Position numbers and translations under genes: made by a program
The notes under the pieces: generated by a model
Database searches by the model: none
Told to the model about the DNA's origin: nothing
The model's input: the letters and a program-made list of their open reading frames with translations, nothing else
Shown here: in pieces, positions 1 through 64,000 of the stretch
How the letters are laid out: each line of letters begins with the position of its first letter
How positions within the stretch are numbered: position 1 is the first letter of the stretch
NCBI GenBank assembly: GCA_965644295.1
Contig: CBFFRP010000134.1
Span: 186,001-250,000 of the forward strand
From: Paraphysomonas bandaiensis
Taxonomy: Eukaryota > Protista > Chrysophyceae
DNA: 64,000 nucleotides
Direction: 5' to 3'

Positions 1-1336
1 GTAAGATATAACAAGATGCGTGCTATTTGGATTCGTATTTATGGCGAACAATTCGTGTTTACTGGTGTCCAGAGGAAGGTCCGTCCACTGTGTTCAGGAC
101 TGGAATAATACCGAAAAGAGTTCAGAAGAAATTATCCTACGATTTCGTCGTTTGGCATACTATTTGCCGAAACATTCACTGCCAACTTTACGTGTGACAA
201 GCTCTACTCTGAAGATGTCTCCTTGAAGTTTAAGAGTATTCTTAGAGGGATTATTAATCCGAAGCAATTTCCTGCGTTGACACGACTGGTGCAGCACGGA
301 GTAGATATATGTGGGGAAAATAGAATGGGTATAGAACAAAAGAAAGAAGCAAATAGTTGTGCACGCTCAGCAGAAAGATGGGAAGCAACACACAGTATTA
401 AGTAATGCGTACACGAGGTGGACAACCAAGGCCTCGATATCATATATGTATTCCTGTGCGTGATGACTATTACAAGCTGTTTTATGCCTATGACAAATAC
501 AACAAGCAAATCAAACAGAGGGTATGACCACACAGGGATGGTGGCAATGGGCGTTTGGGTGAGGCGGGAGAGCACAATTCGTTTATGTTGGTTGTATAAT
601 AGAAAACACTGTCAACGCATATCGTCATATAATGAATGTCGATTCCGAAGATTTTGAGTACTTTGGTTATTGTCAAACTCTAGCAAACGATTTGTATGAG
701 TATGCAAGCACACTCTCTGATAGTACTATTTAGCAGAGTAATACAATAAATTTAATTGATTTGGACGTAAATATATTACTTCTTATAAGTGTGGTTACTG
801 ACTGTGGTTAATGAGTGTGGTTAAGACCAATTATGCCCCTCTGGCTGTTGCTTTGTACTAATCCCTTTACCATAACGGTTAATATGTGTAAAGAAAATTA
901 AACCTCTGTGAAGTACGTATGAAATTCATTATTACAGTCGTAGTCGAAATGTTGTGACTATCACTAACTCTTTCATATTTATAATAATCGTATATCTAAA
1001 AGTCATGCATAGACATTAGACATACCATTTCACTTTTATACCATTAATTGCTGAAAAACTATTACTATACTACTACGTATTTTGCTTGCATTGTTAAGTA
1101 TTGCATTGAGTAGAAGTTCTACATTACAGCATGTATTCCACTATACCCTAAATCACTAAGATATGTTGCGTAAATGCTAGATTCCAGTATATTTATAACA
1201 GGCTGTATTTCGCTAAACCAGCCTCCTATTAGTAGATAACTTCTAGCAAAATCATTACATATGCTAATGAGTATATTCACCACATCAATAAAACTATAAC
1301 CATAACAAATCACTCTATCCAACGAGCTGGCATCTC

Positions 1337-4220
1337 TTATGTCTTGGCAATCATATCTGCGATTTGACGTTCCAATTGCGGATCACGGCAAATGCGCATA
1401 ATCTAAATGGTATAAAGTATGACAGAATTCATTAACTGCTATTGACAAAATACCTCCTGCATCCTTGGAAGGTCTTTCATACGGTAAGCCACATCAACTG
1501 CCCTTTTCCACATCGATAACTCGACATACACATCAAATCGTTCTTCCATAGACGATATTCTCTCAACATATTTGTCGATCTCACTTTCTGGCTGATTATT
1601 CCTGAAAATTCATAATGCTAGTTAGTACATTGAAAATCGTGTGAAAAAGAATTAACATACTTCTTGCACGCAACTGCAAAAGGCTTATAACCGATAGGGG
1701 ATTTTTTCTCAGCTGCCAATCGAGAAAGATATTCCCACTGCCCAGTGCGACTGTAGCACTGGACTTTGAGACTCCACACCATTTTCTCAGACACCTTGAA
1801 CTTCTTTATAATTTTTGCAGATTCCTGATTCCATCTTTGCGACTCTGAAGGATTCTCGACGCTCAGCAAGAATATATTATAAAGCGTCTCTGACAAGGAG
1901 AGATCAAGGAAGTCTCGACCGGATCTCACTTCAAGAGCCTTTTGAATTTCCATTAGTTCCATTTGTTCTTCTGTCATGCTCCGGTACACAGAGAGGTCTC
2001 GATTCTGACCGAATAACTGAACAGCCTCTTTCACCAATTGCAGACGCTTCGGGAACGCTGACTGAACATATGCCTGGCTCATGCATGCTGCGCCGGCCTC
2101 CAAGTAGTTATGGTTAAATACCAGTAAGTTGTGCAGTAGTGAACGGTCAGTTAGAGTAACTTTATTGCGGTAATATATTTTTAAGAGGTTTGAAGCCTCC
2201 GGGTGGGTCTGAACCAGACGAAGGAATGCTTGTGCATCCGGTCTCGATCTCTCTAAATGAATAAGGGTAAGATATATCAGATCCGTTTCCTCGCTATTAA
2301 TTGCCTTCTGAAGAGCCAACTCTTCCTCTTGCATAGAAAGTAGTAGTGGTACCTGGTCGGAAGCATGTTGTTCCATGTCCAATAGCATTGTTGCAAGGCG
2401 TCTCCTACCCATGTGATAAGCGGAAGCAGCTACCTCTAGATATGAGACCCGATCAAATGGTTGGAGCTTATGTTTTATCGTTTGAGATATTTCCTCATCA
2501 GTGGCGGATGTCGCAGTGAGTTTTTTAACTTTCTCACTTGCCCAGTGAACAAGTACACTCTCGTTCTTCAGTTTCATCAATTCACATATCTTCAAAGCCA
2601 AAAAGTGGTGGTTCCGAACAGTGAGACGATTTACTAATACCTCAGGTGTGAGCCGCGCATACTCCTGGATCGTTAGTGGAAGACCTATATCTGGACTACG
2701 GACGTCATTTAATACTCTTAATTTCTTGGCTGTCTCCACAAATTCTTCAGGATCAAGGTTTTGACAAAACGCTTTGCCGTAAGAAGCAGCTCTCAAAAGT
2801 GCCTGTTGCCGAGATATATCAAACTCCGCCGCCGCAGCGTTAATGCATGACTTAACGGCATACTGAAGTTGGTTTGTAGAAGCGATGGAACGTATATTTT
2901 CGTCAGATTTCGGGTCGCCTTCTATAAATCCTTCCATCGCGTCATACAAAAGAGCAGCTGGGTCGGTTGAACCAATACGACGAATAGCTTCCGTACAGGC
3001 GGGCACCCTCTGGAGCATTTCACAAGATGAGGACGTGATGATTCGACAACAGTCTTGCTCAGAAACCAGTGCCACTGCACCATCATAAGGGTAGTTGAGC
3101 CAATCCCCGTAAGGCCCTACCATCACAATACCCGTGTTTTTCCAAAGAAGCACTACTGCATCCTCCCCACACCAGGTGACTTCCATAGGACGAGACATTG
3201 ACTTCGTATCAAAGTCTAATACCTAATAGCACATATTACAACGATATATATACTATATGATGATACACTTCTGCAAATCTTCAGATGGAAACAAAGTACA
3301 TACCTTGGTTGTGAACGTCACAGAGAGGACAGTAAGTACGCCGTCACGTCTAAAACACGCCAAAAATCGTCCATTAGGAGCGACGGATATCTTCGTAATA
3401 GGTGCAGCAATACGGTCTTGTAGCAACTGATCCTCCGCATCATTTTCGTCGGCTACAATAATGGAATTATCTGATGTGCCCAGCATTACTTCGAGGAGTC
3501 CTGAACGGGAGAGGAGAGGTGGAACAATAGCCATAGACGTGAATGGATTCTGTGCAGTAAGACCGGATCGCAAGGTATACTTCCTCGACCCAAGCTCTCC
3601 ATCGACAGTAGATAAACCCTACATGGAGTCAATTATTAAAATGACATCACTAAGGAAAACACTCACCTCGAAGACGAACAACTGCATATCTGACGAAATC
3701 GCTACCACCCCGTTACCCCAGAAATGACATTCCAAGATATGCACAGAAGTGACAGCTTCCAGAATCAAAAAGTTTCTAACAAGCTTCCCATGGATATCGT
3801 ATATCAATGCATTCCCTGGAGACAATAAATAACGCTAGACCATCATATATAAGTAACAAATACCATCCTCCAGCACAATAACTAGCTGCTCATGATCACT
3901 CCATCCCATTCCTACAACCCGACGATCATTCCAATCAATCTAAATATAATTATAATAAGAAATATCTAATCAACACATTGATTTATATGAACCTCTGCTA
4001 ACTTCCGACCAGCAGATGTAAATATACGTAGTTTAGACTTCGCTGTTTCTCCAGATAGAGCAACGAACTTTTTTTCATCTCTAATCATTGCTAATGGACC
4101 CCCAAAAGGTGCTCCACACATTTGAAAATCTTCTATATGCATATCACTACCCCACTGCATGTCATACGTCTGCCATTTCCTATAGAGAACCTCACCAAGA
4201 GCATTCCAATCTCCTTGCAT
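1337..4220 (-). CDS. VPS16: Vacuolar protein sorting 16 (HOPS/CORVET core subunit), multi-exon
   Basis: N-terminus MQGDWNALGEVLYRKWQTYDMQW...GAPFGGPLA. Further Vps16 motifs: WCGEDAV, LLRAASYGKAF, LRVLNDVR, HWASEK, EKKSPIGYKPF. ORFs 3966-4232, 3619-3825, 3253-3573 and 1618-3198 join through short GT-AG introns, and the last exon ends ...MIAKT* at 1337. Confidence 0.95.
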
Positions 4221-4333
4221 GATTATAATCAAGGAAATAAGATGATTGGGATTCTTTATTAATATATACTATAATAATGTTTAATGGTGTATAAGTTTGT
4301 GTAAATGGTCGATATCTGTATGATACAGAGCAC

Positions 4334-4713
4334 TATGTATGTATGTATGTATGTATGTATGTATGTATGTATGTATGTATGTATGTATGTATGTATGTAT
4401 GTATGTATGTATGTATGTATGTATGTATGTATGTATGTATGTATGTATGTATGTATGTATGTATGTATGTATGTATGTATGTATGTATGTATGTATGTAT
4501 GTATGTATGTATGTATGTATGTATGTATGTATGTATGTATGTATGTATGTATGTATGTATGTATGTATGTATCTATGTATGAATCTATCTATGTATGTAT
4601 GTATGTATGTATGTATGTATGTATGTATGTATGTATGTATGTATGTATGTATGTATGTATGTATGTATGTATGTATGTATGTATGTATGTATGTATGTAT
4701 GTATGTATGTATG
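4334..4713. repeat. (TATG)n microsatellite between divergent VPS16 and WASHC4
   Basis: Nearly pure TATG array of about 380 bp with a short interruption near 4572-4590. Confidence 0.99.
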
Positions 4714-4902
4714 TTGGTATCCTATCTGTGTATGGGGTGTGGTTGCATGTGTCGCTCATCATCATGTATATATTTATCTGCATATGTATCTACATATATC
4801 TGCATATCACACAGCAATACTAATCAACACGTGAAACACTCATACATATTTTATTTCACACTTTTCCTGTATTGCACACACTCTCCCCCATACATAGATA
4901 AT

Positions 4903-7900
4903 ATGGACCAGTGGGACAGCACGTTTGAGGACGATCTCTCATTTAAGAAGCCAATCAACGATCAAATCCAAAAATCTCTTAATTTCGCACAAGAACATGA
5001 AACATTATTAAGAGAAATTGAAAATGCAACAAGAATGACGATTGTTGATACTCCAGTTGGTCATTTTAAGCCTATTCATATAGCGGCTGAGCCACTGGAA
5101 AGAGTATACGCGCAAGATTTAATTACGACAGATAATCCACTACTAAATAAAGTATTAACAGTAATTGTTTTTCTCTGTGATGAGATTAATGAATTACAAG
5201 ATATTGCATCAATTGAACTTTTTCGTCCGTTAATTATGTTTGGCCAACAACCCCCCGGTGTTGAAGTAGACGACGAAGAAGAATATAAAAACGACGGCAC
5301 TGTTGAAAAGTCAATGGGTGCAATTTTACCACACCTTCAAAAAGTTTCCAACTTTGTAGATAGAGCTTACTCTGTCAGTATTAATTTGGTTCAGCAGCTG
5401 TCATCTCTTATTCGGGACAATGAACAACTGTACAGGGCGAGCTTTCAGAAGGTCCACTTGGAAAAGGTTACACGTGCATGTACATTCACATAGTAACACT
5501 CAAATGTTAAATGCAGGTATTTCTCTCTCTTGGACAACTCTTGACCATTCTTATCACATTGGACAATATTATCGACCAGAATGATGCACTAAAGCATGCG
5601 TGGGTCTCATACAAACATATGATTTCATTTGCCCGCTCTGACCCAAGCTCTTTCAACACGACAGAGAGTAAATTGAGTTCATATGAGAAGCTTTTAGTAG
5701 CCCTTGATGTAAATATTATGTCGCGGGAGATATTTAAAGGGTGTATTGATCAAAATTACGAGATTAACGTGAATGAGAACGATGAAGAGACAAAAATCAG
5801 TGTCCGAAGTAATGCCACTTTTTTAGCAGAGATGCTGCACTGTACGAAGTCTATATTAGAGAATGCTCTCGCTGTTATTGGCAAGAGCACGGAGCTGAAT
5901 GAGCGTGAGCATTTAGTTGGCTGTTTTGGACTTTATGTCCTCTATCGACAGTTGGTGCCTCCTACAGTGGCCCCAGATGCGAAATTTCAAAAGCATTTGT
6001 GGGGCATTCAGAAAACCATTCCTATAGTCGTTTTGAGTGATAAGGTAGTGTGGTACCCAGCGGAATTCCTCATGTCATATGCCCCTTATGAGCTCAAGAA
6101 ACCAGACCCGCCAAATCCAGCGGTGTATCGCAAAACTTTTTTGGTTCAATTTGATTCAACATTCAGTGCTAAAGTGCAGAGCCTCATAGCACAATGTAAG
6201 AACTGGTTTATTTTGGCTGAAACGCGCCTGCAGGCGAGCTTGCGACACGAGGATAATATTCGCAAGGTGATGGACTTAAGGGGTAGCATTGTGCTCAAGG
6301 GGTTGAGTTTGGCCAACAGAGCTGCCTATCTTGCAAAGTATTCTTTGGTTACTCATGGTGTGCTACAGGTACTGTAAAATAATACGTAGTGTGTGGCAAA
6401 TAGCGATCATGTATCATATATAGTCCATATATTAGTATGTTCGAAGTATATAACGATCTGAACTGTTGTAGTATTGCATATAGTTATCCGTACTTAATGG
6501 TGTTCCTATTCCAACGTTGCTCGTATTAGGTTCCAATGACGAAAAGTACTCTACTTGATATCTCGTCTCTAGTTGAAGTTCTCAAAGGAATAGAGTTCAC
6601 ATTCATTAGAAAAGACACTGAAATTAATGAAGCCCGTGTGCATATGTTATCTCTGTTAGCATCAGCTTGTTTGGACATAATTAAGCCTCTGAAGAGTAAA
6701 CTGGAGAGCTCCAGAAGGTTAGATGCGGCCAGACTGGACATGCTGACAGCACTGTCTGTTCTACAAACATCGTTGACCACTTCCGAGAGTCTGTCATACA
6801 CAAGGCAGGTGTTGCTGTACTTGTCATCCAGTATGGTTCTCGGAGCGGGACAATTAGGGGAAGCAGATGCGAATAAGCTGAGAGCATATGTGAAGCGAAT
6901 GAGCTATATTGGAAATATTACGAGAACAGTTAGAGAGTATTGTGATACCCAATACCTCTACCACCACAAGTAAGCTGATTTTTACCACCTTGTGCAATAA
7001 ATAACTTACATATGCAGAGATACTTTGTTTCCTATTGCAGTTGCCAATATATTCTCTACTCCGACATCAATGGGGTCACACAAGTTGCAGTATTTAGTTG
7101 CGGCATTTTGCTATGGAGCTAGATCTTGTGGAAGTGTGATACACATTGAAAGTGAACCGTTTGTGACTGCCTACAGGGAGTTTCTTTTATCTGTGCTGCG
7201 CCGAGAGATCGTTGAGCCGTTGTGTCGCAGCATCGAGACTGATCTTAGATTACACATTCACACAAAACACTTGACGCATATGCAGGCCAGTAATCCTAAA
7301 ACAGAGGATCAGAGACCTCTCAAACCGTACTTGGACATAGCTCCTGTTCACGTTCTTGGTGAAGTTCTTACAATTAAGAATGAAGTTAGTCACTATCTTG
7401 ATAGAACGTTCTACAATCTCACTACAGTGGCCCTGCATGACTGGAGAACTTATAGCGACATGCGATCGCTGGCAAATGAGAAGTACGGCATCGTTCTATT
7501 AGACAATTATTTGCCAATGGGTAGCCTGGATCAGGGGCTAGATGTTTTGCAGATTATGAGGAACATACATGTATTTGTGGGGAGGTAAAATCAACACCGT
7601 TGTCGGATTGTATTGACCTGGGATGCGCAATTATTTAATGTATTACGGGGCATATTGCCATATCACTCCTGTGTTTGTTGTATTTATTATTGCATGTACT
7701 CAAGTGACCTAATGAATAAATATGGAAGTCATCCGTATCTTGGCGTCGTGTCTAAATTACTTGCGTGTACCTCAGGTTTACGTACAATATGAATACTCAA
7801 CAGTTTGTGGAGTTCCGCCCAGATAAAGCTTCGAAGCATATCAACACTATCAAGATACAGAGTATTGCAGGTCCATCTTATATGTAGTTCTGCTCTGTAT

Positions 7901-10105
7901 GCCCGTATGCAGTTCATAACGTAGTATTCACCTTGTATATAGTAATTATGTTTTTCGAGCTGTTCACTTCTAACCGCTTCCTATAGCTTCACTTCGTCAA
8001 CATGGTCTGGGAGTTCTCAACACCACTGTCAACTTTACCTACCAATTTCTTGCTCAAAAGTTCAATATATTTAGTCAATTCCTTTTCGACGACTATATTA
8101 AGTATGAAAACGTGTACCGTCTTGCTCCCCATTTTGTGGTAACTGTGTATTGTAGGGCTCATCTGAGCAGAGAATACCGTTGGTATAAAAAGCACAAGAA
8201 CTTGCCTGAGGTCAACAATAAATACCCTTACGACAGGTGACTACAACTCTTCCGTGGCTTGTTTTATATATTATCATTTGTAATATTGCTTTCAGGGCCC
8301 TTAAATTTGTGAGGGATATCAGGAAGCTAGGGGTCAATGAGGCCGGGAAAACTTTCTTGGATCAGTTTAGAATACTCATAACCGAGGTTGATTCGTTGGC
8401 GTCGTTGTTGGATATATTATATTGAGTTGCTGTGTGCTTTTTTTACCGTATATTTGTTTTATGTTATTTCCTTTTCTTCAGTTTACTCTACCTTCTTGTA
8501 CCATCTAATCTGTTTCATCTTGCGTAGATTGGAAATGCCTTGGGCTATGTAAGAATGGTTCGATCGGCGTCAATGTTTTATTGTAGTGAAGCGGTAAAGT
8601 TTTTGCCTGATATCGACAAGATAATCTCATTTGAGGTAATACGACATTGCCCATTAGATGTATCCGAGGAGTATACCATATTTCCCTCTTCCTCTATCTC
8701 TTTAATCTTTAATTCATATTTTAGAAATTTTCTGGGGGTGATCAATCCGGTGAAGGAGAAGCGGCAGAAACAGATAGCACTGGAGCAGGCTTGAGCGGCG
8801 AAACGGTACTGTATAACCTGTGTGTTCCGTATTATGGATGCTTTGCAAAGTAGCTAGTGCTTTAATTGAATATAAATTACACAACGACAATAATATATAT
8901 CTTGAACTTGTCAGGTGAGGGCAGCAAAGAATCTTGATTCTGTGATTCGAACTCTTGTGGACAACTTTTCGGAGGGGAGTGACTACTTTAAGGTATTGCA
9001 TACAACTTACTTGTCACTCATATTGGCTGCTTTCCTTTCGTAGTAATGGGTATATAGATTCCGGAGTATATTTTAGTCTCAGCGTTCTCATGATTGTAGA
9101 GTATTGATTTCTGACGTTTTATTCGCAATAGCTGACATGATTTCAGCTGTTCTTTATTTACGGGTGTTATTTGTAGGTTCTAGTAAACGTATTCCAGTCC
9201 GTATTGCTTACATCAGACAATGATCACTTGAAAACTTTCTTCATGATTGGTACGCATACATGCACTATTGGTGCTGTCAATATGCTCTCAATTATGAGTT
9301 TACATGAGTAACCGTGTACTAATACTATTTTGTATAGTTCCAGCGATGTGTATATCTTGGGTAGAGGCCTCTCTTCAGGCGAAGGACGCCATGTATAAGG
9401 CCACCAGACATCAGAATAGGTATATCTGACCTGCACAGTATATTATATCATCACTTTAAGTCGCTGTTTTTTAGGGAAATGTACTTCAATGATGATGGCT
9501 TTGCCATTGGGCTGTCGTATTGTTTGGCAATTCTTAAACAAACCAACAAGTACCAAGCCCTTCATTGGTTTGATACACTTGGAGACAAACACAAGGCCGA
9601 CCTGAAGGTGCTGAAGGAACAACAAGAGGCGAGGTATTGCTTTGAGGCAATTATTTATTTTACGTTATTGCGCCAGTGTATATTCCTGCTGTGTACAACC
9701 ATGCGTCTCTCAGTCAATACATGTGTTTCATATGTATGTACTCTGTAGGGCTCTTAAGGAAAAGCGTAAGAGTGAGCGCCGCAAGAGCACGACTGGGTTC
9801 ATGGGGGGAGTCTTTGGTAGTAAGAAACAAAGCGACGATGACGATGAAGATGAGCACCAGGACTACGAGGAGGTAACTTCTATACTTAATTATTACGAAG
9901 TATATCGTGTTTCTGTGGTATCTACTTATGAGCATAAAGTGTGCCTATATCGTATGTACAACACTAAGTTTTCTGTCCTACGTAGGTGCACTCTCTGCAG
10001 ATGACTGCCAAGCGTATGGAGGCTATGCGTCGGGAAAACGACCAGCTCTTTTACTCTATGGCTGGTGCAGCAATCTTTTTTAAACGCACTGATGTGGACA
10101 TATAG
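4903..10105 (+). CDS. WASHC4: WASH complex subunit 4 (SWIP/KIAA1033), multi-exon
   Basis: Motifs include IETDLRLHIH, YLDRTFYNLTTVALHDWRTYSDMR, LDQGLDVLQIMRNIHVFV, SLRQHGLGVLNTTVNF, IGNALGYVRMVRS and FNDDGFAIGLSYCLAILKQ. Stop follows ...FKRTDVDI. Confidence 0.93.
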
Positions 10106-10901
10106 TCTTCTCGCAATGGGCATGAAGTCTTTAATTTGTCTGTGCTGTTGGACCTTTGTGCTTCCCATACATAGAGACCGAATGCGATTGGTGAAATGGA
10201 CAGTAAATGCGATTCCTCGCAACAGAACGAAGAAATAACAAAGTTATATGATAAATAGTTTGGTAGTAGGTCAATGTCAAGTAGAATATTTACACGGACA
10301 CTACAGTGCGTACAGTCCAGTGCAAAATAAGTGTTCATAATATCCAGATTAAACACATATTCAGCTTGTACTATGTGGTGTGCAAGCTAAAACTAATGAC
10401 TAAGCCACACTCCCCACGTTTACCTTATTTTGTGGTTTTGAATTCCTTTTATGATAGTGGGCATATGTAGCACCACTACTGTTGTTAGACCAATAGTTTC
10501 CATATGCATATTAGTTACTTTTAACCGTGGGTTCTAAGGTGGGTATATCGTCACCAAAAAATGAAGCTGTCGATAGGTATGTAATATACATTCTGATAAG
10601 CACGACGTGATCCAAACATTAGGCTTTACGTAGCTGGACCGTTAAAGAAAAATATAAAGTAATAGCAAGAGAACACGGATGGAATTTACTTCATGATCAA
10701 TTTCTATTTATTTCACCGTTCACAATGTACGATGTTTTCACGCTTTAATATCAACATTTGCATAGTCACAAAACTACACCCACTTCATACTACAAACGCA
10801 GCATAAAAATAATCAAATAGATATATTCTGCTGTGCAGCCGATAATTATCACAACGTATTACTGCGGATAGTACGTCTATCTCTCCATTATCACGTGTTG
10901 A

Positions 10902-13900
10902 CTAGCCAGTGGTATTGAACTTGTGGCACACAAAGGGAAGATTGTCTGTATCCTCATAACCATCACCCTTCATATCATCTTCAAGGTCCGAACCCTTTAT
11001 AGCCAGTTCTGTTCGAAGCTTACCAATGCCAGCAGTAAGTGCGGCCATTTGCTGCTTTTCTTTTTTCATGTTGGGCTCCACGAATACCGATAAAAAGTCC
11101 ACAGGCAGACCATACCGCAGGACGGATTCGACGAAACCTTTCACTACTTTCAAGTGTATCCATCCGGAAAATACCTCACCATAGTGTGCCCGGCACCACC
11201 GCACTATAGTGGTAAGTGTTTGTTGCACCTCCCACTTAGCCTGATCAATCTGCCCATCAACGCCTCCAGCTCTAGATGGATCGAATGTAAACTCGCGGAT
11301 TGTGTAACGTTTCTCACGGAATGCATTCTTGATGTCATCCAAGTAGTCTACAAACTTTCCTAGAAAAACACAAAATAAGGTCTACGTAAAGAAAGCAATT
11401 CAACGACACACATTACACAGGAACTACTACGCATCATGTTGTATACCTCAGTAAGAATACAACACTATTCACTACACTACCTTGCACAAATTCGCTTCCC
11501 TCAAAGTACCCGGCTTCGTAGTGTCCCTTCAAGACTGTAACACTGTACAAGTGGACATCCCCTTCGGAATGGATTTTTACCGCGCTGCCAGGTACCACTG
11601 GACTACCCTTGATCTTTCCACGGTTACCCTCCGGGCCGAAATTCCCATCATCTCTTCCTAGACTTGCTGGGTTGAATGACGAAGCCCAGTCAGGCCCTCC
11701 ATATGCGGCAATATCTCCCCCAAGAGACTCGTAGCTTCGTAAAAACTCTATAAATGTCATTCATAAGCTCTCGGTATCACATACGCAATATATATCATAT
11801 TAATCAACGATATAAAACACACAGCGATTAACTTCGATTATATTCAATCACATAATTTTTCAGAGAGAAAGCGCTTACGCACCGGGCTCAGCTTGGTTGC
11901 TGACAACAACCAGGACAGTTAAAAGATTTTCGGAGTTTACAAACTCAAAACGACTGGTGATATCTGCAGGAAGGAAGTCCTCAAGATCAGAAGTAATTAA
12001 GTTCGTGGTCTTCTTTCTTTGCACTGCACTTAAATTTTGTGTTTTCTCGTTGTAACTAATCGACAACTTCTTCAGTTCATCATCCACTTTGGCTACCATC
12101 GACTGCACTTGCGAGACAAGATCAGGCAACTGACGTCCTTGATAACGGTATCGAGCATAGTCCCATTGAAAATTACGTAAGAAGTTCTCTACTGTCACCT
12201 CATTCGCTGCCCGTAGAGGATCAGCGTCCTTACCAGCTACCTCCTCATACTGCCTTTCAATTTTTCTGACCACAGTCTAATAAACAATCACAAACATTAA
12301 ATATAAAATTATATTAATTCGTATAGTCATGTTATATATGCATAGTTTTATTCTATATGTTTAGTTATGTTACATATGTGTAGTTACGTTATATATATAT
12401 AGTTGTGTTATATATGTATAGTTATATTCTATATATCTAGTTATGTTATGTATGTGTAGTTACGTTATATGTATAGTTATGTTACGCATATGTATGGTTA
12501 TATATATGGTTATGTTATATATAGAGCTATGTTATGTATGTTATATAGAGTTATGTTATATATATAGTTATGTTATATGTTATGTATGTTATATAGAGTT
12601 ATGTTATATATGTAAAGTTATGTTTTATATATATATAGTTATGTTATATGTATAGTTATGTATGTTATATATAGTTATGTTATATATAGTTATGTTATAT
12701 ATGTTATATATAGTTATGTTATATATAGTTATGTTATATATGGTTATGTTATATATAGAGCTATGTTATGTATGTTATATAGAGTTATGTTATATGTATA
12801 GTTATGTTATATATAGTTATGTTATATATGTTATATATATAGTTATGTTATATGTTATGTATGTTATATAGAGTTATGTTATATATGTAAAGTTATGTTT
12901 TATATATATATAGTTATGTTATATGTATAGTTATGTATGTTATATATAGTTATGTTATATATAGTTATGTTATATATGTTATATATAGTTATGTTATATA
13001 TGTTATATATATAGTTATGTTATATGTTATGTATGTTATATAGAGTTATGTTATATATGTAAAGTTATGTTTTATATATATATAGTTATGTTATATGTAT
13101 AGTTATGTATGTTATATATAGTTATGTTATATATAGTTATGTTATATATGTTATATATAGTTATGTTATATATGTTATATATATAGTTATGTTATATGTT
13201 ATGTATGTTATATATAGTTATGTTATATATGTAAAGTTATGTTTTATATATATATAGTTATGTTATATGTATAGTTATGTATGTTATATATAGTTATGTT
13301 ATATATAGTTATGTTATATATGTTATATATAGTTATGTTATATATGTTATATATATAGTTATGTTATATGTTATGTATGTTATATAGAGTTATGTTATAT
13401 ATGTAAAGTTATGTTTTATATATATATAGTTATGTTATATATAGTTATGTTATATATGTATAGTTATGTTATATATAGTTATGTTATATATGTATAGTTA
13501 TGTTATATATAGTTATGTTATGTATGTTATATATAGTTATGTTATATATAGTTATGTTATATATGTATAGTTATGTTATGTATGTTATATATGTATAGTT
13601 ATGTTATATATATATAGTTATGTTATGTATGTTATATATAGTTATGTTATATATAGTTATGTTATGTATAGTTATGTTATATATGTATAGTTATGTTATA
13701 TATGTATAGTTATGTTATGTATGTTATATATAGTTATGTTATATATGTATAGTTATGTTATATATGTATAGTTATGTTATATATGTATAGTTATGTTATG
13801 TATGTATACAGCTATATGTATGGTGATCTGTGTACAGTTACATGTATATGTATGTATACCTCTACTTGATTATTAATTTTATTGAGATCATCCGATAAGG

Positions 13901-14048
13901 CCATAAGAGAGTCTAAAGTACCCACTACAAGACTCGGTATCTCAAATCGATGCAGTTTACATGATGATATCTGTCGTTGTAAAGCACTAAATGTTGAATC
14001 AGGGCTTTCACCTCTATTTGGTACTGTCACAAGCCATAGCTGCTGCAT
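10902..14048 (-). CDS. ATP6V1C: V-type H+-ATPase subunit C (V1), multi-exon, with a ~1.6-kb first intron
   Basis: FEIPSLVVGTLDSLMALSDDL, NFQWDYARY, SENLLTVLVVV and WIHLKVVKGFVESVLRYGLP are Vma5/subunit C signatures. Confidence 0.95.
12320..13810. repeat. AT-rich intronic minisatellite with TATATAGTTATGT-like units and a 172-bp higher-order period
   Basis: The marker GTAAAGTTATGTTTT recurs at 12612, 12887, 13059, 13231 and 13403. The plus strand is almost free of C. Confidence 0.95.
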
Positions 14049-14245
14049 ACTGATCTTGACGTAACTTATATGAGCTTATATGTATGGATATATACGTATA
14101 TATGTAGAGGGTGAGATCCAAGTCACTCAAGTGGGACTTTAACTTCCTTTTCTACACTTCGTTCTTCATATATCCATCCCTTCCTGTATATACAGCAGCA
14201 GTATGTGTATATATCCATATGAAGAACAACATACACAAAAAACAC

Positions 14246-14396
14246 CGTATCGGCATCCTTTGTATATTTTTGTTCAAAGATGCCTCTAATTTTGAGTCAA
14301 TAATTACCTGTATTCCAGCCGTAGTTGAATTGCAGTAATATAGAGTATTTGTGATTCAATTTATTCCCGAAAACTAAGATGCTGACTGCCGATACG
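14246..14396. mobile_element. ~150-bp MITE-like dispersed repeat, copy 1
   Basis: 10-bp terminal inverted repeat CGTATCGGCA...TGCCGATACG with ACAC on both flanks. A homologous copy lies at 60431-60581. Confidence 0.65.
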
Positions 14397-16090
14397 ACAC
14401 TATAGAATACACAAAAAAAAACACTTCTTCCTGCTCAAGATGGATGCGTATCCTCAACAGATTCGTTTTCAGTTTAATAGAGTGCATATCTTTTCTCATA
14501 GTGTATCTATATTGCAGAGCTCGGCGCCGATCAACACACGATTGAAGGTTCTTTTGGTGACCTAGTGCAGAGAATGACACATTGGAGTATTGCGCAGAGT
14601 CTGGTGCCGATCAAAACATGATTGAGTGTTTTGTTGATGGCTCAGTGCCGAAAAGGACACAGTTTGGAGAATTGCGCCATATCTTAATTATAGCATAGAC
14701 ATCAGCATCAGAGTGATAGTAGTAGAGCCACCTGTCTAGTCAAAGCATATTGGGGGAAAACAATGACAATGATGTTTTGTAGAGTGATTTATTCGGAGTG
14801 TGATGAAGTCGTAAGATTTAACTCCCAGAGTATTAAGATATATGTATGTATATGTATAATTGGAGGCATTGAGAGGAAAGTATGCTTTAAAGATAACAGA
14901 ATATCATGAGGATTTATATGAAGCATCTGCTCTATGACACAATATGTCATACGCAGCTTGAGGAGCTCATACAGGAGTATGGACTCGAGGTGTCGCTGAT
15001 GGAGATCAGAATAATACGCTGTGTCGTATGTAACTGTTACAATCAGTATATTGTTTTATACAAAAGCTACTGCTTATAAATCATATATATGGTTTATGCC
15101 ATCATCGAACAACTAAAACGGATGCAGCTTTGGCTACATAATCGTTGTATTTCTGGAATACTACTCCCTGTCTATCATTCGGGCACTATAGGCAGGCCTA
15201 TGACACAGAGTATGATTCAATTTGGACAATTGCTGCGGTTTTAATATCTAATAGTTGTGCCCATAGTCAGTGCGACCTAGGGGGAGATTGTGCATTGGGA
15301 TGTTTGTGTTTATACCATCCCCGTAGAACAGTATATGATCTTGGCTGTCATGGCGTTCAAAGTTGACTTGACAGTATAAGACCTCTGCACTGCTGCATAC
15401 AGCATCCTTGTCGTATTCAGCGTTTGTGGACAACTAGCTACATATTGGTAGCAGCTTACTATGTAGGTTATGTACGCCCAGTCTAAGTTGTTGGTAGATT
15501 TGAGCGTATGACGGTGGATACTGTAGTGGAGGGAAATGTGCCGAAGATCCGGTACAAGTATAGTCTATGACAGTAAAGACAAAGAGCAGTATAGATCGTG
15601 TATTACAAATATCCAATGATCATAAAAAATTAATAATGATGCGCTTTCATATCAACGTATGGCTAGTTATTGCCTTGCAACATTGCCAAATCATTTATAC
15701 AGAGAAAGCAGTACTTGTAATAACAGTTATAATGTTGTTTGACTGTACCCTTCCAGCTATAGCATATGTCATTTGTAAGTATTAGCAATTCTAAGTAGTG
15801 TTCGTGGGCTACTTTAAGACGTATGGTTTGCTTTCACAGCGGAGAATAAAGACTCAGGCAAGCATTGCATGGCACCAACTTTCAAGTAACCAATTATATT
15901 ATTTAAATAAATTATAAAAGGGTTGTGCTATTCAGTGAGAACACAACCACTACAATCGTGTAAAATTCTTTTAAAAAGCCTTCCAGCCACGGCGAAAAGT
16001 TAAAATATCTCAAATAAAATATGTACATATGTTTTCACCATAGAGTCTGGCATCTTGAATGTCAGTATGGTTCATGTACAATGTATTGAT

Positions 16091-16423
16091 TTACGCCATA
16101 GACTCTGGTGTGATGTTGATATCAGTGGGATCTTCTGGACCAGTAGGATCAATGACGCCCATTCCAACATGCAAGTTATGGTGGTTTGAATTCTCGTTAC
16201 TTTCCTTCTCATTGTTTCCATCTTTACCAGTGTCTTTGTTTCCATCTTTATTTGAGTTCCATGGCAAAGTCTCTGCAGCCTCTTGAGCTTTCTCCTTCAT
16301 GTTGTGGACCTTCTCCTCCTCTTTCTTGTCCTCTTTAATCTTATCTAAGTTTGCAGAGTACTCTTCAGGTACATGGGTTACAGCTTCTTTTGCTGCTTTA
16401 ATACGATCAGATACAGTTGCCAT
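16091..16423 (-). CDS. Small hydrophilic, charged protein of unknown function (LEA/stress-protein-like composition)
   Basis: 110-aa ATG-initiated ORF rich in K/E/N/D. Confidence 0.6.
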   Translation of the reverse strand: MATVSDRIKAAKEAVTHVPEEYSANLDKIKEDKKEEEKVHNMKEKAQEAAETLPWNSNKDGNKDTGKDGNNEKESNENSNHHNLHVGMGVIDPTGPEDPTDINITPESMA

Positions 16424-17084
16424 AATGTTGATAAACTTCTGAGTTGTTCTTTAATCTCTTCTAGTTATTTCAAGCTTGTGGATCATATACATCTGAGTAT
16501 GTGTGTGATTATCTGGCTGATCAGTGTGTGATGTAGACATACATACATGTACTATTCCAATGTGACGTGGCATCATTCCAATGATATCAATTAAATTCTA
16601 GGAAAGATATTTGATGGTAGTAAGTTGAAGGTTTCTATATAGAAGAATGTTCTATGATGGTTCTTACTTGGAAAGAATAGTATGAAGAATAGCTAATGGA
16701 AATATACATTGGAATACAGAGTAGGACATCAAGGCTCCTCTGCTACTGCTGTACACTACCTTTATACAGTGTATTTTGGATATACGATTTCTGTATACAA
16801 TATCTCAGTATCTTCATACGATATTCTGCCGATGATATCTGCGTATGGTATCTACAGGCTGAGAGAGGGAAGTGTACATACACGGTGGTACAGAGAGGGA
16901 AGTGTACATACAGAGTATCTTTCCTACGCAGAACTCATAGCTAGAAGATCAGTCCGCAGTGACTACCTCATGAGTCCTTTACACTTCATGGATATGCGAT
17001 ATGATGAAGTCTGAAGTCACATCCCGCTATGAATATCAGCGTTATCATCTATAGATAAGCGCCTCAGTATACATACATACACAC

Positions 17085-17115
<31 letters not shown>

Positions 17116-17170
17116 TACATACACACATACATCTCTCGCTATATACACACACACATACAGCTGGTAGTAA

Positions 17171-18396
17171 ATGTCACTTAAAGTTACTGTCACTGGTGCT
17201 TCTGGAAGGATTGCTTATAGCTTACTTCCCTTACTATGTAACGGTAACGCACTCCTATCATCTCTACATGATATCACACATACATACATACATACATGCA
17301 GGTGACGCCTTTGGACGAGAGACATCTCTAGATCTCAGGCTATTAGATCTTCCAGACTGTCAAAAGAGTCTTGAAGGTGTTAAATTAGAGATATATGACT
17401 CAGCATATCCTCTAGTTACACGTGTGTTCACTACAACTCATGCTGATCTTGCATTCGATCGGACTGATGTAGCCATACTACTTGGTGGATTTCCAAGAAA
17501 ACCTGGAATGGAAAGGAAGGATTTAATTTCTCAAAATGCAGCTATCATGATTGATCATGTAGGAGTTTTCTGGACATGTCACTGACGTTATTGACTGTTT
17601 TGTAGGGTGCATCGATTGAAAAACATGCAAGTAGAGATGTAAAAGTGCTTGTGATTGCTAACCCGGCAAATACGAACTGCTTGTTAGCATCACAGGCCGC
17701 TCCATCTATTCCTACACGAAATTTTACATGTCTAACAAGACTAGACCACGACAGGTTGAGGGGAATGATTGCTAAAAAATTAAATGAATTAGGACCATTG
17801 GTTGACTACAATACGAAAGATGTTCGTGGTGTTGCCGTCTTCGGAAATCACAGTACAACGCAGGTGGCATATCTGGACTCCGCAGAGGCAAGTGATGTTT
17901 ACGGATAGCCAACATGTTACAGTGTCCAATATATGACCATACAACGTATTACAGACTTTGATTGCGAATAACGAATATGTTGTAGGTATGCGTAGAGGGA
18001 TCCTGGGTTCCGGTAAAGACAGTACTTGGTCGGGAGTGGCTAGAAAACACCCTCCCAGAGCAACTGCAGCAGCGTGGGGCTGAAATTATTTCTCATCTTC
18101 AGGCTAGTAGCGCTATGAGTGCAGCTCGTGCTATCGTGAGACACTTAAGTGATTGGATAGGACATGGCGCCGGGGAAGATCATGTGTTTTCTATGGGGGT
18201 AAGAAGTGATGGGAATTCATATGGAGTCCCAGATGGCCTTGTATGTTCCTTTCCATGCACCCGTGCATTTGATGCCCCCCCAGGTGAATATACCATAGTC
18301 AATACATGGGTTCTCTCTCAACCATTACGAGCGGCTCTTCACCGATCAGTTGAAGAGCTTGAAATGGAGAAGGAAACTGCATTTAAAAGCTTGTAA
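17171..18396 (+). CDS. MDH1: Cytosolic-type NAD malate dehydrogenase, multi-exon
   Basis: MSLKVTVTGASGRIAYSLL Rossmann motif, GGFPRKPGMERKDL substrate loop, VIANPANTN, LTRLDHDR, FGNHSTTQ and QQRGAEII. Confidence 0.93.
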
Positions 18397-18653
18397 TAAT
18401 GCCGGCGAAGTGTATTTTAATAAATTGTATCCTTAGATACATAAATTAGATGACCTAACTTTTGTGTAATAATGTGGATTATTTGATAATCGGAATATAA
18501 CGTAGAGATGTTACAATAATAGGAGTTAATTTTACGGTTGCACCAGTAAAGAGTAAAGTACCATTGGAAGTTACAGTACACATTACTATTTCTAGATATA
18601 GTTCAGAATACGGAAGAGTATATATAACGTTTTCCAATACCTACCTAAAAGTT

Positions 18654-19864
18654 ACAGTGGGGCACTACTCCCGCGCAAACTGGCGCAAGCAGGTGGTGGT
18701 CCAACAAAGGAAAAAGATAGCTCCCACCTACACCAACGAGTGCTCAATGCAGCAGTGACATGGGACAAATCCTTCAGCATAGGTCGAAACCGGGCTAAAA
18801 CTAAACACGGACTAGACCTGACCAAAGCCGTCTGTTCTGACTGCGGATTTAGATTGTTGGACTCCCTCAAGCACATGTGCCTAGACTGCACATATGACGC
18901 CATCACTCAAATAAGGGAGGAATCGGCATTTCACAACCACAAAAACGCGCTTCAAGAGGTACTGAAAAAATTCGGTTTTACCCCATTGGACCACCAAAAT
19001 GTGCTAAAGAGACTCTCCAACCGGGCCTGGAACCCTTCCGTGCCACAGGTGGAAAGATTCTGGACAGGTACCATCACCACTGCACAACTAGAGACGATTT
19101 TTGGAGGTCACATCCATCAGCCCTTGACAACCCAAGGTCTGCGCAATCTCAAAACAGCGGTCATCAGCTTGCTTCAACCGCTTTTCGACGCCGCTAAATT
19201 AATGATTCAGGACCGAAGTCGACGATACATTACCTCACACAAAGGACCCCCTAGGTTACTCCCGCGACCGCGCCCGCAACACAAACGGAAATGGAAACGC
19301 CCAAGGGTGCTACGATTACTAGGAGTCCAAAGACGACCAGAGACGGGACTACCATCCACTGCAACCACATGCACCACCTCTCATGCACGCAGGAATAAAG
19401 CACCGGACTGCTAGAAAACATCTGGTCCTCGACAAAGACGCCGTCTCCGGCACCTATGCCTGATGCCCAAGCGATGCAAGGAAACAACGACACCCTCCAC
19501 CACTCCACTCCCCTCACAGAACACCCATCTAGTACTTGGTACACTTCGGACATTAATGCAAAACCCTGTACCACAGAGCCTGGTAGAACCGTATCCTAAG
19601 GGAACACCCCCAGACATCACGCGCCAGTGAGTCAAAGTCGCACAAGCAGGGCGAAACTCACAAACAAAATTTAGAACGGAAGTGGTTGCACCTTGGTGCT
19701 TGCGGCGACGCACAAGCAGCTTCTGTAGCGTTAAATAGTAGGATAATGGAATTTGTATGGATTAGTTATGGGTAGAGGTCTAACTAGCATGACTAGCATT
19801 CAACTAACCACTATATTGGTACAGGTTTCTAACGCCTACTGCTAAATAAAAAGACGTTTAATAA
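18654..19864 (+). mobile_element. 5'-truncated non-LTR retrotransposon (LINE ORF2 C-terminus plus structured 3' UTR), copy 1
   Basis: 12-bp TSD TACCTAAAAGTT at 18642-18653 and 19865-19876. The frame contains a CCHC knuckle (CSDCGFRLLDSLKHMCLDC), has one premature stop at 19412 and ends ...KGTPPDITRQ* at 19630. The 3' end is homologous to 30090-30433. Confidence 0.85.
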
Positions 19865-20220
19865 TACCTAAAAGTTTGTATATTCCAATATTATCTTTGT
19901 GCAAGTAACAAATGTCCCTTATTCATCACTCCTTTAGATATTATTCTTCGTGAACTTATGCAATATGCAATACAAGACTATTCGTTCCATGTTTTAATGC
20001 AAAATAAAGCACCGTTTTATTACTCATTGTGAATTTTAACAATTATCGCCAGTACCAGCGTGAAGCCGATATGCCTTTTACCTACAATATCTACATAAGT
20101 CAAATAAGGGCATTCTACGCTAAACACTAACTCTAAAATATCCAAAGAACCGTCGCTCATAGTAACGAAATAGTAACACTACAGCACCATTGATACATTG
20201 TACCAACAATGAATCCATTC

Positions 20221-22072
20221 TCATTTATTGTCTAAGCCCATGTTTTTCATGGAGTTTATAATATCCTGATGGGACATAGGTGGCTCTTCATTTTCGTCAT
20301 CTGAAATATGACTACTAGCTAAGGTACTGACACTCACAGGGTGGGGAGTCACAGCTGCAATTCCGCTGGAAAGGCTGGGTACATTAGCCGATCGCCTCGC
20401 ATGTGGTGTCGGAGGCAGTACTCCGGTGTTAGTCAAAGAAGTTCGTCGAGGCAGCACTTCCTCCGGGCGCCCACCACCGAAGGAGCTCTCAAAAAATTGC
20501 TGAGATGTTCGCCGGGTTGGACTACGTCCGTTACTTCCATTTTGTGAACTACTTGGACTCGTTGCTGGACCTGGAACTCGAGGTGACGTATTCAAAGATG
20601 AAGATCCTGGAATCACACGACCTGCAACAATGGTAGGTCGGGTCCCACGAGCACTGTTGACAGATAAACGTCCGGAACGCCCATTGAAGGACGACCGCAG
20701 ACTTGAGCGGGGAGTGATATGTGCGCTGCTACTTCGGACAGAGTTCGTCCCACTAGTGTTGGCAAACGATTGACGAAAGTATGTACGGCGACGATTCAAA
20801 AGTAATGGCGTGGACGGGACGTTTCCGTGCCATGCTGTCACTGGAGGCGTACCGCTCAAAACTTTCTCAGCAATACCCATTGCATTTTCTAATTTCCTTA
20901 TTCCATCGGGCCCCACATAATTACCACCTAAGCTGTTGACATTCATACCAAATTTACCACAGTGTCTTACAAAGCATTAGGTCCACTTACTTTAGTGTTT
21001 GCAGTGTGCGATTGGACTCAAGAGCTGTAGCGATGGCAATAGCCCCCCTTGTCCCAATGCACTGCCAATATAAACTACAACAGATATTAGCCAACGTTCT
21101 GGTTCGATATATACATATTCGCAAAATGTGCACGCACTTTAATGTCATAATGCCGCGGTTCAACATAAGCATGTCTGCAATTTTTATCGCGCCTTCGTCT
21201 CCTATACATTCTTGCGAAGCGTGGGATCGTGACAGATCCAATTCGCGAAGTGTGTCATTTAACAACAAATCCCCTACAATACACCCTGTCCCTACAGCAC
21301 TAATATTGTTAGTGCCAAGATTCAGCTTTGTCAGTACAAGATTTTCCTTGAGACCTCTACCTATATGGACAGCGCCTTCATCCCGAAGTTCGTTGCAAGA
21401 GATGTCCAGACAAGTAACGGATTTGCTCAATTCAATTAACATCCTCAGATGTTTCGCAGACTCGCCTTGAATTCGACAATTTGCAAGATTAGCTGTACGA
21501 ATTTGAGCTCCACATATTCCAGTACATATACTTTCTACAGCCTTATCTTCAGATAAATCATTTCCATTAAGACTTATATATGATAAGGATGATATTTGAG
21601 GGAGCATATTGGCGATCATAATGATACCATCACGTGATATTGAATTCGATTCAAGTGTTAATTTAGATACAGATTTACACTCTACGAGACAGGCCATTAG
21701 ACGTGATATTCCGGTATCACCTAATCCAATCCCATCCAGAGATAATGCTTTCAATCTCACATTTTTCGTTAGTATAGCTCCAATACCTGCAAGACCAGCA
21801 CTACCCAATCTATTATAACTTAAATTTAATTTAAAATCTCCGGTTAATGTGGCTAATGCATCATATAAATATGTACATTTTTGTCCATCAATTTTACATA
21901 AATTGAAATTATATTCTTTCTTTATCTCAGAAAGTGAATGATTTTTTATACATTCACATAAACGAAAAAACACTTCAGGAGGATTGAGGTTAACGCCTGT
22001 GAGGTCGACAATAGTATTTGATTCCATAAATACTTTAACTATTTTATCGCCAGTTGCATTTGGACGTGACAT
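20221..22072 (-). CDS. RNI-like leucine-rich repeat protein (NLRC3/RanGAP-type LRRs) with a Ser/Arg-rich C-terminus
   Basis: Repeats such as LNLSYNRLGSAG, LDISCNELRDEGA and LNLGTNNISAVG. Two short introns near 21070-21137 and 20950-20990. Confidence 0.85.
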
Positions 22073-22763
22073 GATATTCTCCAGTTGCAATTTGCAAGAG
22101 ATGAGAAGGGATCAAATTGATTGCAAGTGAGATAATAAACTACAATTGATTAGTCTTATGATCACATATTCAGTGTTATTCTCTGTTAATCACAAGGATG
22201 ATATATACTGTAGGCGTTAAGAGGGTTGCTAGCTAGAAGATGAGATGCATATGCATGCATATATGTATGTGTCTGTGTTGCAACGATGGCATCTTATCGG
22301 ACCGTTTTGCGTGATCCAACGGCCCATTTCTCCCAATAGACTACTGTATAATACAGCAGGAATACACTTGTAGTATTATACAGCAGGTCAGTACAGTAAC
22401 TATTGGGATAAACCGATCCCATACATTTCCAGTGTAGTACCTTGTACAGCAGTACTTCTACACAGCGCAGCATAAAAACAGGGGTTTTATACAGAAAATC
22501 CCCTTATCAAACCTAAAAATTTGTCCACTATAACGAGAGTACAGCAGTACACTACAGTATAGTGCAGTCTGTAATTTGAAATTTGAGTGTATACCACTAT
22601 GTACATGTACATGTACATACACATACATCCATGTAGCATACATACATACATGTACATGTCCATATATAGATATATATACATACCAGTCAACAGCAATCAG
22701 TGTATGTATATATAACAACAAAATTCTATTATAAAAAACATTTTAAAAACTATTTTCAATTAA

Positions 22764-25251
22764 ATGACAGATTCATGGGATGGTGAAAGGGCACCTCATG
22801 TCCTTGAAAGGCATGATAATAGTTGGGATCGTACAGCCACACTCTCTAATGATTCCTTCAATATATCTGGAGCTAAAGCTCGTCATATATTTCGTGAATT
22901 CTTTAGAAATTATCGTTTAGGGAATATATATCATTATAGAGAAGCATTAGTACGTAACTGGAATCAAGGATTATATTTTATTGAAGTGGATTTATTGCAT
23001 ATTACTGAATATGATGTCATACTATTAAATTGTTTACAGGTTTGGTCTTATGATGATATTAAAACTTATTATTAATTGGATTTATAATATAGACTCGTCC
23101 AGATGAAATGCTTCCGTTTTTTGAATTGGCTGCAAAGGATGCACTACAAATGTCAGTACGAGAAGCCACAGCAATTAGTGGGAACCAATCAAATATTCCT
23201 GATTTTCAAGTCATTTTAAAAAGTGATCAGCTTCCCCAATCACTCCGAAACTTAACCGCAGAGCATGTTAACACTTTGATCAAGGTATTTCTCTTCACGA
23301 TTTAACATAGATTTATATGTTTTACATGTATATACTAACACAATGCGTCAGGTGCCTGGTATTGTCATCAGCTGCTCCCGTATTCGAGCGAAGGCAACCC
23401 TTATTACTATTCAGTGCACCAATTGTTTTCGTGTAGAGGTATTGTGTTGTACATAGAATATATCCTCATCTGACGCTTTTTGCTGTTGGGTATAGCGAAT
23501 TTCATCCAAGAGTGCCATGCAAGGAGCCGAGATACCCTCCAAATGTGGTGGGGAAGGTTGCCAGCCGGGATCCTTTGTAGTAGTGGCTGATAACTGTGAA
23601 TACATCGATCAACAAACCCTAAAGCTTCAGGAGAGTCCAGAGGTGGTACCTACAGGAGAGATGCCTCGAAATATTATGTTAACTGTTGATAGGTAATAAG
23701 TACAAGAGAATTTTGCTAGTATCCTATTGCATTTTACTATGCAGGTGTTTTTGTATCCTTATAATATCTGTACATGCACTCACATACTCAGTTTGTTGTC
23801 TCATCATGCACAACAGATATCTAGTGGACCGTGTGGCTCCAGGAACCCGTGTCAGTGTGATGGGTATCTCCTCGCTCATGCAGAACGCAACCCGCGAAAA
23901 GCTCAAGTCTACCTCGGTCCGAACTCCTTACCTTCGGGTTGTTGGAATTCAAGTAGACACGGCTGGTGGGGGACGGTCTACCTCATCTTTCAGCCCGCAG
24001 GAAGAGGAGGAAATGCAACAATTAGCCAGGGATCCTGATATATATGGTAAACTCGAGCGCTCTATTGCTCCTCAAATATCTGGAGATTATACCAAAGATA
24101 TTAAAAAAGCTATTGCATGTTTGCTCATGAGTGGGTCGCGTAAAGTTCTTGCGGATGGTGTCAGACTTAGAGGGGATGTCAACGTACTACTCATGGGAGA
24201 TCCGTCAACCGCGAAAAGTCAATTTTTGAAGTTTGTGGAACGTGTTGCACCAGTGGGGGTGTATACATCAGGCAAAGGGAGTAGTGCTGCGGGTCTGACT
24301 GCATCTGTAGTTAAGGACTCAAGGGGTGAGTTTTTCCTAGAAGGTGGAGCTATGGTCCTAGCAGATGGCGGGGTCATCTGCATTGATGAGTTCGACAAAA
24401 TGAGAGAAACTGACCGAGTGGCGATACACGAGGCTATGGAACAACAGACAATATCTGTTGCTAAGGCTGGTATAACAACAGTCCTGAATTGCCGTGCGTC
24501 TGTCCTTGCAGCAGCTAATCCTATATTCGGTCGGTATGATGACTTGAAGAGTGTTGGGGAAAATATTGATTTGATGTCCACGATATTGTCTCGTTTCGAC
24601 TGTATATTCATTGTCCGAGATGTACGCGATGCGGAGAGGGATCGGGGAATAGCTCGGCATGTTCTGAACGTGCATCTGAGTTCTGCAATCGTAGATGCAA
24701 CACCCGAAGTTGATATCGAAGCTCATAAGCTAAAGCGTTATGTGGCGTACTGCCGGGAGCGTTGTGCACCGAGGCTTAGTGATGAAGCTGCGGCCATGCT
24801 GAGCAGTCAGTATGTTCACGTGCGTAATCAGGTTCGCTTAGCACTGCAAGACTCTCCGGGCGAGTCAATGGTAGTTCCCATTACCATTCGTCAATTAGAA
24901 GCAATGGTGAGACTCGCGGAAGCTCTGGCGAAAATGAGACTTAGTGCTGAGGCAGGCGTGTCTGATGTCGAGGAGGCGATACGCTTGTTTAAGGTATCCA
25001 CTCTAGCGGCTAGTGAGGCCAATCCAGCTCTCCTTGGACATGGTAGCGCCACCGCTGAGATACAGAGAGCAGAGGAGTTTCTGAGAAGAAGGTGTGGTGT
25101 ACGTATGACAGTTAACTCGCGAAAGATTATCGAAGAGTCTTATGTACAAGGACATTCAGATGATGCTATTAAACGCGCTATATCTGCTATGGTAATGCGC
25201 GGGGAGTTACAGGAACTTAATCAGCGAAAACTGTTAAAACGACTTAAATAG
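22764..25251 (+). CDS. MCM5: DNA replication licensing factor MCM5, multi-exon
   Basis: DQQTLKLQESPEVVPTGEMPR, RGDVNVLLMGDPSTAKSQFLKF, TSGKGSSAAGLTASV, IDEFDKM, ILSRFD and ITIRQLEA. Confidence 0.95.
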
Positions 25252-25600
25252 TTCAAATTTGAAGTATTGTTGCGTAGGACATGATAATCCTTGTGTAGTT
25301 GTACTTCTATTTATTTTTTTGTTTACAAAACACCCGATAATAAATACTTTCTTTGTGTGTTTATGTATTTTTTAACTTATTATGGCTAATGCATCTTGAC
25401 TGTACTGTTCATCAGGATGCACTGTGTAACAATTAATTGAGGGCCCGTAAAGTGATACGCAGACCTTCAGCAAGTGGGTAATAGCCAAAACGATGTATAA
25501 GGTGAATGTTATAACTATCTTATACCGACACCGCTTGGCTTGCATATGGGGATTCCATCACCAGCCAGGTGATGCGATATATTGTCTACATTGTCTGTAG

Positions 25601-26400
25601 CAGGGATAGGGAACAATATATTGTATTGCAATACATTGTACAATATATTGCAATATATTGTAAAGTATATTGATTGGTGGACTAGTCAAATATTCCATCA
25701 ATAGTGTTTCTGTTAAAAGAGCTCACAATACTATTGCAATATATTGCAATCAATATTATGTAGTCATATAAGAAAAGATTCTCAACTGTAGGGTGCAAAA
25801 TGGATATAAATAACCGAGAAATTGATTACAACATTACAAAGGATAATGAAGCTGATGTTGACTATGCGACTAAAAACCTTCAGTCAGCTCAAAAAATTAA
25901 GAAACGTAGAGATCCACGAGTCATTAACGGTTGCCTGGCCCTGGTATGTACTTCCAATACATGGGAACGTCTGTTCAGCACAGCTAAACATATTATATCA
26001 GTGTTGCGCAAAAGTATCCATCCTACTTAATATGCTGTTGTTTCTGAAAGCTATTCGACAGTTATGGCCGGATACTAGCATATATTTCAATTTATTCTGT
26101 GGATGAATATGGTGATGTTGACGTCACCGACGATGACTCAGAGGATGAGGACGAGGTGAATTTTTAGTAGCTATAAGCAGCAGTTGTATTGGTTGTCATG
26201 TGATCTTAATGACTAATACTAAAAATGAAATCTACGGATGTGTTTACCTACTGATTAGTCATACTAATATATTGCAATACATTGACAATATATTGCAATA
26301 TATTGTAATTGTATTGTAGGACCGGTTTAAAAAATCCATCAATACTATTGATGGAACGCTATCTAACAATAGTATTGCAATATATTGTTCCCTATCCCTG
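25601..26400 (+). mobile_element. Non-autonomous hAT element, family A, copy 1 (800 bp)
   Basis: TIR CAGGGATAGGGAACAATATATTG...CAATATATTGTTCCCTATCCCTG and 8-bp TSD GTCTGTAG. Remnant of the hAT C-terminal dimerisation motif (TSNTWERLFSTAK...LFLKA). Confidence 0.93.
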
Positions 26401-26545
26401 GTCTGTAGAACACGGAAACATTGCTTACGACTAAATATTACTGGTCTGTAGTATTGATGTGTTGACCAATTATATGTAAACGATTAGATTGATAACGTAC
26501 TATTACTTTAATTAATATATTTACAATCCTTGAATAATATACATA

Positions 26546-27271
26546 CTATACGATTGCTGTTGCACATAATCCACTGTCTCCTTCTATACTTTCTTCAACG
26601 GGAAATGTGCAGTCAGCTATATGCTTCGTGGCATTGACGCTATATGATTGTGCACACAGAAGAAATAAGTCATCTACAGATTGTCGCCAGAGTTCCTTAA
26701 ACTCGTTATACTTCTCTTTTGTCTTTGCAGGACCTTTCTTTATTTTCTCTGCTTGCATGCCCGCCTCTTTATCAGCACCTCTATATAACACCCGTAGTAA
26801 CTCACATGACCTATACTTCCGTTTCTTTCCCCATTTATTCTGAGCATTAATACATTTGATCATATCTTCTCCAATTGAAGTCATATGACTGTTATTATCT
26901 GTATGAGATTCTCTTATTGTGGAAGATGTGAATCTCTCTAATCGTTTTTTCAGTTCATTATTTTCAGTTAATAAATTTATATTTTCAGTTTTTAATTCTT
27001 TGATTGTATTACGTTTCCGTTGAATTGTTCTTTGAGCATTTTTAAGTCTTATTTTTTCAGGTATTTCTGATTTTGGTCTACCAGGTGGACGTTTTGGTTT
27101 CTTAGCTCGTGTTTGCTTACTAGAACTGACAGTATCTGAGATCACACTGCTGGATGATGCGTTGTCTAACTCCTCAGTATAGTCAGGAGGATGGAGAGTC
27201 ATAGATATTAACAAAGAATGAATTTGATATGGATTGAGAATAGAGCAAGTTAAGATGCAGAAGTTATACAT
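26546..27271 (-). CDS. Putative DNA-binding protein with an AT-hook (RPPGRPK) followed by a basic/coiled-coil segment; boundaries uncertain
   Basis: 241-aa ORF containing KRPPGRPKSE...RKRNTIKELKTENINLLTENNELKKRLE. It may be TE-derived or a partial gene. Confidence 0.5.
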   Translation of the reverse strand: MYNFCILTCSILNPYQIHSLLISMTLHPPDYTEELDNASSSSVISDTVSSSKQTRAKKPKRPPGRPKSEIPEKIRLKNAQRTIQRKRNTIKELKTENINLLTENNELKKRLERFTSSTIRESHTDNNSHMTSIGEDMIKCINAQNKWGKKRKYRSCELLRVLYRGADKEAGMQAEKIKKGPAKTKEKYNEFKELWRQSVDDLFLLCAQSYSVNATKHIADCTFPVEESIEGDSGLCATAIV

Positions 27272-27273
27272 GC

Positions 27274-27518
27274 ATGTATGTATGTATGTATGTATGTATG
27301 TATGTATGTATGTATGTATGTATGTATGTATGTATGTATGTATGTATGTATGTATGTATGTATGTATGTATGTATGTATGTATGTATGTATGTATGTATG
27401 TATGTATGTATGTATGTATGTATGTATGTATGTATGTATGTATGTATGTATGTATGTATGTATGTATGTATGTATGTATGTATGTATGTATGTATGTATG
27501 TATGTATGTATGTATGTA
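27274..27518. repeat. (TATG)n microsatellite
   Basis: Pure TATG array of about 245 bp. Confidence 0.99.
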
Positions 27519-27535
27519 TATATCTATCTATCTTA

Positions 27536-28660
27536 CTAAACTTGGTTTGCTATTCTCTGATGGATGAGCAAAGTCTGTGCATGTGGCAGCTGTTGTCTGC
27601 TCATGTCCGGTTTTGCCTTTGGCTCCCTGCAGTACGAATATGCTATGGCATTCGCCTTCCAGTACTTGTTCACAGCCTGTCTGTAAGCCTTCTCCTCCAT
27701 TAACGTGAGTGGCTGTTCCCCGAAGTCGCTTTCCTTCGGTGGCGGCTCCACCGCTACCCCACTTTGTTCTTTCCTCATGAGGAATGTCTCGAAATCCTCG
27801 ATCCATAATGTTCAACGTTATTCTCGTTCACGTATTCTCCTGGTGACGAAATTGTTACTGTCACTAGGATGCGTGGTATTGTTCATGCTGTCAATGATGA
27901 TGGTACCTATCATCTTGTTTACAAAAGCAAGAAGAGATGTGGAGTCAGTGCGCTCCAAATACTTCTCGCTTGCATCTGGTATACTTTATATGTATGCTTG
28001 TTTGTGTACACTGTACCTAATATTGAATGTAGCCCACCAGGAGAAGCCTCATAATATTCCCTCCAGTAAAAGAGACAATATTCTGAGGTGGAGTTATATC
28101 CAGGAACCCACTAAAAGGAGTGGGTAGACACAGGTGCAGTTGATTCTGCTTCAATTATTACTGGTAAACGTACCAGAAGTTCAGTTGATTATCGCTTGTA
28201 AGTGATAGCACTTTGTAATATACATAGTACTATAGTATGCATGTATTATATATATAACTGTAACCGTTACATTAACCGTTACATTCTCACTTTTTGAATC
28301 TGTAACTAATATAAAATTTATTAAATGTCTCTAAAACATGTATGTTCTCTTTACACTTAGTAACACTTACTTCTATTCACACTTAGTAACACTACATACA
28401 TATATATACATATACATTATAAATATATAATATTACTTATTGCAAAACACATCGAAAACACAACTTTTTTCGACATTTTAAAAATTTCACCAGGTTTGGT
28501 CATCACATCAACTTTTTTCTTAGGTGGTTGTTCCACCGCTACTTCACTCTGCTCTTTTCTCATGAGGAATGTCTCGAACGTTATTCTCGTTGAACTGCGG
28601 AACTACTCTTCTATCCTCCTTCTCTCCTCCTTTTTCGCTACCATGATGGAAGTTGCTCAT
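27536..28660 (-). pseudogene. Degenerate copia-like gag fragments (two partial copies) interleaved with another repeat
   Basis: FETFLMRKEQS(G/E)VAVE(P/Q)PPK occurs twice, near 27730-27795 and 28520-28585. The second copy is preceded on the minus strand by TGGTAGCGA, the motif that precedes the gag at 31543. Confidence 0.4.
28035..28515. repeat. Dispersed repeat (terminal portion of an unclassified element), homologous in inverted orientation to 54065-54091 plus 56652-57030
   Basis: Shared strings include TAACCGTTACA, TCTGTAACTAATATAAAA, GTTGATTCTGC and TTTGGTCATCACATC. Confidence 0.75.
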
Positions 28661-29413
28661 TTTAAGCTAGATCTCAGAGAGAATATGTCGTTATCCCCAT
28701 TTTGTCTCAAAAAATGCTTTTTTTTGACCTGATTTTGTCTCAACAGGGCGCTCATATCAGCACCGGGCAAATATAGACATTCAACTTCAAACAGAAGCTC
28801 ACTTCTATCTTCATTATGATAATGACAGTCGAATGTACGTGATTTTATTATAGTACACAATTATAGAGAAACCACAATCATGAGCCAAATATCAAGAGCA
28901 GATCATCTAACTCCAAGTTATATTCCATCCTTCGACTGCTGTAGATGATCATAATGAGGTCAGTGCAAGTGATCTGTCTTCATATCCAGGACTTCGAAAC
29001 AACTTCAAGAATATTACAGGAGAGTTTAAGTACCATATCTGATGCTATATAGGTGGTTAGGAGCAGTGGCACCCAGTTCTTTTAGGGTTTGAGCCATATC
29101 GTGCTCCTCATGATATTGTGTGCCTCATATCATACACACATCTTTCGATCAGGTGCACTTGCAGAGGTAAAGCCTACTGTGTATAAATGCGATGATGGTG
29201 CTAATTAAGGCAATAAGAAGCCTCTCTGTCATCTTCAACTGTTTACATTTATCATCACACTTACAGTATACATATCATTCATTTGAAACTATATGAGTTC
29301 TCATTTGTGTTATTAATTTAATCAAGGAACATCTATTTCTTAATACAGCAAGCATGCTACAAATAGCTATACAATCTAATATTAACTTTTCAACGTCATG
29401 AGGATAAGCTACA

Positions 29414-29533
29414 ATTTAACCTAGGGATAAGGAGTATCGTCCCTTGTCTAAATTTTAAAACTCGGGCTTTTCGCCCTCGTTTCAAAATTTTGAGCGCGGG
29501 ACGATATAGCCTCCTTATTGCCCGTGGTTAAAT
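29414..29533. repeat. ~120-bp imperfect palindrome (hairpin MITE-like)
   Basis: ATTTAACC..ATAAGGAG..TATCGTCCC..AAATTTT..GGGC-TTTTC-GCCC..AAAATTT..GGGACGATA..CTCCTTAT..GGTTAAAT. Confidence 0.8.
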
Positions 29534-29559
29534 ATAACTATAGACTAGATAGATTTATT

Positions 29560-31133
29560 AATATCGTTTACACGAAGTTGTGAGATACGGTCCTCAAAAC
29601 TGTAAGCGCATGGATGTTATAGTCCAGGGTAAAAATGAGGTTCATTGGTAAGTATAACGACTCATGGATTATTCATCATTAACAGCGAATAAATTTTTAT
29701 AGGTACGTTAACTCAAAGAGGAACTTGTTCATTGAACATACGAGGGAGAACAGAATGTGCAAATCTTATATAGATATGTTTCATTCCGTCAAAAGGAAAG
29801 ATCGACTTTCACTGGGGGAATGTAGGGAGAGGTGTAGTATTGTACTGATGCGTCTGAATAGAGTACTAATCATTCTGTAACAGATTTCTCAGTATGTATG
29901 TTGTTCGAGAGGTTCCCTACAAAGTGAAGCGCAGAACCTGCACCTCTCTTGTTTGTAGCTGCCCTAGGTTTTGGGACAATGGTCGATACTGCCCCCACTC
30001 GCTAGCAGTACATCACTTGAGAGGTATGGGCACAGTAACACAGACTACAAACCCAACTCCTCCTCCCAACAATCCCTACCACTCTCAACCCACACATCTG
30101 GAACTAGGTGCGCTCAGGACCCTAATTCAGAACGCTGAGCCCCCTCCAAAACCAATGGAGACCCATCCCAAAGGGAGACCCCCAGATCAATAGCGCCGGT
30201 GAGTCCACGGACACACGATAAAGGCGAATTTCATATCACACAAAAAGAACGGAAGTGGTTGCACCTTGGTGCTTGCGGCGACGCACAAGCAGCTTTCGTA
30301 GCGTTAAATAGTAGGATAAAAGAGTTTGTATTGATTAGTTACGGGTAGTGGTCTAACTAGTATGACTAGCATTCTTCTAGCCACTAATTGATGCAAGGTC
30401 TCAACGCCTATTGCTAAATAATCAGACATTCACTACATCACTTGAGAGGTATGGGTAGTACATTTCTTTCTTAATTATTATATTTCTTAATATTGCCACC
30501 AGGGGACATTGATGTGAAGCACATGTCCAGCTCGATCAGGCCTGCTAGGAAACGCGGCCGACCTCGCAATGCAGCCAAAGCTTTAATCAATGATGAATCC
30601 ATTGATGTCATGGCCCTCAAGCCAGGGAACTGGAAGAATACGTACGTTCGCCACCCCCAGTACCTGAATGGTATGTGCGTAGATTACCGCGTGGTGCCGG
30701 TATTAATCACAAGAATTAACAACTCCTTCGATGGCAGTGTCGGTTCTCGGATGCCCCTGATGACATACTTCCAACCCTAAGATTGTTGGGTTCGATGTCC
30801 ATGAAATGAAGGAGGCTGTCGAACTTCACCGGACTTGGTCACGAGAAACTGCGCATTTCTCGTTCGATTGCGAAGACGAAATGTGATGCATTGCATGTGT
30901 ACAGTAGATGCATTTGCATTAATTAATGGCTAGAGTATGCTCCCATGTTTGAGTAGAAGTTATTATTTTTGACTAGGTGAATACCTTAAAACACCTAGTC
31001 AACCTAGTCATTGTAAACTGAAAATATGAATTATTAAATGACTAGGTTTTACACCTACTTGACTAGGTTTTTACACCAATTTTGGTGTGACTAGGTAGTT
31101 CAACCATTTTGACTAGTTTGAATAATACACCCC
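29560..31133 (+). mobile_element. 5'-truncated Mutator-like element: SWIM zinc finger and AT-hook exons plus right end
   Basis: SWIM motif CSCPRFWDNGRYCPH (29953-29997) and RKRGRPR in the next exon. Subterminal GACTAGG/CCTAGTC repeats at 30970-31120, with terminus ...AATAATACACCCC. Confidence 0.7.
30031..30433 (+). mobile_element. 5'-truncated LINE, copy 2 (related subfamily), inserted at an exon/intron boundary of the MULE gene
   Basis: 22-bp TSD TACATCACTTGAGAGGTATGGG at 30009-30030 and 30434-30455. Encodes THLELGALRTLIQN...KGRPPDQ*, matching copy 1 THLVLGTLRTLMQN...KGTPPD. The 3' UTR is shared. Confidence 0.9.
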
Positions 31134-31195
31134 ATAAAAAAATTTGATTTGTCCGATTGATTTGAAACAATATGACTCCTCATATGATTTTTTAA

Positions 31196-32125
31196 TGTTA
31201 ATCAGGTAACACCTATTTCTTCTTACAGCAAGCAAGCTACTATAATATTAAGAGTTTAACATCATCGATTCAAAATTATTAGGATTCAGCTTAATACATG
31301 ATTGTATCTGTGAGTTATAATGTTCAATGAAATACACCATGAACTGAATTAGAGAGAGTATCTGTCGAAGATACGTGATCGTCATCATAACGTCGTCATT
31401 ATCAGTTACACTTCTAACAATTCCGTTATGCATGATAGCTACGTTCTATATTGTTATTCATAATTTTCACTCTATCGTGTTCATTACTTACACTCTAATA
31501 ATCACAACATTGTTTTACTATTATAAAGATCAATTCTTTATTTGGTAGCGAGATGTCAGTTAAAGTTACAAGTTACGACTCAACCGACTCGGATTCGACA
31601 ACCGACAAGCGAAAGGACTCAATGCCAATATTCGATGCGAAGAACTTCTCCAGGTGGCAGAAGAAGTGCCGTGCATGGTTCTATCGCAAGCCTAAGATCG
31701 TTTATACTCTACAGAACGATCACCCAATTGAGCCTGAAGCAGGAGAAAACTCAGATGACGAGGACTACCAGTATCGACTCGAACAGTATCAGGATGCGAA
31801 ACGATATTATGATGAAGGTAATAACTACCTATGGTCAGTCATTGCAAGCTCTATCATTGGCCAGAATGAAGAGGCTGAAGGGATTTTGGAGAACGTCCCC
31901 GATGGAGACGGTAAAACCGCCTGGACGGACTTGTTGAACCACTTCAAAGAAAAACGGCTAACGATGTAATCACCGATCTGATTGGCCAGTTTCAGAGCAT
32001 AAAAATCAAAAAAGGTCAGTCGATAATCAACTTTCTTGACGCTGTCGAAAAGCTCCGAAACAAGCTGATTAATTATGGTCATCGGATAAGTGACCAAGAT
32101 CTCATATCACGCATTCGACAAGGTC
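31196..32125 (+). mobile_element. Ty1/copia LTR-retrotransposon 5' remnant (possible LTR plus gag)
   Basis: Gag-like ORF from 31553: PIFDAKNFSRWQKK...DGKTAWTDLLNHF. After a frameshift near 31950 it reads FQSIKIKKGQSIINFLDAVEKLRNKLINYGHRISDQDLISRIRQGL (UBN2-like). A TG...CA-bounded candidate LTR at 31196-31509 is weakly supported. Confidence 0.75.
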
Positions 32126-33433
32126 TGAATCCCATGGACATGGTGGGTCCTGTGAACGAAGCCATCAAAGAACATCCAAGTCTCCACAGATCGCTGCAAC
32201 TTTACAAGTATTTGAATCCCATGGACATGGAGGGTCCTGTGAACGAAGCCATCGAAGAACATCCAAGTGTCCACAAATCCCAGCAGCTTTGCAAGTATTT
32301 GAATCCCATGGACATAGAGGGTCCTGTGAACGAAGCCATCGAAGAACATCCAAGTGTCCACAAATCCCAGCAGCTTTGCAAGTATTTGAATCCCATGGAC
32401 ATGGAGGATCCTGTGAACGAAGCCATCGAAGAACATCCAAGTGTCCATACTCTGCAGCAGCTTTGCAAGTATCTGAATCCCATGGACATGGAGGGTCCTG
32501 TAAACGAAGCCATTTCAGAACATCCAAGTGTCTATACTTTGCAGCAGTTTTGCAAGTATTTGAATCCCATGGACATAGAGGGTCCTGTAAACGAAGCCAT
32601 TTCAGAACATCCAATTGTCCATACTTTGCAGCAGCTTTGCAAGTATCTGAATCCCATGGACATGGTGGGTCCTGTGAACGAAGCCATCGAAGAACATCCA
32701 ATTGTCCATACTTTGCAGCAGCACAGCAAGTATTTGAATTCCATGGACATGGAGGTTCCTGTGACCGAAGCCATCGAAGAACATCCAAGTGTCCATACTT
32801 TGAAGCAGCTTCGCAAGTATCTGAATCCCATGGACATGGAGGGTCCTGTAAACGAAGCCATTTCAGAACATCCAAGTGTCCATACTCTGCAGCAGCTTTG
32901 CAAGTATCTGAATCCCATGGACATAGAGGGCCCTGTGAACGAAGCCATCGAAGAACATCCAAGTGTCCATACTCTGCAGCAGCATCGCAAGTATCTGAAT
33001 CCCATTCACATGGAGGGTCCTGTGACCGAAGCCACTTCAGAACGTCTATGTGTCCATTGGCTGCAGCAGCTTTGCAAGTGTCTTCAGTGAGTAAATATAT
33101 GTGTATAGGGCTGTGCATATGTGGAGGTGTGTATACGAGGCTCAGGATGTATTTCATCTGCTGTAGTCTGCCGCATTGTGCACATGTATTCATTAGTTTG
33201 GTGTATGGGCAGTCCATCGACAGAGCCCATGAGACCATTGAGTTGGTCATACAGTAGTGAGATGCATGTGACTCAAGTCTCTCTCTGCTCTTATCAATGT
33301 ATACTATATCGTGAAATCTCTTGCAAGTCATGATCACTGGAAGGACAGCCGTGTGTGGGATCAGAGAGATGATGAGACGAAGAACATCATCATTAAGAAC
33401 AGATATACTCGACTTATATGAACACTGATTCAT
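32125..33433 (-). CDS. F-box-like plus ankyrin-repeat protein (11 x 29-aa repeats), 3'-truncated and possibly a pseudogene
   Basis: N-terminal ISVLNDDVLRLIISLIP...VIMTCKRFHDI is F-box-like. Tandem 87-bp units encode TCKAAAEYGHLDVLRWLRSQDPPCPWDSD. A TGA at 32165 replaces a CGA codon in the last repeat. Confidence 0.85.
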
Positions 33434-33656
33434 AGTTGATATGAGACTAATAGAGTGGCAATACACTGCAAACTAATGCATGAGATGAGTTCATATCTAT
33501 ACAGCAGACATGCATGTACCAGTGCTGCATGTGGTATCTATACACTGACTACATACGGTATACTAAGTATAGGAACACATAGACACACAGGAGGACTTCC
33601 TGGTTCACAGAATACTCTGTATACAGTGCTGTGTACCAGTATATGATGGTATATGC

Positions 33657-33781
33657 ATGTATGTATGTATGTATGTATGTATGTATGTATGTATGTATGT
33701 ATGTATGTATGTATGTATGTATGTATGTATGTATGTATGTATGTATGTATGTATGTATGTATGTATGTATGTATGTATGTA
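33657..33781. repeat. (TATG)n microsatellite, left part of an array split by the Tc1 element
   Basis: The array resumes in phase at 37258. Confidence 0.98.
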
Positions 33782-33989
33782 TTGTGAGGGAGAGCGGGTG
33801 TGAAAAAAACTTTTTTTTCTCTCTTCTTCAATCTTCTTTGATCGCGATTACAAAACTTGCTCACCTACATTAAACAGTACCATAAACCCACAATTACCAT
33901 GATAAGCACTGCAAATCAAGGTGATTTCTTCTACAATGTGTTGAAGCAACCTTCTCTCACATGTTTGTCATTCGCAGCACCATATTTAC

Positions 33990-35021
33990 ATGTATTCCGA
34001 GGCTTTCCGTCTTTTAATTTTGGATGTGTTTGATCACTCTCTGGAAATCACAAATTCTGTGGCCGCATCACTAGATCATATATACGAGAAATACGATGTG
34101 TCCCAAAGCACAGTTAGAAGGTGGTTGGACAAATATCTGGACACTGGATCAGTTAAACCAGAGTCTTCACACCATTCGCACCACACTGTCATTTCACTCG
34201 AGCATATCAATTTTGTTAAAGAGTTGCTGGCAGAAAATTCAACTTATTCCAACGAAGAATTATGCGAAAAGGTTTTTAATGTGTACGGCGTGGCGTACTT
34301 GGAGCACCAAATGAAGCATGCCATGAACACTGAGGGCTATACCGTAAAAGTTTGTCAAAGAATTTCCCACAACAGAAATGAGGGCTTGAGGCGTTACTAT
34401 AAGAATAATTTGGCCCGATCATTGGATGAAATTCCAGCTCGCTGCTATGCTGTTGTGGACGAATCACATCTCCAGCCGGCAGAAGTTCTACGCCGATATG
34501 GGCGTTCACCACATGGCTACCCTGCCTTCGTGAGTGGTGATGTTATAGGCCACTTCAATCCCCAAGTTAGTTGTTGTGCCATTGCTGCAATGTCTATCGA
34601 AGGAGTTTTTGCTGTTACTGTACACGAAGAAAATGTTGATCATAATACATTTCTAGATGCCCTAGAACATGACATCTTTCCCCACATGAACCCTTTTCCT
34701 GGGGATCGCAGTGTGCTGCTCATGGATAATGCTTCGACGCACGTGAAGATAGATATTTATAATATGTGTGCAGAATTCGGCGTGATGGTTGTGTTTCTCC
34801 CCCCTTATTCTTATGATTTTTCACCAATTGAACCCGTATTTCATCTTGCCAAAGCGCACATTAGAAAGAAGTGGGGAATTATGTACGCATATAAACCACT
34901 TGCAGCTCAACTACATGAAGCTTTGTGGTCATGCTGTACTGCCGAAACTGCGTGCAATTTATTCAATCGAGTGGATATTACCGTTACTTGGAAAGAACAG
35001 TGCGAAGCCTGTAACTATTGA
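33990..35021 (+). CDS. Tc1/IS630-family DD34E transposase
   Basis: HTH-like VSQSTVRRWL. Catalytic triad VVDESH / LMDNAS / FSPIEPVF with 34 residues between the second D and E, plus the LPPYS motif. Intact 343-aa ORF. Confidence 0.95.
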   Translation: MYSEAFRLLILDVFDHSLEITNSVAASLDHIYEKYDVSQSTVRRWLDKYLDTGSVKPESSHHSHHTVISLEHINFVKELLAENSTYSNEELCEKVFNVYGVAYLEHQMKHAMNTEGYTVKVCQRISHNRNEGLRRYYKNNLARSLDEIPARCYAVVDESHLQPAEVLRRYGRSPHGYPAFVSGDVIGHFNPQVSCCAIAAMSIEGVFAVTVHEENVDHNTFLDALEHDIFPHMNPFPGDRSVLLMDNASTHVKIDIYNMCAEFGVMVVFLPPYSYDFSPIEPVFHLAKAHIRKKWGIMYAYKPLAAQLHEALWSCCTAETACNLFNRVDITVTWKEQCEACNY

Positions 35022-35375
35022 TCATTTGCAGATTATACTCTATACTCTACTCACTAGTTACTAATATAGATGTACTGATGATTGAATGTGATATGCTTGC
35101 TACTACTTCGTGATAGAATATGATTAATTATACGCAATAGATTCAAGTAATATTAATAAATCAAAAAAACAAAATTTTGAAAAGTTTGTGGAGAATTTAA
35201 AATATCAGTTCATACAGTTGCATACTAAGAAGAAAAAAGAAAATCGGTTAGTGAGTCTAAACCTAAATTTCGATGCATCGGAGCGTATGTGTTAAATTCA
35301 TCCAAAAATTACCAAGATTCGAAATAAATAATAAATGAGACCCGGCAGATAACGATTGACTGCAATCTGTTCTAT

Positions 35376-37060
35376 TTAGTAAGGGTCGGCAGGATAAGGA
35401 ATTTCATACTCGGCCTCATATGCTATCCACTCACCCCTCTCATCCTTTCGCATTCCTTCTCCCCAGGCAAATCGCTGTTGGCGATAACGCGATGCATAAT
35501 CAAAATCCCTGTGGCCGTGGTAATATTCTGGCGGGTAGCCATACAGCATGTGATGCGGATAATGCCGAGGAGCAGATCCCTGTGGGTAATACGGAGGAAG
35601 CTGCTGCTGAAAAGGAAAACCCCCAGTTGGATAAATAGGAGGGGGTATACCCCGTAGGGCGATGGTCCACAGTCTGGTGGAAGGGGAAAAGGGACACCAA
35701 AAGAAGGGCCACTACTTCCAGCAGGGGGAACACCAATTGGGATAGGCCAACCTTGTGCTGGAACACCTGGAGGAGCTGGTAGAGCAGGGGGCGGTGGTGG
35801 TGGCGGGTGTGGTCCTATTCGAACCGACGAGAATATGATATTTTCACGGGCTGCAGGTATTGGCTTATTACCCCCCTTGAGGTCACTATATTTTGGGAAG
35901 TCTTGACCCATCCAATCCAACTTGAGAACCCATGTATCGAGTGTCGGGTCATACTCCAACGGGTCTTCAGCTGCACGTTCTTCACCTTCTAGGGTACTAA
36001 AGTATTCACATAAGTATGTTCTTAACTGCGAGTAGCTCTTTACTTTCTTGCCCTCGGGAAGCTCGAGTAGATCTTTCAATTTGCTATCAGAAATCAAATC
36101 TTTCTTGCTCCAAGCTTTGGCACGACATCGCTCGATATGCAAGCGATTCCTTTGTGCTTCCAAATGACTCGATGTGTCCGCCGCATCATGTTCACTGGCG
36201 GTTGAAAGCTTAAGACCTGATTGACCACCGTGACCAAATCCTCTCTGCTTGCGGATACCACTTTGCATACTTTTTGGAGGATTAAGCTCGAAGAGTCTTT
36301 GACCCTCTTCACTGCACTCGGTCATGGCTTCTTTCATTGCCGGTGACCAGTACGTGTTCATATCATTTCCTGGACGATGATTCAGGCCAACTTTGAAATA
36401 TTTTGAGTGCATGTATTTACAGAGGGGAAGATCATTCTGTTTATGTTTAACAAGCGCAAGGGAAGAATCAACAAAGCTGAGCTGTCTCTGTAGTATCACA
36501 TCGTCTGGGCAATTTTGGAACGGGACACCAGCAATCACCACATAGTGGGAAGCGTTTTCCCGACAACACTTCCTATCGTGATCTGTCTGGCGTCTAGTGG
36601 GAAGTAACGGTATGTCCAATTCTCCATCGGGAGGGATCATGTGGAAATTACCAATGATACCAGAACTTGTTGCAGTTCGAACAGTAATACCTCTGCTGAA
36701 GTCTATCCTGAGTTGGTCGTTGAAGTCTGATAGTGGTGGCAATAACTTTTGATTATACGCTTGCCTCGCTACGCCCTCAACGAGTGCATGCAAGAATGCA
36801 TGACCTTTGACACGCCAGATATTACTATCGTCTTCAAAAAGATTACCTCCTGGAATCTAAAAAAAATGTTATATTAAAACATCTTTAGCAGTAATTGCAG
36901 TAATTCTCACCCAAATCGTTAATTGGTCTGTCGAAGAAGTTAACTCGGACCGATTTACAGAGAATGCCTGTGCTTCCTCTCGAAATTTAGTCAAAGCGAC
37001 AATTTTTACTCGCACCCACAGACCTTCTTCTATTTCAGAGTTTTGGCTGTCTGATGACAT
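35376..37060 (-). CDS. Transposon-borne ORF B, unknown function (spliced, Pro/Tyr-rich C-terminus)
   Basis: The ATG overlaps the inner edge of the right TIR. Exon 1 is 37060-36911, followed by a 54-bp GT-AG intron (36910-36857) and an in-frame exon 2 from 36856. An apparent 1-bp slip in the G5 run at 35641-35645 hides a YPPPIYPTGGFPFQQQLPPYYPQ...YPADPY* tail ending at 35376. The literal stop is at 35423. Confidence 0.8.
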
Positions 37061-37256
37061 GCTGCGAATGACAAACATGTGAGAGAAGGTTGCTTCAACA
37101 CATTGTAGAAGAAATCACCTTGATTTGCAGTGCTTATCATGGTAATTGTGGGTTTATGGTACTGTTTAATGTAGGTGAGCAAGTTTTGTAATCGCGATCA
37201 AAGAAGATTGAAGAAGAGAGAAAAAAAAGTTTTTTTCACACCCGCTCTCCCTCACA

Positions 37257-37257
<1 letters not shown>

Positions 37258-37287
<30 letters not shown>

Positions 37288-37329
37288 TGTATGTATGTAT
37301 GTATGTATGTATGTATGTATGTATGTATG

Positions 37330-37358
<29 letters not shown>
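37258..37358. repeat. (TATG)n microsatellite, right part of the split array
   Basis: Pure TATG run directly after the right TIR. Confidence 0.98.
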
Positions 37359-37360
<2 letters not shown>

Positions 37361-37808
37361 GTACGTTATGGAATACGTTCCATCTTACATACAAATACGA
37401 TGTACGAACCAGTTTCTGGAGATTCGCAGATTTCTCGTTTTTTTGATTTTCTATTCTACGTATTTTCTATATAGCAGCAGTATATATAGAGTATATAGAG
37501 TATATATAGTGTACTGCTGTATCTCTCTGTACACAGTCATTCAGTTAGAGTGACCTACTTCTACATGCCTATTCGTTGCTCTCTACACTTATCACACTCC
37601 TACTACACTCAACATATCCATTCTAGACATAACAACATTAACAATGGATTGATTTTGAAATATATCATCCATTAGAAGGGTATAGTTGTGTGTATTACGC
37701 CCATATAGCCATATAGCTACTAGCATAGCTGTGTATGGTCATCGAGTAGTTAACTATACATATATAAGACTATCTACCTTATAAAATAAGGTTTAGATAC
37801 GTATTATA

Positions 37809-40590
37809 ATGAATACAGAGTATGAATCCTGTAGTTTCAAAGAGATATCGACTCCTAGTCATAGTGATGATAGCAGACAGAGTGGTACTGAGCAGGCATC
37901 TCACACTGTCACAGATGTAAATGTCAAGTTACTCAGTCAATTACATAATCCACAACTTAATAAATTATTATCAACATTGGCATCAAATGTTCCACTATGT
38001 AGAGCCGAGTATGTCAAAGAGAACCTCATGACTCGGCTAGTGTCGACAGCTCGGACTCCAACAGTACGTGCTGATATGATGATATCGTGAACATATATTC
38101 CATTAATTATGTCAATAGGATAGAACTGAGGTTGAACATTCTGGATCTAAAGGAAGCCCAGAAAGCGGTACGGGTTTATCTGGTGGTACACGTAAGACAT
38201 CCAGGAAACAAGACCTCATTTGCACCACTACTATTCCTGAGCACGATCCTGCGTCATCAAGTGTCCCATCCGAGCCAAGTCCACGATTGTCTAGCTGTCT
38301 CGCGAGTTTACTCAGCCCATCTAACTTTAATTCGCCCAAACGACAGCGGGTTTTTACGTTTGACCCTCATGATATTGATGCCTCCTGTCGGGTGAACGAA
38401 AGTCCCCGTGATGCTGTAGTTGGTGCCTCCGTTACCCCTAGAACACCCACTGCTGGCGGCCTGGAGGAGCTTGATGCAGATATGTATGCAGAACTTATGG
38501 AAGCGGCTAGAGAGGCAGGTTTTTTTGCAGAGACTCCAAGAAACGTACGTCGGGATGGGGGCAGTCAGGTCCCTTTAACTCCTGGGATAAGACATGTCGC
38601 TGAGTCATCGGAACAAACCACATGCGAAACATCGCAGCCTATATATGTCAATGCCTGCATTCCTACATCTCCTGGAAGTGCCCCACCTCCTGTTGTTCCC
38701 ACAATACGTGACCTTGATAGTGTATTAAAGAGGAATCGCATTAGCAGTACTTCGATACGCCCACCGTTTTCCTTATCTGCTCCTCCTCCCCCTGTTCCAC
38801 CGTCCGCTCCAGCCCCGCCCTCTGCTCCGATGAATGAAGATGAATGGAACGCAACACCAGAAGCACCTTCTTCTGCTGCTATTGTGCACGACTGCTGTGG
38901 AGTACTGGACTGTGGGGGAGATGTTACTCGAACTGTTCAGCCTCTTCCCAGCATTCCCGCCGCACTGCGATCTCGCCCTCTAATGACATGCCCGTCATCA
39001 CCCGTTCACTTTGCTCATGTAAATAGTGCTTCCGCCCAACAGCGGAAAGATATTGATCAACTTCCAGTCAGTGAAGAAGGTGGGCTGCCTGAATATTTTT
39101 AGTTAGAATTACATGTCGTATAGTAGGCAGTGATACGGCTTCCAACGATGGCAATGTGGTCAAGGCCACTGACGAAGCTGAGAAGTCCCTTGTTGTACTT
39201 TGCAAAGTTTTTGTACATCACTACAAAAGTAAATTTCCTTTAGATAGCAATAATACGGTATCAAGGTAGTAAATATATATAATGTGGCAATATTTTAACG
39301 ATTATCTCAGTGCAGAACAGGGGGAATCGGGGCCATGTACTCCCAGCGAAGAGGATAGAACTATCAACGTACCAATAGAGTGTAAGAAGTTCGCAGTGTC
39401 AATTAGACGACTTCAAAATCTCTTGAGACTCTTGGAATGTGTTGGAGTGGTGCGTAAACTATATTTTATTAAATCTTATGGATTTAACGTTTGGGCAGGT
39501 CGCTCGTATCACTCCGAGAAGATTCACGTGGATGGGGTTTGAACATATCGCATCTCAATTTGGTGACCTACAGGTAAGAATAGCTATATGCCGTTGGAAG
39601 AGTTTTAATGAGTTGTGATTTATTTAGGATGACGCTATATCAATTTTTCCTCAGCGCGCGGCCAATATGGGTTTTTCAAATGTTCCTAGCGCTACCTCGC
39701 AGACATCTAATAGTTATGAGACGAACAAAGTGGCCCCGTCGGATTCAACAGAAGATGTTATAGCGGATTCATACTCCACTAGAACATCGTCATATTCGGG
39801 AACATTATTTCGTAACAATTCGCCTGCCCTGGTTCCTGTTTCTGAATATTCAACGGGATATTTACAGATCGCCGCCGCACCTCGACCCCCCCCTCCAGTA
39901 CTTCTACCGCGTAGTACCATGCCCGATGAGAAGTACCCTTTAGAGCAAGTTTGTCGAAATTTTATTCAGTTATTTTTATTAGGGGTGAGTAGCTCATTTC
40001 TTTAATATATATAAATTTGAAGTTGTATATAGGAAAATAGACTTCGTGTGCAGGCTGCAAAAGATATTTTGCGGTCCTCACGAGTTGATAACGAGAGTAT
40101 TGGTCCGGATCGACTCAGGCGGACAAGTAGCACTAGCAGCAGCAATGAGGATGCTAAGAACAAGGTTGTGGACATATTTTTTACATTTTCGGTTAGTATT
40201 AACACCCTCAATAGGAATCATCACTTTCTAGAAGGCTTCATGATGCTGCTAGCGTCCTGTGTGCCTTGGGTATATTAGAAAGAGTGGTAGAGGTGAAATT
40301 GTGTTAATCTATTTTATCTCTTCTGCTTATTTTGTTGATAGAAAACGACACAAGGTCGACGTACCGTGTTCTATAGCTGGAATTACACGGATCCTATTAA
40401 AATACGAGAGGTCTACATTGCTTCCCCAGCGTATGCAGAGAAAAGGCAGCGTGTAATATCAGCGCAGCAGAAACCTATGAATAGGCTCCTATTGTCCACG
40501 TAAGTATTAGTTATTACACCTTATGTTCTGTGTCGTAATGGGTGCTGCAGGACTTGTATAAAGAAGCGCAAACATGAGGAACAGATATGA
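37809..40590 (+). CDS. Atypical E2F (E2F7/8 or DEL-like) transcription factor with two divergent winged-helix domains, multi-exon
   Basis: DBD1: KSLVVLCKVF...IRRLQNLLRLLECVGVVARITPRRFTWMGF. DBD2: PLEQVCRNFIQLFL...RRLHDAASVLCALGILE...FYSW. The N-terminal half is Pro/Ser-rich and the protein ends KKRKHEEQI*. Confidence 0.75.
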
Positions 40591-40763
40591 TAAATGTGGT
40601 TATCATATATCGTTGGTGTATAAAATGAATGTTTCATACGTATTATGCTATTTAATTTTTTACGTATAAGTAATGTTATGAAATTTTAACGTTCAGCTAG
40701 ACGTGTAATAGAAGAGCAAAATCAGTTATCAGATATGAATAATAAAGTAGGAATGCTAGATAC

Positions 40764-41901
40764 CAGGGCTTCGTATCAATTAATTGTCAATTAATTGACG
40801 CAGGTTGTAGTCAATAATAATTGCAATTATTATTACTTGCTGTCTCAATTTCAACTATTGCATTCCAGAGGCAACAATTCATGCGTAGAAACATAATTAG
40901 CACTAAATGTTGAGGAGTCAAGCTCTTGCGCAAGCCCGTTATAACAATCGTAGCTCTACTGAACAACCTCTCAACCTTATTGGTTGTGCTATGCAAGTGT
41001 TTCACCCGTAACGAGTTAGCTGGTTAAGTCTTGCTCGCTTCCGCTGCCTGCTACCATCAAACAAAAGTTGCGCTGCGTCGTCATCCGGAGCTAGACTCGC
41101 ACCGTCATAATCTTCTTCTTCCTCATCGAACAAATATATTTTAGTTTGATCCTTTGCCGTCCGAGTTTCGGCTTCGTTGCCACATTGAATCTCCACGACT
41201 GCCTTTTCGAAAGCAGCGTTATGAATAATAGCAGCACTGTCGCCCAGATGACGCTCAACAATCGGGTGAATTATGAAGGGTTCGTCAATCAATGTACTAA
41301 CGTCGTGGAGGTCAAGCTGGTGTTAACCTTACTTCTGTAATTGTACTACACTTATTTATATAATACAGGACATAATATACATATAATGTATAATGTATAC
41401 TCTGTATATAGGTGGAAGGTGGACAGTTCTACAATTAGACTTTTAACACGTCGGAACCAAACTCGAATGGTCGCATATGATTAGATAGAAGCAAGTAGCG
41501 ATCAATCACGGAAAATGTGGAGCCCCTTTTTCTGCAGGACAAGTTAAATCTCTATCGCAGCCTCTTCGTTATTATTATCATCATTTACTTTCTCAAGTAG
41601 CACTCGTGCAATGACTTCTGGTGCCAATTTGTCGCTCCTAACCCTAATTAATTAAATGAATTACTATGTGAGATAATCCTATGGATATTATAGTCTTCCA
41701 CCAATCTTCGAATTTTATCCTAAAAATTGGATTTTTTACTAAAAATGCCGTTTTTAACAACTTTTCAGCATAAAAAGGTGGGTTTTTAAATATCAATTAA
41801 TTGAAGCTAGCTGGAATCGATTATAATTGAAATTATGATTTGATGTCCCAATTTCAATTATTGCAATGATTTGAAAATCAATGAATTGATACGCAGCCCT
41901 G
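40764..41901 (-). mobile_element. Non-autonomous hAT element, family B
   Basis: TIR CAGGGCTTCGTATCAATT...AATTGATACGCAGCCCTG and 8-bp TSD CTAGATAC. Dimerisation-domain remnant TTNKVERLFSRA...IMFLRMN..LW. Confidence 0.92.
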
Positions 41902-42012
41902 CTAGATACTAGTTATTCTTTATTCTTCCATTCCAAATGAGTATCGATACTGCGAAAATAAGCGCAAGTAGTAGTTAAAATGAGCTGCAACTGCTTAACA
42001 CGATATAGATAA

Positions 42013-42864
42013 TTATTTAGTAATATGATCAATCTGCTGACTAGGAAGCTTAAAACTTGGAGGTTTGGGCATCGGAGGGATCCGAAGCGCCTTCATAACC
42101 ACAGGATGTTTCAGCAAAATGTTTTGCGATATGGCATAAAGACTCGACGGTATCCAGTAACAGAAAACCCCACACGGCAGAGTGGTGGTCATCGGAAGGG
42201 CTACCAGGACACAGCACTGGAGAAAGTCTTTTATCATGGGCATATACACTCCAGCCCCACCTCGGAATGCCAACTCGAGAGCAGTATACGACACAGCCAT
42301 GCCTGCCACAGGTAGTATGAATGTCGGATCGGAGACACTCAAATCCTCAAACCATAACATTCCGCCAATACAAAGATCTCCTGTCTCATCGTGCGCAATC
42401 ATATCCCGAACAGAGAGCACAAAAGACAAGAATACTGAAATGTTAATGATAGGATACATTATCATTGGTGTAATCGACGCATCGTGTATTACTAAACTAG
42501 CAAGAAATCCTTTTTTAAATGATCTTATTGCTTGTTTCTTTTGTTCATAAGTATTCGCTGATTTTGGTGAAAGATTTTGCATCAATAACTTATAAAGTGT
42601 CGCAATTTCAGGCATTGCAGTCGAAATTTTTTGAGATGCAATAATTTGTAATCGAACTAATGGTAATAATGAGGTTCTAACAAGTACAGTTGATAAAGCT
42701 AATGTTGCCCACATTGGAAGGTCTGTAAGTGCTTGAAATTGAGTGAGTCCACTCTGTATAACTGAAAATATTCGTCTGTTTTGATGAGTTAATAATGTCT
42801 TAACAGGGACAGTATTGAGTCTACCAGAGCGGGTTAGAGATAACATGCGAGATGAGGATAACAT
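42013..42864 (-). CDS. Mitochondrial Oxa1/YidC-family insertase (Cox18-like)
   Basis: Presequence-like N-terminus, LPMWATLALSTVLVRTSLLPL, GGMLWFEDLSVSDPTFILP and LPCGVFCYWIPSS. Confidence 0.88.
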   Translation of the reverse strand: MLSSSRMLSLTRSGRLNTVPVKTLLTHQNRRIFSVIQSGLTQFQALTDLPMWATLALSTVLVRTSLLPLVRLQIIASQKISTAMPEIATLYKLLMQNLSPKSANTYEQKKQAIRSFKKGFLASLVIHDASITPMIMYPIINISVFLSFVLSVRDMIAHDETGDLCIGGMLWFEDLSVSDPTFILPVAGMAVSYTALELAFRGGAGVYMPMIKDFLQCCVLVALPMTTTLPCGVFCYWIPSSLYAISQNILLKHPVVMKALRIPPMPKPPSFKLPSQQIDHITK

Positions 42865-44479
42865 TGTAAGGAAAAATGGAGTATGATGATGTATAATGGG
42901 CTGTGGATGAGTGTATATATATATGAGAGTTAAGTGCTATGGATGCATAGTGTATGATAGTATAGAGGGGGAATACGTGCATTGCATGTGGACGGCTGGG
43001 ATAACACCATTGAGGGTATGTACTTATCTATTCTTGTACTTAAGTACAATAGAGGGAGACATTTACTTGGATGACTGGGATAGAGGGAATGTACTTATCT
43101 ATATTTGTACTTAAGTACAATAGAGGGATACGTCGAGTGGAAGGCATGTTGTCGTACTAACACATATGTACTGCTGTACGTATCTGTCGCTGTATAGTAT
43201 ACACACTGTACGTACAATCCACGTACAAGTGTACGGTATCTAGATATGGATGATATCCTCATAGAAACAACACTCCACACTCCACTCTACCCACACTCAT
43301 CTTCTACCAACCAAACCAATATATATACAAATGGTGGCATGTCCACAAGTCCTGCGTTTCCCTGGGTAACGTGCCAGCAGAGGGAGGTGATTAATGGATG
43401 CAATGGTCATTATTGTGACGATTAGATATTCATTTATGTTGAATACTTGCAACTATGCTCAAATTGGTTGACTTGGCTTTTAATCCAGCATGAATCAGCT
43501 TTTCCAAATTAGCCGTACATGTGGACATTGTACTGGCCAGGTATTTGTATGGACATATATTAGTGAATGTATGACAGGGTGGCTTCAAACTTGGGTCCAG
43601 CCTGTACCCCATCGCCCCGCCTCCGATGTGGCGTTCGCTGTAGCCTGATAGATTGCTCGAGGCGGCTTGTACATGGCGTACTACATGTTTTTTGGTGGAA
43701 CTATTCGATTAGGGTTATCAGTACCTATGGGATTAAATAACTATGGTGCACACATGGAAGGAACATGGTCGGGCCTGTGTCGCCAATGACACTGAATAAT
43801 GTTGAGCACAAAGGATTTGTTCACTCTGTGAGATTAAAGGGTGAGAGTTCGTTGGCAATAACAAACTTAACATCTCGACAATGATAGTCGTGATAATAGA
43901 ATCAGCATATATTCAACAACTTCGATATTCAAGTTTAGTAGCGTTAAGAATTAAGAACGTTGCTCATCCCTTGGGGGGCACTATTTGTCGCCATATACCA
44001 ATTACCAATTAATTGTTGCCTGAGCCTGATCATAGATCTATATCGTAGCTACTGCCCATCTGTTCATCACTTTTATGAAACCTTAGATGGTGTACGATCT
44101 TAACATTACATATATTTCACGTGCACTACTATTATTCTATTACTTCGCTCACTAATTTAAATCTTGCTGTTTTAAACTACTGTATTCAAGCTACGTTCAT
44201 AATTCAGAAACCTTAACAGTCAACTGCTTACAAAGAAGCAAAACTCAACAGTCTGAAACAAGGAATTTAGAGTAGTTATAAGATGTTTACAGTGACCACT
44301 GCTACTGTTTCATCTACATATCTTTGTACCTAGGTACCTAGATATTAGATATATCAACTGGCTGCATAGTAATCCTCGGAAGAAGATATAATATCGAATG
44401 CAATGTGAGGTTGTTTTGAGATTTAAAGTAACTTCTTATTACACCCATTGAAGGGAGAAAGACAGTGGTTTAGTAGTAA

Positions 44480-45523
44480 TCAAAGTTTATCAATTGAGTA
44501 CATGGATCTACTGTTAAAGCCGTTCTCCAACAGCGATGAGACCGTATCTCTGACCATCTCGTCCACAGAACGATAGTTGATACCAAGCAAATTTGTGCTG
44601 GGTGACACATCAAACAGCAGTGGGTTTGGTGGTGCTTGTCCCATGACAGGAGGAGGAAGAGTATCATTCAAGGTAGTAGGGACGTTTCCTTTCATATTAT
44701 CAGGTAGTGCATTCCGGACTGACTCGGCGATATCTTTTTGATGAGGAGTTGCAGAGATAAGCAAAAATCGTCGACCCCAGGCTTCATCTCGTTCGAGAGC
44801 AGCAATATGAGCTTCTGCAACATCTCTGACATCAACAATTGCTTTACAGGCATTTTCTATTTCCGCCATACTTCCGTCTAGATATCCGACTATAGCAGCC
44901 GCAGAGGTGTTGAGGTGAGGTTGTCCAGGGAGTTGTGGGCCCAAAATAAGAGTTGGGTTCATAACCGACAGTTGGTACGGACATCCAGGCTCCTTGCTCA
45001 TCGACCAAGCAAGTTTCTCAGCGAGAGTTTTCGACAGCGAATACCAGTTAGATTTCTCCCGCAGTACATCTTCTGGGGACCAATCCTTGTCGGTGTACAC
45101 ATGATCCGCAGATCTGGTGCCATAATCAACATAAACACATGCCGTAGATGCAGTCAATACAACTTTTTTGACACCTAGTTTTGCACAAGAAGAAAGAACA
45201 TTCCGTGTACCTTCTACAGCAGGTCGTACAAGACTCTCTTCAGATCCACCTGCAAAATAAAATGGAGATGCAGTATGTAACACACATTCACAGCCTGTCA
45301 TAGCCTCTTCAAAAGCACCAGGCGATAATAGATCAACTCCAACGAATATATTAAGACGCTCTGCAGCACCTGATAATGTACGTAAGAATTGTGCTTTCTC
45401 TGCTGATCGGACTGTTGTATGGACTGTATAGCCTCTGTCTAGTAACAGCTTTACACACCATGAACCAAGAAAACCAGAGCCACCAGTGACTAGAATAGGA
45501 GAGGAGGTTATTTGTGATGACAT
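44480..45523 (-). CDS. NAD(P)-dependent extended-SDR reductase, cinnamoyl-CoA reductase/dihydroflavonol reductase-like; intronless
   Basis: ILVTGGSGFLGSW, VLHTASPF, PAVEGTRNVL, WYSLSKTLAE (YxxxK) and VDVRDVAEAH. Confidence 0.92.
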   Translation of the reverse strand: MSSQITSSPILVTGGSGFLGSWCVKLLLDRGYTVHTTVRSAEKAQFLRTLSGAAERLNIFVGVDLLSPGAFEEAMTGCECVLHTASPFYFAGGSEESLVRPAVEGTRNVLSSCAKLGVKKVVLTASTACVYVDYGTRSADHVYTDKDWSPEDVLREKSNWYSLSKTLAEKLAWSMSKEPGCPYQLSVMNPTLILGPQLPGQPHLNTSAAAIVGYLDGSMAEIENACKAIVDVRDVAEAHIAALERDEAWGRRFLLISATPHQKDIAESVRNALPDNMKGNVPTTLNDTLPPPVMGQAPPNPLLFDVSPSTNLLGINYRSVDEMVRDTVSSLLENGFNSRSMYSIDKL

Positions 45524-45592
45524 TGCAGAGAGATGGGCTGATATGAGTGTTATGGAGAATGAATGCGATGATTCTTATGCTATGATGCTATG

Positions 45593-45972
45593 ATACATAC
45601 ATACATACATACATACATACATACATACATACATACATACATACATACATACATACATACATACATACATACATACATACATACATACATACATACATAC
45701 ATACATACATACATACATACATACATACATACATACATACATACATACATACATACATACATACATACATACATACATACATACATACATACATACATAC
45801 ATACATACATACATACATACATACATACATACATACATACATACATACATACATACATACATACATACATACATGCATACATACATACATACATACATAC
45901 ATACATACATACATACATACATACATACATACATACATACATACATACATACATACATACATACATACATAC
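45593..45972. repeat. (CATA)n microsatellite between the divergent reductase and WD40 genes
   Basis: About 380 bp of CATA with one substitution. Confidence 0.99.
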
Positions 45973-46153
45973 TGTACATATATGCATGTATTTTCCAGTT
46001 TTGTTACGGAAAATCCCTTGTTTTAACATAACTCTAGCCTAGTTTTACTCCTCACTAAATCAATGCATATGCAGCATATCAATCACTTAACACACCTCCA
46101 ATCCCATCTTACAGTCTCAGACACAATCCTGAGATATCCCTATAATATCGAGC

Positions 46154-47516
46154 ATGTTTACTCGTACACATAATATTAATTATCATACAAAATCTGTAAC
46201 AGCTCTGAAGTATTCATCTGATGGGTGTCTATTAGCATCTGCATGTGAGTGTTATTGCCATACAGTCCATACTATACTTAATATATATATATATAGCTGC
46301 GGATCAGACATGCGGTATATGTGATGTAAATAATGGCAAGAAGGTAGCAACACTTAATGGAAGGCATACAGAGGGTTTGAATGATGTCGAGTGGCTATCT
46401 AATCGCTATATAGCGACAGCTTCAGATGATAAGAATATCATTGTTTGGGATATTGAGAAAGTAAATTCTTTAGATATCTTAGTTTGTTTTTGACATTCTG
46501 TAGGGGGCGGCTATATCTACGTTATCAGGCCACCAGAACTTTGTGACTTCTCTTTCGAGTCATCCATCTCAGAGTTTGCTGTTGTCTGGGTCGGAAGATG
46601 AGACTATTCGTGTGTGGGACATAAGATCTACTGGTAGCTGTGTATGCACAGTTCCTGCTCACTCTGAGCCGGTGACCTCCGTGCAATTTCATCCATCTGG
46701 TATGTGTACCGGTACCAGATGTTAAGTACTTAGATTGTTTGTGTGCAGGCTGGGACATGCTCAGCTCCAGCTACGATGGACTTCTCAGAGTATGGGATGC
46801 GCGAAACGGTGCTTGCCGGAGAACAATACAGCACGAAAATCAGACCCCTATGTGCGTACATCATACTATAATTCGATTTTCTTTGGTCACATTGTATTAG
46901 TGCCCACGCGACGTACTCTCCCAACGGCCGCTACATCCTGACGAATGCCTTAGACAGTACTTTGCGACTAATTCGACCACTAGCAGGCGAGTCAGGACCG
47001 AAAGAAGGTCCCCGGGGTACTTATCGGTGTGCCGTTGGAAGAACCTCGGAGATGAAACGGTTCACTGGACATGTCAGTACTCGTTTCGCTTCTCCGTCGC
47101 TGTTCATACCAGGCTCTAATGGAACTCTGGATGAGAACGATAGAGAAGGACAGATAGCTTCAATAGAAGACAGCCAGGAGCCACAGAGTAAAAAGAAACA
47201 AAAAGGACGTAGTAATCTAGGAGATAGAGACCTAGTTGTAAGCGGTTCGGAAGACGGCGGGGTTAGTTGTGTATCGTAATACCGATTTCGTGTGACATAT
47301 ATGTACTTGTAGATATATATGTGGGACCTGAACACACAGAAGGTAGAGGCCGTTTTAGAAGAGCACCAGGGTAAGTTAAATCATACCTCCGTAAAGTTTT
47401 TCATGGTAAAATTAGGTCATATCCTTGCTTTGGATTATAATCCGGCTCAAAAAATGCTTGCATCTGGTGGTGGTGGACAAGATTTCAGCTTCAACATATG
47501 GGCCCACTATTCTTAG
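46154..47516 (+). CDS. WD40-repeat protein, WDR5/Swd3-like, multi-exon
   Basis: HTKSVTALKYSSDG, HTEGLNDVEW..ATASDDKNIIVWD, SGSEDETIRVWD, AHSEPVTSVQF, SSSYDGLLRVWD, YSPNGRYIL and VSGSEDG. Confidence 0.82.
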
Positions 47517-48112
47517 TATATTTAACTTGTTCGTATGTGTTCGCGTATAAAAAGTGTGCTGGTGTGTTTACTGCAAGATTTTTTACTCTTCTAAATTATG
47601 GCTTTATACTTTATAGAGATACCTGTCAATGAATTTGTAAGAACTATTGTAGTGATCGAAATCTATTTTATTAGACTGTATTTTAGATCTACACAGTAGA
47701 AATCACCGCTTTACTCAGCTACTAGTACATTTATAGTATAACTAGTACTGTAGCGAGAAGCGATAAATATAAATACAACGAGCCTATAGTGAAGGTATTA
47801 CGGCTACGACAGCTAAATTGTAATATTGTCGTAGTCATTTTTTTGAGTTCATAGAGGCCTGAGATTAATATTTACAAATACAAAAAATAACCTAAAGGTG
47901 TCTATGAAGTCTATATCTGTTAAAGTAAATACTAAATAAAGATTGAATATACCCCTAAAATTTAGAGGAAGTTAGCGCTATGTCAGCATTCAGTATTCTA
48001 ATATAGAAACGTTTATTATAAATCTACATCTAGTTAATAGATATCCCAAATATATGATGTGCTATACATAGCAACCACATAGTCGTCTTGTGTAATAGGT
48101 CTATTATAAATC

Positions 48113-48675
48113 CCTAGAAAGCCTCATTCACAAAAGTTGGTATGTGGACTCCCTCGCATGGAGCTATGCTTACAAAACTTTCCTCTGCAGATAATCGCGG
48201 GCACTATTACACAAAATTACGACATCGAAACGTGAGCACTTCTCATCATTGAATACAAAATAACGTTGAACAATAACACAGTAGATGTTTTTCGAGTTAT
48301 TTTCCCAGACCTTATTGTTTCCAGACGATCCATATCCGACTGTCATGGGCTGAAGTCCGTAGTAGGAGCGTAGCCTTGTATCAATATCTTGCTTGGACTG
48401 ATATTGTCAATACAATATATTATTCAAACCACTCTAGTTATGGAATAATGAGTTCATAGCAGTAAAGCTATACCAACGCAACATTCAGCAATTATAAATA
48501 AAGGGGATAGAAGAAAGGAAACATATGCATGAGGACTCCACTGTCTAACAAGTGAATCTGCAGACCCATGCGGTCTCAACACACAATATTCGTGACTATA
48601 AAAAGTTTCCCTTCTTAAAAGTCATGAAACTTTTGTTTATAACTGTTCGAGGTGCTGGGACAACACCCGCCATTG
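48113..48675 (-). CDS. Possible small multi-exon gene of unknown function
   Basis: AG/GT-bounded open segments on the minus strand, e.g. SKQDIDTRLRSYYGLQPMTVGYGSSGNNK and CPRLSAEESFVSIAPCEGVHIPTFVNEAF*. No recognisable homology. Confidence 0.3.
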
Positions 48676-49478
48676 TCCCCCTCGCTAGCTATACATAGTC
48701 ATTGTCCTGTCATGCTCCAACATGACCACATGGAATTAAGGTGATGTTTCATCTACTATCAATGCATCTCTACTCTCTATCATGCCTGAATAGTCGATAA
48801 TGGACACTATATATTACCACTTAAAGATATTCTTGATGATATTAACGTAAATTCCTATATGTTATTTCATGCGCTGCTGTGTTTTTTTTGAAGACAGAGC
48901 AGACCTGGTCGGTAATAATGACCGCTCAGGGTCTCAGGTCTTGCGGTTATATATAGAAATCATCGGATAAGCTCGAAATTTACCCTAAAATTGTGTGTTT
49001 TAGGGGTAATTTTTTCCATTATTACCCAGAATTAATAATATACCAGAGTGTTTGCGATATCAAATATAGTACTTTTGTATTTTTGGATGAATGAACCTAA
49101 AAAAAAACATGATAATACAAGGGGTGGTCGTCTATATCGATTTCATCAATATTTAATTTTCATTGAAAAGTCATTGTTTTTCAGTGAAAAGTGAAAAAAG
49201 TGACTTTTTAATGAAATAAAGGATGACTTTTCAATGATAAACACCCCCAGAGAAATAAAAGCCTCAGAGAGGTGTATGTACAGTATGTACAAGATGAGTA
49301 TGATGTTTGGCTGATGCAGAATTGATAATGAAGTGCTTAATGTGTATCTTGTAGAGTCATTCACTTCACTCATACAATCAGAATATATTTAGATACATAC
49401 ACACACATCTATCTGCATATACATATACACTCATACACACACATCTATCTGCATATACATATACACACTCATATCATA

Positions 49479-52400
49479 ATGAACGCTGTGATATTATCCC
49501 TCACAGTCATACATGCCACTAGAATGCTGAATTCCTTAACATCCATACCAATCCACAATATCCTACATCCTAATTTACATATCTACTCCACTATAGGGTC
49601 TGCATACAGTGTATGTAGCTGTATGGACTGGACTATCATACATACTGAACAAGACACGCTATGTTCGATATGTACAACAAATCACACAATGTTTACAAAT
49701 AAAAAGATTGAATTATTAATAAATAAAAGAAATCAAACCATCATAATTCCATATATAAAGAATAATATGATGAAACAGATGTGTATTGGTAGCATTAATG
49801 ATAGCACTGTATTAACTATAGGAGATCATGCATCTACTTCTCATATATGTTCACCAACAATTAATATTATGCGGCCTGTTATCTTTGATGTATACTTACT
49901 ATCTGATTGGTATACTATTGGATTGATAATGAACGAAACCTCAACACATTCATCTCGTTGGCCCTCTATATGCTCCAGTTTAGAGATTGCATTGTCACCT
50001 AATAGTTTAGGTAATAGCGAGAATATTTTTGTGACAATAACTGGAAATGATCGGAAGGTATCGTCATTGCCCTATTGGTTGAACCTGTGTGGTTTACAGG
50101 GATTGCCAGTGACGGTTTATCAACGAAACAGGCGATATATTGAATCGTATGGCTACTGCACTGTCCAGCGGGTGGAGAATCTAAATCAAGAGAGTATCGA
50201 ATCTCCAGCGTCATTGTTGTGTCTGGAAGATGTTATGCGGTTGTTATTACCATACCCCTTGCAGGAATCTAAAATGATATATGCTTCTGCACTTGGTATT
50301 GATGTAATATCTGGGAAAACAAACGTTAGCAGTTCATTGTTCATCGCGGAGTTGGGTGGTGTCCTAAAAACACTTCAAGATATTCAGACAACGGGTGGTG
50401 TAATAGAGGTCCGGTCAATGTGGAGATCACTTGTTGAAGAATTATTGATTCTGGATGAAGATGTATCTGTTATTCGGGAACTAACAACTGCTGTCGTAAG
50501 CGCGGAGAGTTCTGAACAATGGGAGGAGTCATTTTCGAACTTAGTTGTAGCATGGGGTGAATTATTTGGAGTAGGAGACACATCTACAACTAGCGAAACC
50601 AGACATCTACGCAATAGGTACAGGCTACTGGAAGGAATGCATATTCTGTCGAATAAGTATTTCCTTGAAGCGTGTTCAGGGCGTATTGAATTCTATCTTT
50701 GTTTGAGTGGTGAGGCCAGGAGGCAGATTGGAAATTTGATTGCTTCGTATGGACAATTTATACATGACTCGGTGCCTCTCGGTAAGCATCTAGCGCTAGC
50801 TCTGACAGCACTGGGAAGTTCTATTCAGAACTCCTTTGCTCCACGGAAACAATGCTTGTCCAGGGACCACTTTAAGCCTACGTCACCACCCCTCCACCGG
50901 TTTCTCTCGTTTTCAACAATCCATGTAATGATATATATCTCCACTGCCGACCATGGAGAAGTAGTTAACCACCTTCAACATTGGAGAGTCTCATGTCCTA
51001 GCTGTGCGATTGTGACACTGTATTCGATTACCACTCTAGATGGTATAGAATCGGGCCGCGAAGGGGAACATATGCGGGAAGTTGTACTTCACCTGGAGGA
51101 TTATTTGCGTCACGTGGCAGTGGAACCTGACATTGTTGTTGTGCTTTTGGGCTTGGAGAGTGTGAAAGCCTTCAGGACTCCTGGAGGCACGGGGATTATA
51201 CCAGAAGTAGTTATTGGCGAGGATAATAATTTTCGACTCCACTCTCCTCTTCTTGTTGCCGCTTCTTGTGCGATTCCTCCCTCTGTGGACAGTGAATGTC
51301 TATGCACTCTAGATGTTCGTGCCTTGGCGGCCACTGTCCCGGAAATGTGGAATGTGCTTGAAGCTATATCGATAAACCCATTGTCGAGCTATACTAGCGA
51401 TGCTATTAGACATGCGTTAGAAGAATATATTATATTGAATTCAGATAGCGTTCTTTTGGACGGTGATGGCACCTTTTTTGACTTTAATATCATGACCCAA
51501 GATTCAGCAGTAGATATTTCGTCGAGATACGAAGATTATACAGTTCAACTCAAGCAGGTGGAGGAGGATATTGTAGGTATATTAAACAGTTCGGACACGT
51601 GGATGGTGGGTAAATTTATGCTAGTTTGATATTTGTAACTCTTTCAGCAGAGCCTGTTTAAGGATAGAATATTAGATGGATTTCTTAAAGGCAATTATAT
51701 GGTTGCCTTGTATCTGGCACAATTTGTGTTTTTGTTCGCGCCACAAAGTGTCTTGTATTCAACGATAAATATCATTCACCAGGTGCGCAAGCTCTGATTT
51801 CTTGAATGAATTGTAGTCATTCAAATTAATAGATACCACGTACTCTTAAGTTTGTTTCTGACTTGACATCTGTGGAGGAGAAGCTGGCTGCAATCGAGTA
51901 CTTGGAAAGCGCTAGTGTTAGCATTCTTGACATCAATCCTTATGGTATACGCGTCTCTCACCCTGAAAAGTTCGCTTTGATGTTTAAGACAGATCTTGAG
52001 TGTTGCGGCGATGACCTCGTGCTAGCTAAAGAGCATATTATACATATGAGATTGAGTATGCTAAGGGCGATAGAAGGTTTTTATCTGGATTTAGGTAAAA
52101 TATGTAAGCTTGAAATTCGGCATCTATAACTTTGGAGAAGGAAACTGGAATACGGTTGTAGATAGATATAAAGATCGCATGCCTCCTCCCACCTACGATG
52201 AGGTACGTATGGCAAGGAAGGAATGGTATTCCCAGCGCCAATCTCTAACGAGATTACCGAATGGCGAAATCAAGACGCACTATTTCACTTATGCCAATGA
52301 ACATAGAGATGGCCTCGTAAGCCTTGTGCGTAGTGCATTATTTAGCGATATAGAAGTGCAGGTATGTGGACCGCAATATTGCTTATATGCTGTAATTATG

Positions 52401-53275
52401 ATGTGCAGATTGTGGGTATGGGTGAGAAATGGAGTGGTTTCTGGCAGAAATTCAGAGGGTATTGGAATGCAATTGATGATTCAGATATTATAGATGATGA
52501 CGTTATTGTACTGATTGACGCATATGATGTGCTATTGTTTCCACAAGCGAAGCGTATAGGGGAGGTAAGTTGTGTATGAGTGAAATCATTACAGCATATG
52601 AGTACTACACAGGTTCTTGAGGTATCCCAAACCGCTATTGTAAGTTGTGTTGAAAACGGTGTCCATATCGACAAAGCAAGTGCGTTGAATTATTCTTCAT
52701 ATTAGCAATGAAATTTATTCTATAAATTCACGATGTAGGTGCCTGGTACTACAGTCGAGGTGGTACTACAGAAAATATTTTCAACGCAAAGTTTATAAAC
52801 AGCGGGTGCATAGCAGGAAGAGCGGGCCAGGTAATAAGTTGTTTACGGATATATTTGTTGTATCTAACATATTTCTGCAGATAAAGCAGTTTCTTCTAGA
52901 CGCTCTGGATCGCATGAGTTTTGATCCGGACGATCAGACAGCAACTATGTCATATTCATTTCGAAATCCCCATGTTCTTTCGCTGGATATGGAGCAAAAC
53001 ATGTTCTTGTGTGCATATAAAGAATCGCCCAAGTCGTTTGCAGTCCGAGCCGAAAGTTGTAATTTAGAATTTAATGGTAACTATACAAGTGCAGGCATTG
53101 TACATATGAATGGTGCCACTTACAAGATAATGTCGGAGAGGTACTAAGCTACTATCTGTATTTTATGTCCGCTGCTAATTACTTCTTGCTTTGCTTCAGA
53201 CTGCTTTCTGCTTTGGAATTATGTATGTCAGGACAAGGCCGTGAAAACTATCAGACCATGGAAGCAGCACAATGA
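49479..53275 (+). CDS. Large protein with a C-terminal PLOD/LH3-type GT-A glycosyltransferase-like domain, multi-exon
   Basis: 716-aa first exon. Later exons give VQIVGMGEKWSGFWQK, VIVLIDAYDVLL (DxD-like), KFINSGCIAGRA, DDQ and IVHMNG. Confidence 0.7.
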
Positions 53276-54091
53276 AGCTATTTTTCATAGTAATATCTAT
53301 ACTCGGTCTATTTTAGCTGTGCTACAAGGATAATGGATATTGCTATGTGACGGGAGATTGCTATTGCATATAATGCATATAGATAGTGTGTTACTTTTGT
53401 GTTATTTTACTGTGGTAAATTTTCTTTGAATATGGCAATGTGTTATTGCTATCGATAGAATGTATTAAATGTAACTATAATTTGATCTTATAATATTAAC
53501 ATGCGCTGATCTTATGTGAATACACAAATTTTATGTGCAGTGTGGAATAAAATTAATTTGCCATGAAGTAGATGTTGTCATTATATGTATTGTAGTACAA
53601 AAAACTATTAAGATTTCTTTACTTCTGTAGGCACTTTCGTGAGTAGATAACAATATTGGTTGTAGGTGTTCTGATTGGAGTTACTTGTAACTGCACACCG
53701 ACTTACTCTGTACTATGTGCAGTTTTCATTCTACATATGCGCAATACTTTTAGAACCATTTAATTTAACAGAAAACTATGAGAGCTACCGTTGTTTCTGA
53801 TATTAAAGTTAAATTAGGAAATTTTATAGTTATTTTGTTATTTTAGTATACTATAATGTATAATATACCCTCAACAAAGTCGGATTCGCACCTTTTCGTG
53901 GTGTTATGGGGAATAAAAACCGGAGATATTTCGCCGGGAGACTAACGTGAGCCGCATAATATATAGTCAGCAAATATTGTTCTGCCCACTCCTTGCCAAA
54001 CGGCTTCTGTGGTGGTACAAGGGACACTAATTAGTGTCAAGTTGTGTAGACGTCATTGGGCCTTAAGTCGATGTGATGATGACCAAAGCTG

Positions 54092-56651
54092 ATAAGGTTT
54101 TTTTGCGGCCCGCCAGGGCCCTCGGCCCTCGCGGGCCCGCGGCCCCCCGCGGGCCCTCTAAAATTAATTTTTTTCAGTTTTTGCCTCCTGAAGATTTTGA
54201 TTTGTTATATTATTTCAGTTATTGTCTTTTAAAGATTTCGAGTTTTGAAAAAACTAATGTGATTAGTTTTTAATTTCGACTTTTTGAAAACTTAATACAA
54301 ATTCATTAATAATTTTGTCATCAAGCAGGCGATTAATAATGCATGATTCTAATTCAGAAGAATCAGGGAGAAAAGATAGTTGTAATAGCGATGATCTCCC
54401 TACAACTTTTCAGTGGGAAGGTTTCAGATACACTATCAAGCAGAGGAAGAGGCTTCAAGATGGTTCGGTATAATATATTCTCTATCAGTAAGCCACTGAT
54501 CCATATATTTAGGAAATTTGAAGGGTTATTATCGGTGCTCAAAACACCGGAAAGGAAGAACATGTGGCTGTCCAGCTAAATTGACAATTCTTGTTCACGA
54601 GCAAGCAGAAGAATCTGATGAAAAACTGATAATTTCAAAGGGGAAAGAGGAGCACAAATGTGGTGCCGCCATCTTTATATTGCCTTCAGATTCACCAACA
54701 TCTGATGATAATTCCAAGGAGAGGTCGTCGTTTTGTAAAGGTGTATATGACGCAAGTGGTGAAATGAAACAACTTTGTGAAGCAATGGCGTTGAAAGATG
54801 TTTCGAAGTCCTCCATTGCGATTGCAAATGAAGTTGCGGAAACAACGCGAGCGAAATATAAGCAGCTCGGTGAGAAAATTGATATTTTTTTGTTTTTGCT
54901 GTTTTCACTTCATTTTCTTTTGCTTATTTCGGTAGGAATGCCATATAGATATCTCGAAACGTCGAAACTCAAAGCTTTGGTGTATCAGTGTAGACGTTTA
55001 GAGTTCAATGATTGGGAAGGAATTATATCGTCGTATCCGCTTGTGAACTGTGCTGATGACGACGAGAGACTATTTTTACAGTTCAATACTTCAATCAATG
55101 TTAGCAATCAGATGCAGAAGATAATTGGCTTTGCACATCCTGATTTAATCAATATTGTAAAGGGTGGTCCGGTCCATCTGTTTATAGACTGTACTTTTAA
55201 ATGTGTGCCAAAGGGATTTTCTCAGTGTCTAGTAATTATGATATATGACTACGCCTCGTCCCTATACATTCCTGTATTTTATATATTGCTGCAATCGAAG
55301 TTTGAAGAAGTGTATTCCATGGCTCTTTATTTGAGTAAGGCCTCAACAGATTTCATGATGGAGATCATCAATGGCTCAGTGGATTTCGAGAAGGGTCTGA
55401 TGAATGCTATCAAACGGAACTTTGAGGGCAAGCCTGTAACTGGATGCGCGTTTCACTGGAAGCAAGCAATCCGTAGGAAATTGTTCAGCCTGGGTATTCC
55501 CGATGAGGTGATTACGCCATTGATGAATAAAACTGGTCTCATCAACATTCTATTAACAATTCCTATTGAAGATATTGAGCCTAAAGGGATACCATATGTG
55601 CGCCAACATTTTGACGAAGGTGTTCACCGAGCCAAGTTTGACATATTCTGGAAATACTTCGTGAAGACCTGGATGCTCTCGTACGATCCTAATGATTGGA
55701 ATGTGCATGGCATTGTAACAGACGAGTCATCAACATCCCGCTTGATTAATAGAACCAACAATCCACTGGAAAGGTTTAACAGAAAGCTGAACGAGGCTTT
55801 TCCCACTGCGCATCCTTCCGTGGTGTTATATGTGAGTACTATTCGGAAGCTAAGTCAAGAATACGTCGAACTTCGAAACAAAATTCTCAGGGGTCATGCA
55901 TCCCGGCCGAAACATCTGCCATTCCAGCAATTCACATTGCCAGAGGACTACGCTGCATTTGAAATGGACAGGTCAGTCCAAAGGACTAAGTTTGCGCAGC
56001 TCAACCAATACAAGTTTTTGATTGGGAAGAGCCACTATGATCCTGAGGATGGGTGCATGTACGAGGTGGTGAGAGTTGGATTTTACGAGGGGTCCATCGT
56101 TGGCTATCGCGAGCAGTGCCGACTGCAGAATGGATATGTTGTCGATGTACCCACTGATGATTGTATTTCAATTGAGGAGATAGTGAAATACACTGGATGT
56201 GGCAAGGAGTCTACAGTGACAGCCGAAGACTGTGCTTTCACCGAGGAGATTGAGACATGCTGTGTTGCCGCCGGCAGGGCTCAGACCGGCGCCAAACGCC
56301 GGAATAGGGCCGGTGGGGCCGGCCCCGGCGTTGTTTAGGGGCGGGGGCCTGGGGGCAGTGGACGCCGGCTCGTAGAGTCGAAGCGTGGGGAGCCCCCAGC
56401 TCCGAAAAATGTTTTGGTATAAAGTTGCTCTTGCTTAAGATATTAATAACTCTTGCTAAATTTGACCCTTTGCTTTGTGCGTAATACTGCCCTTTGCTTT
56501 GTGCGTTATTGTTGCTTGTGGTTGTAGTGTGTGTTGTGTGTGTTTTTAATTAAGAATTATTGTTATTATTGTTAGTTGTAGTAGAGGGCCAAATGCGGGC
56601 CGAGGGCCCTAGCGGGCCGAGGGCCAAAAAGGGCCAAAATTAAATTTTTCC
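54092..56651 (+). mobile_element. Mutator-like element (MULE), apparently complete
   Basis: 9-bp TSD CCAAAGCTG at 54083-54091 and 56652-56660. GC-rich imperfect subterminal inverted repeats built from GGCCC/GGGCC units. Confidence 0.92.
54339..56338 (+). CDS. MULE transposase with an N-terminal FLYWCH/WRKY-like zinc finger
   Basis: WEGFRYTIK...YYRCSKH..CGCPAKL, LFIDCTFKCVP, VDFEKGLMNA, GCAFHWKQA (CxxH) and RTNNPLERFN. Predicted introns at ~54462-54511 and 54870-54935. Confidence 0.92.
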
Positions 56652-58088
56652 CCAAAGCTGCCAATGGTGAAACGGTCAAACCCTGGTAAAATTTTGAAAA
56701 TGTCAATTTAAGTTGAGTTTTTGATGCAGTAGGTGTGAAGAGAACGTGTTTTAAATGACATTTAATAAGTTTTATATTAGTTACAGATCAAAAACGTGAG
56801 AGTGTAACGGTTACACTATACATGATGATATATATATATGCGTACTATAGTATACAAAGTTCTGTTGACTAATTATTAAAAATACTTAAAAGCGATAATA
56901 AACAGAACTTCTGGCACATTCGCTAGTAATGATAGATGCAGAATCAACTCACCTATCTCTACCAACCACTCCTTAGTGGGTTTCTCAATATAACCTCACT
57001 TTTACTGGAAGGGATGTGAGGCTTACCCTGGTAGTTTTCATCTAGCTATTTATCTGGTGCAGATTCTTGACGCATATTGCTAATAATAAGACTTGTGTAG
57101 ACGACTTTGAGCCTTGACGAATTAAACAGGCATCCGGGAATAGGCGAAAACCTCATATGGGCATCCGAATTATTGGGTTGCCTGCTGAAAAGTCAAGCAT
57201 CCGGGCTGGTCACCTTAAGGACTCAAAAATCCTGAAGTTAGCAGATGTCTCAACATGCTTTCTCACGTTTGCATTAAGTGATAGAACGGAGGTGGATGTA
57301 CCTTGAAACTTTGGTGACGTACAAGCAGCCTTCGTAGCGCTAAATAGGAAAAGTATCTCCGGTACTTATCCCTCTTAACACCATGAAGAGGTGATGATCC
57401 GACTTTGTTGAGGGAGTGATAGAACATGTTATTGAACGTTGTCAAATTGACAAACTTCTCTAGTTACAATAACGTTTGGTATTGGCCTCATCAATATAAT
57501 ATAATATATATGATTCAAACCTAATCATATAAGACTATTGCATAGAGCTACGCATTATCACAGGTGAAACTGTATTTTATCCTCATCATCGGAAATTTAA
57601 CACTACGTTCCAGCTCGCCCTCTGCAATATCTTGCTGCATACCAAATTATATTAAATTAATTTATATAATGCTCATGAACCATCAGTTTCATTATGATAC
57701 TGAGAAAAGCATGCCAGGACATCTAGTATACAAAATAAGTGTTAGTAATAACCAATCACTTGCTATAAAACAGTCTAACTACATAATATATTGCGTGAAA
57801 TGGCAATGACCACAGTGACCACGCTATAAAAATCACGCGCGCAATTAATCTGGAGTCATCTGCAACACATATCAAACATGACAGCGTAGAGGTTTTGGTC
57901 ATTATGTGATCTTATTAACTACAGTATTAAAAATGTAATTTACGCATGTATTTAAGTACTGACTAATGATATACGGTATACTAATATATCGCAAATGTAT
58001 TATCTATATGTTGAGAGAAAACTGCAATAGTACCTGCAGGTTCAGTCAACGTACAGCATGACAAGTGAAAGCAGTGATCTAACTCTAC

Positions 58089-59212
58089 CAGGGATAGGGA
58101 ACAATATATTGTATTGCAATATATTGTACAATATATTGCAATATATTGTAAAATATATTGATTGGTGGACTGGTCAAATATTCCATCAATAGTGTTTCTG
58201 TTAATAGAGCTCACAATACTATTGCAATATATTGCAATCAATATTATGATAGTCATATAAGAGAAGATCCTCAACTGTATGGTGCAAAATATACGCCTCT
58301 GTATACAAATATCCGGAAAATAAGAAAAAAAGCCTATTTTTGATGTTATTTTCTATTTTTTATGTATCGCCAGCTCAAACAGCACTCTACACCTCTCCAC
58401 ATGTATGTACAGTACTTCTCTTAATATAGTATATATATCCTATAGTGACAAGAAGAGACAACTGAATGATGAGTGCATACAAGAGTAGGGACATTTACCG
58501 CTGTTTTTGGAGTCCGGTCGAAGGTGTCCCGAACAAACACGAGTGTAAAATCTGCGGACGTAAACGACAACAGAATATTCGGAATGGATACAACAATCTA
58601 AAGGATCTAAAGACAGTGATTATTGCAACAATACAGAGGATGATGAAGCTGAAGTTGGCTATGCGGAAAAAATTCTTCAATCAGCTCAAAAACTTAAGAA
58701 GCGAAAAGTTGAAATATCTAAGTACAGGTGCACGAGTCATGTAGTATGTACTTCCAATACGTGTGAACGCCTGTTCAGCGCAGCAAAACTGATTATATCA
58801 GTGTTGCGCAAACGTATGCATCCTACTACACTTAATATGCTGTTGTTTCTGAAAGCTAACCGACAGTTGTGGCCGGATGCAAGCATATTTCAATCAATAT
58901 TGAATGAATATGGTGATGATGATGTCACCGATGATGGCTCAGAGGATGAGTATGAGGAAACTTTTAATTAGTTAAGAGTAGTGGGTTTGATTATCAAGTG
59001 ACCTTAGACCTTATAAAATATGGCAAGTACTAAAAATGAAAACTACGGATGTGTTTACTTACTGATTAGTCATACTAATATATTGCAATATATTGTACAA
59101 TATATTGCAATATATTGCAATAGTATTGTAGGGCCGGTTTAAAAAATCCATCAATACTATTGATGGAACGCTACCTAACAATAGTATTGCAATATATTGT
59201 TCCCTATCCCTG
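58089..59212 (+). mobile_element. Non-autonomous hAT element, family A, copy 2 (1124 bp)
   Basis: Same TIRs as 25601-26400, with 8-bp TSD AACTCTAC. Retains a BED-finger remnant (HECKICGRKRQQNIRNGYNNL) and a dimerisation remnant (TSNTCERLFSAAK). Confidence 0.93.
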
Positions 59213-59840
59213 AACTCTACTACTACCATACTGAAACGCTTAAGACTACACATCTATTTTGTGCAATTAGTATCGGATAGCAATTAGTAATTTTTGCTTG
59301 CTACAATATTTTTTATTTCTGCTGGCAATATATTGCAATATTGTTAACTAGCCCTGTTTACATGACTTCACTAATATTATTGATGGGGTGGCAGTTAACA
59401 GTAGTATTGCAATGCAAGTATTGTTCCCTACTAGCATTGGTGAATACTATAAACTATAAACACTTAGTTAAACTCTAATTGGTAATTAATGATGAGGTCT
59501 TCAATCTAGTTGACTAGTTGGTAGTTATATCAACATTGTCGTGCGTATGGTTGAATAGTTCAATGTATTAGATATGGTTGAATAGAGTACACTCTGAATA
59601 CAAATATACACAAACTATTAAACTGAAACTTATTTAAGATACTAGTATACGATTATCAATATAGAGGACCGCGGGATGGTATACCTGTGTATGTATACTA
59701 CACGTAGGAGATATATAGAAAAACAGAGTATGAGGGGTATGATATATGGGTATATAGGGAGGGGTGTGTATGTATAGACTATACCATATGACTTATATAT
59801 GGATGTATATGGATGAATGGAGCTATAGAGAATAGTGTAG

Positions 59841-60295
59841 ATTGAGTGAAGTGAGAGTGTGGACCAATAAGAGATCTGGATATGATGATACAGTACTCTA
59901 ATATGGTCACTTCAATATCGATAGAATTGAGTGAAGTGAGAATGTGGACCAATAAGAGATCTGGATATGATGATACAGTACTCTAATATGGTCACTTCAA
60001 TATCGATAGAATTGAGTGAAGTGAGAATGTGGACCAATAAGAGATCTGGATATGATGATACAGTACTCTAATATGGTCACTTCAATATCGATAGAATTGA
60101 GTGAAGTGAGAATGTGGACCAATAAGAGATCTGGATATGATGATACAGTACTCTAATATGGTCACTTCAATATCGATAGAATTGAGTGAAGTGAGAATGT
60201 GGACCAATAAGAGATCTGGATACGATGATACTCCAATATGGTCACTTCAATATGGTATATAGTACTTCAATATAGATGGATTGACTGAAGTGAGT
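59841..60295. repeat. Tandem repeat, 85-bp unit, about 5 copies
   Basis: ATTGAGTGAAGTGAG starts at 59841, 59926, 60011, 60096 and 60181. The last unit is degenerate. Confidence 0.97.
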
Positions 60296-60430
60296 GCTGA
60301 GGTTACACTCTGCTGACACCTCCAATAAAGGCTCTATCATTTTGTTTGATATTCATGATCATAGCAGTAGTAGCTGTTATTCTTTTCAATAGATGTTGCT
60401 CTCTTTAGTATGTATGTATGTAGGCATATC

Positions 60431-60581
60431 CGTCTCGGCATCCTTTGTATATTTTTGTTCAAAGATGCCTCTAATATTGAGATAACAATTATGTGTATTG
60501 CAGCCGTATTTATACTGCAGTTATATAGAATATATTTGCTTCATTTTATTACCGAAAAATAAGATGCTGACTGCCCATACT
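60431..60581. mobile_element. ~150-bp MITE-like dispersed repeat, copy 2
   Basis: Collinear with 14246-14396 (CGGCATCCTTTGTATATTTTTGTTCAAAGATGCCTCTAAT...AAGATGCTGACTGCC). Confidence 0.7.
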
Positions 60582-61071
60582 TCCGGATATCATATTGAGC
60601 ACTAGGTATCATGTGCTGATATACGAGCGAAGTATGTATTGATGATATTTTGTTGAGTAAAAAAATAATTATTACAAAATTACTGAAAATATTGTCCGCA
60701 AAAAAATAAATTTTGTTTATACATTATCTTATACATTATACCAAGAAAAAACGACTCTTTGGATACCCACAAAATTATTTATGTACAATTGTGTGTGACG
60801 ATGTGATCTGATATCAAAATCACTACAAAAATTACGTATACAACAACAACAACAACAAGTGCCAGCTCTGGAGACTTGAGTTGTACACACTCATCAACAG
60901 CACAGGCAGGTCATATATATGATAATCTGCTATACAATCCCATCCTATTCATCTAATAGTTATTAATAGTATTAAGAATAACAATAATTTCACTGCAAAT
61001 GTATCAAATACCTTTATATAATACATAGAGATATATCCCTTTAGTAGTATCATTGATTGATGTATTAAAGG

Positions 61072-61949
61072 ATGACATCATCGTGTTTACTTCTTGGAGG
61101 AACATTTGCTTTTTTTATTCAATTCTTATTAGCATTAATATGTTTTCTTACACTTGTTGTGAAAAGACATTTCGAATATCCAAAGAGGGATATATTGGTA
61201 TGGACAATGGATGGAATGAAACAAGGGGTTGGTTCAGCTACTGGACACTTTGCAAATATTATACTGTCTGGAGTATTAGCTAAAGGATTAGTTGACGGTG
61301 ATGAGTGTCAATGGTACTGTCTCAATTACCTCACTGATGCGACATTTGGGGTTACATTTAATGTTAGCGCTTTGATGTTCATAGAAGCAGTTTCGTCCAA
61401 ACTTTTTTTGTCAGATATGCGCTGGTTTAATTTCGGAGAGTATGGTGACCCACCGTCGGTAAGCGTGTGGGCCGTGCAATTGTTAGTGTGGCTCTTTATT
61501 GTGCTTAGTGGGAAGGTTGTTATTTTCTCCATATTCTTTTTCCTCTCGCACTACGTTGATGAATTTATTAGATCCCTCTTTAGTATATTTGATGGTCATC
61601 CTAAGGTTGAACTTGTATTTGTGATGATAATTATTCCTTTTATCCTCAACATTTTTCAATTTTGGGTGCAAGATTCATTTTTAAAGCAGAAATCAGAAGA
61701 TATGGCTCATGAAAGTAATTTAGACAAGGCAAGTAAATATGCTTAAGTGTACGTGTTTTCTGATTCGAATTTCAGAGCTTGAGGAATGGTCTACTTGATA
61801 CTTCTCCAAGGGGCGCAACTAGCAGACCAGTTGTGAGAAACTCTGGGGGACCAGTCCTCTCAAATTCTTACAACAGTTGGCAACAGTCAGAAAATTTACT
61901 ATTAACAGCATCAGACTACCATGAAGATGATGAGGATTGGGAGTTGTGA
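61072..61949 (+). CDS. TMEM110/STIMATE-family multi-pass membrane protein
   Basis: CLLLGGTFAFFIQ, KRHFEYPKR..VWTMDGMKQ, HFANI, DECQWYCLNYLTD, FGEYGDPPS, PKVELVFVMIIIP and QFWVQDSFLK. Probable GC-AG intron at 61729-61775. Confidence 0.9.
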
Positions 61950-62265
61950 AGCAACCTCATGCATCATCGTCGGAGTATTGCATTGTTCGTAACATCGTAA
62001 ACACTAGTGTGAATTTTATTACGTTACCTAGAATTTATGAGATAATGTACGCATAAGTAATTTGTACCATTTATTATAAGAAATAGTATCCTTAAGCTCT
62101 TATTGCAAGGGAATCATTTTGATTGAATAATTATGAATTGCTGCAAGGGGCAGCCAAAGAGCTCCTGCAACACTACACATTGTGATCAAATAAATAATTA
62201 GATTCCTTATACTTGTATCTAGAAGCCCTATATCAGAAGTAGTAACAGAAATCGAATATATTAAA

Positions 62266-63188
62266 TTACAACTCTCTATTACGATTTTCTAATCTATTGA
62301 GCTGATCCTCCATTGCTTCCAATATATCATTATCGACTATAATTTGTGTGAGCATAAGGACAAGTGTATAAAATAGTACCATGTAAAGCAAAAAACTAAG
62401 CGCCTGATACAACGGTGGTGACATCGAAGTGGTATTAGACCCTGTCATAACGGGGGCACTACGTGCTCCACCACCGTGAGCACTAAAGTACACCATACCC
62501 GGCCCTGTCACACGTAGCATAACCCCTTGTGCTCCATATAATGCATATGGCATACTCGGTAATTGTGATATACAAACCGCACATGTGTCTTCAAAGGCGA
62601 CAGCACACCAAAAATTCATAGTAAGAACTTCTCCTGCTGCAAGCTGCTTGCACATTATTTCCCCACCTGATTGCAGAAACACTTGACTATGATCTGTCAC
62701 TTTGCAATACCTTAGAGAGACTAGACGTTTGTAAATATGAGGTACCGATGCATACCCCAGTAGCATATTTCCTGCTTACAGCAGTGAAAACGGTAAACCG
62801 CACACATAATCAACGAACCTGTATCTGGAAGACGACGTGTCTCAACGACTGTGTTGCTATCACAACACAAAAACGAATCCTTGAAACAATATAACTTAGC
62901 TCTGTTATTGGTCCCATATTTTAAAGGGAATATACGACCACTGAGTGGCATTGCCAAGCCAACGTATCCCGCAGTGGAGGATTTATTGATTAAGTACAAT
63001 CCTTCATTCTTCCAGAAAAGAGCGGCTAGAAACGAGTCTGTTTTCTCAATAGAAATATTATCAGAGAGCCAACAGAGTGTTGACCCCTCTACATATAGCA
63101 TATCATTAGAGGATAATACAATCTGTAAACATTGTTGATCTTCTCCACTTATTTCATACTGTAGTTCAGTGTGTGTATCGTTATCCAT
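62266..63188 (-). CDS. AIM24-family protein with a C-terminal hydrophobic segment, one probable intron
   Basis: QYEISGEDQQCLQIVL, YCFKDSFLC, VFLQSGGEIMCKQLAAGEVL and MLRVTGPGMVY. Confidence 0.75.
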
Positions 63189-64000
63189 GAATTAAAATAC
63201 TGTTTGTTTCTAATATAACAGTAAAGAGATAGAGATAGAGATAGATAATGCACAGTGTTTGATCTATCCTGATATAAATTACAGCCCTTTACCTTACAAC
63301 AGTCGCTGCTTCTATATGATGATGTCTACAGCACAGAGACTTGTACTAATATATAGGATTCCATGCATACTGATACTCCTATACACTATACAGCAGTACA
63401 CATACAGCAGTACACTAACTTACAACTGTAGAATACGGAATACTTATACTCTTGTATAGATGAAATACGCTGTGTATACGATTATACCTCTATGAGGACT
63501 ACAGGAGAAGTATGCAAAATAAGTTAACTACCAATCAAAATACAGTTACAGGAATAATATAATTATAATTGGATATTACAATAACACAATCGCCAGCCCG
63601 TTAGTCCCAATTACCCTGTATATCTATCATGAGTTCATGTAGATGATACTGTGATGGTGTCATAGCACTGCTGTCTCTATCTGCGCTAATCTGTGGGGTA
63701 TACATGCATATAGAGACTCTATTACCTCATTTTATACAATACATATATTACTGAGACGAATACAGTGCAGAGGAATGATGACATACCTGGAATACATAGC
63801 GATACAAAGGATATCTTAAAGAAAGTGCGGCTCAGTGTAGTTAAATTTATCACTACCATAAGAACATTTAACGTGTATATATCAGTATTAACGCTCATTT
63901 AGGTTAGATAACACAGATGGGGCAGTATGAGGGCTACATGCGATCTATAGGGTGAGTACAATATTGTGAAAGGGTGAACGGTGTATTAATTTCAACGTCC

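Follow-up and report, generated by a model that had tools for sequence, protein, structure and literature searches.

The element described here occupies positions 33782-37257 of the window, meaning the whole 64,000-nucleotide stretch that was analysed, and consists of two convergent genes between identical terminal inverted repeats (TIRs) over a length of 3476 bp (43% GC overall). It comprises the following features, listed together with the flanking arrays:

33651-33781, no strand: left flanking (TATG)n array, ending in the TA (33780-33781) that forms the left copy of the target-site duplication
33782-33979, + strand: left TIR, 198 bp, same sequence as the right TIR
33782-33920, + strand: non-coding leader exon on the transposase side, of which 33893-33920 is seen in RNA contigs
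33921-33977, + strand: leader intron, 57 nt, GT..AG, wholly within the left TIR (RNA joint 33918/33976, cut +2)
33990-35021, + strand: transposase gene, 343 aa, IS630-type, DD34E, frame intact in the window copy
35022-35375, no strand: AT-rich spacer of 354 bp (29% GC) where the two transcripts meet
35376-36856, - strand: ORF B exon 2 including the stop, 493 codons when intact (coding 36856-35379, stop 35378-35376)
36857-36910, - strand: ORF B intron, 54 nt, phase 0 (joint 36856/36911 in two RNA runs; P0017, P0023)
36911-37060, - strand: first coding exon of ORF B (50 aa); its start codon begins on the innermost TIR base (37060)
37060-37257, - strand: right TIR, 198 bp
37062-37118, - strand: leader intron in the right TIR, same 57 nt
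37119-37257, - strand: leader exon on the ORF B side, 139 nt (cDNA contig L133, 100% identity)
37258-37366, no strand: right flanking (TATG)n array, in phase with the left one, whose first TA (37258-37259) is the right copy of the duplication

The initial annotation, made from the sequence alone, had described identical 198-bp TIRs, a TA duplication and an AT-rich spacer of about 350 bp between convergent genes, and all three descriptions were borne out by measurement. The segments 33782-33979 and 37060-37257 are complementary at 100% of their 198 nt, and the pairing ends at these positions on the inward side. The insertion point is a TA within a (TATG)n array, flanked by an ankyrin-repeat ORF on the - strand and another ORF on the + strand.

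The transposase gene starts 10 nt inward from the inner edge of the left TIR and, as had been proposed, encodes an intact DD34E enzyme. Its product matched the Pfam family DDE_3 (9.5e-19) with an additional weak match to DDE_1, and it passed the NCBIfam equivalog for IS630 transposases, NF033545, with 104.6 bits against a cut-off of 100. The catalytic residues D157, D246 and E281 are invariant in an alignment of 10 sequences, with 34 residues from the second aspartate to the glutamate, and HTH-type Pfam families matched the N-terminus, every one of them under the Pfam cut-offs. The similarity to solved Tc1/mariner transposases was marginal (SETMAR, E = 0.03; Sleeping Beauty, E = 0.8), and no MULE or MuDR-type Pfam family matched at E <= 1. 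By these sequence features, the element is classified as a cut-and-paste DNA transposon of the IS630/Tc1/mariner group.

The second gene, ORF B, had been predicted as a spliced gene of about 540 aa whose ATG overlaps the inner edge of the right TIR. Both points hold, with the A of the start codon as the last TIR base, a natural full-length product (P0023) of 543 aa, and splicing present in RNA contigs as well as in the MMETSP product P0017, from a culture transcript, in which exon 1 is joined to exon 2. The frame of the window copy breaks because one base is missing in the G5 run at 35641-35645. A 44-nt second intron at 35607-35650 was considered and rejected, since RNA and other assemblies read straight through this segment, and the apparent intron is thus a one-base homopolymer deficit. 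Exon 2 encodes a conserved stretch of roughly 345 aa and, after it, a low-complexity tail rich in Pro and Tyr; the tails of the different lineages are Pro/Tyr-, Arg/Ser- or Gln-rich, indicating fast turnover.

Transcription and splicing are seen for both genes, and each mRNA uses the same leader exon and 57-nt intron. Contigs from poly(A) metatranscriptomes contain the joints 33920^33978, 37119^37061 and 36911^36856, and the 543-aa product P0023 is encoded on the cDNA contigs L133/L134. The full 139-nt leader was present in cDNA on the ORF B side only. Because both mRNAs begin with the same TIR-encoded leader and intron, a single end sequence supplies the 5' UTR cassette for each gene, an arrangement that would ensure co-expression of the two proteins. 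The leader also contains an upstream ATG at 33899-33901 in the ORF list, which would start a short uORF spanning the two start codons and probably dampens translation. At their 3' sides, RNA contigs end at about 35112/35121 in poly(A) runs of the spacer and others read through. The convergent transcripts can overlap or run into each other, as in an RNA contig (X17) and in L133. The contig ends at 33893 and 37146 were dropped as candidate start sites and more likely represent assembly limits at the edge of the shared leader. L133/L134 are the only contig set reaching the 5' side; they begin 146 nt outside, within a (CATA)n array, cross the entire TIR with 100% identity over its outer part and are spliced at both introns. 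No contig revealed a transcription start inside a TIR, and the promoter function that the initial annotation gave to each TIR is putative. Assembled contigs of this kind cannot show a start site and may have been extended by rare read-through reads.

The genome contains 13 copies at 13 distinct loci with at least 99.9% identity, of which 12 are full and one is interrupted, together accounting for 26 TIR matches; solo TIRs or MITEs were not found in the genome. All 12 full copies show the junctions TA|TTGTGAG...CTCACAA|TA with distinct flanks, and the copies differ by a few SNP sites and homopolymer indels across the 3476 bp, among them homopolymer differences at 34799 and 35641-35645. None of the assembled copies has both frames open, and the indels, which sit in homopolymer runs, may be assembly errors. 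A contig from a Tara Oceans metagenome (L135) has both genes open and differs from the window copy only by the extra G and one SNP. The family had been proposed to be young and possibly active. Its youth is supported by the near-identical copies at 13 loci with identical TIRs, and transcription, copy identity and the intact copy in an independent metagenome raise the second proposal to probably active. The element is therefore probably autonomous and recently mobile, its transposition being deduced from the identity of the copies. Other searches of the same genome found silicon transporters and cadherin repeats and only three SH2 matches; nuclear receptors, a psbA-type reaction centre, LHC and PsbO were sought as markers and not found. 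This set of markers does not support a photosynthetic diatom as the host.

ORF B is retained in all 13 copies, and no derivative lacking it was seen in the genome, where its matches lie exclusively inside element copies. The question raised at the outset, whether ORF B travels with this transposase, was answered in the same sense by related elements: the gene is present in six transposase lineages, down to 34% transposase identity. The relatives include L031 (63% identity for the transposase, 41% for ORF B), L033-35 (53% and 30%), L039 (50% for the transposase), L038 (45%, with a weak ORF B match) and L131, which resides in the same genome as the window element (34%) and also shows the TA duplication. 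In the transposase tree, all ORF B-bearing lineages group together, with ultrafast bootstrap/SH-aLRT values of 94/93 for the core and 80/84 including L131. The position of the ORF B start codon follows the TIR edge in each lineage, and in the related lineages both start codons lie inside long TIRs or within 0-70 nt of them. The ORF B-bearing clade consists of elements of marine and other aquatic microbial eukaryotes in which the second convergent gene is always present.

For database searches, the spliced ORF B was represented by the stored natural proteins (P0017, P0023) or used exon by exon. Among the 1.84 billion representative proteins scanned there were six matches, of which those with placeable contigs are element-borne, and searches of 5.8 billion proteins returned the same set and nothing further. 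Metagenome contigs searched with an ORF B alignment contained no relative, and hhalign found no homology between the ORF B profile and the 665-aa partner protein of the distant element L044. Differences within the family were too few for dN/dS to be computed. Between lineages, synonymous sites are saturated (pS 0.82), and the pN of 0.41 in ORF B compares with 0.245 in the transposase. By these comparisons, ORF B is under purifying selection, with non-synonymous evolution at about twice the rate of the transposase. The earlier proposal of a dedicated, co-inherited element gene is consequently upheld by the six lineages and their grouping on the tree; a one-off capture or neutral evolution, either of which would have spoken against it, fits neither the lack of a free-standing homologue nor the frames kept open despite saturated synonymous sites.

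The absence of RuvC, kinase or recombinase motifs from ORF B, which the initial annotation had noted by eye, was confirmed at the profile level. No Pfam family (E <= 1) matched the ORF B pieces, full-length P0023 or five homologues, no NCBIfam model matched at E <= 0.01, and the best hit of a PDB profile search had an E-value of 0.63. The RuvC-like nuclease of Fanzor/TnpB was likewise without a match to ORF B in Pfam or NCBIfam at these thresholds or in the PDB below E = 0.6. The fold search that had been suggested was run with AF2 and Foldseek and gave no significant fold match. Neither Foldseek PDB nor VIA wide gave a significant match to the AF2 model of the 345-aa conserved region (pLDDT 60), and a feature search of the ESM Atlas, whose own model has a pLDDT of 0.34, returned no usable match. 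The 136-aa C-terminal domain was modelled better (pLDDT 76, pTM 0.67), with the element order H-E-H-H-E-E, and its comparisons stayed at Foldseek E > 0.6, VIA Z <= 3.4 and Atlas TM <= 0.35; over all ORF B fold comparisons the values were E > 0.3, Z <= 3.8 and TM <= 0.35, none of them significant. Many of the weak Foldseek and Atlas neighbours of this domain are winged-helix proteins, and the element order of the predicted small alpha/beta domain resembles a winged helix. Because no fold match reached significance, we treat this as a lead and not as a finding. We further infer that the protein contains a basic helix and lacks a catalytic motif. The complex prediction for transposase and ORF B scored 0.00 and carries no weight either way.

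Taking these results together, we consider it reasonably probable that the locus holds an autonomous, recently mobile IS630/Tc1/mariner element from a clade whose convergent ORF B is an element-specific accessory protein, likely a non-catalytic nuclear partner binding DNA or chromatin. ORF B would thus be needed by the transposon for its own propagation, most likely acting in the nucleus together with the transposase, and its task could be the recognition of ends or targets, or recruitment or import. The proposed role follows from the basic helix, the winged-helix-like domain order, the disordered tail and the lack of a catalytic motif. Since neither the Pfam, NCBIfam and PDB searches nor the fold comparisons linked ORF B to anything known, its function as a helper is something we infer, and the poor model of the whole region (pLDDT 60) counts against it. 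The transposase may also manage without a DNA-binding partner, since it has an HTH-type N-terminal region of its own (Pfam, below cut-off).

The co-expression of ORF B with the transposase from the same leader would equally suit a regulator, acting either as a dose-dependent inhibitor and copy-number controller of transposition or as a suppressor of host silencing. Its faster evolution and the quick turnover of its disordered tails would fit a conflict with host factors, and the overlapping convergent transcripts could feed small-RNA pathways which such a protein might counter. However, ORF B shows no similarity to a known silencing suppressor or inhibitor, and its conservation in 13 of 13 copies fits a helper equally well, so that the present data do not separate the two roles; we regard the regulator as unlikely. 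A far smaller chance is left to ORF B being a passenger, captured once from a host and riding along without serving the element. Low-complexity tails are indeed common in cellular proteins, but this reading is largely refuted because there is no free-standing homologue in the own genome or among the 1.84 billion representative proteins, open frames are retained across lineages with saturated synonymous sites, ORF B co-diverges with the transposase, and its start codon keeps a fixed position at the TIR edge.

A different alternative concerns the source of transcription: the element may prefer (TATG)n/(CATA)n arrays, which in this genome lie directly upstream of genes, and be expressed from outside, read inward from each part of the divided array, with the TIR acting as a leader-plus-intron cassette and not as a promoter. 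L133/L134, starting in such an array and running through the outer TIR into both splice joints, are what this would predict. Six of the 12 full copies reside in arrays, whereas arrays hold about 4% of the TA sites sampled over 80 kb of local sequence (P about 3.5e-6), arrays in the window adjoin the upstream ends of ORFs (4334-4713, 27277-27516, 45596-45971), and the insertion itself lies between the - strand ankyrin-repeat ORF and the + strand ORF. The other half of the copies lies outside arrays, however, and the P0017 transcript has the 13-nt deletion that sets copy L012 apart from all others, L012 being flanked by ordinary sequence outside any array; at least one non-array copy is therefore transcribed and spliced. 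Given also that the L133/L134 contigs cannot show the start site and may owe their extension to rare read-through, and that related lineages place both start codons inside or close to long TIRs, which suggests that the ends carry their own expression signals, we rate outside-driven expression as possible but somewhat doubtful. Decidedly improbable, in our estimate, is its extension to a specialist of promoter-associated (TATG)n microsatellites, in which ORF B would tether the transposition complex to the arrays, the split array halves would read into the element, and the TIR leader and intron would turn this into two mRNAs. If true, a DNA transposon would be targeting and borrowing host promoters via a dedicated second protein.

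If the clade depends on its second gene, the one-gene textbook picture of the superfamily changes and dependence on an accessory protein extends beyond ciliates. ORF B represents a new protein family without a known fold, whose part in transposition, or in controlling it, can be tested. The design is economical, with one inverted repeat as transposase substrate, 5' leader and intron for two genes, and the link to promoter-side microsatellites would, if real, be relevant to the way transposons select landing sites that are safe and expressed. A cultured marine protist carries this young, transcribed family, which makes experiments feasible.

Tc1/mariner/IS630 elements are the textbook case of a one-gene transposon, and tools such as Sleeping Beauty derive from them. 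The present element resembles them in its TA duplication, its TIRs, its DDE_3 domain with a DD34E signature and its HTH-type N-terminus (below cut-off). Whereas ordinary members encode only a transposase, the clade described here always adds a second convergent gene, and its TIRs are long (198 bp), holding a leader exon and a spliceosomal intron common to both genes.

The closest mechanistic model for the proposed role of ORF B is provided by the two-gene PIF/Harbinger transposons, which pair a transposase with a Myb-like, non-catalytic DNA-binding partner for end binding and nuclear localisation. They differ in that ORF B has no Myb/SANT match, the transposase matches only DDE_3, weakly DDE_1 and HTH-type families in Pfam, and their duplication is 3 bp instead of TA. 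In layout, the element resembles maize MuDR (mudrA/mudrB), which has two convergent genes starting from long (~200 bp), near-identical TIRs and a lineage-restricted second gene of unclear biochemistry. The MuDR-like layout claimed at the outset stands for the convergent arrangement, but the likeness ends there, since the transposase belongs to another superfamily (IS630-type, with no MULE/MuDR-type Pfam match) and a TA is duplicated instead of 9 bp. MuDR has a documented promoter inside its TIR, whereas here the leaders lie in the TIRs and L133 begins in the flank; for MULEs, PMC3310237 states that long TIRs carry promoters.

As far as we found, the published literature describes multi-ORF IS630/Tc1 elements for ciliates only, so that the claim of an undescribed family holds outside ciliates and not for multi-ORF elements of this superfamily as such. 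The ciliate elements TBE and Tec (Oxytricha, Euplotes) and Sardine, Thon, Anchois and Tennessee (Paramecium) share the combination of an IS630/Tc1-type DD34E/DD35E transposase with extra ORFs, including hypothetical ORFs conserved between families, such as Anchois ORF2, Sardine ORF2 and Tennessee ORF1 (PMC3464196; PMC7325037). In contrast, the element studied here uses the standard code in its ORFs, shows no sign of a ciliate host and contains two genes only, neither of them a tyrosine recombinase, zinc-finger or kinase ORF according to Pfam. It is also set apart by its strictly convergent genes, each of which starts at a TIR edge.

The transposon in the window carries a transposase gene and a convergent second gene, ORF B, each launched at the inner edge of one terminal inverted repeat (TIR). 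Its features, in window coordinates, are as follows.

Features of the two-gene element
33782-37257: whole element, 3476 bp
Terminal inverted repeats: 198 nt each, 100% complementarity, abrupt inner ends at 33979 and 37060
Element borders: TA on both sides, insertion in phase within a (TATG)n array running on either side
33651-33781 and 37258-37366: flanking (TATG)n array
33990-35021 (+): transposase ORF, 343 aa
37060 (-): A of the ORF B start codon, the last TIR base
37060-36911 (-): first coding exon of ORF B, 50 codons
36910-36857 (-): ORF B intron, 54 nt, phase 0
From 36856 to the stop codon at 35378-35376 (-): long exon of ORF B

These features confirm the identical 198-bp TIRs with their TA duplication, the intact DD34E transposase starting 10 bp inside the left TIR, the spliced second gene of about 540 aa with its ATG at the inner edge of the right TIR, and the AT-rich convergence spacer of about 350 bp described in the initial annotation; the stop codons are 354 bp apart at 29% GC. 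For the transposase, Pfam gives DDE_3 at 9.5e-19, and the NCBIfam IS630 equivalog scores 104.6 bits, above its cut-off of 100; HTH-type matches at the N-terminus are weak and fall under Pfam's cut-offs. When the protein is aligned to nine relatives, its acidic triad, D157, D246 and E281, is invariant.

The frame of the long ORF B exon shifts near 35640 in the window copy. A second intron of 44 nt at this site was rejected because RNA contigs and independent proteins read straight through. RNA-derived contigs from three runs and the proteins of independent assemblies carry an additional base within the G5 run at 35641-35645, so natural ORF B comprises 50 + 493 = 543 aa; this full product is on record as protein P0023, encoded by two JGI contigs that are cDNA-like. 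Every length difference among the genomic copies sits in a homopolymer run, including one in the transposase at 34799, and one-base differences in the C or G runs at 34799-34804 and 35641-35645, also at the same sites in copies L002-L012, disrupt either of the two genes. The metagenome contig L135 from Tara Oceans (record PRJEB4352) matches the window copy except for the extra G and one SNP; both its genes are open, as are both frames in Illumina-based assemblies. The indels of the genomic copies are therefore probably assembly errors; errors of this kind, hinted at by the copy differences, could break genes elsewhere too.

Searching the genome (62.6 Mb, 669 contigs) yielded 12 full copies, a further copy that an insertion of about 1 kb interrupts and one old copy on contig C375. 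A search with the TIR only gave 26 matches, which pair off as two per element and leave neither solo TIRs nor MITEs. The junctions of all 12 full copies read TA-TTGTGAG...CTCACAA-TA, and the 13 copies represent 13 loci rather than alleles because their flanks differ in every case. Leaving L012 aside, the only differences are SNPs at three shared sites, three further SNPs found in single copies, and a few indels in homopolymers. With near-identical copies at 13 loci, the family is very young; the initial annotation had proposed a young one. The old copy (L015-L017, C375:41222-44505) is rearranged, 76-91% identical and full of stops, with an inverted duplication of the 3' half of ORF B. The insertion in the interrupted copy (L014:2949-3985; C217:218233-219265 of host genome G000) is non-coding, lies in the spacer and has an 8-bp duplication, 34-nt TIRs of CAGGGATAGGG type and subterminal repeats of CAATATATTG; in these traits it resembles a non-autonomous element of hAT type. 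The right flank of L003 and the left flank of L007 have a common stretch of 484 bp (83% identity), probably another repeat family.

ORF B was found to travel with this transposase. A search of 5.8 billion proteins returned the element's own ORF B as the sole match, and a HMMER scan of 1.84 billion representative proteins gave six proteins, of which those with placeable contigs are element-borne. In the host genome, the ORF B profile matched element copies only. Among the contigs of the nearest transposases, every one long enough has a downstream convergent ORF B homologue.

Related elements carrying ORF B, compared with the window element unless stated otherwise
L031: transposase 63% identity, ORF B 41% over 355 aa
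L033-35: transposase 53% identity, ORF B 30%
L038: transposase 45% identity, ORF B similarity weak
L039: transposase 50% identity, ORF B E down to 6e-18 against that of L038
L131 (3682-bp element, contig C249, same genome): transposase 34% identity, ORF B E 9e-8 and DFSRGI motif

The lineages with ORF B cluster on the transposase tree (ultrafast bootstrap/SH-aLRT 94/93 for the core, 80/84 with L131), and L038 and L039 are sisters both there and in their ORF B sequences. Between the window element and L031, pS is 0.82 (saturated), and pN is 0.41 in ORF B and 0.245 in the transposase; therefore, ORF B is constrained, yet changes about twice as fast as the transposase, and the neutral evolution weighed in the initial annotation does not apply between these lineages. 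More distant transposases of about 30% identity (L044, L136, L139) also have a downstream convergent gene. In L044 (metagenome contig Ga0114968, transposase 32% identical), this partner (L044:1492-3489, -) codes for 665 aa that include an acidic stretch and, at the C-terminus, CxxC...CxxC, and hhalign detected no homology to ORF B.

The layout is also conserved. The start codons lie 71 and 48 nt inside the edges of 152-bp TIRs in L033/L034, and 27 and 4 nt inside those of 187-bp, TA-flanked TIRs in L131; in L038, with TIRs of at least 127 bp, both lie within the TIRs at mirror positions. All share one rule: both genes point inward and start from opposite ends. The L131 element (L131:2032-5713) is enclosed by two 932-nt inverted repeats, 99% alike (L131:1070-2001 and 5998-6929), so it sits within either another element or a larger palindromic structure.

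The element occurs in runs of 14 studies, mostly marine metagenomes, poly(A) metatranscriptomes among them. Contigs from two poly(A) runs join 33893-33920 to 33978-35112 for the transposase, and 37146-37119 to 37061-36911 and then 36856-35121 for ORF B. Therefore, both mRNAs have an identical 57-nt GT..AG intron, wholly within the TIR, and an identical upstream exon: the TIR is a leader-plus-intron cassette for both genes. At 33893 and 37146 the contigs stop at mirror-image points some 28 nt within the exon common to both mRNAs; these ends were rejected as start sites, as they match the behaviour of k-mer assemblers at a repeat. The promoter that the initial annotation placed in each TIR is putative. 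A leader ATG at 33899-33901 (mirror 37138-37140) opens frames of 25 and 17 codons after splicing, as read from the ORF listing; because the intron has 57 nt, they run out of frame across the main start codons of the two genes.

Six of the 12 full copies (the window copy, L002, L005, L006, L008, L010) are inserted in phase within (TATG)n/(CATA)n arrays, which hold about 4% of TA sites (P about 3.5e-6, against a small and local background sample of 80 kb). Long arrays at window 4334-4713, 27277-27516 and 45596-45971 adjoin upstream ORF ends, one of them between the Vps16 (-) and WASH-4 (+) genes. This position suggests that the arrays mark promoter regions. The array insertions and the arrays at upstream ORF ends fit expression driven from outside the element, a rival reading. 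They also fit a more speculative and unlikely one, in which the element would be specialised on promoter-side arrays with ORF B as its tether. The culture-derived cDNAs L133/L134 run from 146 nt of imperfect (CATA)n array through the outer TIR in full (139 nt, 100% identity) into the leader splice, ORF B without its intron and 760 nt past the stop into transposase antisense. The culture-derived MMETSP product P0017, with ORF B exon 1 joined to exon 2, owes its frame change to a 13-nt deletion unique to L012, a copy outside any array. The host genome contains Vps16, WASH-4 and MCM5 genes, at least seven silicon-transporter loci, large cadherin-repeat ORFs and only 3 SH2 matches, with no matches to LHC, PsbO, psbA-type or nuclear-receptor families, a gene content consistent with a marine protist that uses silica and is apparently non-photosynthetic.

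The conserved region of ORF B covers about 345 aa, with motifs including DFSRGI.VRTA, TG.F, TYW.PAM, EHDAA and LP.DKK.K..QLR, then DPLE.D...W..FPKY. The tail is Pro/Tyr-rich in the window element, Arg/Ser-rich in L031, L033 and L131, and Gln-rich in L038 and L039. Searches of Pfam, NCBIfam and PDB and structure comparison of models matched ORF B to no family, solved structure or fold. Modelling was most confident (pLDDT 76) for a long basic helix and the H-E-H-H-E-E order after it, and winged-helix proteins are frequent among the non-significant structural neighbours of this part; the predicted element order would be that of winged helices, which we take as a lead only. ORF B is most likely a putative non-catalytic nuclear partner of the transposase. 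A role as a regulator is less likely, and a passenger is unlikely in view of its constraint and its presence in every sufficiently long contig of the nearest transposases.

Searches of the literature outside subscription journals and Repbase turned up no account of a clade of two-gene IS630/Tc1 elements in protists other than ciliates. Multi-ORF IS630/Tc1 elements were found there for ciliates only (PMC7325037; PMC3464196), and Tc1/mariner elements carrying Fanzor are known (PMC3627910). Long TIRs bearing promoters are described for MULEs (PMC3310237).
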